Origin: Octopus vulgaris
Taxonomy: Eukaryota
DNA length: 64,000 bases
Assembly (NCBI GenBank): GCA_951406725.2
Contig: OX597824.1
Coordinates: forward strand, 77,128,001-77,192,000
Reading direction: 5' to 3'
The position numbers were made by a program, and so were the translations under genes. Each line of letters begins with the position of its first letter. The first letter of the stretch is position 1. The notes under the pieces were generated by a model that worked only from the letters and a program-made list of their open reading frames with translations, ran no database searches and was not told the DNA's origin. Shown piece after piece: positions 1-64,000 of the stretch.

Positions 1-130
1 TTTATTATTTTGCACATTACTTAATCATCGTTATAGTTTTTATCTTATATTTACTCTTTCTATAAGATGTAATTTTCTAGATGGTGTAATTTAATTTTTC
101 ATTATTGAATTGATAAAAGGTGTTTTTTTT

Positions 131-171
<41 letters not shown>

Positions 172-173
<2 letters not shown>

Positions 174-392
174 TGGAGTAAACACATAAATGTGAAACAA
201 GGTAGGAAAAAGAGTACTCAAACACCAGGGGTAGTGTAATATGCTTTATTTAAAAGCAGCAGAAAATTCAACAAAATCTGTTACTCTGAGTTTCACGTTC
301 CTGTTATTCTAGCAAAAACTGTCCGACCAACAGGAACGTGAAACTCAGAGTAACAGGTTTTGTTGAATTTTCTGCTGCTTTTAAATAAAGTG
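172..392. mobile_element. Fold-back element in (TA)n with a degenerate hammerhead motif (probable Penelope pseudo-LTR remnant)
   Basis: Inverted arms of about 62 bp at 244-305 and 329-390, with TA repeats on both sides. Plus-strand motif ctgt-ccgacca-acaggaacgt-gaaa-ctcagag-ta-acag at 319-356. Confidence 0.6.
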
Positions 393-919
393 TATATATA
401 TATACGATGGTTCTAGAACAGCTATCCACTACATAATTGTCCCCATAATTCTTCCTTGAACATTTGCCCCCATACGACAACTATCCTTGGTATCCTCTTG
501 GATAATTTTATCCCTTTTAAAATGAAATTAAGGAAAGGCATAGCTGTAAGATGCAAATATATATCAATAAAGCTGGTTTTGTTATGTTTTTATCTATTAT
601 CTAGCAAGAAGAAGAATGTATTAATATTTGTATTCTTATATTATATTATCATAATTATACCCCCAAAATAAGCAAACTGTGGTCTCTATACAAATGCAAT
701 CATTAATAATTATAATTAATAATTGCATTATTACAATAAAAGGATTATTACAATAATTAGTAATTATTAATGCTTATTTGCACCCTCATAATTGGGAAAA
801 GTATCCAGGAGGCATCTGTCAAGAAGCAGTTGTCAAGAGGTGTATATAGTGGAGGGGATAAGCAATGGTCCTGATATCATACAAAGATGTTGTCCAATCT
901 ATCCTTCATTTATATATTT

Positions 920-1310
920 ACTCTTTTACTTGTTTCAGTCATTTGACTGTGGTCATGCTGGAGCACCGCCTTTAGTCGAGCAAATCGACACCAGGATTTA
1001 CTTTTTGTAAGCCTAGTACTTATTCTATTAGTCTCTTTTGTCGAACTGCTAAGTTACGGGAATGTAAACACACCAGCATCAGTTGTCAAGTGGTGTTGGG
1101 GGGACAAACAGACACACACACATACATATATATATATACATATATACAATAGGCTTCTTTCAGTTTCCATCTACCAAATCCACTCACAAGGCTTTGGTCG
1201 GCCCAAAGATATAGTAGAAGACACTTGCCCAAGGTGACACGCAGTGGGACTGAACCTGGAACTATGTGGTTGGTAAGCAAGCTACTTACCACACAGCCAC
1301 TCCTACGCCT
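920..1310 (-). mobile_element. tRNA-headed SINE family A, full length
   Basis: Minus strand begins ggcgtaggagtggctgtgtggtaag (A-box-like) then ggttcagtccc (B-box-like), has an internal (TA)n and ends gactgaaacaagtaaaagag. More than 10 related copies in the window. Confidence 0.9.
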
Positions 1311-1817
1311 TTTTATTTTAGTGTGTGTGATTTGAAAGTAATTTGATTGTTATTTCTAGTTTGATGAGTGACCATGTAAAGTGTTGCATACACAACAAAA
1401 CGTAAATTCTAGTGAAAACGTTTCTCATTTAGATGGCCTTTGATTGTAGTCTGTTAACAGTTTTTTATAATTTAAAGAAAATCATTGTTATTTTCATTGT
1501 CAGTCATGTTTTGCATCTGCTTTTCCACACTGACATGGGTTAGGTGGGTCATTGCAGACCAAGTCAATTGTTTTATGAAATTACTGTCTGCCAAAATGGA
1601 TAAGGGATCACATCTCACATGGTACATTTTCGACATTGTTTTTCTGGTGGGCTGCTTTTCCTATGACCAATCCCTTGGCAAAGCATAGTGGATACTCTTT
1701 ATCAGGTCATTAGAACTAAAGAAGTTGTCATGTCCCTAGCAAGATGACAAATCCTCTCTCTACCTTGTGTTGCTTTCGTTCACTAGCTAACCACTTTACA
1801 GAGAGCATAGCAGGTGT

Positions 1818-2237
1818 ACTTGCCTTTCATCCTTCCGGGGTCGATAAATTAAGTACTAGTTACACACTGGGATCGATGTAATCGACTTAATCCGTTTGTC
1901 TGTCCTTGTTTGTCCCCTCTGTGTTTAGCCCCTTGTGGGTAGTAAAGAACAACACCACCACTTGCCTTTCATCCTTTCGGGGTCGATAAATTAAGTACTA
2001 GTTACGCACTGGGGTCGATGTAATCGACTTAATCCGTTTGTCTGTCTTTGTTTGTCCCCTCTGTGTTTAGCCCCTTGTGGGTAGTAAAGAACAACACCAC
2101 CACTTGCCTTTCATCCTTTCGGGGTCGATAAATTAAGTACTAGTTATGCACTGGGGTCGATGTAATCGACTTAATCCATTTGTCTGTCCTTGTTTGTCCC
2201 CTCTGTGTTTAGCCCCTTGTGGGTAATAAAGAAATAG
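1818..2237 (+). mobile_element. SINE family B 3' part, three tandem 142-bp units
   Basis: Units cttgcctttcatcc...ccccttgtgggtagtaaagaa start at 1819, 1961 and 2103. The array is bracketed by aggtgtactt. Confidence 0.9.
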
Positions 2238-2330
2238 GTGTACTTTATCATGGCACCAGCACTAGATAAGTTGTTGTGTCTCCAGCAAGACTAAACAGCA
2301 CACACCCACACATACTCTCTTTTCCCTTCT

Positions 2331-2373
<43 letters not shown>

Positions 2374-3288
2374 GTTGTCTCTGTTCATTCATTCATTCAT
2401 TCACTGGCACCAGACAACTTGTCTCATCCCTGACAAGATAAAAGAGAAGACCACCACCACCACCACCACCCTTACACACACACAAACACCTATCTTCCCT
2501 GTGTTGTCACCGTACAATGTTTGGCTGGTTTCTACATCACTGCAAGTTGATGACAGAATGATAAAAGGTAACACGTGTAGAACTCACATAATAAATCACG
2601 TAAGTGCAAACTGAATAAACACAAATTCCACCATCTCGTCTTAAGATGTGCTCTTTTTCACAGAAGCTTCAATGCTTAGGTAACGGATGATACTTGTCTT
2701 TTTTCTTGCTTCTCTTTTTCTCTCAGTGTCAACAACCTTTATATGTATTACATTTCATAACACTTATTTCTCTCTGAGCATCTTCCTCTCAATCCAGCAC
2801 ATTATAACCTCCTTCATTCTCTCTATCGTTCATTCTCCACCCACCTCTGTCTTTCTTGCTCTTGCTCTTTCTTTTCGTTATATTATGCTCAATCTGCAAT
2901 CCAGTAAATTTTTTTTTCTCCTTTTTCTTCTCTGTCATCTCTTCTTACCACCTCACATTTCCTACAAGACTATGGTTCCAATGTAACAAGTTCTATACAA
3001 AAAAGGAAAAAAAAAACAAAAAAAAACATGACAAAAGATTATAAGCCTCTATCGCTTATGGTTATTTCTATGGCATCGCAACTGTCTTGTCGTGGGTGTC
3101 AGATATTACCTGAGGGAAAATTAATTTCTTATCAATTAAAAGCTCTTATGTTTTACACACACACACACATATACACACAACACAACAGAGACAGATACAC
3201 TCACTGTCATAAACAAACACACACAGACACACATACAAACAAACACACATACACACATAACACACTGAGACATAATAACAGACTTAAG

Positions 3289-3487
3289 CACATACATACA
3301 TACATACATACACACATACATACATATATACATATATACATACATACATACATACATATATACATATATACATACATACATACATACATACATAAATACA
3401 TACATACATGCATACATACATATATACATACATACATGCATACATACATACATATATACATATATACATACATACATACATACATAA

Positions 3488-3518
<31 letters not shown>

Positions 3519-3582
3519 CATACATATACATATACATACATACATATATACATACATACATATACATACATATATACATACA

Positions 3583-3644
<62 letters not shown>

Positions 3645-3649
3645 CATAC

Positions 3650-3680
<31 letters not shown>

Positions 3681-3740
3681 CATACATACATACATACATA
3701 CATACATACACACATACATATATACGTACGTATACACATA
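3289..3740. repeat. (CATA)n/(TA)n compound microsatellite
   Basis: Direct reading; source of the HTYI/MYVC pseudo-ORFs. Confidence 0.97.
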
Positions 3741-4137
3741 CTGATGTATATTTTAGTACACTTACAACAATTATTTACAATATTTAGTAGTAACGGTTGT
3801 ACAACAGTAGCTAAGTGCCACATGTTGGGCCCACCCATGACATTAACCTTTATTAATTAACTTTTAACCAATAACATTTCTATTCCCCTGCACCCCCCCC
3901 CCCGCCATTTTCTATCAATTTAGTTTATTTATTTATTTACTCTTTAACCTATTTTTCCAAAATCAACATCAGTCATTCATTATTCAGCATCATCAGTCAC
4001 CCCCACCCCCACCACCACCTCAAACAACTGCTGCTGTGCAAAGCAAGAGCAGACATACTCTGGCATATATGTATGTATGCATGCATGTATGTATGTACGT
4101 ATGTATGTATGTAGGTATGTATGCATATGTGAGTATA

Positions 4138-4243
<106 letters not shown>

Positions 4244-4335
4244 CTAATGACTAATTCGTCTTATGTGCTGGGCCACTGGTAGTAATCTATGTTATTACCC
4301 TTTTTTGATTATATATATATATATATATATATATA

Positions 4336-4374
<39 letters not shown>

Positions 4375-4380
4375 GGGGAG

Positions 4381-4427
<47 letters not shown>

Positions 4428-4965
4428 CAGAGACGCACACAGACACATTTTGAAGACGAACAGATTCTGAAACATCATAATTAAGTCTTAGGGTCACACT
4501 TAGCCACAAGCTAATAATTCTAGAGTTGAACTTTTCCTGTCTTGTGTGTGTGTGTGTGGTGTGTGTGTGTTTACTTTTAGTGGGTTTTATGTCTTTTTGT
4601 TCTGTCTTACAATTTCTTTCCCTTTTCTCTCTCTCTTTGTCTTCCTCTCTATATGTATGTATGTATGTTACTGCCCGGGTATCAAAAGTACAGTGATATT
4701 CATTTGGCAGCTGATGAAAGGAATAAATATTCATTATTCTTGTTTACAAAATTTCTCTGTTTTAGTTTCATTATTCTGAGTTGTGCATCCATCTAGTAAA
4801 GTAGGGAGTGTTTGTGGATTCATGACTTGTGAAGATTACTTATAATGACATCGGTTGTTTTTCTTCATATATAATCCTATTAAGTTTAGATTACACTTAG
4901 ATGTTGATGTCTAGGTTTGAGAGGTTCTGTGGCATATATATACATACATACTTACATATGAACAC

Positions 4966-5013
<48 letters not shown>

Positions 5014-5029
5014 TTTTATGTGTATCTGA

Positions 5030-5348
5030 AGGTACATGGCTAAGTGGTTAGGGTATTTGGCTCACACTGTAGGGTTGTGAGTTCAATTCCCAGTGACGCG
5101 TTGTGTCCTTGAGCAAGATACTTTATTTCACATTGCTCCAGTCCACTCAGCTGGCGAAAATGAGTAATACTTGTATTTCAAAGGGCCAGCCTTGTCATAT
5201 TCTGTGTCATGCAGAATCTCCCTGAGAACTACTTTATGAGTACACATGTCTGTGGAGTGCTCAGCCACTTGCATGTTAATTTCACAAGCAGGCTGTTCCA
5301 TCAATTAGATCAACTGGAAAATTCATCATCGCAACCGATGGAGTACCA
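5030..5348 (+). mobile_element. tRNA-headed SINE family E
   Basis: tggctaagtgg (A box) and gagttcaattccc (B box), followed by a SINE central-domain-like gtgtccttgagcaagatacttt...ccactcagctg. Confidence 0.75.
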
Positions 5349-5974
5349 GGCAGTCGGTATGTACGTGTGTCAATGTGTGATGATGACCAGACACTATCAC
5401 TCTTTCTCCCTTTTCACCAATGTCCATTTTCTGTTTTGTGCATCACATGCGAATGATGCAGTAACAATGAGATAAAGTATTAGGGTTTGCATAATCAACT
5501 AAAAACTCATGGAAAAAAAAGAACTCTTCCCTAACATATCTGCTGTGAATGGATGAAACCCAAAAGAGGAGAATAAAAGAAGTTATTGAAAACACATTAG
5601 GAAATATAAAACCAAAGCAAAACACTGCAGATGGAAAAGAGACAGAGAGTTGCACTCAGATGTGCAGCCAATGCATTCAATAGAGATAAAGGTAACAATA
5701 GACTTAGCAAACTGTATGAATTTAATTAATTAATAATGATATTTCTGGCAGCATCCTGCTGGTCATATGAAATATTTATATAAAATATTGGGGATAAAAT
5801 CGCCAGAACTATAGAAATATTTGATATATGCGTACATTATGTATATGCAAGCATATGGATATGTGATCTAAATATGTAAGGTACTTGATGGACAAGGGGA
5901 TAAAAGAGGAAGGGCTTTATATATATATATTTTTTTTCACAAAACATACACATACATACATATATGTGTGTGTA

Positions 5975-6036
<62 letters not shown>

Positions 6037-6084
6037 CGTAAATGTAGAACAGTGAAACGAGTGCTCAACACCGCATTGGTGGAT

Positions 6085-6409
6085 ATATAATTTCTTTATT
6101 TGGGAATTAAGGCTACCATTGGTTTCATGTTAAGAAAAGTAGGAAAATATCCTAGTGTTTTTGGAAAACAGTCTCATTTTGTTCATGGGATTTCTCGTAA
6201 ATTCATGTGAATGAATCAATGAAACAATTTCATTGCTTCATTTCTACAAATTTACAAGAAATCTCATAACTAAACGAGACTGTTTTCCAAAATGGAGGTG
6301 AACACCTTTTTCCATGTGATCTGCTTGAAAAATTATTCAGACACTTGGATATTTTCCTAGACTTCTTAAAATTAAACTAATGGCAACCTTAATTCATAGA
6401 TAAAGAAAT

Positions 6410-6414
<5 letters not shown>
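6085..6414. repeat. Diverged fold-back inverted repeat
   Basis: Arms pair through most of their length, e.g. ttttggaaaacagtctc/gagactgttttccaaaa and aggaaaatatcc/ggatattttcct. Confidence 0.8.
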
Positions 6415-6444
<30 letters not shown>

Positions 6445-6650
6445 ATTCACAAAGCACACACACACACATATATAAACATAATAAAATAGGGTAATAATAA
6501 ATTATTAATACCAGTGGCATAGCACAAAAAACGAATTAGTCATTAGACTATATAGTCTAATATATAGTCTATATATATATCTACCTATATATATATATAT
6601 ATATATTGATAAAAATGGTAAGATAACAAAAGAAAGACAGAGACCTCGAC

Positions 6651-6694
<44 letters not shown>

Positions 6695-6696
<2 letters not shown>

Positions 6697-6900
6697 GGGA
6701 AGCTTTATGAAAATAAACAAAAGACGAAGGCAGGTGGAATACAAACAAACAATTGTATTAGTATGGTGCTCAGGAATATAAATAAAACAAGTCTTTTACG
6801 TTTCGAGCCTACACTCTTCAACAGAAAGATACACAGAAAAGAAACACAGAAAGAAACAAGGAGAGAAAAAAATGCGTGCAGAGCAAATCAACATGGCGAT
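6695..6900 (-). mobile_element. TA-embedded element family H1 with a minimal hammerhead-like motif
   Basis: Minus strand reads tcttt-ctgttga-agagtgtaggctc-gaaacgt-a-aaaga at 6792-6829. Homologous to copies near 18.6, 20.1, 31.9, 37.4 and 50.8 kb. Confidence 0.75.
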
Positions 6901-6947
6901 GTATATATATATATTAGGGGATATATATATACATAGATATATATGCT

Positions 6948-6990
<43 letters not shown>

Positions 6991-7201
6991 CAAATCTTAG
7001 CATATATATCCTAAAAAACAAACATTTATGATAACTATGTATGAGTATGGTGCTAACTATACACATGCAATCATCATCACATCATCAGAGACATGAATCA
7101 TAACAAATTACATGGAAGATAATAATGGGAAATAAAACCTATTGTTTTAGCTACAACCTGATAAAGTTGATGACATTCTTTACAACAGATCTCAAAATTT
7201 C

Positions 7202-7731
7202 AGCCTCAGACTCGATATGGAGGCTTACATCAAGTGCGAGGAGGAGGTAGCACTGCCATGGGTCAATAGGGTGGCTCCTGGAAGACCCTATGTTTGGCAA
7301 TAGGACTCTACCCCATGCCACACAAGCAGGAGAACCCAGTCGTGGCTGTCAGACAAATTTCTGTGACCACATCGCCCCTAGCAACTGGTCACCTAACTCC
7401 CCACATTGCAGCCCCCTTGATTATTATGTGTGGGGGCACAGTTGAGCATGAGATCAACAAAGCTCCTTGTAACACCAAAGATGAACTGAAGGCAAGGATT
7501 ATGACAGCATTCACCAACAAACAAGGAGGCCTGTCCAGAAGAAATGCAAGAGATTCTGAAATCGTCTGGAGGCTGTGGTTGAAGCCAACGGGGATTTTAT
7601 TGAATAAATTTACTCTTAAGTATTTCGAGATATTTTTTTGTAATTTTGGTTAATATATCTGTTAAAATGAGATGTCAGTGTTATTTTCATTTTTGCATAA
7701 TTTAGATGACAATATATTCACTGCACCTTGT
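7202..7731 (+). mobile_element. Tc1/mariner-superfamily transposase fossil (3' part)
   Basis: Frameshifted translation PWVNRVAPGRPYVWQ*DSTPCHTSRRTQSWL...WSPNSP...PLDYYVWGTVE...NTKDELKARI...RLEAVVEANGDFIE matches the DD(D/E) catalytic-domain C-terminus. Confidence 0.85.
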
Positions 7732-8053
7732 TTATGTATGTGTGTATGTGTGTGACTGTGTGTGTGTGTGTGTATGCATATGTTTTGTGAATGTGTAATA
7801 TCAACATATTTCTACATCAGACCTCTTTCTCCGAACCTCGTGACTAACATTCTACATACTATGTACGTTTCATTAATGTTACTAATTAGCTTATTAAAAC
7901 TTCAGTAAAGTCTTGCTTATTATTTTTAGTAAATAGCAATGTATTTCATAGTATGAAATAAACTTACTTTTTTTACTCATAGTCCATCTGGCTCTCATTA
8001 GCTTTGTCAAAAATGTCATACTGCATATTAGTATTATAATTATTATTATTATT

Positions 8054-8086
<33 letters not shown>

Positions 8087-8141
8087 ATTATTATTATTAT
8101 TATTACTATTACTATTATTAGTATTATTATTGTTGTTGTTG

Positions 8142-8207
<66 letters not shown>

Positions 8208-8577
8208 GTCGTTGTTTTTGTTGTTGTTGTTGTTATGATTATTCTTATTGTTATTATTCAGCATTTGGTAGTTTCAGGCAAATTTCTACTTCATCATCTA
8301 CTACACCTTCGTGTTACTGAGATGTGTGTGCAGCATTGTGTGTTCTGTTTTTGTTGATGGGGGAGTGCAATCTCTTCCTGGTATTGTATTACATTAGTTC
8401 GTTTTGTTATGGGGTCTGGTATTATTATTACTATTACCATTGTTATTATTATTATTATTTTTTTTTTTTTTTTTCCAGTAAATAGCTATGCACTTTTGTA
8501 GTATCAATATACATAGCTTTGGCTTAGCTGCAACCAAATTTAAAAAGCTGAGATATAAATGCTTTGGCCATTTTACT

Positions 8578-9006
8578 CCCCTCTGTTTCCTGTTTGGCTA
8601 ATGTAATTCTCATTGCCCTGTAGGCACGTGATACATTAGCGAGCTTCTTGTTTTCCATTTCATGTTTGCATTAACCTCTCATTCTTTTCTATTCTTGTTT
8701 CCTGTTCAATTAATTCACATGTCCCACAATACGTGTCTCCACTGTTTGTCTCCACCGGTATTATTTCTTCTTCCAGCAAATTTTGCCTTCGTTTGGTTCA
8801 AAACAGAATCAAAATTAATTTACCATTTGAAAGTGCACAAATAGCGAATTAAGTATTTATCTCTTAGAAATGTTCAATATAATGAACATCTGGAGATATA
8901 CGCTAATGAAAAATTCAAAACATTTCCTTTTTGCGAAATAATAGAAGGAAACGATCAAATGAAAAAAGGGAATACTTTATAAGAATTCTATGTTTGAAAC
9001 TCAACC
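8578..9006. mobile_element. Penelope-like element GIY-YIG endonuclease fossil with a 5' inversion
   Basis: Minus 8812 to 8578: TKAKF...GDTYCGTCELI...NANMK...ITCLQGNENYISQTG. Plus 8830-9006: VHK*RIKYLSLRNVQYNEHLEIYANEKFKTFPFCEI...EYFIRILCLKLN. Confidence 0.75.
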
Positions 9007-9169
9007 AGAAACAGTCAGCGCTAGGACTAAAAGCAACTTCCTCTATATGGATTACACTAGAACAGGTGTGATTGGAACATTGAACAATAAAAATACTTAC
9101 ACACAATACAGAATTTTCGTTCCAGAATGCACATGTCGTTTGGTTTTTCTAAGATGCATTTTAAATACT

Positions 9170-9373
9170 CTCTTTTGCTTGTTTCAGTTATTTGAGTGTG
9201 GCCATGCTGGAGCACCACCTTTAGTCGAGCAAATTGATCCGAGGACTTATTCTTTGCATGCCTAGCACTTATTCTATTGGTTTCTTTTTGCCAAATCACT
9301 AAGTTATGAGGACATAAACACACCAGCATCAGTTGTCAAGTGATGCTGGGGGACAAACACAGATACACAAACA

Positions 9374-9457
<84 letters not shown>

Positions 9458-9472
9458 ACACACAGCAAAGCC

Positions 9473-9537
<65 letters not shown>

Positions 9538-9697
9538 GACGGGCTTCTTTCAGTTTCTGTCTACCAAATCTACTCACAAGGCTTTGGTTGGCCCGAGGCT
9601 ATAGTAGACGACACTAGCCCAAGGTGCCATGCAGTGGGACTGAACCTGGAACTATGTGGTCGGTAAGCAAGCTACTTACCACACAGTCACTCCTACA
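9170..9697 (-). mobile_element. SINE family A
   Basis: Homologous to 920-1310, with an expanded internal CA/TA tract. Confidence 0.9.
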
Positions 9698-10087
9698 CTT
9701 ACTTCTTAAGAAAATCTTTCATCAAATATTTTTACAGTATCAGGTAATTTTTGCAAAAACATTTGAATATATATATATAAGATGCTTGCAAATGGAGAAA
9801 TTTACCTTTGCTCAAAATAAATGAGGAATAAACATTAAAACAACAGGATGAATAATTGGCTACAAGTGATTATCCAATCAAAACTTTAATTGAAGATAGC
9901 TTGCATCTAAATTTACGAACAATTCCACATCATACAATGCAGAATAGATAAATGAAAAACTTTAAACAGTTAAATCAAAGGATATTAAAGAGAAGACCCT
10001 CAAGAAACTGCACTGGTATTATAATAGGGTTGCTATAGCAATGGTTACTAATCGATGCAGTGGAAACACGTGTAGGTCTACTTGAAG

Positions 10088-10130
<43 letters not shown>

Positions 10131-10374
10131 ATTTCTAAATCTCTCGTAGAGACATGTATGGTGGTGGGGCGATATGGTTGTATACTGTCAATCTAACAAG
10201 AACGTGACAGTAGGGGTACACCACCGCTGTATAGCCCTAGGAAGCATCGAACGCCTCCTGATAGCTTTGACACATTTTTTTCTTTCTTTTTTTTCTTTTT
10301 GTGTCAAAGCTATCAGGAGCATTCGATGTTTCTAGCTATACAGCGTGGTAGTTCTGTTAGATTGACAGTATAAC

Positions 10375-10410
<36 letters not shown>

Positions 10411-10467
10411 GAAATAAAAGTAATGCTATGCTTCTTTGTAACAATCCTTATTATTATTATTATTATT

Positions 10468-10936
10468 GAGTGAGAGAGAAGTGGATGCCATCAAAGTGAC
10501 ACTGGGGTAAAATATATGAAGCCCAGTATACCTATCATGACTACCTGTCTGATAAGGGTACACCAGGCACACGCATCACAACCATATGTGTTTGACATGG
10601 TGATCTCATATCAAGATAAACAGTACATGACCTTGCAGGTGGGGCCCAGTTAGAAATTTCTTCTCCTCGAGTAGCCCATCCCGCTCAAAAGGTCCCTGAA
10701 TAAGGGTTGTTTAAGGATGTTGAACGAAACACCCATGTTTCCAGAGGTGAATTATTCAAACCCCAAAGAATCCCTCTCAACACATGGCTATGATGCTCCC
10801 CGACTACTTCTGCTCGTGATCAGAGATGCACATACCGTCAGCCACTAAGGGACATGCTCAACTGGTTATGGTGAAACAACTGACAAGCAAATCTGTGGTA
10901 TTGAGCAAAATATTTGCTGTAGCCCATCTTTTATAC

Positions 10937-10938
<2 letters not shown>
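10468..10938 (-). mobile_element. Interspersed element embedded in (ATT)n, probably a non-LTR retroelement 3' end or SINE
   Basis: Higher-GC block of about 470 bp bounded on both sides by (att)n, giving an (AAT)n tail on the minus strand. Family not recognised. Confidence 0.5.
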
Positions 10939-10987
<49 letters not shown>

Positions 10988-10989
<2 letters not shown>

Positions 10990-11195
10990 GAGGTAGTGCT
11001 GAAAAGTTCCTGGCTTTAGGTATAAGAAAACACAAGAGGATCAGTTAATTCTGATTTTATTCAATATATTCCCCTCTCAGATTTACACTCTTATTGCAGC
11101 AGTCCTTCAGTTTTTCTAAGCCCTGCAAAAGAACTCGGGAGGCTGGGCCTCCAGCCAGGCCTTTTGCCAAAACCCTTAAAGCCAGGAACCCCTTG
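10988..11195. mobile_element. Mariner-type MITE
   Basis: Starts tatgaggtagtgctgaaaagttcctggcttt and has the inverted end aaagccaggaac. Related copies at 11596, 18825 and 52378. Confidence 0.7.
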
Positions 11196-11228
11196 TGTGT
11201 ATATGCATATATATATATATGGCCGCAG

Positions 11229-11265
<37 letters not shown>

Positions 11266-11464
11266 TCATGTTTTTATAATAATTACTGGTATCCTTATAT
11301 ATTACTATATTTTATATCCTATATCTTATATGTAAAGAATACTTTGTTATATGTATGTATGTTATGGTAATTATCAGTTTAGTAAATAAATAAATAAGTT
11401 AACATAATTTAATGTCTAAAAGTTGATGAACCACCTATTGTTCACCTCCATTTTCTTATTTGCT

Positions 11465-11600
<136 letters not shown>

Positions 11601-12806
11601 GGGGTGCAGAAAAGTTCCTGGTTTTGTGGAAAAGACAATACAGGGGGATCAATTAATTATGATTTTATTCTGTATATTCCCCTCTCGCCTCCTTGTGCAC
11701 ACAGACACAAACACAACCACACAGACATGCAGACATACCAGTACACACATACACATAAACATATATGCATATATATATGAACACAAGGAGAGAGAGAAAG
11801 AGGGAGAGAGAGGGAGAGAGAGAAAGAGGGAGAGAGAGGGAGAGAGAGAAAGAGAGGGAGAGAGAGAAAGAGGGAGAGAGAGGGAGAGAGAGAAAGAGAG
11901 GGAGAGAGAGAGAGAGAGAGACTGATATACAGAGCAAAGTAGGTTTCGCTAAAGAGAGAAAACAAGAAAATGAGACATTTTGAAGACGAACCCCGCCCCC
12001 ACCAAAAAACAAAAAAATAAAAGAACAGAAAATGGTAAAATAAAGAAGAGATGAGTGAGACTTATTGAAGAGACTAAAGTAGCATCTTTTCCACTCTATA
12101 TTTAATTAGACAGTACAAGTGTAAACCACTGTCTTATTACTGGTGATTAATGGCGTGCAGAAAAATATTGTAACGATTTTTATCTTAACAAATACTGATT
12201 TCTCTTCAATAAGGGCACAAGACTTTTATTGTTATCCTTTAATTATTTATATATTATTATGCCTATTTTTAAAATTATATTTGTCGACACTGTTTTTTTT
12301 TTTTTGCTTGTTTCTTTTTGCTGCTTTTTTTTTCTTTGTGAGGCTAAGCTTTTCGTTTTTTTTTTTTTTTTGTGGAAATGATTTTATCTTTTTTTCTAAC
12401 AAGAGAAAAAATGTAGGGTTTTTTTTTGTGCTGTTGTTTTATTATTTTTTTTTTTTTGGTATATATAATGAACTTGTATTGGTTTCTTGTGTATGGAAAC
12501 GTAATTTGGAAAGAAACATGATTGAGAAAGAAAAGAAAAAGGAAAATCATCAACTTCAGTAATAACATCTGCTACTACAATAATAACAACAACAACAATA
12601 ATTACTTTCCATCAAATAATTAAAAAAAATGTACATAAATAATGTACATAAATAATTTTATAAAAGTACATAAATAAGCATTATATAATGAAGATGATGA
12701 AGGTGATAATAATGATGATGATGGTGATGGTGATAATAAATAATAATGATAATGATGATGGTGATGATGTTTCATATTATTGCTGCAATTATGGTAAATA
12801 TGGGGA

Positions 12807-13113
12807 CATCATCATCATCATCATCGTTTAACATCCGTTCTCCATGCTAGGATAGATTGGACGGTTTGACCGGGGATTTGGGAAACCAGAAGGCTGCACC
12901 AGGCTCCAGTCTGATCTGGCAGTGTTTCTACAGCTGGATGCCCTTCCTAACGCCAACCACTCCGTGAGTGTAGTGGGTGCTTTTTATGTACCACCGGCAC
13001 AGGTGCCAGGCGGGGCTGGCAAACGGCCACAATCGGATTGGTGCTTTTTATGTGCCACCGGCACGGAGGTCAGTCAAGGCAGCATTGGCATTGGCCACGT
13101 TCGGATGGTGCTT
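12807..13113 (-). mobile_element. RTE-tail element family C
   Basis: Minus strand ttggcgttaggaagggcatccagctgtag...gcatggagaacggatgttaaac(gat)n. Confidence 0.9.
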
Positions 13114-13728
13114 TAAGAAAATTATGATACTGATGATGATGCTGATGATGATGATGGTGGACACAATGAAGATGATGATGACAGAGAAGATGATGGTGAT
13201 AATGATAACAGAGATGATGATGATGATAATGATGGAAATGATGATGGTGATGACAATGATGATGATGATGGTAATGGCAGTCATGACAACCATGATGACA
13301 ACAAGACAACAATGACAACAAAAATACTGATAGGAAACAACAACTACAGCTAACAACTCAATACTAGAACAAAAACTCAAAGTAAATTCTAGTTAAAGTA
13401 TCATTAAAAAAAAATGTGAAAAATATAACCAAAAAGCAACAAAAAAAAAATTCTCAAGTTTCTCTCTACTTTTCCTTAACTTTCATTTTTGTTTTCTTAA
13501 CATTTGTTTTATTATCACATGGTTTATTTATTGTAACAAGATTTTCAAATAATTGCTTTGAGTTGATTGAAGTATTGCTACTGTTTATGCAAGTCAAGCC
13601 AGCCACTCCACCACTCGTTTTCATTTGATTTGCTGTGAAATCTGCATGCAAAATTACTCATTCTAGTGGCTAAGAATTTAATAGTGTGTTTACAAAAATA
13701 TATAAACCCAACAAGCTCCTTACAATCT

Positions 13729-14261
13729 TTAACACTTTAGCATTTAAACCAGCTGTATTTTTTTTTTTTATGCGCCCTTTTCAAGCCTAGCCAGGCTCAT
13801 GGGCCCGGTTTCCCAGTTTCTGTGGCATATGTGTTATCCCCCAGCGGGACAGGACGCCAGTCCATCGCAGCGTTACTCAAGAAACAGGAAGAGAGAGTGA
13901 GAGAAAGTTGGGGCAAAAGAGTACAACAGGAGTCGCCACCACCCCCTGCCTGAGCCTCGTGGAGCTTTAGGTGTTTTCGCTCAATAAACATACACAATGC
14001 CCAGTGAGTCTGGGAATTGAAACCGCAATCCTCCAACCACGAGTCTGTTGCCCTAACCACTGGGCCATTGCACCTCCACAAAAACCAGCTGTATCCAATC
14101 TGAATATTCTACCTGTTTTATGTTCAAACTGGCCATATCCTGCTTCTCACACCTATCCTATTGTCATTCTAGAAATATACAATCATATTGAAATCTCTAA
14201 ACAACAAGATAATCCATGATTAATTCAAAATAATAAGGTAATCTGAATATTAAAGGGTTAA
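13729..14261. mobile_element. TTAA-flanked (piggyBac-like) MITE interrupted by SINE D
   Basis: ttaa-cactttagcatt ... aatattaaaggg-ttaa. A related MITE follows directly (about 14258-14469) and another lies at about 40955-41177. Confidence 0.65.
13759..14080 (-). mobile_element. tRNA-headed poly(A)-tailed SINE family D with a 13-bp TSD
   Basis: Minus strand tggcccagtgg (A box), ggtttcaattccc (B box) and poly(A) tail. aaaccagctgtat is duplicated at 13746-13758 and 14082-14094. Confidence 0.9.
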
Positions 14262-14849
14262 CCTTTTAGCATTCAGATTATTCTGACTAATTAATCAAGG
14301 ATTATCTTGTATGATGCAATTGTTAATTCTGAGAATGACATTGTAGGATAGGTGTGAGAGGCCAGATCTGGTTGGTTTGGATATAAAATACGCGAAATAT
14401 TTAGGCCACATATGACCCAAATATTTAATCCTTTAGCATGATCATTATTTGACCATGCTGAAAGGTTAATACAAAAAATACTGCTAAGAGCTGATGTGCT
14501 GAAGTTCTAGATAAGATGAACATGGCTGGAAATTTCTATGAAGTGCTGTGTTTGATCAGCAATCTCCATACTATGATGCAGGTTGAATACAAAAGGGGGG
14601 AAAATACAAAAGCTAGAGATTAAGGAAACTAGTGATGGTCAACCACTGGCAAATCAGAAATCGAAAGCAAAACTAAAAAAAAAATCAATAAACAAAGAAA
14701 GACAATACAGTTCTATATTTAAGAGATGAGGAATTATATACATTATATAGATTATTTACATTTGATGGATATTTGTCCTCATCTTGTTTGTTGTTAACCA
14801 CATGTTGAGCAAAAGGGCAAAAGCTCGCTCAATCTGGGCTACTAACCTC

Positions 14850-15237
14850 ACGATTCTGAGTTTGATTCCAGGCATGAGATGCAAGAAATCACGCCTCACA
14901 AACAGCAACTACACCTGTTCACCATCATCTATGAAGCATTGGGGATGTCACAGTCTCAGTGCATATCTGCACATCATCAACCACGGCATGCCTAGCCCTC
15001 CATTTAGCGAGTGTTGACAGCAAATGGATCACCTAACCATCGGAACGTTTCCCTTCCACAAAAAGTGGAAGAGTATGCATTGCAGTTTGGTAAGGTCAGG
15101 ACAAGGCAGGACGGTCAGACAGTAATCGATGACGGATGCAATGTATGCATTCACCACCTCCGCCTGACCTTTTAGAGATAGCTTCCTCTCGGCCCATTGC
15201 TGGGTGAGAGAGGCCACCCTACTTGTTATCTTGTCCC

Positions 15238-15238
<1 letters not shown>
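14850..15238 (-). mobile_element. L1/Tx1-clade LINE reverse-transcriptase C-terminal fossil
   Basis: WAERKLSLKGQAEVVNAYIAS...FHFLWKG...NGGLGMP is the typical L1/Tx1 post-RT motif set; in-frame stops present. Confidence 0.8.
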
Positions 15239-15298
<60 letters not shown>

Positions 15299-15549
15299 GG
15301 ACGGACGGACGGACGGACGGACAGACAGACAGACAGTCAGACAGACGGACGGATGGACAGACGGACGGACGGACAAACAGACAGACAGATAGATAGGACT
15401 TGCAAAATTTGGTGGCCTACTTATAAATCTATATTTCTAACATTATATTTCTTCTCCTAAAGTATGATTTATGAATGAAATGGTTTTCTTCTGCTTCTTC
15501 TTATTTTTTTCCTTCTCCTTGTCAAACTAAAATTGATTGTCATTTACAA

Positions 15550-15593
<44 letters not shown>

Positions 15594-16325
15594 TAGGCCT
15601 TGCAAAATTTGGTGGCCTACTTTAGTGAGAATCTATCTTTCAGCTAAACATCAAAATATTTTATTTATTGCTTCAGATATACAATTATACTGAAAGTTCC
15701 AAGAAATACGAACATATGAAATAAGAGAAACATTGCTATCTTTTGACAATGTCAATACTTTATATCTCTCGATAGAAATCTTCAACAAAGCTAAGCCAGC
15801 CAATGTATATTTGTCATCTTGACATTCTTTTTCAGATTCCATTCTTTTTCTTCGAGATATAAATCTTCTAGATATTACATATTTGAAAATAAAACAGCTG
15901 GCTGCATAAGCTTAATGCCTTCTTTAGTGAGAATATCTAAGTTAAACGTAATTAAACAAGCTCAAAATTTGATGCATGGTTAATTTATTGCTTCAGATAT
16001 AAATTATATCTGAACTTAGTTCCAAGAAATAAACATATGTCTAAATAAGAGAAGTGACAGTTGCACTTCTTTTGAGTCATTTCTCTGATGGCCTTCTTTA
16101 ACTGATTTTGTTTTGTATAAATACTGAACAAGTTCACCATTTTAAACTGGAAATATCCATATGTACATACATACATTCATACATATATACATACATACAT
16201 ACATACATATATATATATACATATATATATATATGCATACATACATATTTGAAAATAAAAATGCATTCATAACTGAATTTAATGTTTCAATAGATGGAAT
16301 TCTAAGTAAATAGTCAAAAAAACCG

Positions 16326-16368
16326 CCACTACAATCGTTTCTTGTCTTGATCGACAATCTTCAGGTGG
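16326..16368 (-). ncRNA. Minimal type-I hammerhead ribozyme, intact core
   Basis: CCAC-CUGAAGA-UUGUC(GAUCAA)GACAA-GAAA-C(GAUU)G-UA-GUGG: stems I, II and III and every conserved core base are present. Confidence 0.8.
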
Positions 16369-17182
16369 ACTTCAATAAGTCAGTTTCAAATTATGAAGTT
16401 ATTATGACTTCATAATTTGAAACTGACTTATTGAAGTCCACCTGAAGATTGTCGATCAAGACAAGAAGAAGAAGAAGTGGTGACAGTTGCACTTCTTTTG
16501 AGTCATTTCTCTGATGGCCTTCTTTCCTTGTTTGTTTTGCAAAATAGTGGTTTATGTCTCTAATAATATTTTATATATATTTTACTATAAAATTGGATTT
16601 AATCCTAAATCTGATTTTTTCCTGTAAATTTGGATTTATTCCCTAATATTTATTATTTATATATACATATATATATACATGTATATATATACATATATAT
16701 ATGTGTGTGTGTATGTATATCTATATGTATTTATGCATAATTTTAATAATTATTACCTATGAGGTTTATATTCCCATGTTAGTCACTTGATATGATCGGT
16801 ATTTTAAATAACGATGTTATCCATATTTATATAAATTTATATATTTACTTCATCATTATATTCACTGCGGTGGTATTTTGACCATATCGCCCGAGGAGTT
16901 TAGGTGGGCAATTTAAATTGGTCATGTGCATATATATGTGTGTATACATGTGTATATGTAAGTATTTGTATGTTGTATACACACATATATATATATATTT
17001 GTATTTATGAGCCATTTTGCATGTATTCCATGGACGAAGGCAAAGCATTTGTTACTCAAGTCAGAAATCCAGGATCTGGAATTATCCAATAATTTTTGCT
17101 AGTTTATTTTGTCTCTTTGTCCTCTCTCCTGGTGCTGTATGAACATTTAATGTGGTTTTATGTATGTACATATATATATATA

Positions 17183-17643
<461 letters not shown>

Positions 17644-17714
17644 ACATATCTGTATACATACATATATAAATGAATATATGTACATGTGTGTGGTGTTTTG
17701 CATACACACACACG

Positions 17715-17752
<38 letters not shown>

Positions 17753-18465
17753 TGAACAAGTGATATATATATATTGCTTGTTCATTTTACACCTGTTTTT
17801 CTATTCTTTTATATGATTCATCCCTGAGGCTGTGGTTATGCTAACAAGAAATAAATGAATGCTTATTATTAAGACATATATCAAGTGTGTATATATGTGT
17901 GTTTGTATTTGTGTTTGTGTATCTGCATGTTCATGCAGCTGTGTGTGTGCTTTTGAATGTAAACACACATGTAAACACACTCTAGTAATGGGAGAAAATG
18001 CTGGCATGAGTTGAACAGTTTCACAGTTTGGGTAGCAAGCCAGAGGTCTGCACTAAGCTCCAGTCATCTGTTTTGGCATGGTATCTACAGCTAGATGCCC
18101 TTCCTAAAACCAAACATTTTACAGAGTGTACTGGGTGCTTTTTATAATACATGTTTTTTCTTGTACACACATGCACATATGCTAGTATTGAATAGTGAGA
18201 AAGAGTGCTCAACACCACATTTGGAAGAAAAGTATTCATTGTTTTGGGATTAACAAAGCAAACAATAGTTTCATGTAGAGAAAATATTTTCACAATCTTC
18301 AAGTGATCATTTTGGAATGTTGGTAATAATCTCCAATTTGAATGTGAATATATATAAATATATATATATATATAAAATCAAAATAAGCAACAAGAATGAC
18401 TCCGGTAATTTGGTACGATCGTTTAGTACTACATCATTTTATTAAATGTTGTAAGTATTACAACA

Positions 18466-18521
<56 letters not shown>

Positions 18522-18524
<3 letters not shown>

Positions 18525-18733
18525 GGGAAGCTTTATGAAAATAAACAAAAGATGAAGGCAGGTGGAGTACAAACAAACAATTGTATTAGTATGGCGCTCA
18601 GGAATATAAATAAAACAAGTCTTTTACATTTCGAGCCTACGCTCTTCAACAGAAAGATACACAGAAAAGAAACATGGAGAGAAACAAGGAGAGAAAAAAA
18701 TGCATGCAGAAGCTAGCGATTCAACATGGCGAT
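18522..18733 (-). mobile_element. Family H1 hammerhead-like element next to (TA)n
   Basis: Near-identical to 6695-6900; motif at 18620-18657. Confidence 0.75.
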
Positions 18734-18824
18734 TCATATATATGTTTATATTTATATATATAAAGAGAATAGATTAAAAGTATAGATGGGCAAACTACTG
18801 GTATTGGGTCAGTTTATGACATAA

Positions 18825-19037
18825 ATGAGGGGATGCTGAAAAGTTCTTGGGTTTGGGTAAAAGAAAATACAAGAGGATCAGTTAATTATGATTTTATGCA
18901 GTGTATTCCCCTCTCAGATTCACACACTTATTGCAGCAGTCCTTCAGTTTTTCTAAGCCCTGTAAAAAAAGTTTGGGCCTCCAACATGGCCTATTGCAAT
19001 AATTATAAAACCAGAAACTCTTTCAGTAACATCCTCA
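18825..19037. mobile_element. Mariner-type MITE
   Basis: atgaggggatgctgaaaagtt ... ctttcagtaacatcctcat terminal inverted repeats. Confidence 0.7.
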
Positions 19038-19969
19038 TAAAAATATTTATACAACACATACAGAGGAATGAATACTCTAAGAAGTTTAACTCAGAGGTAT
19101 TCAGTAAAAAATTCATTCAGAATTATTCGTAATGGTTATGGTATTCGCTGGTATACTATTGGAATAGTTACAGGTTAAATCAGTAGTATTGATATTACAT
19201 AGTGGTTTAAGGGAAGTTCTCATAGGTAAAAGCCCAAACTTTAAAGAAAAGGAAGATGTGAAAATTGTTCTTTACAGCTGTTTCAGGAATAGAGGCACAG
19301 TTTTTGTAATTCCCTGCATGCAGTCTGCAACCAGCATACAGTGACAATCTATTCTATCTTCTTCAAAGATGGGATGAATTGTCCAATCATCGGAAACAGA
19401 TGAGGGCTGGTGATAGAAAGGGTATCTGGCCATAGAAAATCTGTGTCAATAAACTCTGTCCAATCCATGCTAGCGTGAAGAAGTGGACGTTAAGACGATG
19501 ATGATGTATATATGTGTTTGTGTATGTATGTATGTATGTATGTATAGAGATGTATATGTGCATATGCATATACGTGCACACAAACACACATAATATAGAG
19601 GAGTAGAGAGGAAGAAGAGAGGAGACTAGATAATTGACAGGCCAGTTGTTGGTGGGCTATAGGCTCTAAAGATTCCAGTGGAGAAAGAAAGAGAGGAAGA
19701 AAGAAAGAAAGAAAGAAAGGAAAAAGGAGAGAGAGAGAGGAACAAAGAGAGAGAGTAAGAGAGAGAGGGAGAGAAAGGAGAGAGAGAGAGAGAGGGACAG
19801 AGGAAAGTGACAGACTGTAGCAGATGGAAAAACTAGTGAAACAATTCAAGCAATTATAACTAGAAAAGACAACAGTTACCACAAAAAGAGCAAAAAATAT
19901 TCACATTTGCTATACAAATGTCAGAGTTAGACTCACTCTCACAGTCTCTCTCGCTCTCTTTCTTTCCCT

Positions 19970-20038
<69 letters not shown>

Positions 20039-20040
<2 letters not shown>

Positions 20041-20282
20041 CCATGTTGATTCGCTAGCTTTTGCACGCATTTTTTTTTCTCTCCTTCTTTCTGTGTTTTT
20101 TTTTTCTCTGTGTATCTTTCTGTTGAAGAGCGTAGGCTCGAAACGTTAAAGACTTGTTTTATTTATATTTCCTGAGCGCCATACTAATACAATTGTTTGT
20201 TTGTATTCCACCTGCCTTCGTCTTTTGTTTATTTCCGTAAACCTGCCTTCGTCTTTTGTCTATTTTCATAAAGCTTACCGTT
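20039..20282 (+). mobile_element. Family H1 hammerhead-like element between (TA)n tracts
   Basis: tcttt-ctgttga-a-gagc(gtag)gctc-gaaacgt-t-aaaga at 20115-20152. Confidence 0.75.
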
Positions 20283-20361
20283 ATATATATATATATATAT
20301 ATATATATGTTTCTATGTGTTATGTAAGTCTGTGTGTGTGTATATATATATTATTCTTTGA

Positions 20362-20576
20362 TTTCTTTCAGTCATTTCACTGTGGCCATGCTGGAGCACC
20401 TCCTTTAGTCAAACTAATCGACCTGGGGACTTATTCTTTGCAATCCTAGTACTTATTCTATTGGTCTCTTTTGCTGAACCGCTAAGTTACAGGGGATGTA
20501 AATACACCAACATCAGTTGTCAAGCGATGATGGGGGGAACAAATACAGATACATAAACACACACAGACACACGCAC

Positions 20577-20628
<52 letters not shown>

Positions 20629-20790
20629 GATGGGCTTCTTTCAGTTTCCGTTTACCAAATCCACTCACCAGGCTTTGGTCAGCCTGAGGCTATAGTAGAA
20701 GGCACTTGCCTAAGGTGTCGCACAGTAGGACTGAACCCAGAACCATGTGGTTGGTAAGCAAGCTACTTACCATACAACCACTCCTGTGCC
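20362..20790 (-). mobile_element. SINE family A
   Basis: Homologous to 920-1310. Confidence 0.9.
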
Positions 20791-20949
20791 TATATATATA
20801 TATATATACGAGTGTGTCTGTGTGTGATGATGATGGTGATGATGGTGGTGATGATGGTAATGATGGTGGTGATGATGATGATGGTGCTGATGATGATGAT
20901 GAGTGAGTGAGCTAATCTATGACACATACATTTGATCCCTATAAAAAAC

Positions 20950-21660
20950 CAAAATTATTTATGCAAGTTATTCAGCTAAAAAACTGAACACTCATATGTC
21001 GCTTTCATAAGAGGACTCCATCATAGTACAATTTAATGTAGTGTTAGACGGTGTTCCATTAATAAATTGGCTATTTAAAATTTCACTTGGCAAAGACAGC
21101 TTCTTTTCTCAATCAGCAGAGAGAGCGAGAGAGAGATTTGCAAAGAAATTTTGCCAGAAAGTGTTCAGGCTATCGACACTGTTGAAGACATATCCTATAG
21201 CTTGAAGTTGATTTATTTGAATCTTCTGAAACATGTCATTGACGATGTGGTATAACACAATTGTGTTATCTCGCAGCCTAATCTTGTTAATCTTGCTATT
21301 ATCATAATCAATGCATTGTGGACTAAAGATTTTTCTGATTTGGTGATCTATAAAATAGCCAATGTCTACCTAAGAAAAGAAATTCTGTTTATATTTTCTC
21401 TGACTGTTTTTACTCTGAATGAGTACCTTAACCACTATGCCACATACCTTCACTGAACACATGCATATAAAGAGAAGGCTTTATATTTACTTTTTTACCA
21501 ACTACTACAGGTGCACTAGGTTATGTAACAACAGATTTGCATAAATGCCTAGAAATGATGAGGATTTTTTAAGAGACAACAAAGGAAGCTCATACATATT
21601 TTCTAAATACAATCAATTAGCAGAAGTGGGAAAAATTTACAGTACATTCCATAGATTCTC
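20950..21660 (+). mobile_element. Highly decayed hAT (Buster/ZBED5-like) transposase fossil
   Basis: KEILPESV...LKLIYLNLLKHVIDDVV*HNCVISQP aligns by eye in register with the Buster-type KEvaPEcv..HCxxH..kkm..LKsVLDDVVkiVNfikarP region. Many residues are lost. Confidence 0.45.
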
Positions 21661-22699
21661 CATTTACGTTTCCTGGAATGAATACATGCATGCTTTTACA
21701 TATGTATGTGACATACACATGCACAGACACCGGACATGTATATGTAAATAGTAGTGAAACACACAAACTTGTGCACTGAAGTGTCATGTATTCTCCTTAC
21801 AGGAAAGTGAGTTAATTCCACACATGCATCTGTGTATATACATACACTGAGTTATTCACATAATCACAAATTCCAGAAAGAGATTTGACTGAAACAAGAG
21901 AACTTTGTTACTTTGTGTACAACCAGCAGCTAGATTTAATTCAGTCACAAAGAACTAAGTGAACCCAAAGAACTAAATGATAAGTCTCAAAGAACTAAAT
22001 CATGCATGTACACTAAATGTCTAAAAAGTAATCTCAAAAATGCTGGGTTTATAAAGAAGTGCTGAGAACTTGATCAAGTTGAAACCTGTTGAAGAGGGAG
22101 ATCTAATCTAGGAAGACATGGGATGATGGAGTGCAGTCTGATTTGAAAATGTTGAATCTCAAGAAGGAGGTAAAGAGCCACAATGAGTTAATCAGGGTTC
22201 TATTATCAGTTGTATCTATCATGGTCCTCTGGACCATAACAGACCAGTTGCCCACGGAAACTCCTCTATGCTGATGACCTTGTTACTATAGCTGAATGCA
22301 TCACAACCACCATCTACAATTCTAGAGAAAATCTACCGACTGATGTAAGCATAGCAAGAAAGTCATTAAAACAATACTGGAGTTAATTGAATTTGTGATG
22401 CATAATATAGCCTACACAGGGTCCCTCCTTATATTTCTCTTAAGTACCATCTGTCACAAATCTCATAACCTTCTCGCCACTCTCTTTCACTGTTATTTAT
22501 CTTTATTGTTATCCCATCATTATGATCATCATTCCATTTTTCTATTCAACCCTTTTACCAACAACCCAGGAGTAGCTATCACTGATTCACTCTTCTATTA
22601 CTCCTTAGCTTACTGTCCTCACATTCCTATTACACTTTTTGCCCCCAATACATCAATACTCTAGTCTCTCTTCTTTCATTCTCTTGTTTATCTTCTGTC

Positions 22700-24052
22700 A
22701 ATCCATTTCCTTGCATGTTCCTTCCACATGTTCTTTCCATGTTTAGCAATTGGCACTTCTTTATACTGTTGTCCTCATCCATCTGCATCACATGACCATA
22801 CCAGCAAATTCTTCTCTCCTGCACACAACATCTGATGCCTCTTATGCCCAACTTTTCTATAAGCACATCTGTATTTTGTCAAAAATGCATATTGAGGTCG
22901 TACATTCATCAGAGCATACTTGTTTCATTTCTTTCAAGTCTTCACATGTCCTCTACATTCATAGTTCAAATTTCCCAACCATGTAGCACTACTGTTTGTT
23001 CACAGGTACCATATAATCCACCTTTAATTCTGAGAGAGGCTTTTTGTTACCAACACTGAAAGTTCTCTGAACTTTCTTCATCTAATTCTAGGAACCATAC
23101 TTTTACCGTATCCACCTCCATTGCTAATTAGGTCACCTAGATAACAGAAACCACTTTCTATTTTTAAGAAGCCTTCAGGGCATTTTGGAACATATTTCCC
23201 AACACTCTTTCTCTGTTAACCTTTCGTTCATTCCACTGCACCTCTGATGTGTCCATAGTTTGCACTGGGCATTCTATATAGAATTGCTCTCCACACCTTG
23301 TCTATATATGAAACCAGGACATTCGCCTGAAGGAATTAACGTTTTGCTTGTTCTACTGCTAATTAGAATTTTAATCTTTGCTAAGTTAACCCTAAAACCC
23401 TTTGATTCCATTTGATTTCAGGTTTTGTTTCCATACTAGGAATTTTAATTCTAATTTTTTCTATGCAATCAACTATAATAACCAGATCAACAGTATAAAC
23501 GAGTCCCCATGGGCAACTAGTCATAAATTCTTTCATTACATTTTGGAGGACTAGGATAAATAAAAGGGGACTGATAACAAATCCCTGATTTACTCCTATC
23601 TGCACTGGCTCAGGAACGGAGTTCGCTTGGGGAAGGCGGGGGGGGGGGGCAACCCAGGTCCAAAATTTTTTACACACAACGTCTTATTGTTTTTTATTAT
23701 TTCTTTCTATTCTTTGCTCTTTGAGAAGAAACCTAATATCAAGCCACTTTTTACAGATCACATTTTATGTACTGTTTTCTAAACCAAGGAAAAGTAAGTA
23801 GGGGTACAAATTCTGATTTTGCACACTCAACAGAAATCTTAAGAGGTGTGCTTGCAGCCCTGTTATCAGGCCCATGCCTACCTACACATTAAATTCTCTA
23901 CTGTACTCATTGTTAACTCCCTCATTCAGCTAATGGCATCCCTGTATATGGCATGAATGGTTCTCACTTGCCATTCACCTACTTCAAACTTTCTACTAGT
24001 AACCATCAGATGTGGAATCAAGGTGCCCTGGCAAAGGCTTTCACCAGGTCAA
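22700..24052 (-). mobile_element. RTE-clade LINE fossil (RT domain and C-terminus)
   Basis: GVNQGFVISPLLFILVL...CPWGLVYTVDLV (QG..SP.LF and YADD motifs), then GIRGIRCCVQERRICWYGHVMQMDED. Interrupted by an insert at about 23610-23870. Confidence 0.85.
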
Positions 24053-24054
24053 TG

Positions 24055-24125
<71 letters not shown>

Positions 24126-24127
24126 GA

Positions 24128-24833
24128 CAGCGGTGAGCTGGCAGAAACGTTACCATGCTGGGCAAAATGCTTAGTGGTGTTTCGTCTGATATTACGTTCT
24201 GAGTTCAAATTCCGCCAAGGCCGACTTTGCCTTTCATCCTTTTGGGGTCAATCAAAATCAAATTTGATGATTGGCATCCGTGCTAGCGGAGCGCTAAGAG
24301 TACCATATGAGTGAGATCGTTGCCAGAGCAAGAAGCTGGCCCCCGTGCCAATGGCACATTAAAAACACCATTCGAGCATGATCGCTACTTGCGTCACCTT
24401 ACTTGCACTTGTGCTGGTGGCACATGAAAAAACATTCGAGCAAAGTCATTGCCAGTGCTGCTGGACTGGCTCCTGCACCGATGGCACATAAAAAGCACCA
24501 TTTGAGCATGGCTGTGGCCAGTACCACCTAACGGGCCCTCGTGCCAGTGGCACGTAAAAGCACCCACCACACTCTCGGAGTGGTTGGCGTTAGGAAGGGC
24601 ATCCAGCTGTAGAAACTCTGCCAGATCAGACTGGTGTCTGGTATAGCCATCTGGTTCGCCAGACCTCAGTCAAATCATCCAACCCATGCTAGCATGGAGA
24701 GCAGACGTTAAACGATGATGATGATGATGATGATGATGATTGCACATTGGGGTCGATGTAATCGAATTGATCCCTTTGTCTGTCCTTGTTTGTCCCCTCT
24801 GTGTTCAGCCCCCTTGTGGGCAATAAAGAAATA
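24128..24833 (+). mobile_element. SINE family B interrupted by a full-length family C copy (about 24251-24740)
   Basis: B head gagctggcagaaacgtt...gagttcaaattcc, then C from aatcaaaatcaaatttgatg to (gat)n, then the B tail resumes. Flanked by (TAGA)n. Confidence 0.85.
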
Positions 24834-24864
24834 AGATAGATAGATTGATAGATAGATAGACAAG

Positions 24865-24924
<60 letters not shown>

Positions 24925-24993
24925 AACATAGATAGATAGATACATAGATAGATACATAGATAAATACATAGATAGATACATAGATAGATAGAT

Positions 24994-25050
<57 letters not shown>

Positions 25051-25289
25051 CAGGCACACACATACACACACACACTACATCCAGACATCATGATAGTGTA
25101 TTACAAGGAAACTGCATGATGGCAGACATCATATTTATTGGAAGCCATGTTGATGACATTAATCTCATTGATATGTGATAGGACAGATTGATATAACATT
25201 ACTGAGCAGTAAAACAGAATATATTGGGACACTGAAATGATTTGCAAATCTAATGATAATGCACGGGTGACAGTTACTGTCAGCATTAC

Positions 25290-25983
25290 AACTACTGCTG
25301 CTATGGACTTGCACTACTACCACTACTACCACCACAGCTACTACCCCACATCTACAACTGATGCTATGACTGCGGCCACGACGACGATGATCACCATTAA
25401 CACAGCTGCGGTCGTCATCACCGTCATCACCGTCATCACCACAACCATGACATGACAAGCAGCACTACTATCGCTACGACCACAACTACCACCACCAATT
25501 CAACTACCACAACCAACCACTACAGCTGACCACCAGCACTACTATCATGGTCACCCCCTCCGCACCATAGCCAATATAACTGCAAACCCCTGCTACAACC
25601 GCATGGCTATCACCACAGCCACCACAGCCACCACCACCACCACCACTACCACCAGCACCTCCACCACCACCACCACCACCACTACCACCATCACCACCAC
25701 AAAATCACCGCAAACACCATAATCACCCATACCATTATTACCACTGTCTGCGCTACAACCACAACTGCTAATGTTGTTGTTGTTGTCACCACCACTGCTG
25801 CTACTGCAAAATTACCACCATCACCACCACCACCACCACTGCCGCCGCCGCCACCACCACCACTGCCGCCGCCGCCACCACCACCACCAACGCCACAACA
25901 ACCATCACCACTCTACCACCATCGATGTTTCCCACCCACAATCATTGCAAAAACCACCACCATCACCTCTATTATCTTCACTA

Positions 25984-26015
<32 letters not shown>

Positions 26016-26435
26016 ACATTATCATCATCATCATCATCATTTAATGTCTGTTTCCCATGCAGCATCCCACCACCACCACCACATCCACCACCACCACCAC
26101 CACCACTACCACAACTACTACCATCACTATTTCTCTCCGCAATCACTGCAACAACCACCACCATCACCACCACTATCTGTACTACATCATCGTCATCCTC
26201 CTCCTCATCATCATCATTTAATGTCTGTTTTCCATGCTGCACCACCACCACCACCACCACCACCACCTACCACCACCACCATCACCACCACCGCCACCAC
26301 CACCACCATCAACACCATTACCTCAACCCCTCCACAACCGCGTTTTCACTAGCAACACCATTACCACCATTATCTGTACCAGAACCACCACTGTTAAATC
26401 TACTACTACCCTCCACCACCACCACCACCACCACA

Positions 26436-26469
<34 letters not shown>

Positions 26470-27235
26470 TTATTTGTAACAAGATGCTAATGTGTAGTCA
26501 CATGACATATTAGAAGTAGCAACCAAATTATCCTCAAATAACACCCTACAGCCTTAAAAAGAAATGACATTTCAGCTTGCAATTGTCCAAGATATATAAA
26601 AAGAGAAGATGTGCGCGTCTGGAATGTCCTTGATGCTCGACTGAGTCTGGCTTAGAGCTAAACTAACACAACAACAACAACAGCAACAGGCACAACAACA
26701 ACAACAGCAACAATAGCAATGCAACTACCAACAGTGCACCAATACCGATAGCATCCTCCTGGCAACTACCTCTACTGCTGTCTTGCTAATAATATACACC
26801 CTACCATGCCCTTTGCCAGTCGTGTCTCCATCACAACCATGATTGCCATCATCATCACCACTACTACTACCACCACCGCCACCATCGTCGTCGTCGTTGT
26901 CGTCATTGTGGCACTCATCGTTGTTGTCGTCGTTGTCGTTATCACTGTCATCGATTTCATCATCATTGGCATCATCATTATCATCACCAACATCATCATC
27001 ATCATCCTCATTACCATCATCAATGTCATCAGCACTACCATCATCACCATCATCATCATCATCGTCATCATCATCATCAATATCATCATTATCGTCATCA
27101 TCCTCATCACCATTATCATCATCATCATCATCATCATCTTCACCATCATCAGCTGCAGCAGCATCAGCTCCACCACCAATATCATCGTCGTCGTCGTCAT
27201 CATCATTGTCATCCTCATCATCATCGTCATCCTCC

Positions 27236-27289
<54 letters not shown>

Positions 27290-27291
27290 AT

Positions 27292-27322
<31 letters not shown>

Positions 27323-27706
27323 CCATCACTACCATCAGCTGCAGCAGCACCAGAAAACAGCAGCAGGACCACCACCACTACCACTACCACCACCATCACT
27401 ATCACCACAAGTGTAAAGTAGCAGCAGCAGCTGCACCAGCATCAACACCACCACCACCGCCACTGCTGCCGCCGCCGCTGCCACCACCATTGTGATTAAC
27501 ATGAACAGTTTGCTCATGTTATTATAAATATTTACATCTTCATTATCATCACTGTCCTTTGTCATTATGATCAAAATCATCATTTATAATCATCATCATC
27601 ATCATCATCACCACCATCATCATCATCATCATCATTATTATCATCCTCCTTATCATCATCTTCAGCATCATCATTTATTATCATCATCACTATCATCATC
27701 ATCACT

Positions 27707-27739
<33 letters not shown>

Positions 27740-28136
27740 GTCATCATCATCAGCATCATCATCATCATCATCGTCATCGTCGTCATCGTCATCGTCATCG
27801 TCATCATCATCATCATCATCGTCGTCGTCGTCGTCATCAGCGTCAGCATCATCATCATCACAACTGTCTGTCACAACTTTTATCATTGTTTATCACTATT
27901 CAATGTCTGGTTCAAAACTTGTTATCAAATCTGCTCTCCAACCGTCAGTCAACCACTCCCATGCATGACCATCACCTCACAAAGCTGTCATTGTTTTCAT
28001 CACTATATCGCTGTCACTGATGTTTATTTTCACCTTTCCATGCTTTTTACTTGTATGGGTTTGTGTGTGTGTGGGTGTATGTTTATTCCTCATTAATAAC
28101 ATCATCTTCACTACTGCCACCACCACCACCACCACC

Positions 28137-28187
<51 letters not shown>

Positions 28188-28970
28188 GTCATCAAAATAA
28201 TATTTTCATCATCATCATCCTCACCATCATCTTCACCACCATTTTGTTGCTGTTGCTGTCGTTGTCATCATAATCATCATCATCTTCGTTGTCGTCATCA
28301 AAATAATGTCTTCAACATCATCATCGTCATCAAAATAATATTTTCATCATCATCATCCTCACCATCATCTTCACTGCCATTTTGTTGTTGTCTTCGTCCT
28401 TGTCATCATCATTATCATCATCCCAACCACCACCACCACCACCATCATGACCGTTGCCATTCTCCTCATTATCATTCTCATTCATCATCATTAGTGTCAT
28501 CATCCTCATCATCATCATCATCATCATCATCATCTTCACCAACATCAGCTCTATGATTTCGTCATTCTTGTCATCATCATCATCATCATCATCATGATAA
28601 CCACCACCAGTATCATCATCATAATCATCATCGCCATTACCACTCCAATCACCACCACCACCACCACACCACTAAATCCACTTCCATGATTACAGTCATC
28701 GCTACCATTAGAACAATTGCTACCACTGCAGCCTTTACTGCCACTATTACTTGCAATACCTTGACCATTACCCTCACCACTGCAGCAATCATCATTGCCA
28801 CTACAGCCATCACAACTGCAACTACAAGCAAAATTACAACTACTATGACTACAACTACCTTGACTACATTCACTACCACCACTGTCGGTACTACACCACT
28901 GCAAAAACAACAACATGGGCCAACCCCAATACCACCACCACCACCAGCATTGCCCCTACAACCATTATAA
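25290..28970. repeat. Degenerate (CAT)n/(CAC)n trinucleotide domain of about 3.7 kb
   Basis: Direct reading; gives poly-H/S/I/D/M pseudo-ORFs in all frames. Confidence 0.95.
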
Positions 28971-29143
28971 CAATGGCACAGTGGTTAGGGCAGCGGACTC
29001 ACGGTTGTAGGATCACGGTTTCGATTCCCAGACCGGGTGTTGTGAGTGTTTATTGAGTGAAAACACCTAAAGCTCCACGAGGCTCCGGCAGGGATGGTAG
29101 TGATTCCTGCTGTACTCTTTCACCACTGGGCCATTGCGCCTCC
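28971..29143 (+). mobile_element. SINE family D, partial
   Basis: tggcacagtgg...ggtttcgattccc head, homologous to 13759-14080. Confidence 0.8.
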
Positions 29144-29189
29144 AGTTCTATAGTGTATCATATCTGCTGAAACCCATAACTCTCTTAAT

Positions 29190-29515
29190 GCATCGCCTTA
29201 CTGGCACGAGAAAAACATTCGAGCAAGGTCATTGCCAGTGCTGCTGGAGTGACTCCTGTGCAGGTGGCACGTAAAAAATACCACTTCAGTGTGGCCATTG
29301 CCAGTACCGCCTGACTGGCACTCATGCCGGTGGCACGTAAAAGCACCCACGACACTCTCAGAGTGGTTGGCGTTAGGAAGGGCATCCAGCTGTAGAAACT
29401 CTGCCAGATCAGATTGGGGCTTGGTGCAGCCATCTGGTTCGCCAGTCCTCAGTCAAATCGTCCAACCCATGCTAGCATGGAGAGCGGACATTAAATGATA
29501 ATGATGATGATGATG
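29190..29515 (+). mobile_element. RTE-tail element family C, 5'-truncated
   Basis: Family C homology and (gat)n tail. Confidence 0.9.
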
Positions 29516-29589
29516 AAGTACCAGTTGAGCACTGGTTTCAAGCCTTGTGCCTATTGTAGAAAGAATTATTACCATTATTATTATTAGGG

Positions 29590-30603
29590 GGCCAGCTGGT
29601 AGAATTGTGAGAACATTGGCAAGAAAAAAGAAATGCCTTGTGGTATTTGTTCTAGCTCTTTATATTCTGAGCTCAATTCCCACCAAGGTCAACTTAGTCT
29701 GTCATCCCTTCAGGGTCAATAATATCATTCAAGTACTGGGGATCCAATGATATCACCTTACGCCCTCTCTTTTAAACAGTAGGACTTGTACCTAAATCAA
29801 AAAATGTTATTATTATTATTAGTGAGCTGGCAGAATTGTTAGCACAGTGGGTGAAATGCTTAGTGGTATTTCATCCGTCTTCACATTCTGAGTTCAAATT
29901 CCACCAAGGTTGACTTTGATTTTATCCTCTCAGGGTCGATTAAATAAATACTAGTTACGTCCTAGGGTCGATGTAATCAACTTACCCCTCCCCACAAATT
30001 CCAGGCCTTGTGCCTATAGTGGAAAGCATTATTATTATTATTATTATTATTGTTATTGTTATTATTATTACTGCGGTGGCGAGCTGGCAGAATCGTTAGC
30101 ACACCATGGCAAAATGCTCAGCATCATTTTGTCTGTCTTTACATCCTGAGTTCAAATTCCGCATACTTTTCGTCCTTTTCTGGGTCGATTAATACTAATA
30201 ATAATAATGTCCTTTTCTGGGTCGATAAAATAAGTACCAGTTAGTTGATCACTGGGGTTGGTGTAAACGATTTACCCCCACCCTGAAATTCCTGACCTTG
30301 TGCCAATATGTGAAACCATTATTATTGTTGTTGTTGTTGTTGTTGTTATTAGTGAGTTAACAGAATCATTAGCATGCTGAGTGAAATGCTTGGTGGCATT
30401 TCATCCATTTTCACATTTGTGAATTCAAATTCCACTGAGGTCACTTTTCTCTTTTGTCCTTTTTGGGGTCAAGAAAATAAATACCAGTGGAATACTGAGG
30501 TTAATAAAATTGATTCACATCATCCACCAAAATTGCTGGCCTTGTGCTAAAATTTTAAACAACTATTATTATTATTTTTATTATCATTAATATTATTATT
30601 ACT

Positions 30604-30644
<41 letters not shown>

Positions 30645-30879
30645 TATTATTATTATTATGAGTAGTAGTAGTAGTAGTAGTAGTATTTTATGTTTGACTT
30701 TTGCTTTACTTTTGTACAAGTTGGCTCCAAGTCTCACCCAGAGACCTCAAGAGACAACAAGTTGGAAGTTCATGCTGGTGTTATGCCTAGGGTTCCATAT
30801 ATTTGGTTTTGTACATAGTGTTGTTCTAAAAAATGTTTAAGAATTATTATTATTATTATTATTTTTCTTATTATTATTA

Positions 30880-30916
<37 letters not shown>

Positions 30917-30990
30917 CATTATTATTATTATTGTTATTATTATTATTGTTATTATTATTTTTATTATTATCATCATCATCATTATTATTA

Positions 30991-31027
<37 letters not shown>

Positions 31028-31031
31028 CATC

Positions 31032-31067
<36 letters not shown>

Positions 31068-31302
31068 TATTATTGTTGTTGTTGTTGTTGTTGTTGAGGC
31101 TGCAAGCTGGCAGACTTGTTTGCATGCCTGGAAAAATACTCATCAGCATTTAATCCATCTTCCCAATCTGAGTTCAAATTCCGCCAAGGTCCATTTTGCC
31201 TTTCATCCTTTAAGAGTCGATAAAATAAGTACCAGTTGGACACTGGGGGGTTGATGTAATCAGCTTATCCCCTCCACCAAAATTGCTGACCTTGTGCCCT
31301 AA
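29590..31302 (+). mobile_element. Cluster of five same-strand older SINE B copies separated by (ATT)/(GTT) tracts
   Basis: gagctggcagaat...gttcaaattcc...ggccttgtgcc units at about 29590, 29821, 30073, 30351 and 31098. Confidence 0.8.
30686..30842 (-). mobile_element. Possible R4/Dong-like retroelement 3' end in (TAA)n
   Basis: Short complex block inside ATT/AGT repeats; the minus strand gaggtctctgggtgagacttgga resembles Dong-type 3' UTRs from memory. Confidence 0.4.
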
Positions 31303-31656
31303 TTATTACTGATTTTCTTTTGGTTGGTTTACATGTTCTTCCAGTCAGATATTTATGATAAACAAGATTTCTTTCTTTATTATGGAGGATACACATTCTA
31401 AAAATAAGAAACACATTGTACTTGATAGATGATAAATCTGTCTTCGACACTTGGCATAGATCATCCATGCCCCTGCCCCCAGCACCCTCCATGTTGTTGA
31501 TAAAAAATTATTCATAGTTGATGCCGCCTGTCTCTAATAATAGCATTTAAAGTGCAAAACAGTCGACAGAGGTTTGATGTAATTCAAAACTGGTAGACTA
31601 ATCGACTGAGTCTTGCATTCCAGCTCGCAGTCAATAAACTGGTAATCACATACACA

Positions 31657-31688
<32 letters not shown>

Positions 31689-31754
31689 TGCATGCACATT
31701 TATAGACCTATATACACACATACATGCAAACACATACACACACATATATATATT

Positions 31755-31794
<40 letters not shown>

Positions 31795-31808
31795 CACAGG
31801 TTTTTATC

Positions 31809-31841
<33 letters not shown>

Positions 31842-31864
31842 CATTATTTCATATACAAACACGT

Positions 31865-32030
31865 CTTTTTCATTCTCTCTCTCCTTATTTCCTTTTATTC
31901 CTTTCTGATGAAGAGCATAGACTTGAAATGCAAAAGACTTTTTCATTTTCCCTGAGTGTCAAACTAATACATTTTCTTGTTGATCATACACCTGTCTTTG
32001 TCTTTTGTTTTTCTATATATTTCAACTATA
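31865..32030 (+). mobile_element. Family H1 hammerhead-like element
   Basis: cttt-ctgatga-agagcatagactt-gaaatgc-aaaag at 31901-31936: canonical CUGAUGA, decayed stems. Confidence 0.65.
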
Positions 32031-32100
32031 TATATATATATTTCGTTTTTGGATTTGGTTTGCAAGATTCTTTATATGAGTTCGTGTGTTGAAGCATATT

Positions 32101-32323
32101 CTGTTGTGTCTGGGGAGAGTCATTTTCTTTTTGTGCCTTATAATGTAACACACTCACTGGTGAAATTTCCACTATTTCTTATTTTTAATTTCCTAAAATT
32201 TTCGAAAATTTTACGAAAACGAAAATTTTAGGAAAATAAAAATAAAAATAAGAGGAAATTTCACCGGTGAGTGTGTTACATTATAAGGCACAAAAAGAAA
32301 ATGACTCTCCCCAGACACAACAG
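32101..32323. repeat. Fold-back inverted repeat of about 100-bp arms in TA context
   Basis: ctgttgtgtctggggagagtcattttc.../...gaaaatgactctccccagacacaacag. A single-arm relative lies at about 34832-34930. Confidence 0.9.
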
Positions 32324-32517
32324 TATATATATATAGTGAGAATTTACAAAAAAACAAATGACAAAACAGGTGTGTAAAATACATACATATATATATATAT
32401 CACGTGACCACGTGACCGACCAGACCATCAGATGTTGTTACACATCGCTGGTCACAATGCGTTCGCATTGTTTTAGCCTTCGAATAACGCCACCCTGCTG
32501 GCTAAGCGAGCAGGCCA

Positions 32518-32567
<50 letters not shown>

Positions 32568-32709
32568 GAGGCCAAGTATTTTCTTTATAGTAAAACCATT
32601 ATCCCTGTCCCTCTATCGTACTCTAACCTCTTGCTTGGCACATAGCCACACTCCTTCAGTTTCACTCCCTCTCTCAACTAAGAGGTCTTTGTCTTGCATC
32701 TTATTTGAT

Positions 32710-33004
32710 AACCTTGCTGGTGCCAGTGTCACATAAAAATCATCCATGCCAGTGCCACGTAAAGACTACCCATGCTGGTGCCACATAAAAAGCACCCATG
32801 CCTGTACCACATAAAAGTCATCTGTGGTGGTGTCACATTAAAAAAAACCCAGTAAACTCTGTCAAGTGGTCGGCATCAGGAAGGGCATCCAGCTGTTGAT
32901 ACCATGTCAAAACATACAGCTGGAACCTGGTGCAGCTCTCTCACTTGCCAATTCCTGTCGAACCATCTAACCCATACCAGCATGAAAAATGGACATTAAA
33001 TGAT
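32710..33004 (+). mobile_element. Family C, older copy
   Basis: gtgccacataaaaagcacc subunits, ggaagggcatccagctg and the gcatgaaaaatggacattaaatgat tail. Confidence 0.75.
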
Positions 33005-33359
33005 TTGGTACTAAACAATAATAGGAGCAGCAACAGCAGTAGCAGCAGCAGCAGCAACAACGATAGCAACAACAACAGTTAATGCACCTGCCCTCAACTA
33101 ACCTCCTTGGTAAATTTTTTATGTATTGTCATACAATTGATTAAAATATAAACTGAAATATTGATTAACCCCATAATTTACAAGATGACTGAAGGAAAAT
33201 TCTTCCCTCCTGGTGAGTGACCTGAATACTAAATAGAAAAACCGAATGAAATAAGGTCTTCCGTGTTAAAGGAGTGAATTAAAAATCTTCAATTAATAGA
33301 AATCACCCATTGCAATTAACAAGCAAAGAATACCTTTGGGGGTTCTTTAAAAGCTTAAA

Positions 33360-33390
<31 letters not shown>

Positions 33391-33556
33391 CACACACATA
33401 CTCATACAGTATGGGAAAACAAATGTTTAACGATGATTATCTTTTAGGAAATCTAAAATAGGAACAGTTCAGGTCTTTAAGCAAACTGTTGATAGTAACA
33501 AATATGTTAATACTATGAGCAATCAGAACACACACACATATGCACACAGACACACA

Positions 33557-33628
<72 letters not shown>

Positions 33629-33680
33629 ATATGGGAAAACAAATGTTTAACAATGATTATCTCTCTCTCTATATATATAT

Positions 33681-33749
<69 letters not shown>

Positions 33750-33752
33750 ATA

Positions 33753-33802
<50 letters not shown>

Positions 33803-33804
<2 letters not shown>

Positions 33805-34780
33805 CAGAACCACAAAAGTAATGTTGCACACATACTGAACAGAAACTAGTTTATTAACAGACTGCCATAGCATTGATTGAAGAGTGCTAATGAAGAAACC
33901 ATTCTTTCTTAATGATAAAACGTCATTTCCTGAAATATGTTTGACATCACATGGTGTCATGTGATGATGGAGTGTCCTAGATCCAAAGAGATGAATTCAA
34001 TATCTTGTGTGACCCCTGTTAGCATTGATTACTACCAGGCATCTTATGTACAGTGATTGCAACAAATGATTCATGAAAATCATGGGGATAGCAGCCCACA
34101 CTCTGTTAAAACCTGCAGTGAGTTGTGCCACATTTGTAAGCCTTGGATGGATGTTGTTTAGCCTTCTTTGGATTTTGTCCCACAGGTTCTCAATGGTGTC
34201 CAAGTCCCAACTTAGGGCAGGACATGACAGTGTCTTGATGTTGTGCTGTTGGGGGAAGTTTACTCTCAACCAGGCAGTATGGGCATGGGCTTTGTCGTGT
34301 TGGAACACGTGATTCTGATGATGGGCAAACTATGACACAATGTGAGGCCTCGAAACTTGATTGATGTAGCGAACAGCTGTTACTCCGTTGCCCCAGCCTT
34401 GGCCAATGTTTTGGAAACCATCAGTCCAAGATTCTGGTTGAGTGCAATCCTGTTCAGTACCATAATGTTCTGTCCTCCTCATACAATGAGGCACTGTCCT
34501 CCCCATGGGTCTTTTCCCACCACACACCCATTGGCATGTTATTCACCCCTTCTTCTCCAAACCCTAGCTCTGCCATCTGCCACAGAAATGCAATATCCAC
34601 TTTTGTCAGGGAAGACTACAGTCCTCCACTGCTGATATCACCAGTTCTGACGTTTTTGAGCCCACGGCAGGCATGCCCGTCAATGACAATCTGTGAGGAT
34701 GGGGCCCCTAGCCAGACATCGACAAGACAGATTGAAAGATCTCAGCTGGCTGCAAACTGTCTCTGCACAAGATGAGGACA
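33803..34780 (-). mobile_element. Tc1-family transposase pseudogene
   Basis: FQHDKAHAH...CPALSWDLDTIENLW...ANRGHTRY (ORF 33997-34308) matches the Tc1 FQQDNA.H, WP..SPDLNPIENLW and GGHT.Y motifs. Upstream part is frameshifted. Confidence 0.9.
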
Positions 34781-35254
34781 AATATCTGTCAAATGTAAAT
34801 AATATAAATAAAGAAAACAACAATATATTTATATTCTGTTGTGTCTAGGGAGAGTCATTCTCTTCTAGTGCCTTATAATTTAATACACTGACCAGTAAAA
34901 TTGCCTCACATTTTCTTCTTTATTTCCATTACATCTTGCAACCTTTCTGATAGTTTCCTCACCATCGCCTATCAACTGATGTTGGGTTGTTTACGTACCG
35001 TAACTTAGCAGTTCAGCGAAAGTGACCAATAGAATAAGTACTAGGCTTACAAAGAATAAGTCCCAGGGGCGATTTGTTCAACAAGAGGCAGTGCTACAGC
35101 ATGGCTGCAGTCAAGTGACCGAAAGCAGTAAAAGAATGAAAGAATATATATGTGTATGTGTACATGTGTGCACGCGTGCATGTGTGTGTGTGTATATATG
35201 TGTGTGTGTACATGGGTGCACGCGTGTGTGTGTGTGTGTATATATGTGTGTGTG

Positions 35255-35307
<53 letters not shown>

Positions 35308-35312
<5 letters not shown>

Positions 35313-35437
35313 TGCAGCGTGGAAGGTCTTTATAAGCCATTTAAGAAACACACAAAAGCCATTGAATGTTGAAGTGAATCTAATGGTTTTTGTGTGTTTC
35401 TTAAATGGCTTATAAACACCTTCCATGCTGCAATTGT
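35308..35437. repeat. Fold-back inverted repeat in (TA)n
   Basis: Arms of about 56 bp, acaattgcagcgtggaagg.../...ccttccatgctgcaattgt. Confidence 0.9.
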
Positions 35438-35493
35438 TTTTATTCCAGCACATGATCTCAGATCAGGTCACTTGCTATGCAAGTACATGTCTG

Positions 35494-35581
<88 letters not shown>

Positions 35582-37258
35582 ATATAGGAAAAGTAGTAAT
35601 GCTAATTATGAATGTCAATAATATGGTTGAAGGAAAAGCTTTTTGAGTGCATTCCACAAGTTATAACAGAATCACTCATATATGATACATTGAGATTAAA
35701 AAAGAATTTAGAAAAAAAAACACTGATTAAATGTTATTATCCATGCAATTAGTGGACAAAATTCACCCTTTCAAGGAATTTTGATAAAAATAACTAGCAA
35801 CATAGATAAATCTAATAGAATTGCATCATTGAAATTTTTTGAAGATATACCAAATTTTAATCATTGCAAAAATGATAAGCATGTCACTTGTTGTTGGTTC
35901 ACCATACAGTTGCAACAAGGAACAATTGCAGTGCAATAAATCATTGAGATAGGAAGAAGCAGGGTAAATAACACGACTGTCTTATGGAGAATGCCCAAGA
36001 AAAACAGAGGTTTATGTAATGGAATGATAAGCTTAGAATGACTTTTCTAAAATAAACACAGAGGTAAATATACACTAATCACAAACAAAAAAATATATAA
36101 ACACTCCTGATCAATGATGGTGAAATCTAATAGTTTAATATCTGAATGCCAGTGGTTATATCAACATGCTGTTTATTCTGTCTGCTGTAAAGTACCAACA
36201 ACAAAATCACTTCATTCTGAAGAAGGAAGCGTGAAAATTTAGAAATGTAAAGAATAGAGCTGGGAGCATTATATTTGTATAATGTATAAGTATAATACAT
36301 TATATGGAGTTAAATGCAGGTGTTATTCAAATTCTTTTACTTCCTACACATGTTTCGAAGATAATGTATATTTGTATAAGTAATAGTAAAGAACTTGTGA
36401 AAAAGGAAAAAACAAATGTTAATGAAGAGGATAAAAGAACGCCATCAGGTTTTTGCCTCTGTGTGTGTGTGTGTGTGTGCGTGTGTGTGTGTATATGAGA
36501 GTGTATCTATCTGCCCATCTACCCATCTGTTTACCCATACATATCTCCCTCTTTCTCTCTACTTATGCAAATGTATATGTGTGTGTGTCCACCCTTTTCT
36601 CGGTATTATGTGATGATTATAAATGAACATCCCCATCATAAACATAATACATAACATAGTATATAAACATAAACATTTCATATATTCATTTGACGATACA
36701 GTAAAATAGAATTCAAATCATGACAATGCATATTTTTTCTATTTAATCAGCAAAAGTTTCAAATGCTCCACATGAGTCATATATGTATCTGTGTGTGTGT
36801 GTGTGCACATTTGAATTTTGCTCAAGAGAGAAAAGTTCTCAAAAAAAGGCATTAAATGGTAATCATTTATTGTAGACCTGAGATTATTACAGATCACATA
36901 ACAAAATAATGGAATGTGAACTGCAGTATTGATGAAAAAAACAGTTAACGGGGTTGATTTGTTTGACTAAAAACCATCTTCACGAATGCTTTTCAGGAAT
37001 TGACATTTGGTGAATGAGAGAATTTGATGTAGCTGCTCTCATCTGCACCTCCTATATATATATATTATATGCAACATGCTTTTTTTCAGTTTCCATCTAC
37101 CAAATCCACTCACACGCCTTTGATTGGCCTGATACTATAATAGAATACACTTGTCCGAGGTGCCACACAGTGGGACTAAACCCAGAACCACATTGTTGGG
37201 AAGCAAGCTTCTTACCACGCATCCACACATCTGCCTATATATATATATATATATATAT

Positions 37259-37447
37259 AGGGAGAGTTTACGAAAAAAACAAAAGACAAAGACAGGTGGT
37301 GTACAAAACAAACAAATGTATTAGTATAACGCTCAGGAATAGAAAAAGTCTTTTACATTTTGAGCCTATACTCTTCTACAGAAGGGACACAGAAAAAAAC
37401 GAGGAGAGAAAAAAATGTGTGTAGTAGCTAACGATCTGTCATGGTGA

Positions 37448-37450
<3 letters not shown>
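37259..37450 (-). mobile_element. Family H1 element, decayed motif
   Basis: Homologous to 6695-6900 and flanked by (TA)n. Confidence 0.65.
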
Positions 37451-37490
<40 letters not shown>

Positions 37491-38095
37491 GAGAGTTATT
37501 TGTTCTTTCAATGCATTGGCCTGGGAGCAAAAGCAGACATAGAAGCCAGTTGTTAAATTATAAATTTATGGTGCTTCCTAACTAAATTATATATGCTAGG
37601 TTTCACATGAACACACAAACACATAACACACAACACATATGCACACACGTGTGTGAGTACATGTGCAATGTATACACATATGCCTGTATGTATATATATA
37701 TATATATATATGTATATATGATCATCTGTTCTCTGTTCTCATACATATGAAGTATTGACAGCTCATGCTGAATGGCAGTAAAAAACAGTAGTGTTTAAAT
37801 CTCATGATCAGCTAGAATGATCTTCAGTGCGGTGAAATAGTTATCGTAGGCCACACCTGGGTACTCATATACCAAATATTTCATGGTTATATTCTAATGT
37901 AGAACATAAATACTACCAGCTAGCTAAAAGGTTGAGAAAATGACTTAATATAACAATATTTGTTTATATCATTTTTTAGAAAATGGGAAATTCCTATTTA
38001 TATATTTTATCACTGACTGATTCAGAAGTGCAAAAGAATTGTACATATATAATTATACACACTCATCCTCATATGTGTGCATGTGTGTGTATTTG

Positions 38096-38124
<29 letters not shown>

Positions 38125-38127
<3 letters not shown>

Positions 38128-38492
38128 GCTGTGTGGTAAGTAGCTTTCTTATTAACCACATGGTTCCGGGTTCAGTCCCACTGCATGGCACCTTGGGCAA
38201 GTGTCTTCTACTATAGCCTCAGGTCGACCAAAGCCTTGTGAGTGGATTTGGTAGATGGAAACTGAAAGAAGCCCGTCGTATATATATGTTTGTGTGTCTG
38301 TGTTTGTCCCTCAACATTGCTTGACAACCAATGCTGGTGTGTTTACATCCCTGTAACTTAGCATTTCAGCATAAGGGCCCAATAGAATAAGTACTAGGCT
38401 TACAAAGAATAAGTCCTGGGGTCGATTTGCTCGACTAAGGGCGGTGCTCCTGCATGGCCCTAGTCAAATGACTGAAACAAGTAAAAGAAAGA
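38125..38492 (+). mobile_element. SINE family A
   Basis: tggctgtgtgg, ggttcagtccc, body and gaaacaagtaaaaga tail. Confidence 0.9.
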
Positions 38493-38522
38493 AACAAAGA
38501 TATATATATATATATATATGGG

Positions 38523-38806
38523 CAGGCTGGATTAAGTTCCCATAGAAGCCCTGAACACTTGAAAGATTGTGGTGCTTTCATCTATATGCAATTCAAAATA
38601 TAGACAATAATAAACCACAGTATAAATTTTTATTCTTCAAAATGAAGCATGATTAACATAGTAGAGATAAGAAATCCTGAACATCATTTTAGAAAGTTTA
38701 AGATGATTTCTTTTGTGTTGTAAACCATTTACTTTTTCTATGGTGCCCCACTTCTCTTACTGCCCTAAGCACATACTTATTTTGCCAAATGGTTAATCCA
38801 GCACTG
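38523..38806. mobile_element. hAT-like MITE
   Basis: Termini caggctggattaa ... ttaatccagcactg. Confidence 0.55.
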
Positions 38807-39509
38807 TTATGTGTATGTGTGTGTGTGTGTGATTATACATATGCACATGCAAGCACACACATATAGAGTTTGTTTTTACATCTGTTTTCCCATGGGTTAC
38901 AAGAATATATTATTGAGGCATCACTATCTACAGTTAGTTGTGAAACCCTGTGCACTGCTGTCACTAAACCTCACCTGTTTTTTCATGTAAGGGATCTCTT
39001 ATTCCACACACATTGAAAAGCATGAAGCTAGCTAACAATCTTTAGATATAGGAGAGAACAGCATTACTTCATGCAGTTCAGTGGTTTTCAGAGCAGTGCA
39101 AATGTAAATATGTACACAGATGCATGTATATGCATATACACAAATAAATACATACCCATAAACATATCATACAACCACAATAATATTTACACAGACACAT
39201 ACTTACATGCACAAAATGTATATCTACAATAGGCTTCATTCATGTTCTGCCTACTACATTCACTCACAAGCTGTTTGCCCACCCTGGGGCTATAGTAGAG
39301 GATGCTTGCCAAAAGTGCAGTGAGACTGAATCCCATGCCATATGGTTGAGAGTATACTATAAATGCATAAGACATGTAGTGGGTCCACAGGTAGGCTGAC
39401 AGCAAAGTTAATCTTTGGAGATATGCCTGCTCTACTGCACAAGAATAATTAGCTATAATAATACACACAAAATAATTCTTTTAAATTTCTGCTTGAAAAG
39501 CTCACAAAA

Positions 39510-40065
39510 AATAGTTGATAGCTTTTGTTACCTGGGTGCTATAATTAGAAGTGGAGGTGAGTGAACCAGAAGCATACCCAGCGTAAGAACAGAAAAAAAA
39601 GAGACATTTCAGGGAAGTAGTACTTCTAGCAAAGAAAATATTTGCCCTGTAAAGGGTGAATTGCATGATGCTTTTGTGTGAAATGTGATGGTGTATGACA
39701 ATGAGATATGGGCCTTAAATGCAAAGGATTTACAAGACTAGAAACAGGTGAATGAACATGCTTTGATGTATAATGTTAGAGTGCATGAAAGATGGAGTAC
39801 AAAATACATGTGCATGCAAGTAAGAAGACTGCGCTGATACAGATATGTGGATGATGACAGTTACTTGAAGATGTGCCAAGCACTCTTAGTGGATGGAATC
39901 TTCAGAAGAGGGAGACCTGTGAAGTTATAAGCAAAAGAATGAATGAAACTGATCTCGAGTCATGATCGAGATGACGAAGGACTGCGATAATTGGAGGCAT
40001 GCAAACTGGGGAAGACATACCAATGCATGCTAGCATGGTAAAACAAATAGTAATGTGATGATACT
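39510..40065 (+). mobile_element. Decayed RTE LINE 3' portion
   Basis: IVDSFCYLG...RGRP-like motifs, ending catgctagcatggtaaaac..gatgat, which is the family C tail. Confidence 0.7.
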
Positions 40066-40073
40066 GATAAGCC

Positions 40074-40295
40074 AGCGAGCTGGCAGAAATGTTAGTATGC
40101 TAGTTGAAATGCTTAGCATCATTTTGTCTCTCTGTACATTCTGAGTTCAAATTCCACCGAGGTCATCTTTGCCTTTCATAATTCTGGGTTTGATAAAATG
40201 AGTACCAGTTCAGCAGTGGAGTCGATGTAACAGCAGTGGGGTCGACTTAACCCCCTCCCCCGAAATTGCTGGCCTTGTGCCAAAATTTGAAACCA
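40074..40295 (+). mobile_element. SINE family B
   Basis: gcgagctggcagaa...gagttcaaattcc...ggccttgtgccaaaatttgaaacc. Confidence 0.85.
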
Positions 40296-41304
40296 GCATG
40301 ATGGTGCTGATGGAGGCAGAGAAATATTCACATTGATCTCTCACAAACCGTGCCTCAATTATTGTCTCAAGCTACTGAAACCCATTCCCCTTTTCTATAC
40401 TCTCTCACCTCCCTTTATTCCTCATGCACTTTCCTATCCCCTGTTTTATGCTGCCTGTAAAACGAAGAATGTTATGGGACCTGTACATATTCAAATTTCC
40501 CCTGATCATTGCCCTTATCACTGTACCATTTATTTTTCTCATTATGATAACTGCATATAATATAAAATTGCATCAGGTCTGTTTATATTAAACACATCCA
40601 GCCATCACCCACCTGTACAGTAAACCATCAATCCCTCTCCATCAAGTCACTCCTTATTGATATCCATCATTCATTCTTAACCATGCTCCAGCTCTACAAC
40701 AATCCATCAATCACTTACTCTCTCTCTTTCTCTTTTTCTCCCGTCTACAAACATGTAGCTGTCATCACTACCTCTCTCTCGTTAATTCCTGTCATTGCTG
40801 TCTCTCTCCCATTACTCCCTGACATATACTCTTCTCCCTCGAATCATACTGCTACTCACGCCATACTCCTGCTCCTTTCATCCTTTCACCCTTGCTAATC
40901 TTCTATCATCAGTCACACTTTCATCTGTTCATATTCCTGGGTGGCAGACTCCACCCTTAAGCATTCAGATTATTCCGTTAAATGTAATATTTAATTATTC
41001 AAATAATTTTGAATTAATCATGCGTCTTTTGATAGTTTTGTGCTTTCGATGATGTGATTGTTTATTTTTAGAATTACCATGTAGGACAGGTGTAAGAGGC
41101 CAGAGCTGATCAGTTTCACCATAATACAGGTAGCATGTTTGGGCCAGATTTGACCAGATTAAATGCTAAAGGATTAATCCAATGCTAATTCTAGCATTAC
41201 CACTGTCTTGTGTCTCACTGTGTATCAAGTAGTTGGTCAGTCTAAAGATAATGTTTCCCTTTATTTATATGTGTCGTTATGTATACTCTTACTCGTTACT
41301 CTTT

Positions 41305-41665
41305 TACTCTTTTACTTGCTTCAGTCATTTGACTGCGGCCATGCTGGAGCACTGCCTTTAATTGAGCAACTCGACCCTGGGACTTATTCTATCGGTATCT
41401 TTTGCCAAACCACAAAGTAACGGGGACATAAACACACCAGCATCAGTTGTCAAGCTATGGTGGGGGGACAAACACACACATGCATATATATATATACATA
41501 TATACGACAGGCTTCTTTCAGTTTCCGTCTACCAAATTCACTCACAAGGCTTTGGTCGGCCCAAGGCTATAGTAGAAGACACTTGCCCAAGGTGCCACGC
41601 AGTGGGACTGAACCCGGAACCATGTGGTTGGTAAACAAGCTACTTACCACACAGCCACTCCTGCA
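41305..41665 (-). mobile_element. SINE family A
   Basis: Homologous to 920-1310. Confidence 0.9.
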
Positions 41666-41962
41666 CCAATGTGACACTAATTACCTAGTATTGTTGGATG
41701 CGGAGGTCATGAATGAGACCAGCTTGTGATCATGCTGGTTTGATGAGGCTACTCTGTCACCTGTTTCAGGACCTGCTACATGGTCCTGAAACAGGGTAAA
41801 AGCATTGCTCTTTCTTCTCCAGCAAAGTTATTAATATACACGTGCGTGTATCTGCATGCATGTATGTACATTTGTGTGTGTTTATATGTATGAATGTGTG
41901 TGTATATATGTATATACACATACACATGTGTGTACACACACACACACACACATATATATATT

Positions 41963-42193
41963 TATTTTCTTTACTACCCACAAGGGGCTAAACATAGTGG
42001 GGACAAACAAGGACAGACAAACGGATTAAGTCGATTACATCGACCCCAGTGTGTAACTGGTACTTAATTTATCGTCTCCGAAAGGATGAAAGGTGAAGTC
42101 GATCTCAGTGGAATTTGAACTCGGAACGTAGCGACAGATGAAATACGGCTACGCATTTCGCCCGGCGTGCGAACGTTTCTGCCAGCTTGCCGC

Positions 42194-42194
<1 letters not shown>
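41963..42194 (-). mobile_element. SINE family B, full length
   Basis: Reverse complement of 43451-43690. Confidence 0.9.
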
Positions 42195-42278
<84 letters not shown>

Positions 42279-42328
42279 TGTATATATCATCATATGTGTG
42301 TATATGTGTGCGTGTATAAATATGTGTG

Positions 42329-42362
<34 letters not shown>

Positions 42363-42387
42363 CATACAAACATATATATCCTATATG

Positions 42388-42440
<53 letters not shown>

Positions 42441-43450
42441 GTACAAATGTGATGATTGAGGAAGCAATAAAAAACATTTGTAACAAAGTCAGAAATATAG
42501 CAACTCACCAGAAATTTTATCTTTCGAATGATTATATATTTTGGTCACAGAGAGAAAATGTAGACGAGAGGTAATCCTAAAGACATCAGCATAGTACGTC
42601 ACAATCAGAGTGAATAACGGTTGAAAAGATAACCCGCCAAGGTGGACGGGTGCATCAGACAAAGGAGCAACGTTTTGGGTGGAGTCAGCAGAGTTGGTGA
42701 AGAAAGTAAACATTTCAACTGGAGAAATTTTGACGTTATTGTAACTCCTGCATATACGCTGTAATCAATTCATTTAGCTTTGACTGAGAGCTGAAATGAG
42801 CTTTTAATAACAGTATATAGCTGATAATTTATTAACTAATTACTTTACACTGCTTTTCTGTGGCTCTACTGTAGTGTTTATATATATATTTGTCAAGCCT
42901 GTGTTAGTCTAACTACTGTTCTTTTAATTTATCTACCGCCCCCACTCTTGTTTTCAACATTGCGGTTCAACCTACACAAACACATGTATATATATATGTG
43001 TGTGTGTGTATGTGTGTGTGTGTGTTTGTGTGTGTGTGCATCTTCCCATGCTTTCTTGCTTTCTCTTTCTCCTACTCTTTGCATTTATCACCATCTCTTA
43101 TAGTTCTACCCCTCTTTTGCTCTCACTTTCTCTCACACTCCTCTCTCTCTCTCTCTCTCTCATTCTATCTATGGTAGTTCCTCTTTCTTTTTCTTTGCTG
43201 TTCTCTTTTTGTTTTTTCTTGCCACACCCTTTTCCATCCAACTACATCAATAAATGTCAGCCGCCAAAAGGAGGGGCTGCAAAAGACATGGATACTTCCT
43301 TTCCATTTTCTTTAACTCATAAAAACAAAATTTAAAAAAATATTATTCATAAATTTTTCTTTAAATTAAGGGCAGAATAAATTTTCATTAAATTTAGGGC
43401 AGAATTGTTAGCTCCTTGGTTGAAATGCTTTGTGGTATTTCATCCTTCAA

Positions 43451-43681
43451 GGCGGCGAGCTGGCAGAAACGTTAGCACGCCGGGCGAAATGCTTAGTGGT
43501 ATTTCGTCTACTGCTATGTTCTGAGTTCAAATTCTGCCATGGTCGACTTTGCCTTTCATTCTTTCGGGGCCGATTAAATAAGTACCAGTTATGCACTGGG
43601 GTCGATATAATCGACTTAATCCATTTGTCTGTCCTCGTTCGTCCCCTCTGTGTGTAGCCCCTTGTGGGTAGTAAAGAAATA
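43451..43681 (+). mobile_element. SINE family B with a 15-bp TSD, inserted into an older SINE B
   Basis: ggtatttcatccttc at 43434-43448 and 43682-43696; older B sequence continues on both sides. Confidence 0.9.
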
Positions 43682-44144
43682 GGTATTTCATCCTTCCTTA
43701 CATACTGATATAAATTCCTACTGAGGTTGACTTTGCCTTTCATCCATTTGGTTTTGATAAAATAAGTACCAGCTAAGTACTGGAGGTGATGCAATTGACT
43801 TAACTACTCCTGGGTATGAGTATAAAAATCACATCCCTCTACCAAGCCACATCAAGCCAGTGTGACAGAGTAGCCTCATCAAACCAGCATGATCTCAAGC
43901 TCAAATTCATGACCTCCACATCCAACCATACTTAGTGGAGAGAACATGCTGAGGCCCTATTGCTGTAGTGGACTGAACATAGGTAATACAATCCAATCTA
44001 AGGGAGAGTGAATTTTAAGGATCAGTGATTAGTTCCATTTTCTTGACAATAAGCAAATGCATGATAAATCTCTCTCTAGAAAAGACACTTATCTATTATG
44101 TGTAACATTACTGTATTGGTCTGTTATGTTATTCTTTACAAAAG

Positions 44145-44250
44145 CTGTGAGAACTGGTGTAATATAGAACAGTGTTCTAGCAAGAATTACAGCATGGATG
44201 AGATGTAATTCTTGCAAGAACACTGTTCTATATTACACCAGTTCTCACAG
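44145..44250. repeat. Near-perfect hairpin, 47-bp arms and 12-nt loop
   Basis: ctgtgagaactggtgtaatatagaacagtgttctagcaagaattaca / tgtaattcttgcaagaacactgttctatattacaccagttctcacag, one mismatch. Confidence 0.95.
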
Positions 44251-44693
44251 TCCTTAATACACATCCCTCAAAAATCGATGGACTGGTCACATCTAGAATG
44301 ACTTTGATAATAAGTCTTGCTGGATTAAAATTGTTCTGAGGCTAAATTACTACAACAATAACAACAGCAGTGACAATATCCAGTCTGTTACAGGTAACAA
44401 TAGAGCATTGATCTGGTATCTCATTTCCACCCAGACCCAGGTGGTCTGAGGAAACATTTATTAACTATTCAAATCCAGTGTGAACATTTGAGGCAGTATT
44501 ACTTTAAAATAGCCATTAATACGTCATACTTAATGCTTATATATATATATATATATATAAGAAAATAGTAAAGTGTGAAAAAACGACAGAAGGCTTAAAT
44601 GTTAAAAAATATATATATTTGTGTCAAAATGTCTGGAGAATATTGGAAAAATTTTTTTCCTTTCCTTAAAATGACATAATTTAAAAATTTTTA

Positions 44694-44733
44694 AAGAAAT
44701 TACCGGTTTCGCGTGTAGCTTTTCAAATTTCTT
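44694..44733 (-). ncRNA. Minimal hammerhead ribozyme variant (U3-A8)
   Basis: AAGAAAU-UUGAAAA-GC(UACAC)GC-GAAA-CCGG-UA-AUUUCUU. Confidence 0.6.
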
Positions 44734-44999
44734 GTGACGTTATGTTTATATTGCATGGAGTTATCAATATATATATATACATATATACACACACACAATC
44801 GGTAGGCTAGCCAAAAGTACAATAAATATCAGTGAGGAAGCAAAATCACCCCAGCAATGGCTTGTGAGAAACTCAGATGCATTAAGGTCTTTTTAGGCCC
44901 TTTTCAATAGCATGTACAGGCAGCCTCCCAAAACTTTGTTGCCTCTGATATAGGAAACGGAATAAAATGAAAAATCCACTGATGTTGTAAACAACTGCT

Positions 45000-45360
45000 T
45001 GGCTGACCTGTAGAAGGACAAATGACCAGCGACCGAGACCTTTGGAAATATGCAGTACGTGAGAAGACCAGGCAGGACAAGTGAGCCCAGCCCACTTATG
45101 CATGCCTTTCCTCCCTTGGACACAAAGACCTGTTGAGGCACCAGCCTCACCTGACACCTGTGCGGGTGGCATGTAAAAAGCACCCACTACACTCACGGAG
45201 TGGTTGGCGTTAGGAAGGGCATCCAGCTGTAGAAACATTGCCAGATAAGACTGGAGCCTGGTGCAGCCTTCTGGCTTCCCAGATCCCCGGTCGAACCGTC
45301 CAACCCATGCTAGCATGGAGAACGGACGTTAATCGATGATGATGATGATGATGATGATGA
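45000..45360 (+). mobile_element. RTE LINE 3' end: ORF terminus plus a 3' UTR identical to family C
   Basis: 45022-45084 encodes MTSDRDLWKYAVREKTRQDK* (RTE DR..W terminus), followed by the family C body and (gat)n. Confidence 0.8.
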
Positions 45361-45368
45361 ATACTCTT

Positions 45369-45897
45369 ATCATCATCATCATCGTTTAATGTCCGTTTTC
45401 CATGCTGGCATGGGTTGGATGGTTTGACTGGGGGTCTGGGAAGCCAGGAGGCTGCACCAGGCTCAATCTGATCAGGTAGTGTTTCTACAGCCAGATGCCC
45501 TTCCTAACGCCAACCACTCTGAGAGTGTAGTGGGTGCTTATTAAGTGCTACTGGCACAGGAGCCAGAGGGAGCTGGCATCGACCATGCTTTGGTGGTGCT
45601 TTTACATGTCACCAGCATGGGAGCCAGAAGGGGGCTGGCATCAACCATATTTGGATAGTGCTTTTATGTGCCACTGGCATGGGAGCCAGAGGGGGCTGGC
45701 ATCAACCATGCTTTGATGGTGGTGCTTTTATGTGCCACCAGCACAGGAGCTAGAGGGGGCTGGCATCAACTATGTTTTGATGGTGCTTTTATGTGCCACC
45801 ATCACAAGAGCCAGAGGGAGCTGGCATTGACCATGTTTGGATGGTGCTTTTACGTGCCACCAGCACGGGAGCCAGTCAAGGCAGCACTGGCATCTGC
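45369..45897 (-). mobile_element. Family C with about six tandem 60-bp internal subunits
   Basis: ggtgctttt..gtgccac..gggagccagagggggctggcatcaaccat repeats at 45533-45897. Confidence 0.9.
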
Positions 45898-46440
45898 CCA
45901 TTAAAAACTCGGTGATATATATCTACCTACAAGTAGAGCTGAACTCACAACCTACATGATTCTATTTCAAGTTACGGCCATATGAACACGCACAATGAAA
46001 AAATTATGATATTCTGTCCCAGAGAAACTGAGCTATATATCTAACTACATATAAAACTGAACTCACAACTCACAAAATTTCAGTTCAACAGACAGCCTGG
46101 TGGACAAAGTAAAAATGTAACATTTTGTCCCAGCAAAACTTAATAATAAATACCCTAACTACCTTCAGTCGGAACTGAAATCATGATCAGTTTTCCTTTA
46201 CCTATGCACCTATCTTACCTGTACATGCTGATTACTCTGTGTGTTGTTCATTGTGTTATAAGATTACAAATATAATCACTGTTCATCCAAGACATCTGTG
46301 GGAGGTCATGTAATTAAATAAATCTCTTGTTTCACTTTCACTTTCTCTCTCTCTCAGTTGTTTCTGCACCAGATTTTTACATTTCAACTTAACATCAACA
46401 AACTCATGTCAACCTGTTTGTCTTGCGCTGTTGGTGCTGT

Positions 46441-46845
46441 CCCCCTTCCTTTCTTCTTCTCCTTCTTCTCTTCCTTTTCCCTCCTTCTCCTCCTCCTCCT
46501 CCTCCTCCTCCTCCTTCCCTTCTTCTTCATCTCCTTTCTGATCCTCCTTCCTATCCCTTCTTTCTACTCCTCCTTTCTCTTCTTCTCCCCTGCCCCTCCT
46601 CCTCCCCTGCTCACCCTTCTCCTCCAATCCCCCCTCCCCCTCCGCCTTCTCCTTTTCATCTCCTCCTCCTCCTCCTCCTCCCCTCTGCCTTCTCCTTTTC
46701 CTCTCCTCCACTTCCTCCCCCTCCCCTCCTCCTTTTCATCTCCTCCTCCTCTTCCTCTTCCTCCTCCCCACTTCTCCGCTTCCCCCTTCCATCTCCCCTT
46801 GTCCCCCTCCCCTCCCGTCCTTCCTCCTCCTCCTCTTTCCCTACT
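46441..46845. repeat. Polypyrimidine (CCT/CTT)-rich tract
   Basis: About 400 bp almost devoid of purines on the plus strand. Confidence 0.95.
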
Positions 46846-47278
46846 ACCAATCCCACTGCCTGCTTTTCGCTTCCCCTTCTTGTCCTATTCTCCCTACATG
46901 TGTCTTGTTCCACCTGTTCATTTTGGTTTTCATTCTTTCGTCTGCTTCTTCATCATCATTGCCTTCATCAGCTTCCTTAACATCACCCTCAATATTGTCA
47001 CCACCACGAACAACAACAACAACAACATCAACTGGTCATTCAACACTTTTGATAATATACTCTCCTGGACACACAGTGACTTTAAAGAAAATATTTAGAC
47101 AGAAATCTTTTGATCATAGGTCTGTTTGCTAGTGTAGAGTTCACCTGGAGTTAGATGATAAAAACAACAACAACAGCACTAGCCAACATTACCTCTTCTC
47201 ATTTGCCAACTAATCTTATAGTGTACTAAGTGCATTTTGTTGTAAAGTATTACTAGTACCACTACACTGTATCCTCAT

Positions 47279-47822
47279 CGGGCCGACCAAAGCCTTGTGA
47301 GTGGATTTGGTAGACAAAAACTGAAAGAAGCCTGTTGTATATATGTATATATATATATGTGACCTCGTGTGTACCGTTGGCGATTTTTTTTCCTCTGTCT
47401 TCCCTTCTCTGGATCTTTCCTTCTCCTATGTTTCCAACGAAGAGCTCCGCTCGAAACGTTAAACCCTCCTTCCTTCCTTCTTTCCTGAGCGTCCAATAAT
47501 ACTATATTTGTTCCACGTCCTCGTGTTGTTGTGTTTTTTTTGTGCTTTCTTGTTTGGATTAACTATATATATATATATATATATATAGTACGTGTGTGTA
47601 TATGTTTGTGCATCTGTGTTTGTTCCCCTAACATCGCTTGACAACCGATGCTGGTGTGTTTACGTCCCCGTAACTTAGTAGTTCGGCAAAAGAGACCGAT
47701 AGAATAAGTACTAGGCTTACAAAGAATAAGTCCTGGGGTCTATTTGCTCGACTAAAGGCGGTGCTCCAGCATGGCCTCAGTCAAACCACTGAAACAAGTA
47801 AAAGAGAGTACAAGAGTGTAAA
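47279..47822 (+). mobile_element. 5'-truncated SINE A with an H1-related hammerhead element (about 47360-47563) inside its internal TA tract
   Basis: SINE A halves on each side; the insert has gttt-ccaacga-a-gagc(tcc)gctc-gaaacgt-t-aaac at about 47430-47464. Confidence 0.85.
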
Positions 47823-48285
47823 GAGAGAAATCTTTTGATCATAGGTCTGCTTGCTTGTGTAGAGCTCACCTGGAGTTAGATGACAAAAACAACAACAATA
47901 GCACTAGCCAACATTACCTCTTCTCATTTGCCAACTAATATCACAGTATACTAAGTGCATTTTGTTGTAAAATATTACTAGTGCCATTACATTGTACCTT
48001 CATCATTTTAAGTTCTACTTTTCCATGCTTGCACGGGTCAGGCAGAGATTAGTGAGGCAGATTTTTCTACAGCCTGATGCCCTTCCTGTTGTCAACCCTC
48101 ACCTATTTCCAAGTAAGGCACTATGTCCCAAGGCCCAGAGTTTTGAAAATGAATGACACAGCTTGTATAAATGACAACTATTTTACAGCTATCATGTAAT
48201 GTTGAGGCAAAAAACCACAAACATACACACACTCACAAATCCCTACATACAAACAAACATACACATACAAACAAACATGCATACA

Positions 48286-48319
<34 letters not shown>

Positions 48320-48340
48320 CATATATACACACACATATAT

Positions 48341-48652
48341 ATCATCATCATCATCATCATCGTTTAACGTCCGTTCTCCATGCTAGCATGGGTTGGACGG
48401 TTCGACCGGGGATCTGGGAAGCCAGAAGGCTGCACCAGGCACCAGTCTTATCTGGCAATGTTTCTACAGCTGGATGCCCTTCCTAACGCCAACCACTCCG
48501 TAAGTGTAGTGGGTGCTTTTTACGTGCCACCTGCTCAGGTGCCAGGCGAGGCTGTCAACGGCCACGGTCGGATTGGTGTATTTTATGTGCCACCGGCACG
48601 GAAGCCAGTCGAGGCGGCGCTGGCATCGGCCACGAGTCGGATAGTGCTTTTT
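48341..48652 (-). mobile_element. Family C
   Basis: Near-identical to 45150-45360. Other C copies lie at about 48000, 48760 and 50972. Confidence 0.9.
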
Positions 48653-49080
48653 ATATATATATATATATATATATAAGATTATTAAATATCCAAAGTTCTG
48701 AGTAAGTCCTTTTTCTTAATATATAAAATCTGTACACCACTTCAAACAATCTATTTGTCGTCATCATCATTTCACGTCTGTTTTCCATGCTGGCATGGGT
48801 TGGACAGTTTGATGGGAGCTGGTGGGCCAGGGGCAGCATCAGGTTCCATTATCAGATTTAGCATGGTTTCTATGGCTGGAAGTTCTTCCTAATATGAACC
48901 ACTCTACAGAATGTACTAGGTGTTATTTACATGACATTAGTACCTGTGCTGTTTTACATGGCACCAGCACCAAGTACTTTTATGTGACACCAGCGTCAGT
49001 GCATTTCATGTGCACCATCACTGGTGCTTTTTACATGCCTTGAGCATCAGTGGTATTTACTTTACACCAGCACCATATAT

Positions 49081-49141
<61 letters not shown>

Positions 49142-49151
49142 ATATAGAAGG

Positions 49152-49202
49152 AGCTTCTACAGGACTAGAACTGTTTCATTCAGATGAAATCTTCAGGAAG
49201 CT
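49152..49202 (-). ncRNA. Type-I hammerhead ribozyme inside a loopless 116-bp palindrome (49143-49258)
   Basis: AGCUUC-CUGAAGA-U-UUC(AUCU)GAA-U-GAAA-CAG(UUCUAGUC)CUG-UA-GAAGCU. Core intact, with U.U at the base of stem II. Confidence 0.65.
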
Positions 49203-49331
49203 TCCTGAACATTTCATCTGAATGAAACAGTTCTAGTCCTGTAGAAACTCCTTCTATAAAATAAATTACTTTACTCTGCTATGTATTGAGTACCTTATTT
49301 ACTGTGGTTAACCCCGACTCAAACTGGGACC

Positions 49332-49386
<55 letters not shown>

Positions 49387-49567
49387 ATATGTATATACAT
49401 ATACTCTTATACTCTCTTTTACTCTTTTCCTTGTTTCAGCCATATAGTAGCTCTTTCTACTGTGTGTTTAAATTCATATTTATCTCTCACTGGATAGAGT
49501 ACTTTTTTGTTTGTTAATTCTACTTCTATTGGATCTTTAGACTATATATATATAAGTATATATATAT

Positions 49568-49625
<58 letters not shown>

Positions 49626-50120
49626 TGTATAGACACGCAGAGCTTCTGTCCAATAAATCCAACTGGCAAATTTTCAATTGCCCAAGACATGCTAAATAAA
49701 AATTTTCTTCTCTCTTCTATATATTTGTTCTTCATAGACGGCAATAAAACAGAGTAAGTAAAAGAGAAGGAGATTGCAGAGGAACTAGGCTAAAGTGGAG
49801 AAATAAGCAAGATTAAGAAGGCAGAGCCAAGATGACAGGAATGACAGTTAGAAAGAGAGGGAAGAAAAAGCCTGCTTCACTATTTTTAAAACACCAGTAA
49901 TAAGTGCCATTGATATTTGGCTGTCATTTCTAGCAGATTAAATAACTGCATAGAAGCTCCTTGTTAAGTTTGTCTAGTGTTTAATTGTTAAAAATTTCTA
50001 GTTTCAGTTAGAGATTTATTATACTACACAGGTTAATGTGATATTTGAAATGTTTGTTTGCTGTTACTTCTCTGCTGATTAAATGAGATAAAGTTATACA
50101 CACAAACACACACACACACA

Positions 50121-50159
<39 letters not shown>

Positions 50160-50312
50160 ACACAAATATATATACATGTATATACAGATGCACACAGATG
50201 AAATAAAAACCTTTCAGGTAACAATTTATACTGTTTTATAATTATATAATATATAATTATGAAGTAAGAATATATATATATGTATATATATATGTGTATA
50301 CATATGTATATA

Positions 50313-50419
<107 letters not shown>

Positions 50420-50546
50420 ATGTATACAGATATAGGGTGAAAGATAATTAATTTAATAAAATCAACAAATTTCACCTAGTAGTTTTTCGGTATGGAAAAG
50501 GACCATATTCGGTAAAAACTTATACAAAAAGTTCTTTTATATATAA

Positions 50547-50664
50547 TTATAACAATAAGGGTTTTGCAACAAGTTGCTTGACCACATACCGAAAATTTGG
50601 CTGCTATTTCTAAAATTTTCCATATGTGGTCAAGCAACTTGTTGCAAAACTCTTATTGTTATAA
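50547..50664. repeat. Fold-back inverted repeat, 42-bp arms
   Basis: ttataacaataagggttttgcaacaagttgcttgaccacata and its reverse complement, one mismatch. Confidence 0.9.
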
Positions 50665-50683
50665 ATATATATATATGTATATT

Positions 50684-50730
<47 letters not shown>

Positions 50731-50764
50731 CGTTCTTGATTGCTAAATCCACAAGTTTTTTTTA

Positions 50765-50915
50765 TTCACGCTCTGCTTATTTTCTCTTATTCCTTTCTGC
50801 TGAAGAGTGTAGGCTCGAAACGTAAAAGACTTTCTCACTCACCCGAGCATCAAACTAATACACCTGTTTGTTGTCCATACACCTGTCTTCATCATTTGTT
50901 TTACCTGAAAATTTC

Positions 50916-50920
<5 letters not shown>
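50765..50920 (+). mobile_element. Family H1 hammerhead-like element
   Basis: cttt-ctgctga-agagtgtaggctc-gaaacgt-a-aaag at 50793-50828. Confidence 0.7.
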
Positions 50921-50969
<49 letters not shown>

Positions 50970-51277
50970 TATCATCATCATTTAACATCCGCTTTCCATG
51001 CTAGCATGGGCTGGACGATTTGATTGAGGATTGGCGAACCAGATGACTGTGCCAGGCTCCAATCTTATCAGGCAGAATTTTTACAGCTGGATGCCCTTCC
51101 CAACACCAACCACTCCGAGAGTGTAGTGGGTGCTTTTACGTGCCACCGGCACGAGGGCCAGTCTGGCAGTACTGGCAACGGCCATGCTCAATATATATAT
51201 ATATATATACACATATATATACATGTGTGTGTTTGTATATATATGTATATATATATATATCTATATATATAAATAAG

Positions 51278-51310
<33 letters not shown>

Positions 51311-51613
51311 AGGGAGATTCGTTATAGAAATAAGAATATACCATAAATAGGTATAAAAAATGGAGAGGATATTGTTGCAACAGAAATAGAATAAATCTAT
51401 TGTTTCAACATTTTCCCTCCATTTTTTTTATACTCGTTTATGGTATATACTTATACCTGTAACTAATCTAATTTTGGGGTCGATTAAATAAGTACCAGTT
51501 ATGCACTGGGGTTGATGTAATTGATTTAATCCCTTTGTCTGTCCTTGTTTGTTTCCTCTATGTTTAGCTCTCTTTCGGCAATAAAGAAATATGTATATAT
51601 ATATATGTATATA

Positions 51614-51657
<44 letters not shown>

Positions 51658-51905
51658 ATCATACACTCATACATGTATATATATTTATTGAGATCAAATT
51701 CAATTGTAAGCAAAGTCAAACAGTTTGGCACTGTGTAAATACTTTATTTAATTTCACTGCTATGAATTCAGAATGTCTGTGATTACAACAATTGCTCTGT
51801 GCCATACCAGTCTTGACTGGGTGTGTCTGATCTGTGTAAACATTACTAGTCAATAATACACTGCAGTCCTTCAGAAATGCCCATTATATACATCTGTATG
51901 TATAG

Positions 51906-51952
<47 letters not shown>

Positions 51953-52127
51953 TGTGTTTGTGTTCCCGCATACGTAAGACAAGAAACACAACACAGGCTA
52001 CACCATAATCTGTTGCCTGCTTTCAGAAAAGTCCTTTACATGTTTTCAGTATCTATACGTTCACACACGTTTACATACACACAGACATATACATGCATAC
52101 ATACATATGAACATACACATACATTCA

Positions 52128-52186
<59 letters not shown>

Positions 52187-52377
52187 GTGTGTGTATAAAA
52201 AAAATGTCGTTTCCTTGGTTTTGTTTTTATGTTTTCGTTTCTCATTGTGTTCAACGTTTTTTTTTGGGTGTCCTGTACCCATATATGCATGTATATATAC
52301 ATATAGATGTAGGTACGTACATATATGTATGTATATATGCATATATTTTATTTATTATTTTGTTATTATATATACAC

Positions 52378-52578
52378 ATGAATGGGTGCTGAAAAGTTCC
52401 TGGCTTTAAGGGTATGGTGAAATGCCATGGTTGGAGGCCTTAACTTCGAAGTTCTTTTACAGGACTTAGAAAATACTGATGGACTGTTGCAATAAGTATG
52501 TGAATCTGAGAGGGGAATGTGTTGAATAAAATCATAATTAACTGATTCTCCTGTATTTTCTTTTACCCAAAGCCAATA
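52378..52578. mobile_element. Mariner-type MITE
   Basis: gggtgctgaaaagttcctggcttt terminus; reverse-orientation homologue of 10988-11195. Confidence 0.7.
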
Positions 52579-54705
52579 CAAGGATCAAAGCAATGATATA
52601 CTTATGCTCATTATATCCTCTGCATTACATAAGTCTCCTTACTGTCATTTAATCATAACCACACACACACTCACATGCATATATATATATATGTATTAAC
52701 TCTACATACATATACATCTATATATAAGAGCATATATATAAACTATATACATATACATTTACATGTATATATTTATGAGTCATTGATATAGCTCTGATAA
52801 GAATAGGATGCAGGTGAATTCCTCTTTACAGTATTTTGAAATGCATTACAGCATTTTGAGATATGCTATTCAGTTTGAAAATGTATGGAATCAATAAATC
52901 ATGAATTAATCCCTATTCATATGTTGTTTTTCTCTCAATGTTTACTGCCATGCACTGAATTTAAATTGAATTCATTTAGTGTTTGAACTTCTGGTTTATG
53001 AATTGAACTGATGTCAGAAAGTGAATTTACACTCTATGTAGGTTATTGCAGAAGTCAGTGGAGAATTTAGTTAGCCAGATTTTGTACCCACTGAGTGCTT
53101 ATTCACCTGGATTCTTTAATCCAATTTTTCCTTCATGTACATATACATATTTGTATGTATGTTCACACATGTACACATATATATGCTTGTACATGCCTAC
53201 ATACATATATGTAATCATACATACACATTTAGTTATATTATACAGCTTTAATTTTTTAGCAGAGAAACTTCATTTTTACTAATTCAGTAGCACATCAGAA
53301 ACTTAATATTTTAAAATCTGTAAATGCAGTTAAGTTATTTGAGAATATTTCTTTGTGATTCCAACATTTGGAATTAATTTGATACTTTGCAGACCGCAGT
53401 TTCAAATAAGAATTTTCAGCTATGATTTAAGCATGGGTGTAGCTGTGTGATAAATAGTTTGTTTGCTTGTCACATAGTTCCAGGTTCAGTCCCACTGCAT
53501 GTCATTTTTAGTGAGTGTCTTCACTAGAGCCTCAAACCAATCCAAACTTTGCTAGTATATCTGGTAGAATGAAAGTGAAAGTAGCTCATTGCTTATATTT
53601 GTATGTGTGTGTGTATGTTACTGTCTCCTTTCCTTGACATCACGAAACAGTTGTAAACAAGTATCACCATCATGGTAGTGATGTCCTTTGTTAACATGCT
53701 TCTCTGAAAGCATGTCTGGTCATAGGGAAATATTACCTTATTTGGAAACAGATAAAGTTGGCAAGAGAGGCATCTGACTAGAAAATCTGTTTCAACAAAT
53801 TCTATCAAATCCACATTTTGTATAGAAAATTGGACATTAAAACAATGATGACAATGAAGATTCTTCAGTTTTAAGTCATTGAATTCATAACTGAAATATT
53901 TCTGCATCTTACTTATGGCGAAAGAATCCTCTCCTGAACATCTATAGAATTCCTGATCAAGGATAGCAAAAAGCAATGATATCATGAATCAAAGAGGACT
54001 CTAGCTGTGAGGCAAATAATTCAGTTTTATGGATTTAATGTTTTAGCAAAAGAAATTGTACTGAATATTTTAACAACTAAAAACATTATGTTTTCAAACA
54101 AACCATTTGAATATTTTTATTCAGAAAATTGCTGCTGTTAAGAATTAAATTTGTTCAAAGCATGGAATCACAAAGAAATATTTTGGAAAAAACAAAGCTT
54201 AACTGCATATACAGATTTTCCTTGTTGATATTTTAGATCTGTAAAAGATAACTATTCACTGTGTAATTGTATTTGCCTTTTACAGAATCCTCTTTGGATT
54301 TCTGGTCTCTTTGACACACACAAACATACATCATCATCATCATTATCTAGGTTGTCATCGTTGTTGTCGTCATCGTCATCATCATCATTTAACATCCCCT
54401 TTTCTATACTTGCATTGGCCAGATGGAATTTGTTACAGCAGATTTTCTGCTATTGGATGCTCCTCCTGTCACCAAACCTCACCCATCTCCAAGCAATCGG
54501 CATCTTTAGAACTAGTTTATCCAGGGCAGGATAGTTTAAGAAATCTAGAATGTTTAGGGCAACAAATATCGATTCCCTTTTTAAACTGAGAATGAAATTT
54601 ATGCAACTTGAAACATTAAAAGAATCAAAGAAATGGATATATATAAGACCAATTAATCCACATCATTTGGATGCCATATTCCTATAAATTTATAGTACTG
54701 TTTAA

Positions 54706-55488
54706 CCCTTTCAGTACCAACCTGGTTGAAACCAGCTCTTGCTTTGAGTACAAATGTCTTGTTTTCATAAGTTTTGAATTAAAATCTTCCACTAAACCTT
54801 AGTCACAATTTATGTTCCTAACACTAGCTTAATGATAACTAAGTTATTTTACTAAATTCTTTGTTATCATCATCATCATCATCATCATCGTTTAACGTCC
54901 ACTTTCCATGCTAGCATGGGTTGGACGATTTTGACTGAGGGTTGGCGAACCAGATGGCTGCACCAGGCTCCAATCTTGATTTGGCAGAGTTTCAACAGCT
55001 GGATGCCCTTCCTAACACCAACCACTCCGAGAGTGTAGTGGGTGCTTTTTACATGCCACCGACATGGGGGCCAGTCAGGTGGTACTGGCAACGACCTCGC
55101 TCGAATCCTTTTACATATACCACCAGCACAGGTGCCAATAAGGTGACGTTGGTAATGATCATGCTCGAATGATGCCCTTTTACGTGCCACTGGCACAGAA
55201 GCCAGTTGGCTGCTCTGGCAACAATCATGCTTGGATGGTGCTCTTGGCACCCTACTAGCACAGACACAAGTGCCAGTAAGGCAACACTGGTAGTGATCAC
55301 GCTCGAATGGTGCCCTTTAAGTGCCACTGGTACGGAAGCTGGTTAGCCGCACTGTCAAGGATCACGCTTGTATGGCGCTCTTTGCACCCTGATAGCATGG
55401 ACGCCAGTCATCGAATTTGATTTTGATTTTGCTTAACGTAATTGAAAGAAACACAGAATATCTCAAAATAAATATGGTAACGAAAGGG
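54706..55488. mobile_element. piggyBac-like MITE (TTAA TSD) containing a full-length family C copy (about 54866-55430, minus)
   Basis: ttaa-ccctttcagtacca ... tggtaacgaaaggg-ttaa. Confidence 0.8.
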
Positions 55489-56194
55489 TTAAACAATGTG
55501 GATTGGCATTTCTTAAACAGAATAGCAGAACTGCAAACTGAGAATGAATTACAAGCAACTTTTAGAACAGAAAAGCTCTGCACATTGAGTTGGAAATTGA
55601 GCACAAGAATTTAAGCTTTAAATTTAGTACAACACTTTAACCATTCAGCCATTTATATTCACCTAAAATAGCTAGATGAAGAAATAAATAAACTATTGTA
55701 AAAATGGAAATCTTTAAAATCCTATTTTTGTCTTACTTGATACCATGTTATTTTAAAGATAGAATGAAAACCAAATTGCTCACAAGCACACAAGAGAAAT
55801 AAAAAAAAAAAGAGAGAGAGAAAATAACCGGCTTATTGGCAAACCAATGGAACATTCTCTTTTGGCAGACAAATGGTTCTTTTACAAGAATTTTCACTGT
55901 CAACTGTTCGAAAGAGTGTAAAATTAATTCTTTTGAGACGAAAGCTACCGATTCTTCTCCAGTGGAAGAAATGGAACCATTTTCACAAGCTAAAAGAAAT
56001 ATATAAATACATAAGAGTAGGATCAATCTGTTTTAGAATATTTATAGCTATTTAGTTCCTGCCTCTTGAAAGTGAGATATTTTCATCAGGAATTTAAATA
56101 ACAATTACTTTAGACATTAAATACAATAAAGGGGAAAATAAGATAAACACACATACGTTGTGTGTATGTATACACACACACACACACACATATC

Positions 56195-56227
<33 letters not shown>

Positions 56228-56346
56228 TATCTGTGTGTAAGTGTGTGTATGTGTGTATATATATATATATGTTTATACATGTAATTATATGCATATCTGT
56301 GTATGTATATATGTGTGTATATTTATATACGTACACACACACACAA

Positions 56347-56396
<50 letters not shown>

Positions 56397-56401
<5 letters not shown>

Positions 56402-56535
56402 ATCCAAACATGAAAACACAAAGAGAAAACACAACAACACGAGGACGTGGAACAAGTATAGTGTTATTGGACGCTCAGGAAAAAGGAAAGATTGAGGATT
56501 TAACATTTCGAGTGGAGCTCTTCGTCAGAAACAAT
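56397..56535 (-). mobile_element. H1-related hammerhead element
   Basis: Minus strand gttt-ctgacga-a-gagc(tcc)actc-gaaatgt-t-aaat at 56498-56532; homologous to 47430-47563. Confidence 0.7.
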
Positions 56536-56858
56536 ACACACACACACATATATATATATATGTATATACATACACATACGAAGTAAATGCAGCTCTAGTG
56601 TAATAAATATTATCAAACACATATAATAATGTCTCTGCTTTGTGTATCTTCTGGTGGCTGCAATGGCATGGCAGAGTCCATAGCTCTCATGCTGCCAGTG
56701 TTAAAACACCTTAGACTCATGGACAGGTGAGATGTGACTTACTTTCAACCTAGGTATGAGCATGATGTTGAAAAGCCACAAAAATGGGGAAACATCAATG
56801 TCCATCACTCCCAAATGGGATGGCAAGCAAGTTATCTCACCTATCCGTGACTCTATTG

Positions 56859-58808
56859 CAGGGGTGGGCAACCCTTGGCATGCATGCCAAACATAGCACA
56901 CCAATAACTTGTTTCTAGTAACCCTCCATTTAACAACTTCCTCTGAATAGTATATAGTGACTTTTTATTACTCAGATATATTTTACATTACAAATTAGGC
57001 CTACCTTTATTTAATGATCTCCTCCCTGACTCAGCCAGTGTTTTGGTTTCAGCATCTGCAACTGGTATTCATTGACAAGCAACCGCCCCACCTACTTGTT
57101 CAAAATTTCTCTCGATGTGTGCTACAGCAGTGATGTATTCCTGCAGTGCTGACATCATGTGGTTTTGTAAACAGGTGTATTTTGCAGATTTTTGTGAACA
57201 TTTAAAGAACTTGAATGTTAAATTACAGGGCTCTGGTAAGACACTTGATATTATGTTTGGTTACATAAAGGCTTTTGAAATGAAACTAGATGCTTTTAAG
57301 AGGAATATAGACAATGAGAGATTTAGATACTTCCCAAACCTAAAGAGGTGCATCAAGAATCTCTCAAAAGATGATAGAACAGAGAGAGCACCAATGTCTT
57401 GAATGGCTGTTTGTAAACATTATTGAGTCAATTGTTGAGCAGTTTTTGCAGTTCAGGGAACTGGAAGTGACAGCAAAATCCATGAAGTTTCCAGACATTA
57501 TCAAACTGGAATAACTAAACCTACAAATGTTTCCATGGATAGACATGGTTAATTTTGAAATGCAGTTGACTGAATTTCAAAGTAGCTCAATTTGGAAGCA
57601 AAAATTTATTGGCCTTAGAGTTTGACTTAGAAAATATTGAAAAAAGCAATTAGAGACTGGAGTACCAGAGAGGAGTGTGGAAAACAAATTATTAAGGACT
57701 TGGAATCCCGTTCCAGAAATTTTTTCTAGTTTAAAAAACTTTGCAATAGCACTGATATCCATGTTTTCATCAACATGTGCTTGTGAATCCTTGTTCTTAG
57801 TGATGGACTTTGCTAAGCCTTGTAATAGGAATACCGTAAATCCTCGAGTATAATCCACATTTTTTTCCCGAAATTTAAAGGTCAAAATCCCTAGGGCGTA
57901 ATAAATATGAGGTTAAAAATGAAAAATATTTTCTAAGCAATGTCCAAGTATCTATTTGCTGTCAGGCAATGTTTATTCAGATGCATTTTGTGATGTCGGG
58001 CATGAAAATACCTTAAGCTAAGCCTGAAAGCAATGAAGTTATAAAAGAATCATCCATAACTTGCAGTAAGCAACATTTATTAAACGTTATTCCTGTTATT
58101 ACTGTTATTTCTTTATTTTCTGCAAACAAAATGCACAAAAAAGCTACACGTTTGCATTATGTTATATGTACAATAATAATAAAGGATGTTACCGTATACA
58201 TTTTTGCAAACCAATGATGTTATATAGACCTCCTTGACTCAAGTTAGAGAAGGGGTGCGTATTATACACTAGGTTTAGGTTTTTCAGAGGTACAGCCCCC
58301 TAAAAATCCCCTGCGTGTTATACTCAAGGGCAGACTATACTCGAGGATTTACGGTAAGTTGACAGATGAAACTAGTAGAGCATGCATATCTCTGTAAGTT
58401 ACGAAGTATAAACCCGATATAAAATCTCCATCATTACTGATGCAGCAGCAGAAATCCCAGTGATAATACTGTATATATATATGTATATCGAATGGAATCA
58501 GCAAGTTTTCCGTCAAACTGATACTTATCTGACTGATATTTTCTTTTGAAAGTGGCAAAGGTTCAGTGTTGTTTAAATGTAACTTTGAAGATGAATAAAT
58601 GCATTTTACAAGATTATATACTGTTTTATATATATACTCTAAGGTGATTTTTTTATCATTTATTAAAAAAGTTCTCAACATACACTTTCTTAAGAGACAT
58701 CAAGTAGCCCAATATGTTCTCAAAAAATTTGGTTGCCATGTGGAAGAATTTTGTGTTAAAGATTTTGCCAGTTTTGGCATGCAGTCACAAAATGGTTGCC
58801 CACTCCTG
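56859..58808 (+). mobile_element. hAT (Charlie/SPIN, GTF2IRD2/EPM2AIP1-like) transposon, internally deleted, with a transposase pseudogene
   Basis: TIRs caggggtgggcaacc / ggttgcccactcctg, ctcta-type 8-bp flanks. Translation includes FADFCEHLKNLNVKLQG..IKAFEMKL..FPNLK, AIALISMFSSTCACESLFLVM and RNKLTDE..ISL..TKYKPDIK..QQQKS. Confidence 0.9.
57834..58354. mobile_element. pogo/Tigger-like MITE inserted in the hAT transposase
   Basis: Perfect 19-bp TIR ccgtaaatcctcgagtata with TA duplication. Removing it restores RNKLTDET. Confidence 0.9.
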
Positions 58809-58917
58809 CTCTAAGCTGTTATAACACTGGTGACATGAGAGTTATATACTCCTCTATGCCTTTACAGCCACCAGAAAATACACAAGACATATACATTAGT
58901 ATATGTATTTTATAATG

Positions 58918-58968
<51 letters not shown>

Positions 58969-58979
58969 TATATATATAT

Positions 58980-59144
58980 AGGAGTGGCTGTGTGGTAAGT
59001 AGCTTGCTTATGAACCACATGGTTCTGGGTTCAGTCCCACTGCGTGGCACCTTGGGTAAGTGTCTTCTACTATAGCCTCGTGCAGACCGAAGCCTTGTGA
59101 GTGGATTTAGTAGATGGAAACTGAAAGAAGCCTGTCGTATATTT

Positions 59145-59180
<36 letters not shown>

Positions 59181-59402
59181 ATATGTTTGTACATCAGTGT
59201 TTGTCCCCCCCCCTCAACATTGTGTGACAACCAATGCTAGTGTATTTACGTTTCCATAACTTAGCAGTTTGGCAAAAGAGACCAATAGAATAAGTACTAG
59301 GCTTACAAAGAATAAATCCTGGGATCGATTTGCTAGACTACAGGCGGTGCTCTAGCATGGCCGCAGTCAAATGACTGAAACAAGTCAAAGGTAAAAGAAA
59401 AG
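58980..59402 (+). mobile_element. SINE family A
   Basis: Full head, body and tail. Confidence 0.9.
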
Positions 59403-59599
59403 AACGATACACTTTCTTAAGAGACATCAAATAGCCTAATATGTTCTCAAAACAATTTGGTTGCCATGTGGAAGAATTTTGTGTGAGAGATTTTGCCAGT
59501 TTTGGCAAGCAGTCTCAAAATGGTTGCCCACTCCTGCTCTAGAGAGTTATGTACTCCACTATGCCTTTACAGCCACCGGAAAATACAGAATTTACTTGC

Positions 59600-60130
59600 T
59601 ACTCGGGAATCTTGGATTAGCTGTGACGGAGAGAAAAGATACTGCTTAAAAAATTATTGGAAGCCTCTGAGGAAGTAAGCAATTGCATCTGGTTCAAGAG
59701 AGAGTGCCAGCGATGCAGTAAGAATGAGCATCAAGAGAAGAAGAAGCATTTGGCCCAGAGCTACAATATCTAACTCAGCTTGTACTTTTGTCACCTGTAT
59801 TGGTAGGTGGCCGTGGGTAACTCTTAACTTGTATGAGCAGACCATTTGTTTTCCACTGGCACAAGAGGCCAGGCAAAGCAAGTCCACTGGGAATCACAGG
59901 ATTCCCTTTTGTATAGGCACCAAATCTGTCTCAAACTCTCCCTACAATCCAGACTTTGCTCGTTATGTTGTAGCGGAAGGTGTCAAAGTGCTTACAGAGC
60001 AGGTTCACAACCTGATGAGAGTGATCAAATCTTGCATTCAAAGACAGAGTATAGTAGCAACATCATCACACAAATGTTTGTCCAAAACACTCTTTGACAA
60101 GGATGTATTAAATCCAAGATACATTCGGTA
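59600..60130 (+). mobile_element. Heavily decayed Tc1/mariner transposase fossil
   Basis: WISCDGEK...PWVTLNLYEQTICF...IPF...SNSPYNPDF is colinear with the SDG..PW..F.QD..PNSPD.NP layout of the 7202-7731 fossil. Confidence 0.5.
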
Positions 60131-60352
60131 TTGCTCTCCATGTCCAGATTGTTGTTCCATTCAATGTATTTTGCATTTCCATTTTAATTTAAGTAGAACT
60201 TCAGTGTGTCAATCCACTGACAAAAAAAGAAAAATCTTTTGGTGATTTTGAATTTAAGCATTGTGCAATAAGTTATGCTTATTTACTGCTATGTTAAATT
60301 TTCTCTGTCTCTGTCTGCTTGACTATCTCTCTGTTACTTCTTATTCTCATCC

Positions 60353-60538
60353 TTGGCGTTAGGAAGGGCATCTGACGTTAGGAAGGGCATCTGGGGTTAG
60401 GAAGGGCATCCAGCTGTAGAAACTCTGCCAGATCAGATTGGAGCCTGGTGCAGCCATCTGGTTCGCCTGTCCTCAGTCAAATCGTCCAACCCATGCTAGC
60501 ATGGACATGGACAGCGGACACTAAACGATGATGATGAT
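60353..60538 (+). mobile_element. Family C, 5'-truncated
   Basis: Family C body and (gat)n tail; 19-bp triplication at the 5' junction. Confidence 0.9.
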
Positions 60539-61001
60539 TGTCTCTTTAATACATGAATAATCTTGATTGATTAATGTTATTATACTAGCAACAGTCTAAG
60601 CGTGTTAGTGATTACTTTTCAAGGCTAAGCTAAACTAATCACAAATTAAATTTTCAGAATTTGAAGAAACTATTTTTCTTGTTAAATTCTATATTTTCAT
60701 TTTGTTAAAAGTTATTACTTTGTTTTTTTTTTTTTTTTTTTTTTGTTACATTGTATCATTTCCTCTTTTACTCTGCTGCTGCTTTCTCTGTTAGAATATG
60801 GTATCAGAAGTATTTCTTTGAAGTTATGACACCAACCTGAATTGTCATGTACTTCCTTGCAATTTCCTACTTCCTCTTTCTGCTGCTTTGGTAAATTTTC
60901 TCTATCTCTGTCTGTTTTCCTATCTCTCTCTCTCACCTCCTCTTATTCTCATTGTCTCTCTATCTTCCTCTCTCCTTACATGCATATATAGAGGGAGAAA
61001 G

Positions 61002-61068
<67 letters not shown>

Positions 61069-61371
61069 GGAGGGAGAGAGAGAGATAGAGAGAGAGATAG
61101 ACAGACAGATAGATAGATAGATAAATAGATGATTGATAGATAGATAGATAGATATGTGTGTATGCATGTGCATGTGTATATACACATAAATATATGCATA
61201 CACAAAGGCATACATACATGTCTATATACATAAAATTATCCCGTCTATATATAAGCAATGTGTATGTATACATGTGTGTTTGTGTGTGTATGCATGTGTA
61301 TATATATATACATTGAGTGAGAGAGAGAGAGAGAGACAAGGAGAGAAAGAGAGAAGGAGGGAAAGAGATAA

Positions 61372-61441
<70 letters not shown>

Positions 61442-61508
61442 CATTGAGTGAGAGAGAGAGAGAGAGACAAGGAGAGAAAGAGAGAAGGAGGGAAAGAGAT
61501 AAATAGAC

Positions 61509-61625
<117 letters not shown>

Positions 61626-62019
61626 CAGATATGTATGTATGTCATTGTTCAGTTTTACTTCAGGTTTTCTTGCAAATAGGCAGAGTTGGTTTCTAACGTA
61701 GGGCCAAGGCTCCTTCATTGGTTTTCCAACAACATCAACAATGTATTTTTGCATTTATGTGCATAAATGTGCAGTATTTGGAGTCAATGCATGTGCAGAT
61801 TTGTATGTTTTGTTTAAGTATGTATTCTCATGCATATAGTTGCATATATATATACATATACACGCATATGTATGTATGTGTGTGTTTGTAGAATTTACAA
61901 TATAGAGAATTTACAGATAGAGAAAGAAAAAGAGAAAGAGCGAAGCACACATACACACACATTCATGTGTGTGTGTTATGGCTCAAAACTGTGCAAACAA
62001 GGACAGAAAAATATACATA

Positions 62020-62187
62020 TATACGATAGGCTTCTTTCAGTTTCCATCTACCAAATCCACTCGCAAGGTTTTGGTCGGCCTGGTGCTATAGTAGAAGACA
62101 GTTGCCCAAGGTGCCACACAGTGGGACTGAACCCAGAACCATGTATTTGGTAAGCAAGCTACTTACCACACAGCCACTCCTGCGCTT
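62020..62187 (-). mobile_element. SINE family A, 5' half
   Basis: Homology to the family A head. Confidence 0.85.
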
Positions 62188-62606
62188 ATATATACATATA
62201 TATATATACATACATACATATTCATGTGTGTGTTATGGCTCAAAACCCTGCAAACAAGGACAGAAAAATAGTATTAAATCTATATTACAGAGTTTTAACC
62301 TTTTTAGTGTAACCCAAAAACTTTATTGTTGTTCCAAATTATATCTTTTGTTCAGGAGTGTATGTGTATGTACATTGGCAACTGGAGCATTAAGTTCACT
62401 TGTTTAATTACTACCAAGTTTACTTGTGTAATTATCAATACTAATTATACACAAGCTACACCTACTTCCTTAATAAGTGAGTCATTATCACTAATATTTT
62501 CTGATTTAAAATCGTGAAAAACCACATGACATACATGCTTGTAGTTGTATATATATAACAAAGAAATTATACAATAGAAGTAACTCTAGAGTATACACAT
62601 TAACAC

Positions 62607-62811
62607 ATTTACTTGTTTCAGTCATTTGACTGCGGCCATGCTGGAGCACTGCTTTTATTCGAGCAAATCGACCCCAGGACTTATTCTTTGTAAGCCTACT
62701 TATTCTATCGGTCTCTTTTGCACAACCGCTATGTTACAGGGATGTAGACACACCAGTATCGGTTGTCAAGCGATGTTGGGGGACAAACACAGAAGACAAA
62801 CACGAACACAT

Positions 62812-62882
<71 letters not shown>

Positions 62883-63052
62883 TACATATATACGATGGGC
62901 TTCTTTCAGTTTCCGTCTACAAAATCCACTCACAAGGCTTTGGTCGGCCCAGTGCTATAGTAGAAGACACTTGCCCAAGGTGCTACATAGTGGGACTGAA
63001 CCCAGAACCATGTAGTTGGTAATCAAGCTACTTACCACACAGCCACTCCAGC
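62607..63052 (-). mobile_element. SINE family A
   Basis: Full-length homology. Confidence 0.9.
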
Positions 63053-63053
63053 A

Positions 63054-63100
<47 letters not shown>

Positions 63101-64000
63101 CACAATTATATGTGTATAAATAATAAAGTACTTATCATAACTAAAGTGTATGGAACAGTTATGTAGAGTGTATGTATGTGTGTATGGGTGTGTCTTTGTA
63201 TGTGGTATACGTATTGCATGTTTGCATGCATAAGTATGTTCATGTGGCTTTCTGCATTGTGTCGTACTGTAACCAATTCAACCTAACATACCAAGTTAGG
63301 AAAACTGGCATCAAAACAACAGGAATGGCAAAGACCTCATCAGCAACAAGAATTATAAACAAGGAGTAGAATATATATATATATATCCATTGCCTGAAGG
63401 GTGTATTTTATATTTTACAGTTGATTTATTTATTGATAAGCATATCTGAGCTCTAGCATACATGCAGATCACCTTCTAGGTAATATACTAGCTAAAAGAC
63501 ATCACTCTCTCTCTCTCTCTCTTTCTCTCTCTTTGTTAGCATATGTGTTCATGCTTTCTTATTTTCATCATTTATGCTTTACTCCGCATCTTCTTCAATC
63601 ATCTCAAATGCTTACTGAGTCGTAGAACTGAAAGAGCCAATCAGAGCTTCCCTTACATTAAGCATTAAGTTAACAGGAAATATATATATCGCTGTTGCTG
63701 TGACATAACCCGAAGTCAGATCTGATTGAGCAAACTTAATGACGTGCAGATAATCAGCTGAATGAGTATATAAGGTTCAATGCCCTGGTGTTCTACTCTG
63801 GCAGATCTATCACCGTAGGGTCCCAACCATGATCATCCCATCTTATTTTCAGAAAATATGTTTGGAACTATATTATACAATGTATAATTTTTAAAAATTC
63901 TACGGGACAAGGTTTTTGGTTTAAATAAAATATAGGATCAGGATCTGGGGTTTAACATAATATAGAGTCAGAGGTAATTGAAATACAGTGTTGGCTGTAA

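Follow-up and report, generated by a model that had tools for sequence, protein, structure and literature searches.

A recent, probably Penelope-type fold-back insertion carrying a hammerhead motif in the genome of Octopus vulgaris

Insertion units of endonuclease-bearing Penelope-like elements (PLEs) have been described in which the pLTR is inverted, one of the inverted copies bears a 31-bp tail, and palindromes occur at the 5′ end (PMC3846280), and the inverted copy together with its tail appears as a general PLE pattern in PMC8557442. Flanked PLE copies in rotifers show target-site duplications of 8 to 10 bp, some having none (PMC3846280). The Anolis PLE protein cuts and extends both DNA strands in vitro, and the tail has been tied to two copying starts (PMC11167929), while de novo PLE insertions in Chlamydomonas have a median length of 128 bp (PMC9977147). 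For Octopus vulgaris, 31 recently active Penelope-like families have been reported, and the word "hammerhead" occurs 0 times in the accessible text of that repeat annotation (PMC13282606). Hammerheads of PLEs possess a small palindromic helix III, and pairs of them on opposite strands are known; the minimal motif shows no cleavage as a single copy and low cleavage as a dimer (PMC4209133). The Anolis PLE hammerhead is cleaved only with the protein and is dispensable for insertion in vitro (PMC11167929). An axolotl hammerhead whose helix III has 2 bp and whose helix II carries a U-U at its base is 22% cut in an hour as a monomer (PMC7229834). Retrozymes, for their part, have been proposed as PLE derivatives.

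The locus described here lies in a window of 64,000 nucleotides of O. vulgaris DNA (contig OX597824.1), which is AT-rich, microsatellite-laden, and repeat-rich and contains no clear protein gene. Its features are as follows.

16308 to 16466, no strand: insertion of 159 bp, two head-to-head 5′-truncated copies of one repeat family; ends accurate to about 1 base; joint 16307-16467 found in runs X2 and X6.
16339 to 16399, minus strand (element sense): arm 1, complementary to arm 2 at 61 of 61 bases.
16308 to 16338, minus strand: 31-bp extension of arm 1 only, containing stem III, the cut site, and the 3′ strand of stem I; delimited by the arms and the empty-allele joint and compared with the PLE "tail" of PMC3846280 and PMC8557442.
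16400 to 16406, plus strand: spacer of 7 bases, reading in the sequence as a further 5′ part of arm 2; this junction is variable in other copies.
16407 to 16467, plus strand (element sense): arm 2, whose sequence stops inside GAAA, without stem III and the cut site.
16326 to 16368, minus strand: type I hammerhead motif, from the sequence and a descriptor search; predicted cut between 16330 and 16329.
16331 to 16338, minus strand: stem III and its loop, the predicted dimer interface; self-complementary at 8 of 8 positions (two of them G-U).
16523 to 16650, plus strand: AT-rich downstream piece of the hammerhead family, from high summed depth and a loose-end match; right end judged from the sequence (the compared stretch ended at 16645).
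16480 to 16525, no strand: host segment of 46 bp with the same sequence as 16054-16099; it lies outside the insert and occurs on the empty allele.
16054 to 16099, no strand: upstream copy of the 46-bp segment, in the second tandem unit, from alignments.

The two arms are perfect reverse complements of each other, and 0 differences at 61 sites place their divergence below 4.8% at 95%. The inverted-repeat fold has a z-score of −23.8, and 0 of 200 shuffles were equally stable. A small palindrome at 16401-16416 (6-bp arms and a 4-nt loop) is made up of the spacer and the start of arm 2. Element 3′ ends are found at both outer edges of the insert, the left end lying 22 nt beyond the cut site and the right end 9 to 10 nt short of it. 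No ORF or ORF start was seen in the 159 bp, and the insert holds a single hammerhead copy with no tandem array. The first-pass annotation had described a hammerhead inside a perfect 61-bp inverted repeat; the repeat is indeed perfect, but the segment 16326-16338 (stem III, cut site, and 3′ strand of stem I) lies beyond it, such that 13 of the 43 hammerhead bases, the cut site included, fall outside arm 1.

To place the insertion in other sequence data, contigs of 4 of 24 sequencing runs (X1, X2, X4, and X6) were compared with 16249-16645. The joint 16307-16467, representing an empty allele, was present at flank depth in one contig each of X2 and X6, with 59 letters on its shorter side and the letters between not given; the depth in X2 and X6 was identical (41.3), and the two are possibly one data set. 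No such joint was found in X1 contigs. This joint defines the insert as 16308-16466. The left break of the empty allele is the exact start of family homology, and host sequence picks up again at the base following the empty site. A contig of X4 was identical over 86 bases, and neither a host-insert junction nor the window's exact central junction was present in any contig among the 32 of 5,576 pieces listed. No target-site duplication is visible in the insert flanks, as judged from an empty-site joint given without its intervening letters. Origin of the empty allele by excision from a filled ancestor is unlikely, since exact removal of the unpaired 31 bp would be needed. The earlier suggestion of a young insertion is therefore borne out, and more strongly, by the empty allele in X2 and X6 contigs and by the 86-base identity in X4. 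Given the empty allele, the hammerhead family seems to be mobile now.

The surroundings of the insert consist of local tandem units at ~15615-15916 and 15917-16280, with a third unit, carrying a deletion, from 16281 onward. The sequence flanking the empty site on either side aligns to 15917-16280, which itself aligns to 15615-15916; thus, the insertion took place in the third tandem copy, which is internally deleted. A repeat of about 47 bp at ~16054 and 16480 had been counted as part of the structure. The repeat is real, albeit with 46 identical bases (16054-16099 and 16480-16525), and it belongs to the local tandem unit outside the insert. It was also rejected as a target-site duplication because it lies away from the insert ends and is present on the empty allele. 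An apparent extension of the repeat to 73 bp at 89% identity likewise failed, its right part coinciding with the beginning of the family piece 16523-16650, and likely reflects chance or junction microhomology. The 46/46 identity stands within otherwise diverged tandem units, and recent gene conversion possibly lies behind it; depth at the repeat is raised in X1 and not doubled in X2 and X6.

In the hammerhead motif, stem I is formed by 16368-16365 with 16326-16329 in 4 Watson-Crick pairs, the core CUGAAGA occupies 16364-16358, and the 5 pairs of stem II, with U-A as the closing pair, are capped by a loop of 6 nt. GAAA follows at 16341-16338, stem III has 2 pairs and a 4-nt loop, and GUA lies at 16332-16330. 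The motif thus contains C3 U4 G5 A6 N7 G8 A9, G12 A13 A14, A15.1-U16.1, and H17, with three helices and both ends in helix I. All core bases being present in the descriptor match, the first-pass statement that every conserved core base is there was confirmed, as was its GUA cleavage site at about 16330, after which the cut is predicted. The strict descriptor matched the window once over both strands and 0 times in 300 dinucleotide shuffles of it. No match to the Rfam hammerhead models reached the gathering score over the window, and hammerheads were absent from the 44 matches up to an E of 10 in 16000-16600. Rfam microRNA models gave many matches at the hairpin, all below the gathering score; these reflect the hairpin alone, and microRNA identity was rejected. 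Nor do the host letters after arm 2 complete a hammerhead.

The motif resembles PLE type I hammerheads (PMC4209133) in having all catalytic bases, a 4-bp helix I without a clear loop 1, a self-complementary helix III, and an occurrence in dispersed single copies. It departs from the metazoan PLE minimal consensus as given in that source at G10.1-C11.1, where it has a U-A pair, and at the extra base between 9 and 10.1, which is absent after A9; it further differs by a 5-bp helix II and a palindrome that needs two G-U pairs. The 15.2-16.2 pair together with loop 3 is palindromic, although the chance of obtaining both free loop-3 pairs is ~0.15, and the criterion is weak alone. Since the axolotl hammerhead is cleaved with a U-U at the corresponding place (PMC7229834), the U-A pair does not exclude cleavage.

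The insert belongs to a high-copy family. Summed contig depth at the hammerhead relative to the flank was ~1,500-fold in X1, ~26,000-fold in X2, and ~18,000-fold in X6, ratios that are inflated by overlapping contigs and stand for "high-copy," not for a copy number. No hammerhead substitution reached 5 in 100 in X1, X2, X4, and X6 contigs, so that the copy at 16326-16368 represents the majority form of the family, U-A pair included. No RNA run was listed as containing the sequence; in X4, guessed to be an RNA run, the family sequence was present with zero depth on the host flanks. Exact-pattern scans for family relatives yielded 0 hits in metagenome contigs, viral contigs, and prokaryote genomes. 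Counted by hand, at least 18 distinct joints were listed, 14 of them head-to-head (antisense to sense, with just 20 to 26 letters on the shorter side), 3 back, and 1 at the empty site. The central junction exists in at least 3 further versions in other copies, and the inversion point differs among other family copies at many positions. The 21 5′ ends on the hammerhead side (also a hand count) fall at 16391-16404 (9 ends), 16369-16373 (5 ends), and 16336-16347 (7 ends), which coincide with the upstream limit of the compared stretch, the stem I edge, and the stem II entry, respectively; this bunching is a hint only, biased as it is by short contigs and stretch limits.

Among the 24 rows of loose ends listed, those before 16521 and those before 16307 were seen by eye to be mutually reverse-complementary over 24 letters. 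This match and the high depth assigned 16523-16650 to the hammerhead family as its downstream part. The piece lies 56 bases from the young insert, continues into a (TA)-rich microsatellite, and would be a separate insertion. The family thereby has a known length of ~250 nt, with no ORF seen, and continues at least ~170 nt beyond the 3′ ends of the insert near the cut site. Near the far end of the piece, 16577-16650 comprises two tandem 37-bp units that are 76% alike. A comparison of 16333-16346 with 16599-16612 showed the hammerhead part to be the rarer one by ~12-fold in X1 and by 2-fold in X6, with near parity in X2, a gap that may stem from library bias or from real differences in family make-up.

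Secondary-structure modeling predicts little activity for the motif at this locus. When arm 2 is included in the RNA, the hammerhead-compatible ensemble is calculated to lie 50.8 kcal/mol above the hairpin, and the predicted block sets in sharply when the RNA starts at or upstream of ~16442. When arm 2 is left out, the hammerhead-compatible fold would account for 0.1 to 2% of the ensemble in a model without tertiary energy, and a competing helix is predicted to occupy part of the core. Stem III has a calculated energy of +0.8 kcal/mol as a monomer hairpin and −5.8 kcal/mol as an 8-bp self-duplex. A dimer in cis with arm 2 is ruled out, since that arm, besides lying on the opposite strand, has no stem III. 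The locus had been put forward as the best candidate for an active ribozyme; this is doubtful for a monomer, in view of the calculated stem III energy, a compatible fraction of at most 2%, and the lack of cleavage by a single minimal PLE hammerhead in PMC4209133. The accompanying proposal that the second arm could silence the ribozyme of read-through transcripts agrees with the calculated thermodynamics, but the arm appears as a permanent by-product of insertion and not as a regulator, inversion points varying among copies. Arm 2 is thus predicted to be a lock on the ribozyme, not a switch.

Fold-back repeats of this general form occur elsewhere in the window. Eight are not microsatellites, of which 2 have a hammerhead core, and a census with a relaxed descriptor counted 6 hammerhead-like sites, a third family (G10.1-C11.1, changed A6) supplying 4. 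These features and related short families are listed below.

49143-49258: second hammerhead fold-back, next to a (TA)n run; arms of 58 bp that abut without a spacer and differ by 2 mismatches, the minus arm bearing the complete motif.
6697-6900, 18525-18733, 20037-20247, 31866-32010, 37267-37415, and 50751-50902: third hammerhead family, six copies of 150 to 240 bp, each ending at (TA)n.
56398-56533 and 47429-47563: two copies, 88% alike, of another short family in which a hammerhead-like core has decayed.
244-390, 32096-32328, 35308-35437, 44145-44250, 45254-45464, and 50538-50673: six more fold-back repeats, arms of 47 to 109 bp, 1 to 9 mismatches; no hammerhead core seen in them.

A fold-back with a hammerhead is not rare even within the window. 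The hammerhead at 49143-49258 is of another family, with a stem I of 5 to 6 bp, a 4-bp stem III, GUA, and U-U at the base of stem II, and both mismatches of its plus arm strike G8 and stem I. Members of the six-copy family have a minimal hammerhead with the extra base, G10.1-C11.1, and a palindromic ACGU, A6 being changed in most. Other repeats in the window include three tandem 142-bp units, 95 to 97% alike, at 1818-2233, whose family also has dispersed copies; a weak DDE_3 transposase match on the minus strand at 34000-34329 (E = 1e-4, below the cut-off); and, on the minus strand of 21500-24300, the fragmented and decayed remains of a reverse transcriptase that look LINE-like, with a Pfam RVT_1 match at 23384-23683 (E = 3e-4, below the cut-off). 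The most abundant repeat of the window is reminiscent of octopus SINEs.

Compared with the PLE insertion units of PMC3846280, PMC8557442, and PMC11167929, the insert shares the head-to-head inverted copy, the 31-bp extension of one arm, the palindrome at the 5′ junction, the hammerhead near an end, and the AT-rich target, the features of a PLE-type unit thus including a 5′-truncated inverted copy, a tail-sized end, and a hammerhead in the terminal repeat. It differs in that no ORF or ORF start was seen, no target-site duplication is visible, and both of its 3′ ends are at most 22 nt from the cut site, away from the far end that is usual in the family. The one-sided extension fits the PLE tail (30 to 40 bp) in size and place, but this agreement could be chance, since both 3′ ends of the insert are near the cut site while the family runs at least ~170 nt further. 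No PLE protein (telomerase-like RT plus GIY-YIG) was found in the insert or among the 148 of 187 complex reading frames scanned, and an autonomous PLE was rejected, no RT plus GIY-YIG ORF being among them and the sole RT match, seemingly a LINE relic, lying 7 kb away. Because the link to a PLE protein is missing, the locus is named a PLE-type insertion and not a PLE.

Based on these comparisons, we reasoned that the 159-bp insertion, composed of two head-to-head copies of a high-copy hammerhead repeat at a site that is empty in X2 and X6 contigs, is most likely a recent product of a PLE reverse transcriptase and endonuclease acting on a short non-coding template. A PLE protein would nick the site and copy the RNA twice, or would copy it once with self-priming at the small 5′ palindrome, as proposed in PMC3846280; two copying starts 31 nt apart would give rise to the tail. 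The hammerhead would be cargo of the family, and its weak cutting would depend on dimerisation via the self-complementary stem III. The ribozyme of this locus is predicted to be dead, as read-through RNA from either side would form the 61-bp hairpin and transcription of the minus strand would make the antisense arm first. The inverted arm, in this best explanation, has no regulatory role. A bolder variant would have the insertion shaped by the hammerhead itself: two RNAs paired via stem III would be passed to a PLE protein dimer, one of them already cleaved (arm 2 falls 9 to 10 nt short of the cut site) and the other intact (arm 1 extends 22 nt past it), and ribozyme dimerisation instead of chance template switching would build the head-to-head repeat. 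We regard this as distinctly improbable. If it were true, the 5′ ends bunched at helices in other copies would reflect the same folded template.

Several other origins were weighed against a PLE-type insertion. The insert could be a stray, dispersed inverted bit of a non-LTR retrozyme whose family is mainly a tandem satellite of ~250-nt hammerhead monomers giving rise to circular RNA. Like the animal retrozymes of PMC7229834 and bioRxiv 10.64898/2026.07.22.740005, the repeat is short, non-coding, and AT-rich (no ORF, G+C of 34% and 21%, known family length of ~250 nt) and carries a type I hammerhead; a 2-bp stem III with a tetraloop is shared with invertebrate and axolotl retrozymes (PMC7229834), and mussel retrozyme hammerheads likewise lack the usual tertiary contacts. 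The locus, however, is inverted and not head-to-tail, with a single hammerhead copy and no tandem unit or array, and 0 of the 18 listed joints are a 3′-to-5′ monomer joint (one beyond 16645 could be missed), so a retrozyme piece appears unlikely. Given that retrozymes have been proposed as PLE derivatives, it would differ from the PLE-type insertion mainly in the life cycle of the family.

An artefact, in which arm 2 was made by fold-back during assembly or library preparation, could account for perfect arms, for the exact junctions being in none of the contigs listed, and for no sequencing run having half of the stretch's words. It is very unlikely nonetheless: host sequence continues at the base after the empty site, near-identical central junctions of other copies occur in short-read contigs from three DNA-type runs, and 7 of the 8 fold-backs in the window have mismatches. 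A selected antisense switch, by which arm 2 would regulate a working ribozyme that is on if transcription starts inside the repeat and off in read-through RNA, would fit the sharp onset of the modeled lock for RNA starting at or upstream of ~16442, yet the calculated 50.8 kcal/mol is not switchable, monomer folding is predicted to be poor, the insert is polymorphic, and inversion points differ among copies; we consider it still less probable than the artefact. Finally, a perfect hairpin with many sub-gathering Rfam microRNA matches invites the idea of a MITE or microRNA-type hairpin with only an incidental likeness to a hammerhead. Its arms, however, are inner parts of an asymmetric family, its outer ends do not form common termini, a duplication is absent, the hammerhead match was obtained in 0 of 300 shuffles, and family contigs extending past 16307 contradict it, making this the least probable of all the origins weighed.

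Taken together, the locus is real and young and most likely ordinary, one more PLE-type stub of a known kind. A search of the literature on hammerheads with Penelope and Octopus or cephalopods, covering mainly the main texts of open-access papers, listed no such families; U10.1-A11.1 variants or families from cephalopods may already appear in the hammerhead alignments that supplement PMC4209133 and PMC8557442. The value of the insertion is modest, as a marker and a test case, and the majority hammerhead of its family carries U10.1-A11.1. Genome-wide counts of filled and empty sites of this octopus family would test two points left open by PMC11167929 and PMC3846280, the origin of PLE inversions and tails and the use of cut RNA as template.
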